Virus record (IMG/VR): IMGVR_UViG_2541047968_000001
Location: 1-5,732 of that record
Direction: 5' to 3' (one strand)
Source of the DNA: a virus
Lineage: Duplodnaviria > Heunggongvirae > Uroviricota > Caudoviricetes
DNA: 5,732 nucleotides
In this document: one piece after another, positions 1 through 5,732 of the stretch
Layout of the letters: each line of letters opens with the position of its first letter
How positions within the stretch are numbered: the first letter of the stretch is position 1
The notes under the pieces: model-generated
What the model was told of the DNA's origin: nothing
Databases searched by the model: none
Seen by the model: only the letters and a program-made list of their open reading frames with translations
Made by a program: the position numbers and the translations under genes

Positions 1-34
1 GATTCTGCCGCTGAAGATTTTATGAAGTCTCACG
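1..34 (+). repeat. Partial copy of an internal terminase large-subunit segment, identical to 2813-2846 and 5648-5681; identity ends at position 35 where Rz sequence begins
   Basis: Direct base-by-base comparison: window 1-34 matches 2813-2846 exactly and diverges at 35 (g here, t at 2847). In the terminase frame it reads [11 protein letters not shown]. Confidence 0.85.
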
Positions 35-62
35 GCTTTCCGCGTTTATCGTTATTCTGCTG

Positions 63-482
63 GTGGCCTGTGGAGCGCTGTGGATGGCAACAGACCATTA
101 CCGTGATAACGCGATTACCTACAAAGCGCAGCGCGATAAAAAAGCCAGAGAGCTGGAGCTGGCAAACGCCACCATTACTGATATGCAGGTGCGCCAGCGC
201 GATGTTGCTGCGCTCGATGCAAAATACTCGAGGGAATTAGCCGATGCGAGAGCTGAAAATGAAACTCTTCGCGCTGACGTTGCCGCTGGTCGTAAGCGCC
301 TGCAAGTCGCCGCCACCTGTGCAAAGTCAACGACCGGAGCCAGCAGCATGGGCGATGGAGAAAGCCCAAGACTTACAGCAGATGCTGAACTCAATTATTA
401 CCGTCTCCGAAGTGGAATCGACAAGATAACCGCGCAGGTTAACTACCTGCAGGAGTACATCAGGACGCAATGCCTGAAATAA
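63..482 (+). CDS. Rz: Rz-like i-spanin (inner-membrane spanin component), 5'-truncated: native start codon and first few codons replaced by the junction at 34/35
   Basis: Translation ...[44 protein letters not shown]... closely resembles lambda Rz as I recall it. The frame is open upstream to a TGA at 12-14 and encodes the membrane-anchor-like stretch [16 protein letters not shown], but has no ATG or GTG before GTG 63. Stop TAA at 480-482. Confidence 0.7.
244..429 (+). CDS. Rz1: Rz1-like o-spanin (outer-membrane lipoprotein), embedded in the +1 frame of Rz
   Basis: Lies wholly inside Rz in a different frame, the classic Rz/Rz1 arrangement. Has a signal-peptide-like N-terminus with lipobox VSAC and a proline-rich mature region ([13 protein letters not shown]). 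Start may be ATG 244 or ATG 259, which is preceded by a GAGAG Shine-Dalgarno-like motif. Confidence 0.65.
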
Positions 483-513
483 TTTTTTTGCAAATCACAA
501 AGTCAATTTAATG

Positions 514-536
514 AGCCTCGCGATGCGGGGCTTTTT
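514..536 (+). terminator. Putative intrinsic terminator downstream of Rz
   Basis: Stem 514-521 pairs with 525-532 (8 bp including one G-U), 3-nt loop, followed by TTTTT at 532-536. About 30 bp after the Rz stop. Confidence 0.45.
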
Positions 537-543
537 GCAATAA

Positions 544-568
544 ATGCGTACCGCAACGCATGTTTTTT
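544..568 (+). terminator. Second putative intrinsic terminator (tandem with 514-536)
   Basis: ATGCGT (544-549) pairs with ACGCAT (556-561), 6-nt loop, followed by GTTTTTT (562-568). The stem is short, so this is weaker. Confidence 0.35.
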
Positions 569-683
569 ACACCGAACCTGCCCCTTTGGAATGGGCCTTT
601 GAGGATACCAGTTAGTGCTGGCGAGCCTCGGTGGGCTGGTTTCCTATGCGGCAAAGGTTCATTTCAAATGGTAGGTAAACGTT

Positions 684-1205
684 ATGAATATCGTGCCACT
701 TAATTACAAAGGTGAAATTGTCAGTTTCAACACTGATGGTTGGATCAACGTCACAGGTGTTGCTGAGAGATTTGGAAAACGCATTGATAACTGGATGCGT
801 TTGGCAGAAACGCTTGAATACGTTCGTGCTTTAGACGAAGCGTTGACCGGGAAAGAATCTCAAATTTTACATCCCTCACAATCGAGGTATGTAAAAACCA
901 GCAAGGCACGAAAGGACAGGGGTGGTGGTACGTGGCTACATCCAAAACTTTCAGTTGCATTTGCCCGTTGGTGTGATGCTCGTTTTGCTGTGTGGTGCGA
1001 CCTGCACATTGATAGTCTGCTTCGCGGTGAACTGACTGAGCAGCAGAAATATGAGCAAGCATGTCGCATTCGCGATGACCGGAAATCAAAAGCCAGCAAT
1101 GGGGCAAGAGAGATGGCTCGCTGGCGATGGGATAAGCCGGTTATTGAAGCAAATGTTGAGTACTGGCGCGAGCAACTGCAGTTGACTCTCGATATCGCGT
1201 GCTGA
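684..1205 (+). CDS. KilA-N domain-containing protein (173 aa), likely accessory (moron) gene
   Basis: Intact ORF, ATG 684 with upstream AGGT, stop TGA 1203-1205. Motifs GWINVTGVAERFGKRIDNWMRLAETLEYVRAL and GGTWLHPKLSVAFARWCDARFAVW fit the KilA-N (APSES-like) DNA-binding fold as I recall it. G+C is visibly lower than in neighbouring genes (by-eye sample about 37% versus about 55% in the terminase gene). Confidence 0.65.
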   Translation: MNIVPLNYKGEIVSFNTDGWINVTGVAERFGKRIDNWMRLAETLEYVRALDEALTGKESQILHPSQSRYVKTSKARKDRGGGTWLHPKLSVAFARWCDARFAVWCDLHIDSLLRGELTEQQKYEQACRIRDDRKSKASNGAREMARWRWDKPVIEANVEYWREQLQLTLDIAC

Positions 1206-1815
1206 TGGCAAACGCAAAACTGCGTTATCTGAAAAATCAAAGCATTACGAGAACTGAGCAACGGCTATCCATTACAAAGCCCATCTACGGGTGGGCTTGA
1301 TAATGAAACCGGAATTTATTCTTGGCAACCAGTTACGGCAGTACCACGAAACAACCCAAGCCAGTAAGTGGGGAAATAACACTGGCAGCCACTGAAAGAT
1401 GAAGCTCCTGCCTTAAGGCAAAAAAGATTCTTTGTGGTGGCGGACTGATGGAAAGACATCGGTTATTGCAGAGGCCATTCAATGAGTGGTCTCGACAATG
1501 GCTTATACCCTACACGGGATAACTTAACTGATATCCCTTTTAAAGGATAAAGGTATTCAAGCCTGACACATCATGCGCTGTATCGTCGCCGTATTCCTGC
1601 ATTAACAGAGACCGCAGCCCGACGGGGAACTCCTCTGCGCGAGTGTGCGGAAATAATCAAAAACGATACACACCGGGGTTTACCGCGTTAACGGAGCGTG
1701 GCGTTGTCCCCTCATGGTCGCTCGTCCGGTGCGATGGTGGAAGAAACTGGATTTTGTTGCAACTGATAATCATTATCATTTTCTCGGGTCCTTTCCGGCG
1801 ATCCGGGCCGTTACG

Positions 1816-1827
1816 GGGCGGCGACCT
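1816..1827 (+). other. cosN: cosN 12-nt cohesive-end sequence GGGCGGCGACCT (staggered nick site of terminase)
   Basis: Exact match to the 12-nt lambda cohesive end, preceded by GTTACG as at the lambda right end. Confidence 0.8.
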
Positions 1828-1864
1828 CGCGGATTTTCACTATTTATGAAAATTTTCCGGGATT

Positions 1865-1875
1865 CATGTCCGGTT
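1865..1875 (-). promoter_or_regulatory. Candidate cosB R-element, inverted copy (CATGTCCGGTT on +, i.e. AACCGGACATG on -)
   Basis: Reverse complement of the 11-mer that occurs twice downstream. Its position between cosN and the small-subunit gene mirrors lambda R3. Confidence 0.4.
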
Positions 1876-1922
1876 TCTCTGCAAGTTAACCATATGAAAA
1901 ATATAAAAACATGCTTTCCATG

Positions 1923-1933
1923 AACCGGACATG
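1923..1933 (+). promoter_or_regulatory. Candidate cosB R-element AACCGGACATG
   Basis: Exact 11-bp repeat, separated from the inverted copy by an A/T-rich spacer (GAAAAATATAAAAAC) and from the next copy by 30 bp. Confidence 0.4.
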
Positions 1934-1952
1934 CGCAAAAAATAGACACTAA

Positions 1953-1963
1953 AACCGGACATG
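1953..1963 (+). promoter_or_regulatory. Candidate cosB R-element AACCGGACATG
   Basis: Exact repeat of 1923-1933, about 48 bp upstream of the small-subunit start, followed by the related ACCGGTTTT. Confidence 0.4.
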
Positions 1964-2010
1964 ACCGGTTTTGTTGTGATTGTGAGGTGAGAGTTTTTGC
2001 GAGGTGAGGA

Positions 2011-2520
2011 GTGGCTACGCAGACTGAAGTTGCCAGGCATTTAAGTCTGACCGATCGCCAGCTTCGCAGATTGCAGAAATTGCCGGGTGCCCCGATATCG
2101 AATAAGCGAGGGCAACTGGATCTGGATGCCTGGCGCGATTTTTACATATCGTATCTGAGAAGAAGTAAAAACGATGTGCCTGATGGCGATAGCGAAGACG
2201 ACTATGAGGAGAAATTGCTTATTGCCAGATGGGAACTGACAGCAGAACAGGCTGTTACACAGCAGTTAAAAAATGAGGTGTCAAAAGGAAAACTTATTGA
2301 CACCGGGTTCTGTATTTTTGCCCTCAGCAAGCTGGCAATGGCGTTATCCAGTACGCTTGATTCCATCCCTTTATCCATGCAGCGACAGTTTCCTGATTTA
2401 ACACCGCGCCATCTTGACCATCTGAAAACCCTTATTGCGAAGGGGGCAAATCAGTGTGCGCGGGCGGGGGATAAATTACCGGATTTACTCGATGAATATA
2501 TCAGAGCAACAACTGAATAA
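2011..2520 (+). CDS. nu1: Terminase small subunit (Nu1 homolog) with a divergent N-terminal DNA-binding domain
   Basis: The C-terminal half (GFCIFALSKLAMALSSTLDSIPLSMQRQFPDLTPRHLDHL...LPDLLDEYI) aligns with the lambda Nu1 C-terminus as I recall it; the N-terminal ~60 aa (MATQTEVARHLSLTDRQLRRL...) is helix-turn-helix-like but not lambda-like. GTG start at 2011 after GAGGTGAGGA; an in-frame TGA at 2005-2007 excludes a longer ORF. Stop TAA 2518-2520. Confidence 0.8.
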   Translation: MATQTEVARHLSLTDRQLRRLQKLPGAPISNKRGQLDLDAWRDFYISYLRRSKNDVPDGDSEDDYEEKLLIARWELTAEQAVTQQLKNEVSKGKLIDTGFCIFALSKLAMALSSTLDSIPLSMQRQFPDLTPRHLDHLKTLIAKGANQCARAGDKLPDLLDEYIRATTE

Positions 2521-4420
2521 TATGATGAGTGCTGTCACAACAGCATTACAGCCCCTGATAAGGGCATTGCCGGTGACGCCAGTTGAATGGGCTGATCAAA
2601 ATTATTATCTGCCTAAAGAATCTTCATATGGTGAGGGAGAATGGAAAACGCTGCCGTTCCAGATCGCCATCATGAACAGCATGGGGAATGATCAGATCCG
2701 GACTGTTAATCTGATTAAATCTGCCCGTGTTGGCTATACAAAGATGTTGCTGGGAGTCGCCGGGTATTTTATTGAGCATAAATCCCGAAACAGTCTGCTT
2801 TTTCAGCCCACGGATTCTGCCGCTGAAGATTTTATGAAGTCTCACGTGGAGGCGACGATTCGCGATGTTCCCTGCCTGAAAAAACTTTCTCCCTGGCTGG
2901 GACGTAAACATCGTGATAATACCATCACGCTGAAACGCTTTTCATCGGGTGTGGGCTTCTGGTGCCTGGGCGGCGCTGCCGCCAAAAACTACCGTGAAAA
3001 ATCCGTGGACGTGGTCTGCTATGACGAACTTTCCTCGTTCGAGCCGGATGTCGAAAAAGAGGGCTCGCCAACCCTGCTGGGGGATAAGCGTATTGAGGGC
3101 TCGGTATGGCCAAAATCCATTCGCGGCTCGACGCCTAAAATAAAAGGCTCCTGCCAGATCGAAAAAGCGGCCAACGAGTCGGCGCATTTCATGCGTTTTT
3201 ATGTGCCCTGCCCGCACTGTGGGGAGGCGCAGTATCTGAAATTTGGCGATGAGTCCACGCCTTTTGGCCTTAAATGGGAGAAGGACAGCCCCGAAAGCGT
3301 TTTCTACCTCTGTGAACATCATGGCTGCGTGATCTATCAGTCTGAGCTTGACCAGAGCAACGGGCGGTGGATCTGTGAAAACACGGGCATGTGGACCCGT
3401 GACGGCCTGACGTTTTTCAGCGCTGCGGGTAATGAAATTCCGCCGCCGCGCTCCATCACATTCCATATCTGGACGGCGTACAGTCCGTTCACCACCTGGG
3501 TACAGATTGTCTATGACTGGCTGGATGCACTGAAAGATCCCAACGGCCTGAAAACCTTTGTGAACACCACGCTGGGCGAGACCTGGGAAGAGGCCGTGGG
3601 CGAAAAACTCGATCACCAGGTGCTGATGGATAAGGTTGTGCGTTACACGGCTGCGGTGCCTTCCCGGGTGGTTTATCTGACGGCGGGCATTGACTCGCAG
3701 CGAAACCGTTTTGAGATGTATGTCTGGGGATGGGCTCCGGGAGAGGAAGCCTTTCTGGTGGATAAAATCATCATTATGGGGCGTCCCGATGAGGAAGAGA
3801 CGCTGTTACGTGTGGATGTGGCGATCAACAAAAAATACCGCCATGCAGACGGAACCGAAATGACCATTTCCCGTGTCTGCTGGGACACCGGAGGGATCGA
3901 TGGCGAAATTGTCTATCAGAGGTCAAAAAAACACGGTGTTTTCCGGGTGCTGCCGGTAAAAGGTGCATCTGTTTATGGCAAGCCGGTGATCACCATGCCA
4001 AAAACCCGCAATCAGCGGGGCGTGTATCTGTGCGAAGTGGGGACGGACACCGCAAAAGAAATTCTCTATGCCCGTATGAAAGCCGATCCCACGCCTGCGG
4101 ATGAAGCCACGTCGTATGCCATCCGTTTTCCTGATGATCCGGAGATTTTTTCGCAGACAGAGGCGCAGCAACTGGTCGCGGAAGAGCTTGTGGAGAAGTG
4201 GGAAAAAGGAAAGATGCGTCTGCTGTGGGATAACAAAAAGCGGCGTAACGAAGCGCTGGACTGCCTGGTGTATGCCTACGCGGCATTACGTGTGTCCGTG
4301 CAACGCTGGCAGCTTGATCTGGCTGTACTGGCAAAATCCCGGGAAGAAGAGACGACCCGGCCAACCCTTAAAGAACTGGCAGCGAAGCTGTCCGGAGGAG
4401 TGAATGGTTACAGTCGCTGA
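2492..4420 (+). CDS. A: Terminase large subunit (lambda gpA-like; ATPase/endonuclease)
   Basis: 642-aa product colinear with lambda gpA over its whole length as recalled: MNIS start, Walker A-like KSARVGYTK, CPHCGE, WTAYSPFTTWVQIV, FVNTTLGETWE, KKRRNEALDC. ATG 2492 matches the lambda MNIS start and overlaps the small-subunit gene by 29 bp; the track's 2435 start is a TTG extension. Confidence 0.93.
   Translation: MNISEQQLNNMMSAVTTALQPLIRALPVTPVEWADQNYYLPKESSYGEGEWKTLPFQIAIMNSMGNDQIRTVNLIKSARVGYTKMLLGVAGYFIEHKSRNSLLFQPTDSAAEDFMKSHVEATIRDVPCLKKLSPWLGRKHRDNTITLKRFSSGVGFWCLGGAAAKNYREKSVDVVCYDELSSFEPDVEKEGSPTLLGDKRIEGSVWPKSIRGSTPKIKGSCQIEKAANESAHFMRFYVPCPHCGEAQYLKFGDESTPFGLKWEKDSPESVFYLCEHHGCVIYQSELDQSNGRWICENTGMWTRDGLTFFSAAGNEIPPPRSITFHIWTAYSPFTTWVQIVYDWLDALKDPNGLKTFVNTTLGETWEEAVGEKLDHQVLMDKVVRYTAAVPSRVVYLTAGIDSQRNRFEMYVWGWAPGEEAFLVDKIIIMGRPDEEETLLRVDVAINKKYRHADGTEMTISRVCWDTGGIDGEIVYQRSKKHGVFRVLPVKGASVYGKPVITMPKTRNQRGVYLCEVGTDTAKEILYARMKADPTPADEATSYAIRFPDDPEIFSQTEAQQLVAEELVEKWEKGKMRLLWDNKKRRNEALDCLVYAYAALRVSVQRWQLDLAVLAKSREEETTRPTLKELAAKLSGGVNGYSR
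2803..2897 (+). repeat. Native copy of the 95-bp terminase segment that recurs at 5638-5732 (and in part at 1-34)
   Basis: Exact 95/95 identity with 5638-5732 by direct comparison. Encodes terminase residues about 104-135 ([32 protein letters not shown]). Confidence 0.9.
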
Positions 4421-4610
4421 ACTGCAGGCGCTGCGTCAGGCGCGCCTTGATTTATTAACCGGTAAACGGGTGGTGTCTGTCCAGAAAGATGGTCGCAGAA
4501 TTGAATATACGGCGGCCTCTCTGGATGAGCTTAACCGGGCGATCAATGATGCTGAGTTGGTACTGGGGACAACCCGCCGTCGCCGTCGTCCGCTGGGAGT
4601 GAGGTTATGA
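4404..4610 (+). CDS. W: gpW-like head-tail joining / head completion protein (68 aa)
   Basis: Same length as lambda gpW and a conserved core (LTGKRVVSVQKDGRRIEYTAASL..., C-terminal RRRRRP). GGAGG precedes ATG 4404. Overlaps the terminase stop by 17 bp and the portal start by ATGA. Confidence 0.88.
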   Translation: MVTVAELQALRQARLDLLTGKRVVSVQKDGRRIEYTAASLDELNRAINDAELVLGTTRRRRRPLGVRL

Positions 4611-5732
4611 AACGAAAGCCTGTCCTGATTGATGTGAACGGCGTTCCGCTTCGGGAGAGCCTCAGCTACAACGGGGGCGGTGCAGGATTTGGCGGGCAAA
4701 TGGCAGAGTGGTTGCCACCCTCGCAGAGTGCCGATGCGGCCCTGCTGCCCGCGTTGCGTCTGGGGAATGCCCGTGCAGATGATCTGGTGCGCAATAACGG
4801 AATAGCGGCCAATGCGGTGGCCCTGCATAAGGATCACATTGTCGGGCATATGTTTCTGATTAGCTACCGTCCGAACTGGCGCTGGCTGGGGATGCGGGAG
4901 ACCGCGGCAAAAAGTTTTGTCGATGAGGTGGAGGCGGCCTGGTCAGAATACGCAGAAGGGATGTTTGGTGAGATCGACGTGGAAGGGAAACGCACGTTTA
5001 CGGAATTTATCCGTGAAGGTGTGGGCGTTCATGCGTTTAACGGCGAAATCTTTGTGCAGCCGGTCTGGGATACGGAGAGCACGCAACTGTTTCGTACGCG
5101 TTTTAAAGCCGTGAGTCCGAAACGGGTGGACACGCCAGGACACGGTATCGGGAACCGTTTTCTGCGGGCCGGGGTGGAGGTTGATCGATATGGCCGTGCC
5201 GTTGCGTACCATATCTGTGAGGATGATTTTCCTCGCTCCGGGAGTGGACGATGGGAACGGATCCCGCGTGAACTTCCCACCGGGCGTCCGGCCATGCTGC
5301 ATATTTTCGAGCCGGTGGAGGACGGGCAGACCCGTGGGGCCAACCAGTTTTACAGCGTCATGGAACGGCTGAAGATGCTCGATTCCCTGCAGGCAACACA
5401 GCTTCAGTCGGCCATTGTTAAAGCCATGTATGCAGCGACGATTGAAAGTGAACTTGATACCGAAAAGGCCTTTGAATATATCGCCGGTGCGCCACAGGAG
5501 CAGAAGGATAATCCGCTTATTAATATTCTGGAGAAGTTTTCCAGCTGGTATGACACGAATAACGTGACACTGGGCGGTGTCAAAATTCCGCACCTTTTCC
5601 CCGGTGATGATCTGAAACTTCAGACCGCGCAGGATTCTCAGCCCACGGATTCTGCCGCTGAAGATTTTATGAAGTCTCACGTGGAGGCGACGATTCGCGA
5701 TGTTCCCTGCCTGAAAAAACTTTCTCCCTGGC
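4607..5732 (+). CDS. B: Portal protein (lambda gpB-like); native sequence runs only to 5637, after which the frame continues in frame into the repeated terminase segment to the window end
   Basis: Matches to lambda gpB as recalled: GFGGQ, LLP..GNARADDLVRNNG, KRTFT..IREGV..HAFNGE.FVQ, FEPVEDGQTRGAN.FYSVME..KMLD.LQ.TQLQSAIVKAMYAATIESELDT, LQTAQD. ATG 4607 follows GGGAGTGAGG. From codon 344 on, the translation is terminase sequence ([13 protein letters not shown]...). Confidence 0.85.
   Translation, partial: MKRKPVLIDVNGVPLRESLSYNGGGAGFGGQMAEWLPPSQSADAALLPALRLGNARADDLVRNNGIAANAVALHKDHIVGHMFLISYRPNWRWLGMRETAAKSFVDEVEAAWSEYAEGMFGEIDVEGKRTFTEFIREGVGVHAFNGEIFVQPVWDTESTQLFRTRFKAVSPKRVDTPGHGIGNRFLRAGVEVDRYGRAVAYHICEDDFPRSGSGRWERIPRELPTGRPAMLHIFEPVEDGQTRGANQFYSVMERLKMLDSLQATQLQSAIVKAMYAATIESELDTEKAFEYIAGAPQEQKDNPLINILEKFSSWYDTNNVTLGGVKIPHLFPGDDLKLQTAQDSQPTDSAAEDFMKSHVEATIRDVPCLKKLSPW
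5638..5732 (+). repeat. Second full copy of the 95-bp terminase segment, joined to portal sequence at 5637/5638; reaches the window edge so may extend further
   Basis: Exact identity with 2803-2897. The preceding base differs (c at 5637, t at 2802), which places the junction there. Confidence 0.9.

Follow-up and report, generated by a model that had tools for sequence, protein, structure and literature searches.

The rha locus has been known genetically since the 1980s. In hosts lacking IHF, Rha of phages phi80 and P22 is reported to inhibit both phage growth and DNA synthesis, and rha has been assigned to the late operon, with regulation through IHF (PMC4936722); a note in the phi80 record also supports this late, IHF-linked description. 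Intra-operon terminators of unknown role have been noted in P22-like late operons (PMC8022706), and two small RNAs, P22F and P22G, are reported in phage P22, with P22F detected in P22-infected cells (PMC13397905). A domain-shuffling network that includes KilA-N has already been described (PMC10111431).

The window analysed here is a stretch of 5,732 nt (positions 1–5,732 of IMG/VR record IMGVR_UViG_2541047968_000001), in which a preliminary description had placed a KilA-N gene in the lysis-to-cos interval. The gene (684–1205, + strand, 173 aa; Pfam profile match, homologues and AlphaFold2 model) is real, already annotated and widespread. Its product matches Pfam KilA-N (PF04383) at E 8.2e-22, far above the gathering score (77.5 bits; cut-off 23.8), over residues 7–114 (nt 702–1025; profile positions 4–106 of 107), as do all 35 of 35 aligned homologues, and matches PHROG 129 (‘transcriptional regulator’) at 3e-57. 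The protein is 100% identical to HK544 gp62, encoded in the same slot, and in both E. coli S88 and NCTC9112 the annotation here is WP_001028465.1 (‘KilA-N domain-containing protein’). Among 5,426 complete genomes of E. coli, 138 match at least 80% of 483–1260. As a gene, 684–1205 is routine: its KilA-N product is already annotated and widespread in prophages, and the locus is a known one.

The protein had been described as a standalone KilA-N protein, which proved incorrect, as a C-terminal helical hairpin related to ORF11CD3 is also present (residues 116–169; nt 1029–1190, + strand). On the window protein the ORF11CD3 profile (PF10549) scores 16.2 bits, below its 25-bit cut-off (E 0.013, residues 122–169); among the 35 full-length homologues, however, 30 reach E ≤ 0.001 with it (best 1.9e-11). 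Residues 118–170 of the window protein also match PHROG 518 (Rha-like) at 4e-9. The AlphaFold2 model (pLDDT 88.9) consists of an alpha/beta domain plus the helical hairpin, and its best PDB fold matches, the APSES domains of PCG2 and Mbp1, are weak (E 0.1–0.3; TM 0.37–0.38 on target). Searching the PDB by sequence returned no match, an NCBIfam search assigned no family, and domain profile searches revealed no recognisable nuclease motif in the KilA-N plus ORF11CD3 protein. Purifying selection acts on the protein (dN/dS 0.155 against a diverged allele). In the same comparison dS of the N-terminal domain is 1.42, and the last 59 codons contain one synonymous difference; the full KilA-N plus ORF11CD3 architecture is kept across genera at 50–60% identity. 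The product is a two-domain, predicted DNA-binding protein of the domain-shuffling ‘Bro network’, made up of KilA-N and a diverged ORF11CD3 hairpin.

On the left, the gene is preceded by Rz (i-spanin; 35..482, + strand, first codons missing in the window; Pfam Phage_lysis, 3.4e-42, 63–482), which is joined to a terL fragment at 34/35, and by Rz1 embedded in Rz (244–429, + strand; Pfam Rz1, 2.3e-20). Homology with every cassette type extends to position 536, with the 3′ end of Rz and a terminator forming the left flank. The right flank is a conserved non-coding block (1331..1551, + strand), 96–97% identical 3′ of unrelated cassette ORFs and in P22, with no + strand ORF longer than 36 aa; a check of 1206–1816 for small ORFs gave none that was convincing. 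The downstream block at 1333–1480 was considered as a structured RNA and rejected (z −1.5, fold not above chance). The lambda-type cosN cohesive-end sequence, GGGCGGCGACCT (1816–1827, + strand, read from the sequence), lies outside the cassette; alignment with phi80 starts at 1816 for the left genome end and stops at 1827 for the right end. Between these flanks lies an exchangeable cassette (537..1330, + strand), composed of a leader, the ORF and a ~125-nt 3′ tail and delimited by a three-way alignment and by BLAST boundaries. The window and prophages carrying T5orf172 and Rha alleles are near-identical to 536 and again from ~1331, and comparison with 15 representatives placed the BLAST boundaries at 536 and 1325–1335.

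In other prophages, a T5orf172/GIY-YIG-family or an Rha ORF sits between the same Rz and the same cos/Nu1, confirming that the KilA-N gene is accessory, exchangeable cargo and that the lysis-to-packaging interval is a cargo site holding several alternative ORFs. Among 106 IMG/VR viral contigs chosen by their identical terminator, the slot ORF is of KilA-N types in 54, Rha in 36, T5orf172 in 10 and HNH+AP2 in one, with four unknown ORFs and one unrelated. In P22 and phi80 this post-Rz slot is taken by rha, with the same terminator (a close variant in P22) and leader. Insertion between the spanin genes and cos, as first proposed, is correct as to position, but the cassette follows the 3′ end of Rz into four packaging modules (lambda-like cos, HK97-like, P22-like pac and Stx-phage) and is not tied to cos; in 933W, bor instead lies after Rz. 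The gene is therefore one of at least 14 interchangeable ‘rha slot’ alleles following Rz/Rz1 in the enterobacterial lambdoid late operon; slot, allelic diversity and cassette boundaries are shown directly by these comparisons, and one late-operon slot is reliably reused with one terminator and one leader family. The conserved flanks (to 536 and from ~1331) would allow cassette replacement by homologous recombination, with recombination joints at the terminator, the start codon, the domain boundary inside the gene and the conserved 3′ block.

Intrinsic terminator 1 (513–536, + strand; stem-loop 513–533) has the stem GAGCCTCGC/GCGGGGCTT with a GAT loop, followed by T5, and folds at −14.6 kcal/mol (z −3.4). 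An exact 30-nt match was found in at least 120 viral contigs, phi80 included, and it is annotated as a rho-independent terminator in the HK544 and phi80 records; its sequence forms the last conserved bases ahead of the variable cassette. Hairpin 2 (544–568, + strand; stem-loop 544–561; ATGCGT/ACGCAT with a 6-nt loop, then G and T6) was flagged by a terminator consensus scan and is weak (−6.9 kcal/mol, z −1.5). A hairpin is present at this position in every leader type, but the T-run is limited to the leader variant of the window and is missing even from the P22 copy of the same leader type, so hairpin 2 is part of the leader rather than a conserved second terminator. Of the tandem terminators originally proposed, only the first thus stands as a strong and conserved one.

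The 201-nt gap ahead of the KilA-N ORF holds a highly structured leader of ~135 nt, including a long imperfect hairpin (576–676, + strand; fold energy, covariance model and covariation) with a folding energy of −49.2 kcal/mol (z −4.8; as stable in 0 of 200 shuffles). In the basal helix, ACCUGCC (576–582) pairs with GGUAGGU (670–676), the Shine-Dalgarno (SD) region, 8 nt before the ATG. One architecture is folded by every leader sequence type. A covariance model from type-C leaders only, built without the leader type of the window, matches 549–686 at 42.5 bits (E 3e-8) and the P22 leader at 48.6 bits, and the phi80 leader scores 129–133 bits with two covariance models (132.6 bits with one). In a MAFFT alignment of leaders, 92.8% of cells pair, compared with 83.9% after shuffling, and covariation scores 0.336 where shuffles give 0.214 (as high in 0 of 500 shuffles), a figure that uses the structure predicted from the same alignment. 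In a model-fitted alignment of 41 distinct leaders, both sides change in 26 of 34 pairs, a count resting on an alignment fitted to the covariance model, and the covariation score reaches 0.465, compared with 0.203 when shuffled and ≤0.11 in slid controls. G-U pairs are frequent and reverse-strand scores much weaker, pointing to a + strand RNA. The leader contains conserved RNA structure.

Occlusion of the SD was rejected as a stand-alone statistic: predicted SD pairing in the window leader is 0.86, compared with 0.74 ± 0.15 in shuffled sequences, 21 of 100 of which are as high. Of the leader types, just B and C (2–7 of 100) exceed background in SD-core pairing, whereas type D does not, and averaged over −15 to −5 the pairing matches that of other window genes and of shuffles. 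As the statistic for the window alone is not significant, the case for SD occlusion is based on comparative structure. In Rfam the leader reaches no family's gathering score, and the sole match at a permissive threshold, STnc470 (18.9 bits against 80), was discarded as a chance match, since the literature puts that sRNA between STM0081 and STM0082, an unrelated locus. The IHF consensus WATCAANNNNTTR, allowing ≤1 mismatch, gave two matches where 4.6 were expected and none in the leader, so the sequence does not back direct control by IHF at this locus. A GTG start inside the leader, as annotated for phi80 and P22 rha, was also rejected, because the extension keeps the reading frame in some leader types only and runs into a stop in the window leader and in those of type B; the annotated start codons of phi80 and P22 rha are likely to be wrong.

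The leader motif is also found ahead of 933W ant, a P22_AR_N gene, phi80 gp49 and an HNH/AP2 remnant, and occurs once only in the whole P22 genome. Leader plus ORF modules lie between Q and holin, between R and Rz, and between Rz and the packaging genes (in the last case twice in phi80). Pseudomonas orthologues of the protein are located in early or tail operons and lack the leader; a search of their loci gave no leader matches and no excess structure. The leader therefore belongs to the enterobacterial slot and not to the protein family, so that timing and control go with the slot rather than with the protein. We tentatively propose, at somewhat less than an even chance, that the leader represents an uncatalogued family of cis-regulatory RNA gating translation of a hypervariable set of DNA-binding and nuclease-like genes (KilA-N, Rha, P22_AR_N, T5orf172 and HNH+AP2) in lambdoid late operons, forming with its ORF a portable module that has colonised no fewer than three kinds of intergenic site; it would be a lambdoid counterpart of the hairpin-controlled T4 homing-endonuclease genes, and P22F would be its processing product.

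The range of ORFs behind this leader also raises the possibility of a selfish mobile cassette, comprising genes of homing-endonuclease type and nuclease-dead derivatives, in which the leader would limit a potentially toxic product and the phage would gain nothing. HNH_3+AP2 and T5orf172 (GIY-YIG-related) ORFs do share the slot and the leader, the modules do recur at several late-operon intergenic sites, and RBS-sequestering hairpins control T4 I-TevI, I-TevII, I-TevIII, segB and Aeh1 mobE (PMC2988022). However, the lack of a recognisable nuclease motif in the KilA-N plus ORF11CD3 protein, the purifying selection on it and the retention of its architecture across genera all argue against such an origin, and flanking homology explains exchange without a double-strand break. 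This explanation is regarded as quite unlikely, and an allele of the rha slot serving a late DNA-binding role is preferred.

A distinct base composition had also been attributed to the gene, and this holds in part. GC content of the ORF (47.5%) is below that of Rz (53.6%) and of the whole window (51.5%), and the lowest-GC 200-nt stretch of the whole sequence (701–900; 41%) lies inside the gene; however, the ORF equals Nu1 (47.3%), and its codon log-likelihood, scored against the neighbours, falls inside their range. Non-coding DNA flanking the ORF has 43–48% GC. The dip is mild and confined to the N-terminal domain (GC 45.3%, GC3 39.5%), the C-terminal third having 51.7%.

A simple consensus scan of 1–2100 found no sigma-70-like promoter on the + strand, and hence none between terminator and ORF; two sigma-70-like sites were found, both on the − strand, compared with 2.4 expected by chance. 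No + strand terminator was found by consensus scan between 1206 and cosN, the nearest being at 1857 and 1950, in the cos region. In lambda, Q-modified polymerase reads through terminators, so the presence of a terminator upstream does not imply separate expression. The proposal of an independently expressed moron consequently found no promoter or terminator of its own to support it, and the slot gene of P22 and phi80 is described as a late-operon gene (PMC4936722).

A classic moron would have its own promoter, be insulated by terminators and be expressed in the lysogen to the advantage of the host, for instance through exclusion or abortive infection of other phages. The strong terminator directly upstream of the cassette, the mild but real GC dip, the exchange of cargo between otherwise similar phages and the presence of orthologues at other prophage positions all speak for such an element, and the abortive-infection protein BstA has a KilA-N-like domain (PMC8585504). 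In PADLOC-DB v2 only PDC-S22, a candidate system, was matched, weakly and at the domain level (E 1.2e-5, in the KilA-N part of a 281-position profile), but no complete defence-system model was. Against a moron, the consensus scan gave no + strand promoter-like site in 483–683 and no + strand terminator before cos; the gap instead holds an RNA hairpin that covaries and takes the ribosome-binding site into its basal helix. In addition, the homologous P22/phi80 gene is reported to belong to the late operon (PMC4936722), and P22F, from the P22 leader, was detected in infected cells (PMC13397905). A moron is considered unlikely, and the best reading of 684–1205 is as a late-operon gene with apparently throttled translation.

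The gene at 684–1205 is part of a unit that opens with the conserved terminator and a small hairpin, continues with the long, covarying, RBS-containing hairpin and the ORF, and ends in a short tail. As a late-operon gene it would be transcribed within the Q-antiterminated late transcript, reading through the terminator, and pairing of the leader with the SD would keep translation low until the hairpin is opened or processed; RNase III or RNase E processing, a protein or an RNA could each release the block. The protein may then bind DNA late in lytic growth and modulate replication or transcription, by analogy with phi80/P22 Rha, an analogy that crosses a domain swap, since the N-terminal domains of Rha and of the KilA-N protein are unrelated in sequence. 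Taken as a whole, this explanation (an allele of the rha slot encoding a two-domain DNA-binding protein, carried on the late transcript, restrained in translation by its leader and acting on DNA late) appears reasonably probable.

A late DNA-binding product might instead be an antirepressor, binding its own repressor or those of lambdoid prophages resident in the same cell and inactivating them, and so locking in or spreading induction. P22 rha is annotated ‘anti-repressor’ and the 933W sister slot holds ‘ant’, but these annotations rest on similarity rather than on an assay. ORF11CD3, P22_AR_N, ANT, Bro-N, KilA-N and Phage_pRha do belong to one domain-swapping network (PMC10111431), and trans-acting antirepressors coordinate prophage induction in Salmonella (PMC3121763, cited in PMC7067206). 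However, the characterised antirepressors are early functions controlled by LexA or by Mnt/Arc, not late-operon genes, and what is reported for Rha in IHF-deficient hosts is a block of phage growth and DNA synthesis rather than induction (PMC4936722). An antirepressor role therefore seems very unlikely here, and the late-operon, leader-restrained DNA-binding protein is retained as the favoured interpretation. This interpretation offers a testable account of how potentially growth-inhibiting DNA-binding genes could be carried within an essential late transcript. It also gives P22F a context, as part of a covarying, RBS-containing leader common to many phages; Stx phage 933W is one of them and has the leader ahead of ant.

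Compared with known systems, the locus is closest to that of P22 (orf201)/phi80 rha, with which it shares the position directly after Rz/Rz1, the upstream terminator and the leader RNA. The P22 leader is of the same type as that of the window, and P22 Rha shares the ORF11CD3 C-terminal domain. The two differ at the N-terminus, which is Phage_pRha there and KilA-N here, and the IHF-linked growth phenotype is known for Rha-domain alleles only. KilA of phage 2851 is a different KilA-N plus ORF11CD3 allele (165 aa) behind the same leader. BstA, like the window protein, is prophage-encoded and combines an N-terminal KilA-N-type DNA-binding domain with a second domain, but BstA-BTP1 spans residues to ~307 and its C-terminal domain is unrelated (PMC8585504). 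The fungal APSES proteins Mbp1 and PCG2 provide the best, though weak, structural matches of the N-terminal domain, with different partners and biology. These matches agree with the Pfam description of the KilA-N family, which states a relationship to APSES domains.

For the leader, the closest described sequence is P22F (89 nt), near-identical to 590–668, the upper leader hairpin; its last ~10 nt cover the SD region and differ in sequence from the window there, and P22G overlaps the conserved block at 1333–1478 (PMC13397905). That report concerns small RNAs of one phage; conservation, covariation, the link to a variable slot and the other late-operon sites are described here. In T4 I-TevI/II/III, segB, mobE, soc and e, a hairpin in a long polycistronic transcript pairs with the SD (PMC2988022). 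There a late promoter within the hairpin lifts the block, whereas no promoter was seen in the window leader, and the two have no sequence relationship. The predicted arrangement is nevertheless the same as in the T4 RBS-sequestering hairpins, which guard accessory, potentially toxic DNA-targeting genes.

The KilA-N gene of the window (684–1205, + strand; 173 aa) lies in an exchangeable cassette (~537–1330) behind Rz/Rz1. The window is a fragment of an E. coli lambda-like prophage (NCTC9112 is 99.1% identical across the entire length) and includes, on the + strand, the 3′ part of Rz (63–482; Pfam 3e-42) with the embedded Rz1 (244–429; Pfam 2e-20), separated from the KilA-N ORF by 201 nt. The ORF listing gave no convincing ORF in the ~610 nt between the KilA-N gene and cosN (GGGCGGCGACCT; 1816–1827), a site where the phi80 genome ends align exactly. 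Nu1 (2011–2520; Pfam 1e-18) is followed by the large terminase, W and portal genes, in that order. Directly downstream of cosN (1865–1969) are three exact copies of ACCGGACATG and one with a single mismatch, distributed over both strands (0.36 expected by chance), which probably represent cosB, the predicted binding sites of the small terminase subunit. The window ends (1–34 and 5635–5732) duplicate a segment internal to the large terminase (2813–2846 and 2800–2897) and are foreign to their surroundings. One is joined to Rz at 34/35, which leaves Rz here without its first codons, and the other to the portal gene at ~5634. This duplication, an assembly artefact or else a rearrangement, has no effect on the cassette finding.

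Identification of the ORF as a KilA-N gene, proposed in the preliminary description, is beyond doubt (Pfam KilA-N, residues 7–114; 77.5 bits, gathering score 23.8; E 8.2e-22). The compositional distinctness proposed with it holds weakly: G+C content (47.5%) is below that of Rz (53.6%), but Nu1 is equally low (47.3%) and codon usage does not stand out when scored against that of the neighbours. Non-coding surroundings have 43–48% G+C, and the dip is restricted to the N-terminal domain (45.3%; C-terminal third, 51.7%). The AlphaFold2 model (pLDDT 88.9) consists of an alpha/beta domain (1–113) and a two-helix hairpin (116–169), and a PDB fold search gave APSES DNA-binding domains as top, if weak, matches. 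ORF11CD3 is matched by 30/35 aligned homologues, the window protein itself scoring below threshold. Comparison with a diverged allele (L083) gave dN/dS of 0.155; dS is 1.42 in the N-terminal domain and the last 59 codons (1026–1205) have one synonymous difference, which marks a recombination joint inside the ORF, at the domain boundary.

Different ORFs are found at exactly the same place in other prophages with the same Rz and cos/Nu1: one of the T5orf172/GIY-YIG family in strain MDP9-27 and a Rha ORF in strain 4. Three-way alignment revealed near-identity up to 536, the end of the terminator T-run, and again from ~1331 through cos into Nu1, with everything between unalignable save a half-conserved ‘leader’ that separates the terminator from the start codon. 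Searching IMG/VR with the 30-nt terminator sequence identified at least 120 loci, 106 with enough downstream sequence, and in 105 of these 106 an ORF starts ~145–151 nt past the terminator (188 nt in one locus). The ORFs encode KilA-N proteins of four architectures (alone, +ORF11CD3, +P63C and the window type; 54 loci), five types of Phage_pRha with or without ORF11CD3 (36 loci), T5orf172 (10), an unknown 198-aa protein (4), HNH_3+AP2 (1) and an unrelated ORF (1); nine loci carry the window allele. KilA-N, Phage_pRha, P22_AR_N, ANT, Bro-N and ORF11CD3 belong to one domain-swapping ‘Bro network’ (PMC10111431). A selfish homing-type cassette, which the T5orf172/GIY-YIG and HNH_3+AP2 alleles would fit, is a quite improbable reading.

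In BLAST against 15 representatives, all cases that differ have their left joint at 536, and the right joint falls at 1325–1335. Past the latter, a non-coding block (~1331–1551), with a predicted fold not above chance (z −1.5), stays 96–97% conserved behind cassette ORFs that are unrelated, and also across phages with different packaging modules. The KilA-N cassette occurs with HK97-like packaging genes in HK544 (protein 100% identical), in a P22-like packaging context in Emek and BIS08P22, and in Stx phages. Since the same cassette is associated with different packaging modules, its movement is tied to the end of the lysis genes rather than to cos. Among complete E. coli genomes, 1,229/5,426 match part of 483–1260 and 138/5,426 match at least 80%, the annotation being ‘KilA-N domain-containing protein’.

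Only one of the two tandem terminators previously suggested upstream of the gene stands. Hairpin 1 (513–536) is a strong intrinsic terminator (−14.6 kcal/mol, z −3.4) and has that annotation in HK544 and phi80, but hairpin 2 (544–561 plus T6) is weak (−6.9 kcal/mol, z −1.5), resembling a terminator because of a T-run that is confined to the type-A leader variant present in the window. The 150 nt from terminator to ATG fall into at least four sequence types (A to D; type A in the window), shuffled with respect to the ORFs, e.g. the window-type ORF follows leader A eight times and leader C once. All types share a small hairpin, then one of ~100 nt (−49.2 kcal/mol, z −4.8 in the window), in whose basal helix a pyrimidine stretch pairs with the Shine-Dalgarno region (type A, ACCUGCC, 576–582, with GGUAGGU, 670–676; types B and C, CCUUU with AAAGG). 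No Rfam family covers this element.

Covariation was assessed on two alignments. RNAalifold, run on 11 leaders aligned simply with MAFFT, returned 23 pairs, 8 of which show compensatory changes. Pairing holds in 92.8% of cells, compared with 83.9% after shuffling, and covariation scores 0.336, compared with 0.214 in shuffles (0/500 as high) and ≤0.134 in slid controls. A covariance model from type-C leaders alone detects the other types (A, B and D) with 38–58 bits. In the covariance-model alignment (41 distinct sequences) both sides change in 26/34 pairs and the score is 0.465 (shuffled, 0.203; slid, ≤0.11), numbers flattered by an alignment fitted to the model. A + strand RNA, rather than a DNA cruciform, is favoured by the many G-U pairs and by reverse-strand scores that are far weaker. 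Only types B and C have significant Shine-Dalgarno pairing; the window's leader does not (0.86 vs 0.74 ± 0.15 in shuffles), so that occlusion of its ribosome-binding site may be proposed from the conserved architecture rather than from the window sequence itself.

Leader matches were also identified in the interval from R to Rz of 933W, directly before ant (L130, 8722–8857; 107.7 bits, ending at the ATG), in the same interval of two E. coli prophages, before a P22_AR_N(+ORF11CD3) gene (L005, L006; 1627–1766), before phi80 gp49, in a second module between Rz and cos (L128, 45239–45354), and before a 54-aa HNH/AP2-like remnant in the Q-holin interval of one viral contig (L024, 11112–11244, − strand). 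Full-architecture homologues of the window protein reach Pseudomonas (50–60% identity), where KilA-N+ORF11CD3 orthologues in prophages (L131–L136; 53–58% identity) have quite different positions, one being the first gene divergent from an S24 repressor and another lying inside a tail operon; the enterobacterial leader was not found at these loci. A late antirepressor, a role recalling the ant and P22_AR_N genes behind the leader, is a very unlikely function for the window gene.

The whole P22 genome has a single leader match, at rha. A 2026 paper (PMC13397905) lists P22F, an 89-nt P22 RNA, which is near-identical to window 590–668 (upper hairpin), diverges over the Shine-Dalgarno region and ends 6 nt before the rha start codon; an RNA species of the leader has thus been seen experimentally in this sister phage. 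P22G, from the same source, overlaps the conserved block at 1333–1478, and both are given there with ‘no known function’.

An independently expressed moron adjoining cos, as first described, is not the best reading of the locus: sequence scans gave no + strand promoter-like site in 1–2100, hence none between terminator and ORF, and no + strand terminator between ORF and cos, nor is a promoter visible within the leader. A moron or defence gene with its own promoter is unlikely. Q-modified polymerase of lambdoid phages ignores terminators, and the KilA-N gene would be transcribed within the late transcript. The terminator at 513–536 would keep out unmodified polymerase; for terminators inside the late operons of P22-like phages, the suggested roles are trimming of transcription or arrest of non-antiterminated transcripts (PMC8022706). 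The leader would hold translation low until opened or processed, and the product, by analogy with Rha, may bind DNA and act on replication or transcription late in lytic growth.

The slot behind Rz is the rha locus. P22 rha (orf201) begins 150 nt past gene 15 (Rz), and between the two are a variant of the same terminator, a hairpin and the window's own leader type; phi80 rha lies behind Rz and an identical terminator and carries the record note ‘DNA synthesis inhibition in IHF- hosts’. P22 rha is described, in a review-type statement of PMC4936722, as a late-operon gene with a product detrimental to lytic growth without IHF (citing Mozola/Friedman 1985 and Henthorn/Friedman 1995). An exact IHF consensus match (AATCAAAGCATTA), not above chance for the window, is present at 1235–1247, 30 nt past the KilA-N stop codon, and is noteworthy since Rha biology depends on IHF. 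The GTG starts annotated for rha in phi80 (within 43739–43777) and in P22 (within 2076–2147) fall within the leader hairpin, in its 3′ arm. In other leader types, upstream extension from the annotated GTG is closed by stop codons, and the conserved ATG at the leader end appears the likelier start for both genes. Gene and locus are already known; the description of the cassette system and its leader is partly new, and the leader, itself uncatalogued, belongs to a type of control element already known.

Follow-up and report, generated by a model that had tools for sequence, protein, structure and literature searches.

A lambda-like cos site with an uncharacterised cosB repeat and its putative cognate terminase small subunit

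The 5,732 nt stretch of viral DNA analysed here (the window) combines the cohesive-end sequence of lambda with a neighbouring set of AACCGGACATG repeats, and it raises the question of which terminase would recognise such a site and whether the small subunit (TerS) encoded just downstream is its partner. Lambda-like packaging specificity is documented for three systems only, lambda, 21 and N15, with phage 21 as the precedent: its specificity lies in cosB together with terS's 5' end, and lambda/21 hybrids are viable (PMC4669245). We consider it likely that a lambda-type cosQ and cosN, a cosB of lambda/21 layout with AACCGGACATG R elements and a cognate TerS form one cassette here. Read from the sequence, the cosB/TerS specificity cassette is genuine; systems of this kind are ordinary, and the putative recognition sequence is very common. 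What is new is the uncharacterised putative recognition repeat; the type of cos/TerS system is already known. A literature search on the motif strings returned no relevant paper, and an Rfam scan of the whole window at the gathering threshold returned nothing.

Layout of the cos site

The sequence places the cos site of this lambda-like E. coli prophage at 1786-2010 (Table 1). The cosQ element is identical to lambda 48473-48479, lies at an equal distance from the nick (-30 to -24) and is unchanged across 11 diverged relatives. The cohesive-end sequence matches lambda and phage 21 at 12 of 12 positions, and bp 13-49, counted from the cohesive end, match lambda at 32 of 37. The initial annotation described both cosN and the sequence to its left as nearly lambda-identical; this holds for cosN but is overstated for the left side, where the 52 bp beside the nick contain 8 differences from lambda, one of them an indel (identity about 85%), with resemblance falling off farther leftward. 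The I2-like segment has the position of the I2 IHF site annotated in the phage 21 record (M81255). It carries two mismatches to the IHF consensus, and its TTATGAAAATTT is invariant in the relatives.

Table 1. Features of the cos region and terminase genes, in window coordinates.
Feature	Position	Strand	Remarks
cosQ	1786..1792	+	GGGTCCT; putative packaging-termination element
cosN	1816..1827	.	12-nt cohesive-end sequence GGGCGGCGACCT; flanked by predicted nick sites; left-end bp 1 = 1816
I2-like segment TATGAAAATTTTC	1845..1857	+	Within conserved bp 13-49
Exchangeable specificity cassette (cosB and DBD/linker-coding terS), putative	1857..2200	+	From DNA similarity breaks and discordant protein halves
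R3-equivalent, predicted TerS element	1865..1875	-	bp 50-60; + strand CATGTCCGGTT, - strand AACCGGACATG
I1-equivalent IHF-like site	1887..1899	-	bp 72-84; + strand TAACCATATGAAA, matches YAANNNNTTGATW
R2-equivalent AACCGGACATG	1923..1933	+	bp 108-118; inverted relative to R3
R1-equivalent	1953..1970	.	Exact copy 1953-1963 (+) overlapping one-mismatch copy 1960-1970 (-); in near-palindrome 1951-1972
terS, small terminase subunit, 169 aa	2011..2520	+	GTG start after GAGGTGAGGA
terS 5' part, N-terminal winged-HTH DNA-binding domain (DBD), aa 1-54	2011..2172	+	Predicted domain
terL, large terminase subunit	2492..4420	+	Overlaps terS end; PhiR12_1 annotation mapped onto window

To the right of these elements cosB (1865-1970) reads, from its sequence, in the order R3, IHF-like site, R2, R1, with AACCGGACATG R elements where lambda, 21 and N15 have sequences of their own. 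The three exact copies first reported, one inverted and two direct, proved correct in coordinates and orientation. A fourth copy had been overlooked; AACCGGTCATG, with one mismatch, overlaps the third, and the two make up a 22-bp near-palindrome, AAAACCGGACATGACCGGTTTT, which also scores as a terminator-like hairpin. No further copy with up to two mismatches was found in the whole window. From the cohesive end the copies lie at bp 50-60, 108-118, 138-148 and 145-155, and the phage 21 record places R3 at 50-65, I1 at 72-86, R2 at 107-122 and R1 at 150-165 (M81255). These positions correspond to the slots that R3, R2 and R1 take up in lambda and 21, R3 itself occupying bp 50-65 in both phages, as had been proposed from the R3-I1-R2-R1 arrangement of lambda. 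At R1 the exact copy is oriented like R2, unlike R1 of lambda and 21; only the overlapping one-mismatch copy, oriented like R3, reproduces their orientation pattern. The description of the repeats as non-lambda stands in that the R3 slot agrees with lambda at 2 of 16 bases, but a GACATG core is common to these repeats and the R boxes of phage 21.

The spacer between the inverted and the first direct copy is A/T-rich as described (1876-1922, about 70% A+T). For the IHF site sought in it there is a candidate with two mismatches to the consensus WATCAANNNNTTR, falling in the I1 slot of phage 21; by itself such a match is no better than chance, as the whole window holds 44 matches against 46 expected. 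The homologous position in the 11 relatives has zero to two mismatches and is perfect in four of them, and we suggest that IHF may bind here.

Modelled on lambda, IHF would bend the A/T-rich spacer and so allow a dimer of the TerS DBD to bridge the inverted R3 and R2. TerS would bind the repeats, and its Nu1-type C-terminal half would position the large subunit (TerL) over cosN. TerL would then introduce staggered nicks at cosN and package rightward, and termination at the next cos would involve cosQ and cosN.

The small subunit and a probable exchangeable cassette

The protein encoded by terS matches PHROG 57 'terminase small subunit' over its full length and the Pfam family Phage_Nu1 (PF07471) at 67.9 bits, above the curated threshold of 30, the latter over residues 49-150 of 169 only. 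The homologue in phage PhiR12_1 is annotated as Nu1. Downstream of terS follow terL, a W-like gene and a portal gene, and in homologous loci terL has both GpA_ATPase and GpA_nuclease domains.

Against the small subunits of lambda, 21, N15 and phi80 the match begins at about residue 60-73, with 40-47% identity. It was claimed that the C-terminal half is lambda-like and the N-terminal helix-turn-helix (HTH) region different. The former is right as to the Nu1 family, but identity to lambda is 41%, and the domain swap is demonstrable with the small subunits of other enterobacterial prophages. One of these (P0056) shares 13% identity with the present TerS over the N-terminal domain and 85% over the C-terminal half; the latter half is common, at identities of up to 85%, to small subunits bearing other heads and other repeats. 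As to the N-terminal domain, it differs in sequence from the DBD of lambda TerS (about 16% identity; about 18% to phage 21), but it is predicted to have the same MerR-type winged HTH fold as lambda TerS and the Rpp DBDs, with DRQLRRLQ (aa 15-22) as predicted recognition helix.

The remote searches with this domain gave little. In Foldseek every E-value of the domain-only model was above 0.1; that model was needed as long helices dominated the full-length search, which gave E > 1 only. Searched by profile against the PDB, both the full protein and the N-terminal domain by itself drew insignificant matches only, with no link to lambda Nu1. Hhalign of the N-terminal profile against lambda Nu1 1-70 aligned the expected helices at a probability of 6%, which we do not count as homology, and tblastn and profile searches found no similarity to phage 21 in the first ~60 residues. 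The multi-HTH proteins from the representative search were discarded as irrelevant generic HTH repeats.

When the locus is aligned with loci carrying other DBD classes, DNA similarity ends at about 1856 and returns at 2200-2224. To the left of the divergent segment lies the conserved cosN/I2 region, and to its right the conserved 3' terS. CosB and the DBD-coding 5' third of terS thus appear to behave as one exchangeable specificity cassette. Small subunits with a different head (LNKSxMAxSxGISVQAFDKW) and a similar C-terminal half always come with GGTTGTTGT repeats in the same slots, and those with a lambda-type helix come with lambda-like AGATCCGTTCTTC repeats. The repeat sequence changes with the TerS head while the C-terminal half stays the same, which agrees with the modular design put forward at the outset, where the N-terminal domain would set the specificity for cosB.

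Conservation in relatives and alternative readings

A scan of genome contigs turned up 12 loci, of which few belonged to the right class, and a first scan of viral contigs gave near-identical copies only; diversity was gained by look-ups of single diverged proteins and by scans with diverged queries. The resulting set of 11 diverged loci, from E. coli, Klebsiella, Salmonella, Citrobacter, Enterobacter and metagenomic assemblies, has TerS sequences 60-99% identical to the present one. When aligned, cosQ, part of cosN, TTATGAAAATTT, TCCGGTT, the TAA..TTGA IHF core and AACCGGA are invariant and the DNA between these islands varies. All 11 keep a spacing of 58 bp between R3 and R2. Among 54 unique sequences of close relatives all 11 positions of R3 are invariant, and the spacers are the most variable part. 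The R1-equivalent is kept in most close relatives and in the Klebsiella and Enterobacter loci, and is absent in several others.

Across the MATQ-type family, TCCGGTT occupies the R3 slot for 32 of the 37 unique N-terminal domains. TTCCGGTT stands in this slot for nearly every MATQ-type TerS examined, Pseudomonas-like and alphaproteobacterial ones among them; in the viral contigs of the latter two kinds the R3 core is the only such element ahead of terS. The cultured phages phiARM81ld and LPPA33 have the core in the R3 slot too, and the phiARM81ld record begins at the cohesive end, with CATTTCCGGTT at bp 52-62; a literature search for cos data on this phage gave nothing useful. The comparison of the 11-mer among phages with the same N-terminal domain, proposed as a check, hence shows the 11-mer, and chiefly its AACCGGA/TCCGGTT core, kept in position and orientation; the outcome named beforehand as refuting did not arise.

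Base 8 of the repeat follows residue 20 of TerS, which lies in the predicted recognition helix, being C with Arg and A otherwise. All 8 unique domains with Arg have GGACATG-type sites, and all 24 with Asn, Asp, Thr, Ser, Lys or Glu have GGAA-type sites. R3 and R2 of one locus are always the same variant (ACAT, AAAT or AAGT). Simple co-inheritance of linked characters could be the cause of this correlation; a neighbour-joining tree of 52 residues, which is poorly resolved, places the Arg types in two clades.

Could the locus be a sub-variant of the phage 21 specificity, with terminases that may cross-recognise each other's cosB? GACATG is common to AACCGGACATG and the 21 sites R2 (AAGGTCCGACATGAAA) and inverted R1 (AAGGCCCGACATGAAA), R2 lies within 1-2 bp of its distance from cosN in phage 21, and R20 of the present TerS aligns with R21 of 21 gp1, an Arg at the aligned helix position. 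Still, the invariant core AACCGGA is absent from phage 21, where CCG is one base out of register; the R3 slots agree at 4 of 16 bases, the R3 and R1 registers are 3-8 bp off, and the N-terminal domains are 18% identical, with the first ~60 residues lacking detectable similarity. We regard this reading as unlikely. It is also improbable, to a slightly greater degree, that some or all repeats serve something other than terminase, either as operators of a phage or host regulator or, for the palindrome at 1950-1973, as an intrinsic terminator insulating the head genes from prophage read-through. Either strand of the palindrome passes as terminator-like, with 9 or 8 pairs, a loop of 6 nt and a tail rich in T, and several relatives do without the third copy. 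However, R3 and R2 sit in the exact terminase-site slots with 58-bp spacing, and they vary in sequence with the class of TerS head and not with any neighbouring gene. Further, the right arm of the palindrome decays in relatives (GGCGGTT, GCCGATT) without compensatory changes, which fits a decaying protein site and not an RNA stem; a terminator role of the third site would also be compatible with binding of terminase.

A third reading, that of functionless repeats duplicated by chance or left as relics, seems hardly credible. Its sole support is the shortness of the motif, against which stand the clustering, as an 11-mer repeated at least three times within 120 bp occurred in 1 of 2000 dinucleotide-preserving shuffles, and the core, which keeps a fixed distance from cosN and does not vary across genera or even across proteobacterial classes. 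Of the 7-mer AACCGGA itself the window has 4 occurrences where 0.81 would be expected, and three of the 4 fall in the repeat region. We therefore retain the reading of the repeats as R elements of a cosB with its cognate TerS.

A bolder extension, which we offer tentatively and hold to be possible but not quite probable, is that the MATQ head and TTCCGGTT-core repeats make up a fourth specificity of the lambda family, exclusive of lambda, 21 and N15, with the GGTTGTTGT class as a fifth; residue 20 and bp 53 of R3, with its counterpart in R2, would set sub-specificities, and the cassettes would split the prophage pools of EHEC into packaging-compatibility groups. If this is true, such groups would decide which helper mobilises which defective prophages and satellites.

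Significance and comparison with known packaging systems

Of 5426 complete E. coli genomes, 1146 (21%) carry the cassette, O157:H7, O145 and O103 strains among them, with up to 4 copies each, and it is annotated as 'terminase small subunit' only. The plaque-forming phages PhiR12_1 to PhiR12_5 carry the region at 99.2% identity. Once the recognition element is known, it can be predicted which co-resident or defective prophages and satellites each terminase can package. The loci also offer a natural series of helix and site variants for how the TerS winged HTH reads DNA, and an orthogonal cos/terminase pair for cosmid-style use or phage engineering. The general picture of DNA packaging in cos phages is unchanged.

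With lambda the locus has in common the identical cosN, the identical and equally spaced cosQ, the conserved bp 13-49, an R3 slot at bp 50-60, an IHF-like site between inverted R3 and R2, a terS directly downstream that overlaps terL, the Nu1-family C-terminal half and a predicted MerR-type winged-HTH DBD. It differs in the R3 sequence, in both halves of TerS, in the helix (IRTIQNWQ in lambda, DRQLRRLQ here) and in the orientation of the exact R1 copy, which is opposite. Phage 21 is alike in architecture, slot positions and the GACATG core of its R boxes, and differs in lacking AACCGGA and in its DBD; 21 gp1 resembles lambda Nu1 over its full length, whereas similarity between the present TerS and 21 gp1 begins only at about residue 64.

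N15 and Monarch have a simple and a complex cosB within one specificity, and the MATQ class likewise has both forms: the complex one (R3-I1-R2, with or without R1) in enterobacterial prophages and the simple one (R3 only) in Pseudomonas-like contigs, LPPA33 and the Aeromonas phage phiARM81ld. A like division is seen in the GGTTGTTGT class. The R sequence and recognition helix appear to differ from those of N15 and Monarch. The locus seems to fall outside the documented lambda, 21 and N15 groups, N15 being judged by TerS alone, with a match over residues 59-164 only, and its functional specificity would be expected to differ from all three.

Finally, the Rpp proteins of the PICIs (RppC, PDB 6hn7/6hlk) were considered as an identity for this protein; no sequence similarity to Rpp was detected by profile search. 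An Rpp is a short protein that lacks the C-terminus for TerL binding, and it is encoded on a satellite devoid of terL and head genes. The present protein of 169 aa has the C-terminal half of Nu1 type in full, and downstream of it lie its own terL, W-like and portal genes; it is therefore a phage TerS and not a PICI hijacker that borrows the TerS of a helper.

Genomic setting and the cos region

The window spans the late-gene junction in a lambdoid E. coli prophage. A stretch of about 600 bp between the KilA-N-domain ORF and terS has no long ORF. The plaque-forming phage PhiR12_1 is collinear with positions 1574-5600 at 98.9% identity, and its collinear genes are annotated as Nu1, A, W and B. 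The segment 321-1573 (about 1.25 kb, from Rz to the cos region), which holds the KilA-N-domain ORF, is absent from the otherwise collinear PhiR12_1. It resembles a moron-like insert 5' of cos; at this place O157:H7 relatives have the gene of a PerC-family regulator together with a YlcI/YnfO gene. The window ends 1-34 and 5635-5732 duplicate internal terL segments (2813-2846 and 2800-2897, respectively). These copies abut the 5'-truncated Rz gene and the portal gene, both junctions are missing in PhiR12_1, and the duplications look like an assembly or chimera artefact, not biology.

Features of the window, with bp counted from the cohesive end (bp 1 = 1816)
Feature	Position	Strand	bp	Remark
Rz gene, 5'-truncated	63-482			
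KilA-N-domain ORF	684-1205			Pfam 8e-22
cosQ, GGGTCCT	1786-1792			nick distance as in lambda
cosN, GGGCGGCGACCT	1816-1827			same sequence in lambda and 21
AACCGGACATG, exact copy	1865-1875	-	50-60	
AACCGGACATG, exact copy	1923-1933	+	108-118	
AACCGGACATG, exact copy	1953-1963	+	138-148	
AACCGGTCATG, fourth copy, one mismatch	1960-1970	-	145-155	
terS	2011-2520			
terL	2492-4420			
W-like gene	4404-4610			
Portal gene, start only				3' of the W-like gene

The initial annotation described cosN and the sequence to its left as nearly lambda-identical, which holds for cosN itself, whereas identity to lambda is only about 85% over the 52 bp to the left of the nick and wanes farther left. To the right, bp 13-49 match lambda at 32/37 positions. 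The three exact 11-mers, one inverted and two direct, were found again at the same coordinates and on the same strands. The third and fourth copies overlap to form the near-palindrome AAAACCGGACATGACCGGTTTT, and no further copies with up to 2 mismatches were found elsewhere in the window; any 11-mer occurred three times within 120 bp in 1 of 2000 dinucleotide shuffles. A fourth exact AACCGGA core lies at 1307-1313, about 500 bp left of cosN, within 24 nt that match 1854-1877 weakly in inverted orientation (71% complementarity), and is probably due to chance as 0.8 cores are expected per window.

Conservation of the repeats and co-variation with the TerS helix

A protein-collection search revealed TerS homologues in three N-terminal classes on one type of C-terminal half: class A (MATQxEVAxHL..[TS]xR..R.L), to which the window TerS belongs, class B (LNKSxMAxSxGISVQAFDKW) and class C, with a lambda/21-type helix. 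We compared the DNA of diverged class-A loci (TerS 60-88% identical) from E. coli, Klebsiella, Salmonella, Citrobacter, Enterobacter and metagenomic assemblies, along with one class-B and one class-C locus. With cosN as anchor, the R3 slot of every class-A locus holds CAT[G/T]TCCGGTT or a near variant and the R2 slot holds AACCGGA[C/A][A/G]T, in agreement with the earlier expectation that the 11-mer would be conserved along with this N-terminal domain. Across the 11-locus alignment, cosQ, part of cosN, TTATGAAAATTT, TCCGGTT, TAA..TTGA and AACCGGA form invariant islands, the remainder being free to vary, and the R3-R2 spacing is 58 bp in 11/11 loci. A search for an IHF site in this spacer had also been proposed; the candidate at 1887-1899 has 2 mismatches in the window, a match by itself not above chance, but the intervening site shows 0-2 mismatches to the IHF consensus across the 11 loci, four being perfect. 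Among 54 unique close-relative sequences R3 is constant at 11/11 positions and the spacers vary most.

Base 8 of the repeat follows residue 20 of TerS. Arg at this residue goes with C (8 unique domains, helix ..RQLRRLQK) and Asn, Asp, Thr, Ser, Lys or Glu with A (24 unique domains); R3 is free of exceptions, and R2 has a lone singleton variant. Physical linkage means that helix and site are co-inherited, so the correlation is phylogenetically non-independent. The neighbour-joining tree placing the Arg types in two clades was built on 52 residues. A Trp17/Asp20 helix pairs with GGAAGTG. Each locus has the same variant in R3 and R2, 58 bp apart, which is hard to explain unless a single reader constrains both. 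Lambda residues 20 and 24 set the discrimination between lambda and 21, and window residue 20 aligns with lambda residue 21, adjoining these two on the face of the recognition helix that points to the DNA.

In the phage 21 record M81255, R3 is annotated at bp 50-65, I1 at 72-86, R2 at 107-122 and R1 at 150-165. Lambda R3 likewise spans bp 50-65; TerS contacts it at bp 55-63, and positions 56, 58 and 59 are critical (PMC9026076). The invariant portion of the window R3, TCCGGTT, is bp 54-60, within this contact zone. R3 and R2 of the window are mutually inverted, as in lambda and 21, while the exact third copy is oriented as R2 and the overlapping degenerate copy as R3.

Chance is excluded as the origin of the repeats, as their conservation argues against it. 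The R1 palindrome fits a terminator-like pattern, but its right arm degenerates in relatives without compensating changes; it may have a secondary insulating role. Partial cross-recognition with phage 21 may also occur, given that GACATG is common to the phage 21 R boxes (..CCGACATGAAA; locus L004, M81255, 216-331) and the window repeat (1865-1970); against this, the invariant core AACCGGA is absent from 21 and the registers differ. In phage 21 gp1, the helix residue that aligns with the co-varying Arg20 of the window is also Arg; the shared GACATG and aligned Arg may reflect coincidence, shared descent or an Arg-G contact common to both.

TerS mosaicism and other head classes

The Pfam Phage_Nu1 match is confined to residues 49-150 of the window TerS, and PHROG 57 ("terminase small subunit") spans all of it. 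The initial annotation described a different N-terminal helix-turn-helix region. An AlphaFold model covering residues 1-58 (pLDDT 82; helices 4-10, 15-22 and 38-54, bridging strands) predicts that the head shares its fold with the lambda DBD, the two being about 16% identical, and is not another kind of domain. The domain swap itself is real: the TerS P0056 is 13% identical to that of the window in residues 1-55 and 85% in 66-169. The corresponding values are 62% and 94% for P0010, 73% and 61% for P0034, and 16% and 41% for lambda. DNA likeness to class-B and class-C loci ends at about 1856 and returns at 2200-2224, and from these breakpoints and the protein identities the exchangeable unit is cosB plus roughly the first 65 terS codons, the unit that experiments have transferred among lambda, 21 and N15 (PMC4669245). 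The MATQ-type head is also seen on C-terminal halves not of the window Nu1 type (P0106, P0110 and P0101, the last 19% identical to window residues 66-169), and seems to be exchanged between several small-terminase backbones.

Class-B loci, with C-terminal halves 66-85% identical to the window TerS, always carry GGTTGTTGT in the R3 slot; in enteric ones the R2 slot holds an inverted copy and the R1 slot a direct one, and Pseudomonas-like contigs have it in the R3 slot only. Examples are L109 (1300-1500), L253, L259, L261 and L265, and the regions upstream of terS in L114, L124 and L143. Class B is a second uncharacterised TerS head class with its own repeat. Class-C loci, with a lambda-like helix, carry AGATCCGTTCTTC-type repeats similar to the lambda R sequence. 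The method thus retrieves the expected element for a known helix type, and the repeat differs from one head class to the next.

Breadth of class A, proposed mechanism and known systems

Viral-contig scans with diverged queries and one genome-contig scan gave 37 unique class-A N-terminal domains, 32 of which have the TCCGGTT core immediately upstream of terS. The non-enteric site is usually CCGCTTCCGGTTCCGG, or GGTTCCGGTTCCGGTT in alphaproteobacterial contigs, and is the sole element before the start codon. Two cultured phages belong here: the record of Aeromonas phage phiARM81ld starts at a lambda-like cohesive end, GGGCGTTAGACC, with CATTTCCGGTT at bp 52-62, and Pseudomonas phage LPPA33 has CCGTTTCCGGTTCCGGTT immediately 5' of terS. 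The R3 core of such simple cosB sites is repeated as overlapping 6-bp units, TTCCGGTTCCGG, up to 3 units (L145-L153, L235-L252, L277 from LPPA33, L278 from phiARM81ld, L014-L015 and L116), a pattern which suggests tandem half-sites and not a single 11-bp site.

A profile of the N-terminal domain matched 514 representative clusters (E <= 0.001), and nearly all of the best-scoring matches are proteins 150-210 residues long that carry the domain N-terminally. Coverage of region 1600-2600 reaches at least 80% in 1122 of the 5426 complete E. coli genomes. The class-A cassette occurs in 21% of complete E. coli genomes, O157:H7, O145 and O103 strains among them, with up to 4 copies per genome. In E. 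coli O157:H7 strain F7508 (L279, 3136-5063) cassette and terS are intact and the adjacent terL is annotated as frameshifted; this cos site could be usable only by terminase supplied in trans from the genome's second copy. In Shigella flexneri and E. coli chromosomes (L005 and L006, about 1300-1500) an upstream insertion-sequence transposase gene truncates terS at about codon 68, so that cosB and the DNA-binding head are lost and the C-terminal half and terL remain.

We infer binding, bending and nicking from lambda, on which the mechanism is modelled (PMC9026076). A TerS DBD dimer would read R3 and R2 over an IHF-induced bend at 1887-1899, and the Nu1-type C-terminal half would hold TerL at cosN for staggered nicks at 1815/1816 and 1827/1828. 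R1 may contribute affinity or order, and in termination cosQ and cosN would work at the downstream cos.

Textbook accounts already cover the architecture of cos, the layout of R and IHF sites and the modularity of TerS specificity. Our literature search found no description of the AACCGGACATG repeat or the class-A head. The class-A cassette is well supported, not surprising, and useful to the packaging field; few packaging specificities have been studied, the documented ones being those of lambda, 21 and N15 (PMC4669245). The simple cosB within class A parallels the N15-vs-Monarch dichotomy of Feiss and colleagues (PMC4669245).

What the first reader, a model, noticed from the sequence alone, without database searches (positions are those of the whole stretch)
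2492..4610. Overlapping gene boundaries through the packaging genes
The small- and large-subunit genes overlap by 29 bp, the large-subunit and gpW genes by 17 bp, and gpW and the portal gene by ATGA. This matches lambda's translational coupling and indicates this copy of the packaging operon is intact, in contrast to the disrupted edges of the window.
Basis: seen in the sequence. Interest (0 to 1): 0.2.

Follow-up and report, generated by a model that had tools for sequence, protein, structure and literature searches.

The report
Overlapping phage 21-type packaging genes
The small terminase, large terminase, gpW and portal genes of this E. coli lambdoid prophage overlap by 29, 17 and 4 bases, the same layout already annotated for phage 21, so the feature is real but ordinary.

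Summary
TerS runs 2011-2520, TerL 2492-4420, gpW 4404-4610 and the portal gene starts at 4607, so the overlaps are 29, 17 and 4 nt (ATGA).

The GenBank record of phage 21 (genes 1/2/3/4) has the same 29/17/4 layout. RefSeq and phage records that are 99% identical to the window annotate the same boundaries. Lambda has 26/4/4, so only the last junction matches lambda exactly.

In 139 related loci the TerS/TerL overlap is always 26 or 29 nt, and a start codon always sits at the position aligned with 2492. W/portal ATGA is invariant. The 17-nt TerL/W overlap is specific to the 21 lineage and reflects a reading-frame change at the TerL C-terminus.

The rival TerL start (ATG 2522/2525, just after the TerS stop) is not conserved. 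That residue is M, L or F in relatives.

TerL has no Shine-Dalgarno sequence; gpW and the portal gene have strong ones. Translational coupling is therefore plausible, mainly for TerS to TerL, but it is inferred, not shown.

"Intact" holds for TerS, TerL and gpW. The portal gene is cut at codon 344 by a chimeric window edge.

The feature is already known and of low interest.

The parts
2011..2520 (+). Terminase small subunit gene (Nu1 family, 169 aa, GTG start). The N-terminal ~60 aa are unlike lambda Nu1 or phage 21 gp1.
   Evidence: ORF and start. Pfam Phage_Nu1 E=1e-18 over residues 49-150. 40-46% identity to 21 gp1 and lambda Nu1, in the C-terminal part only. Same CDS in NCTC9112 and PhiR12. 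Shine-Dalgarno GAGGTGAGGA, dG -7.6.
2492..4420 (+). Terminase large subunit gene (gpA family, 642 aa, ATG start).
   Evidence: Pfam GpA_ATPase 2e-54 and GpA_nuclease 5e-71. 93% identity to 21 gp2 and 66% to lambda gpA, aligned from residue 1. The start codon is conserved in all 139 scored loci.
2492..2520 (+). 29-nt TerS/TerL overlap. It encodes the TerS C-terminus (DEYIRATTE*) and TerL residues 1-9 plus part of codon 10 (MNISEQQLN-) in two frames.
   Evidence: Same length in phage 21; 26 nt in lambda. Lowest diversity in the region. No Shine-Dalgarno upstream (dG -3.3, 45th percentile).
2522..2527 (+). In-frame ATG ATG (TerL residues 11-12), starting 2 nt after the TerS stop. This is the only serious alternative TerL start.
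   Evidence: Not conserved: residue 11 is M, L or F in relatives, and lambda and 21 have no start there. No Shine-Dalgarno.
4404..4610 (+). gpW-like head-completion / head-tail joining gene (68 aa).
   Evidence: Pfam gpW 2.8e-22. 97% identity to 21 gp3 and 55% to lambda W. An in-frame TGA lies immediately upstream of the ATG.
4394..4400 (+). Shine-Dalgarno sequence GGAGGAG for gpW, inside the TerL 3' end.
   Evidence: Anti-SD duplex dG -9.5 kcal/mol, top 1.3% of window positions. Phage 21 annotates an RBS at the same place.
4404..4420 (+). 17-nt TerL/gpW overlap. It encodes the last TerL residues (NGYSR*) and the first gpW residues (MVTVA).
   Evidence: Present in 82 21-type loci. Other lineages have +4, +1 or gaps of 1 to 4 nt, and their TerL ends with LSG/LAG plus one to three acidic residues, or with GG.
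4607..5637 (+). 5' 344 codons of the lambda-family portal gene, truncated by a junction to a duplicated terL fragment.
   Evidence: Pfam Phage_portal_2 1e-74, covering model positions 2-300 of 354. 98.5% identity to the 21 portal over 344 aa. Homology to reference genomes stops at 5637.
4607..4610 (+). ATGA stop/start overlap between gpW and the portal gene, preceded by Shine-Dalgarno GGGAG..GAGG at 4595-4604.
   Evidence: Invariant in 114 loci with 21 distinct junction sequences. SD dG -9.0, top 2.8%.
1816..1827 (+). cosN-like 12-mer GGGCGGCGACCT, identical to the lambda left cohesive end. It marks the start of the packaging module upstream of TerS.
   Evidence: Direct comparison with the lambda ends.

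Best explanation
**What it is.** This is the ordinary left-end packaging and head-completion module of a lambda-like cos phage of the phage 21 type, sitting in an E. coli prophage. The order is cos, TerS, TerL, gpW, portal, all on one strand in one late operon. The three gene junctions overlap by 29, 17 and 4 nt, the same layout as annotated for phage 21.

**What the overlaps encode.** They encode the ends of proteins that bind one another: the TerS C-terminus with the TerL N-terminus, and the TerL C-terminal portal-binding tail with the gpW N-terminus.

**How it most likely works (inferred).** TerL has no Shine-Dalgarno sequence. Its start lies 26 nt upstream of the TerS stop codon. TerL is therefore probably made at a low level that depends on TerS translation, either from ribosomes terminating TerS or through local unfolding of the mRNA. 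That would tie TerL output below TerS output, in line with the TerS2:TerL1 protomer. gpW and the portal gene have strong Shine-Dalgarno sequences embedded in the preceding gene, with ATG placed at or just before its stop. They can be initiated both by new ribosomes and by terminating ones.

**Origin of the 17-nt overlap.** It is a lineage-specific by-product of a reading-frame change near the end of terL. The change replaced the short, mostly acidic tail seen in other lineages with GGVNGYSR and pushed the stop 13 nt into the gpW gene.

**Shown versus inferred.** Shown: the coordinates, homology, conservation of starts and overlaps, and Shine-Dalgarno strengths. Inferred: coupling and its effect on stoichiometry. 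The confidence value applies to the identity and the boundaries; for the coupling part alone I would say about 0.5.
For: - **Coordinates and clean ORFs:**
- **Family assignments:**
- **Matching annotated boundaries:** phage 21 genes 1/2/3/4 have the same 29/17/4 overlaps. PGAP on NCTC9112 and the PhiR12 phage records give the same boundaries. Lambda is 26/4/4.
- **Conservation of overlaps:** the TerS/TerL overlap is 26 or 29 nt in 136/136 loci and ATGA is present in 114/114.
- **Conservation of the TerL start:** the aligned start is ATG or GTG in all 39 distinct 5' ends. In most lambda-type lineages no other in-frame start precedes residue 54-61.
- **Constraint on the overlap:** reduced diversity, 2/29 vs 73/301 variable sites, p = 0.036.
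- **Shine-Dalgarno energies:** TerL -3.3 (background median), gpW -9.5, portal -9.0. TerL starts are generally weak across 30 contexts, with median -5.7 and only 3 at or below -6.6.
- **Interacting termini:** A N-terminus with Nu1 C-terminus, A C-terminus with B, and W with B (PMC3224144). The TerS C-terminus binds TerL and the protomer is TerS2:TerL1 (PMC4669245).
- **Coupling across long overlaps is documented:** phage fr coat/lysis, -38 nt (PMC12548453).
- **Overlaps are pervasive in lambda:** for example B/C 20 nt, S/R 17 nt and many ATGA junctions.
Against: - No experiment here or in the retrievable literature shows coupling for these genes.
- No unusually stable mRNA structure surrounds any of the three junctions (z-scores 0 to 0.9), so the RNA-unfolding form of coupling gets no support.
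- gpW and the portal gene have strong Shine-Dalgarno sequences of their own, so their overlaps may not matter for expression.
- The TerL/W junction varies freely between lineages (17, 4, 1, and gaps of 1 to 4 nt). That argues against selection for a particular overlap there.
- Under the scanning model a terminating ribosome prefers the nearest start. In this window that would be ATG 2522, not ATG 2492.
- From memory (not retrievable here), Sampson et al. 1988 attributed lambda late-gene expression levels chiefly to each gene's own initiation rate.
Confidence: 0.9

Rival explanations
1. TerL really starts at ATG 2522 (or 2525), 2 nt after the TerS stop (TAA-T-ATG-ATG). There is then no TerS/TerL overlap, and TerL is made by classic short-range termination-reinitiation.
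For: Two in-frame ATGs lie immediately downstream of the TerS stop. ATG 2492 has no Shine-Dalgarno. In the scanning model the start nearest to the stop codon is used, as in the fr coat/lysis experiments (PMC12548453). Met11 is present in most members of the window's own lineage.
Against: ATG 2522/2525 have no Shine-Dalgarno either (dG -2.1 and +0.4). Residue 11 is L or F in close relatives (L108, L110, L114, L020). Lambda and 21 have no start there. In most lambda-type loci the next in-frame start is at residue 54-61, inside the conserved ATPase region. The start aligned with 2492 is conserved in all 139 scored loci. Residues 1-10 (MNIS-x-x-Q) are conserved at the protein level with lambda gpA. 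The gpA N-terminus is the TerS-binding segment.
Confidence: 0.06
2. The overlaps are neutral by-products of genome compaction and indel drift in a tightly packed late operon. Each gene is initiated independently at its own ribosome-binding site, and the overlaps have no regulatory role.
For: gpW and the portal gene have strong Shine-Dalgarno sequences of their own. The TerL/W junction varies from +17 to -4 nt among lineages with no obvious consequence. Overlaps of 1-34 nt are scattered all over the lambda genome. There is no special RNA structure at the junctions.
Against: The TerS/TerL overlap and the W/portal ATGA are conserved across lineages whose TerL is only about 62-66% identical to the window's. 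TerL lacks a usable Shine-Dalgarno in most lineages, which makes fully independent initiation less likely for that gene. Overlapping pairs that encode subunits of complexes are typically coupled (titles and abstracts of PMC6728339 and PMC10666635).
Confidence: 0.3
3. The apparent gene structure is unreliable because the window is a mis-assembled or chimeric sequence.
For: Both window edges are chimeric. Positions 1-34 and 5635-5732 duplicate terL 2813-2846 and 2800-2897.
Against: Positions 59-5637 are collinear with the NCTC9112 chromosome at 99% with a single gap, and 1574-5637 with phage PhiR12_2_star at 99.2%. The region of the finding (2011-4610) lies well inside this collinear block, and its proteins are identical or nearly identical to those of an isolated phage.
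Confidence: 0.02

Closest known systems
Phage 21 head gene operon, genes 1, 2, 3, 4 (GenBank M81255; also OL657228)
   Same: Same gene order and the same three overlap lengths: 29, 17 and 4 nt. The TerL/W junction sequence is identical, and the W/portal junction differs at one base just downstream of the ATGA. TerL is 93% identical, gpW 97% and the portal 98.5%.
   Different: The small subunit and the first ~27 TerL codons are of a different type. Nucleotide homology to phage 21 begins only at window 2574, and TerS is 169 aa against 182 aa with 40% identity in the C-terminal part. The candidate cosB repeats also differ.
Lambda Nu1-A-W-B (NC_001416)
   Same: Same families, order and strand. The TerL start lies inside the TerS 3' end at the homologous position (MNIS...). 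W/B share ATGA. The cosN 12-mer is identical.
   Different: The overlaps are 26/4/4 rather than 29/17/4. Lambda A starts with GTG. Lambda gpA ends ...LSGEDE* at the W start, whereas here TerL reads on to ...LSGGVNGYSR*. Protein identities are 46-66%.
Escherichia phages PhiR12_1/2/2_star/4/5 (PV340549-PV340554) and the E. coli NCTC9112 prophage
   Same: 98.6-99.1% nucleotide identity. TerS, gpW and the portal N-terminus are identical, and TerL matches at 638/642. The annotated boundaries are the same.
   Different: These records have a complete portal gene and no duplicated terL fragments. PhiR12 phages lack the KilA-N insert between Rz and cos.
Coupled overlapping gene pairs in general (ATGA/TGATG pairs; phage fr/MS2 coat-lysis with -38 nt spacing)
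   Same: Co-directional genes whose stop and start overlap. The downstream start lacks a Shine-Dalgarno (TerL). The partners are subunits of one complex.
   Different: Dependence of downstream translation on upstream translation has not been measured for this operon. gpW and the portal gene have strong Shine-Dalgarno sequences of their own.

Membership tests
Lambda-like cos packaging/head-completion module (TerS Nu1 - TerL gpA - gpW - portal gpB), phage 21 subtype | Small terminase subunit of the Nu1 family | tested here: met
   PF07471 E=1e-18, 67.9 bits against a cutoff of 30, covering residues 49-150. The N-terminal DNA-binding part is not covered and differs from lambda and 21.
Lambda-like cos packaging/head-completion module (TerS Nu1 - TerL gpA - gpW - portal gpB), phage 21 subtype | Large subunit with gpA ATPase and gpA endonuclease domains, full length | tested here: met
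   PF05876 2e-54 and PF20454 5e-71. 642 aa, as in 21 gp2, aligned end to end with lambda gpA.
Lambda-like cos packaging/head-completion module (TerS Nu1 - TerL gpA - gpW - portal gpB), phage 21 subtype | A gpW gene and a lambda-family portal gene immediately downstream, on the same strand | tested here: met
   PF02831 2.8e-22 and PF05136 1e-74. The portal gene is present only as its first 344 codons.
Lambda-like cos packaging/head-completion module (TerS Nu1 - TerL gpA - gpW - portal gpB), phage 21 subtype | cos site with a lambda-like 12-base cohesive-end sequence upstream of TerS | tested here: met
   GGGCGGCGACCT at 1816-1827 is identical to the lambda left end, and the flanks are closely similar. 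Actual cleavage cannot be tested.
Lambda-like cos packaging/head-completion module (TerS Nu1 - TerL gpA - gpW - portal gpB), phage 21 subtype | Phage 21 junction layout (29/17/4 nt) and TerL C-terminus ...GGVNGYSR | tested here: met
Lambda-like cos packaging/head-completion module (TerS Nu1 - TerL gpA - gpW - portal gpB), phage 21 subtype | Phage 21 packaging specificity (gp1 DNA-binding domain and cosB R boxes) | tested here: not met
   The TerS N-terminus is unrelated to 21 gp1, and nucleotide homology to 21 starts only at 2574. The candidate R boxes (CATGTCCGGTT) are of a different sequence. The head genes are therefore 21-type, but the DNA-recognition end is a different type.
Translationally coupled gene pairs (termination-reinitiation) | Co-directional genes with overlapping or abutting stop and start codons | tested here: met
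   Overlaps of 29, 17 and 4 nt.
Translationally coupled gene pairs (termination-reinitiation) | Translation of the downstream gene depends on translation of the upstream gene | not testable with these tools
   This needs reporter fusions or ribosome profiling. No published measurement for these genes was retrievable.
Translationally coupled gene pairs (termination-reinitiation) | The downstream start is poorly able to recruit ribosomes on its own (weak or absent Shine-Dalgarno, or a sequestering structure) | tested here: inconclusive
   Met for TerL (dG -3.3, background median). Not met for gpW (-9.5) or the portal gene (-9.0). No sequestering structure at any junction.

The most novel reading that the evidence does not exclude
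In this TerS/TerL lineage the sequence TAA-T-ATG-ATG, directly after the TerS stop, may capture terminating ribosomes. The phage would then make two TerL proteoforms. One is full length, starting at 2492. The other is a delta-10 form, starting at 2522/2525, that lacks the first ten residues of the N-terminal region through which gpA binds TerS. The short form could modulate terminase assembly. Met11 is retained in most members of the lineage, which does not exclude this, but it is replaced by L or F in close relatives.
Probability: 0.05. Interest if true: 0.3.

Novelty: already known. Interest (0 to 1): 0.07.

Why it matters
It matters little beyond correct annotation.

- **Annotation.** The result confirms that TerL of this widespread E. 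coli prophage type starts inside the TerS gene. It also confirms that the TerS, TerL and gpW genes are full length and essentially identical to those of isolated phages (PhiR12 series), so the packaging enzyme genes are probably functional.
- **Evolution of the junctions.** The comparative survey gives a small, tidy picture. The TerS/TerL overlap and the W/portal ATGA are fixed features of the whole lambda-like family. The TerL/W junction drifts, and the 17-nt form marks the phage 21 lineage. There it coincides with a different TerL C-terminal, portal-binding tail.
- **Open question.** If translational coupling were demonstrated, it would be one more example of overlap-linked expression of subunits that bind each other, which is already a well-known theme.

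Tried and rejected
- **Alternative TerL starts.** I listed every in-frame ATG/GTG/TTG between the upstream stop and codon 30 (TTG 2435, GTG 2456, ATG 2492, 2522, 2525). I then compared them across 39 distinct homologous 5' ends. Only 2492 is conserved. The upstream candidates are absent in lambda-type loci, where the frame opens at the start codon.
- **RNA structure at the junctions.** I folded 100-nt windows around all three window junctions and around the lambda and 21 TerS/TerL junctions. None is more stable than shuffles (z 0.0 to 0.9). I therefore dropped a start-sequestering hairpin as an explanation.
- **Known RNA families.** Rfam at gathering thresholds finds nothing in the window.
- **Experimental literature on coupling in the lambda late operon.** Full-text searches found none. 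Liu et al. 2013 and Sampson et al. 1988 are not held. PMC5737525 does not mention Nu1, overlap or coupling.
- **Origin of the chimeric edges.** Exact searches for both junctions in IMG/VR, for the left junction in JGI metagenomes, and a megablast of window 1-90 against 5,426 E. coli genomes found no sequence spanning them. I could not decide between an assembly artefact and a sample-specific rearrangement.
Full report
**1. What is in the window**

The 5732-nt window is the lysis-to-head boundary of an E. coli lambdoid prophage. ORF listing and Pfam scans give these features:

| Feature | Coordinates | Evidence |
|---|---|---|
| Rz spanin gene, lacking its first codons | to 482 | PF03245 |
| KilA-N gene | 684-1205 | PF04383 |
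| Non-coding stretch with a lambda-identical cosN 12-mer | 12-mer at 1816-1827 | |
| Nu1-family small terminase gene | 2011-2520 | PF07471, E=1e-18 |
| gpA-family large terminase gene | 2492-4420 | PF05876 2e-54; PF20454 5e-71 |
| gpW gene | 4404-4610 | PF02831, 2.8e-22 |
| Lambda-family portal gene | from 4607 | PF05136, 1e-74 |

Positions 59-5637 are collinear with the E. coli NCTC9112 chromosome at 99.0% identity. Positions 1574-5637 are collinear with phage PhiR12_2_star at 99.2%. Some part of the window matches 3,902 of 5,426 complete E. coli genomes (35 hold at least 80% of it), so this kind of module is very common.

**2. Checking the observation**

A direct read of the sequence confirms all three overlaps.

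- TerS ends at TAA 2518-2520 and TerL starts at ATG 2492, giving a 29-nt overlap.
- TerL ends at TGA 4418-4420 and gpW starts at ATG 4404, giving a 17-nt overlap.
- gpW ends at TGA 4608-4610 and the portal gene starts at ATG 4607, giving the 4-nt ATGA overlap.

The gpW start is effectively forced. An in-frame TGA sits at 4401-4403, and the next in-frame start is 22 codons downstream. NCBI's PGAP annotation of NCTC9112 and the depositors' annotation of PhiR12_2_star use the same relative boundaries.

**3. Comparison with lambda and phage 21**

| Phage | Genes | Overlaps (nt) | Source |
|---|---|---|---|
| Lambda | Nu1 191-736, A 711-2636, W 2633-2839, B 2836-4437 | 26 / 4 / 4 | |
| Phage 21 (M81255) | gene 1 355-903, gene 2 875-2803, gene 3 2787-2993, gene 4 2990-4582 | 29 / 17 / 4 | |
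| Window | TerS, TerL, gpW, portal | 29 / 17 / 4 | |

The window therefore reproduces the published phage 21 layout, not the lambda one. The TerL/W junction is base-for-base identical to phage 21, and the W/portal junction differs at one base just after the ATGA. Protein identities to phage 21 are 93% (TerL), 97% (gpW) and 98.5% (portal N-terminal 344 aa). To lambda they are 66%, 55% and 59%.

**4. Is the TerL start really 2492?**

The frame contains ATG 2522 and ATG 2525 just 2 and 5 nt after the TerS stop (TAA-T-ATG-ATG), so a non-overlapping start is conceivable.

I collected 146 sequences in all: the window, GTDB genome contigs, IMG/VR contigs, lambda, phage 21 and close relatives. In 139 of them the TerL N-terminus aligned to a start codon.

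- In all 139 the codon aligned with 2492 is ATG or GTG.
- The TerS stop lies 26 or 29 nt downstream in all 136 loci where it could be scored. These comprise 33 distinct junction sequences, and TerL identity to the window falls to about 62-66%.
- Among 39 distinct TerL 5' ends, lambda-type loci have no in-frame start upstream of the aligned codon. In most of them the next in-frame start is at residue 54-61, inside the conserved ATPase region. Phage 21-type loci also have no nearby downstream start.
- The position of Met11 in the window is M, L or F in relatives. This is what an internal hydrophobic residue looks like, not a conserved initiator.

ATG 2492 is therefore the homologous and almost certainly the functional start, and the 29-nt overlap stands.

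Within the window's own lineage (28 distinct 330-nt segments) the overlap is the least variable part. Two of 29 sites vary, with pi 0.009. The TerS-only flank has pi 0.057 and the TerL-only flank 0.121. The count comparison is 2/29 against 73/301, Fisher p = 0.036. This fits a stretch that encodes two proteins at once.

**5. The other two junctions across the family**

The gpW/portal ATGA is invariant in all 114 scorable loci, which comprise 21 distinct junction sequences.

The TerL/gpW junction is not conserved:

- 17 nt in 82 phage 21-type loci;
- 4 nt in lambda;
- 1 nt (TAATG or TGATG) in many enterobacterial prophages;
- gaps of 1-4 nt in three others.

In the non-21 lineages TerL ends with ...LSG/LAG followed by one to three acidic residues, or with ...GG, right at the gpW start. 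In the 21 type the overlap length class changes from 3n+1 to 3n+2. TerL then reads ...LSGGVNGYSR*, running 13 nt further into the gpW gene. In the gpW frame the same bases read ...EE-TGA-ATG.

The 17-nt overlap is therefore best read as the by-product of a small frame-shifting indel near the end of terL, one that gave the 21 lineage a different C-terminal tail. The gpA C-terminus is the portal-binding end of terminase (PMC3224144, Table 2). From my own recollection, lambda and 21 differ in prohead-binding specificity at exactly this end (Frackman, Feiss and colleagues). I could not retrieve those papers.

**6. Mechanism**

*Shine-Dalgarno strength.* I scored anti-Shine-Dalgarno pairing for the 20 nt upstream of each start against all positions in the window.

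| Start | dG (kcal/mol) | Rank among window positions |
|---|---|---|
| TerL, 2492 | -3.3 | 45th percentile, effectively none |
| Alternative ATG 2522 | -2.1 | 65th percentile |
| Alternative ATG 2525 | +0.4 | 92nd percentile |
| gpW, 4404 (GGAGGAG 4394-4400) | -9.5 | top 1.3% |
| Portal, 4607 (GGGAG..GAGG 4595-4604) | -9.0 | top 2.8% |

Across relatives TerL starts are generally weak: median -5.7, with 3 of 30 contexts at or below -6.6. For gpW, 15 of 21 contexts reach that level, and for the portal gene 16 of 31.

*RNA structure.* None of the junctions has mRNA structure more stable than shuffled controls (z 0.0 to 0.9).

*Partners.* The products of each overlapping pair bind each other: A N-terminus with Nu1 C-terminus, A C-terminus with B, and W with B. 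The terminase protomer is TerS2:TerL1 (PMC4669245).

*Precedent.* Coupling by terminating ribosomes is documented for overlaps as long as 38 nt, in the phage fr coat/lysis pair (review PMC12548453). It is common for ATGA pairs that encode complex subunits (PMC6728339, PMC10666635).

*My best account.* TerL translation depends largely on ribosomes that have translated TerS, which keeps TerL below TerS. gpW and the portal gene can be initiated both de novo and by reinitiation. This is inference. The same review notes that reinitiating ribosomes prefer the nearest start, which here would be ATG 2522, so the mechanism for TerL is not settled. I found no experimental test of coupling for lambda or phage 21 in the searchable literature.

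**7. Is the operon 'intact'?**

TerS, TerL and gpW are full length with no internal stops. Against the isolated phage PhiR12_2_star they match at 169/169, 638/642 and 68/68 residues.

The portal gene is not intact in this window. Homology to every reference stops at 5637 (codon 344 of about 530). There the sequence jumps into a 98-nt copy of terL 2800-2897. The left edge is likewise a 34-nt copy of terL 2813-2846 fused to Rz near its 5' end. Neither junction occurs in any of the related loci held here or in IMG/VR. The left junction is also absent from JGI metagenomes and from 5,426 complete E. coli genomes. The edges are therefore chimeric, through mis-assembly or a private rearrangement. They do not affect 2011-4610.

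**8. Verdict**

The layout is phage 21's rather than lambda's. Coupling is plausible but unproven, and most credible only for TerS to TerL. The portal gene is truncated.

Overlapping junctions are pervasive in lambda itself: B/C 20 nt, S/R 17 nt, NinD/NinE 34 nt, and many ATGA pairs. Nothing here is new. It is a known feature of a known phage module.

Noticed in passing
window 1-34 and 5635-5732 (copies of 2813-2846 and 2800-2897): Both window edges are duplicated fragments of the terL gene. They are fused to Rz (junction 34/35) and to the portal gene (junction 5637/5638). Neither junction is found in the related loci held here or in IMG/VR, and the left one is also absent from JGI metagenomes and from 5,426 complete E. 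coli genomes. The cause is probably mis-assembly or a chimeric template, possibly a private rearrangement. Read as a circle, the portal end, 44 nt of terL and the Rz start would join up.
   Followed up: partly
window 4607-5732: The truncated portal ORF reads on without a stop through the duplicated terL fragment to the end of the window. As written, the sequence would therefore encode a portal-TerL chimeric polypeptide.
   Followed up: no
window 2011-2574: The small subunit and the first ~27 TerL codons form a separate mosaic unit. Nucleotide homology to phage 21 starts only at 2574. The TerS N-terminal ~60 aa match neither lambda Nu1, 21 gp1, N15 nor Gifsy-1. In the phage collection only five PhiR12 phages carry this TerS. 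This looks like a further packaging-specificity type in which the TerS C-terminus and TerL N-terminus travel together.
   Followed up: partly
window 1816-1970: The cos region contains a cosN 12-mer GGGCGGCGACCT identical to lambda (1816-1827). Candidate TerS-binding repeats CATGTCCGGTT lie at 1865-1875 (+), 1923-1933 (-) and 1953-1963 (-), with a one-mismatch + copy at 1960-1970. If these are the R boxes, their orientation pattern differs from lambda's R3/R2/R1 arrangement.
   Followed up: partly
window 244-429 (+), inside Rz (to 482): An embedded Rz1-like o-spanin ORF lies in the +1 frame of Rz. It has a lipoprotein-type signal and lipobox (LVVSAC) and a proline-rich region. This is another fully nested overlapping gene in the window.
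   Followed up: no
window 684-1205 and flanks (~500-1570): A KilA-N gene sits between Rz and cos. This slot is variable. PhiR12 phages lack it, and other E. coli prophages carry a GIY-YIG nuclease, a Rha regulator or IS elements there.
   Followed up: no
L001 7545-9136 (NCTC9112): In the closest complete genome the portal gene is annotated as a frameshifted pseudogene. That prophage copy may itself be defective, or the frameshift may be a sequencing error.
   Followed up: no
L100 and L117 (IMG/VR contigs), TerL/gpW junction: Two relatives break the 17-nt pattern. The L100 alignment is offset by one base at the junction. In L117 TerL ends early (...KSGKKRRPGQP*), 33 nt before gpW, which indicates a frameshifted terL.
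   Followed up: no
L010-L017, L029, L030, L039, L040 and others (genome-contig hits): Lambda-type terL sequences (66% identical to the window TerL, like lambda gpA) turn up in assemblies of unrelated taxa, including Shewanella, Pseudomonas, Oceanobacillus, Leeuwenhoekiella, Bradyrhizobium and Amycolatopsis. They often sit on ~48.4-48.5 kb or low-coverage contigs. I suspect lambda control-DNA contamination of those assemblies, but I did not check their identity to lambda directly.
   Followed up: no
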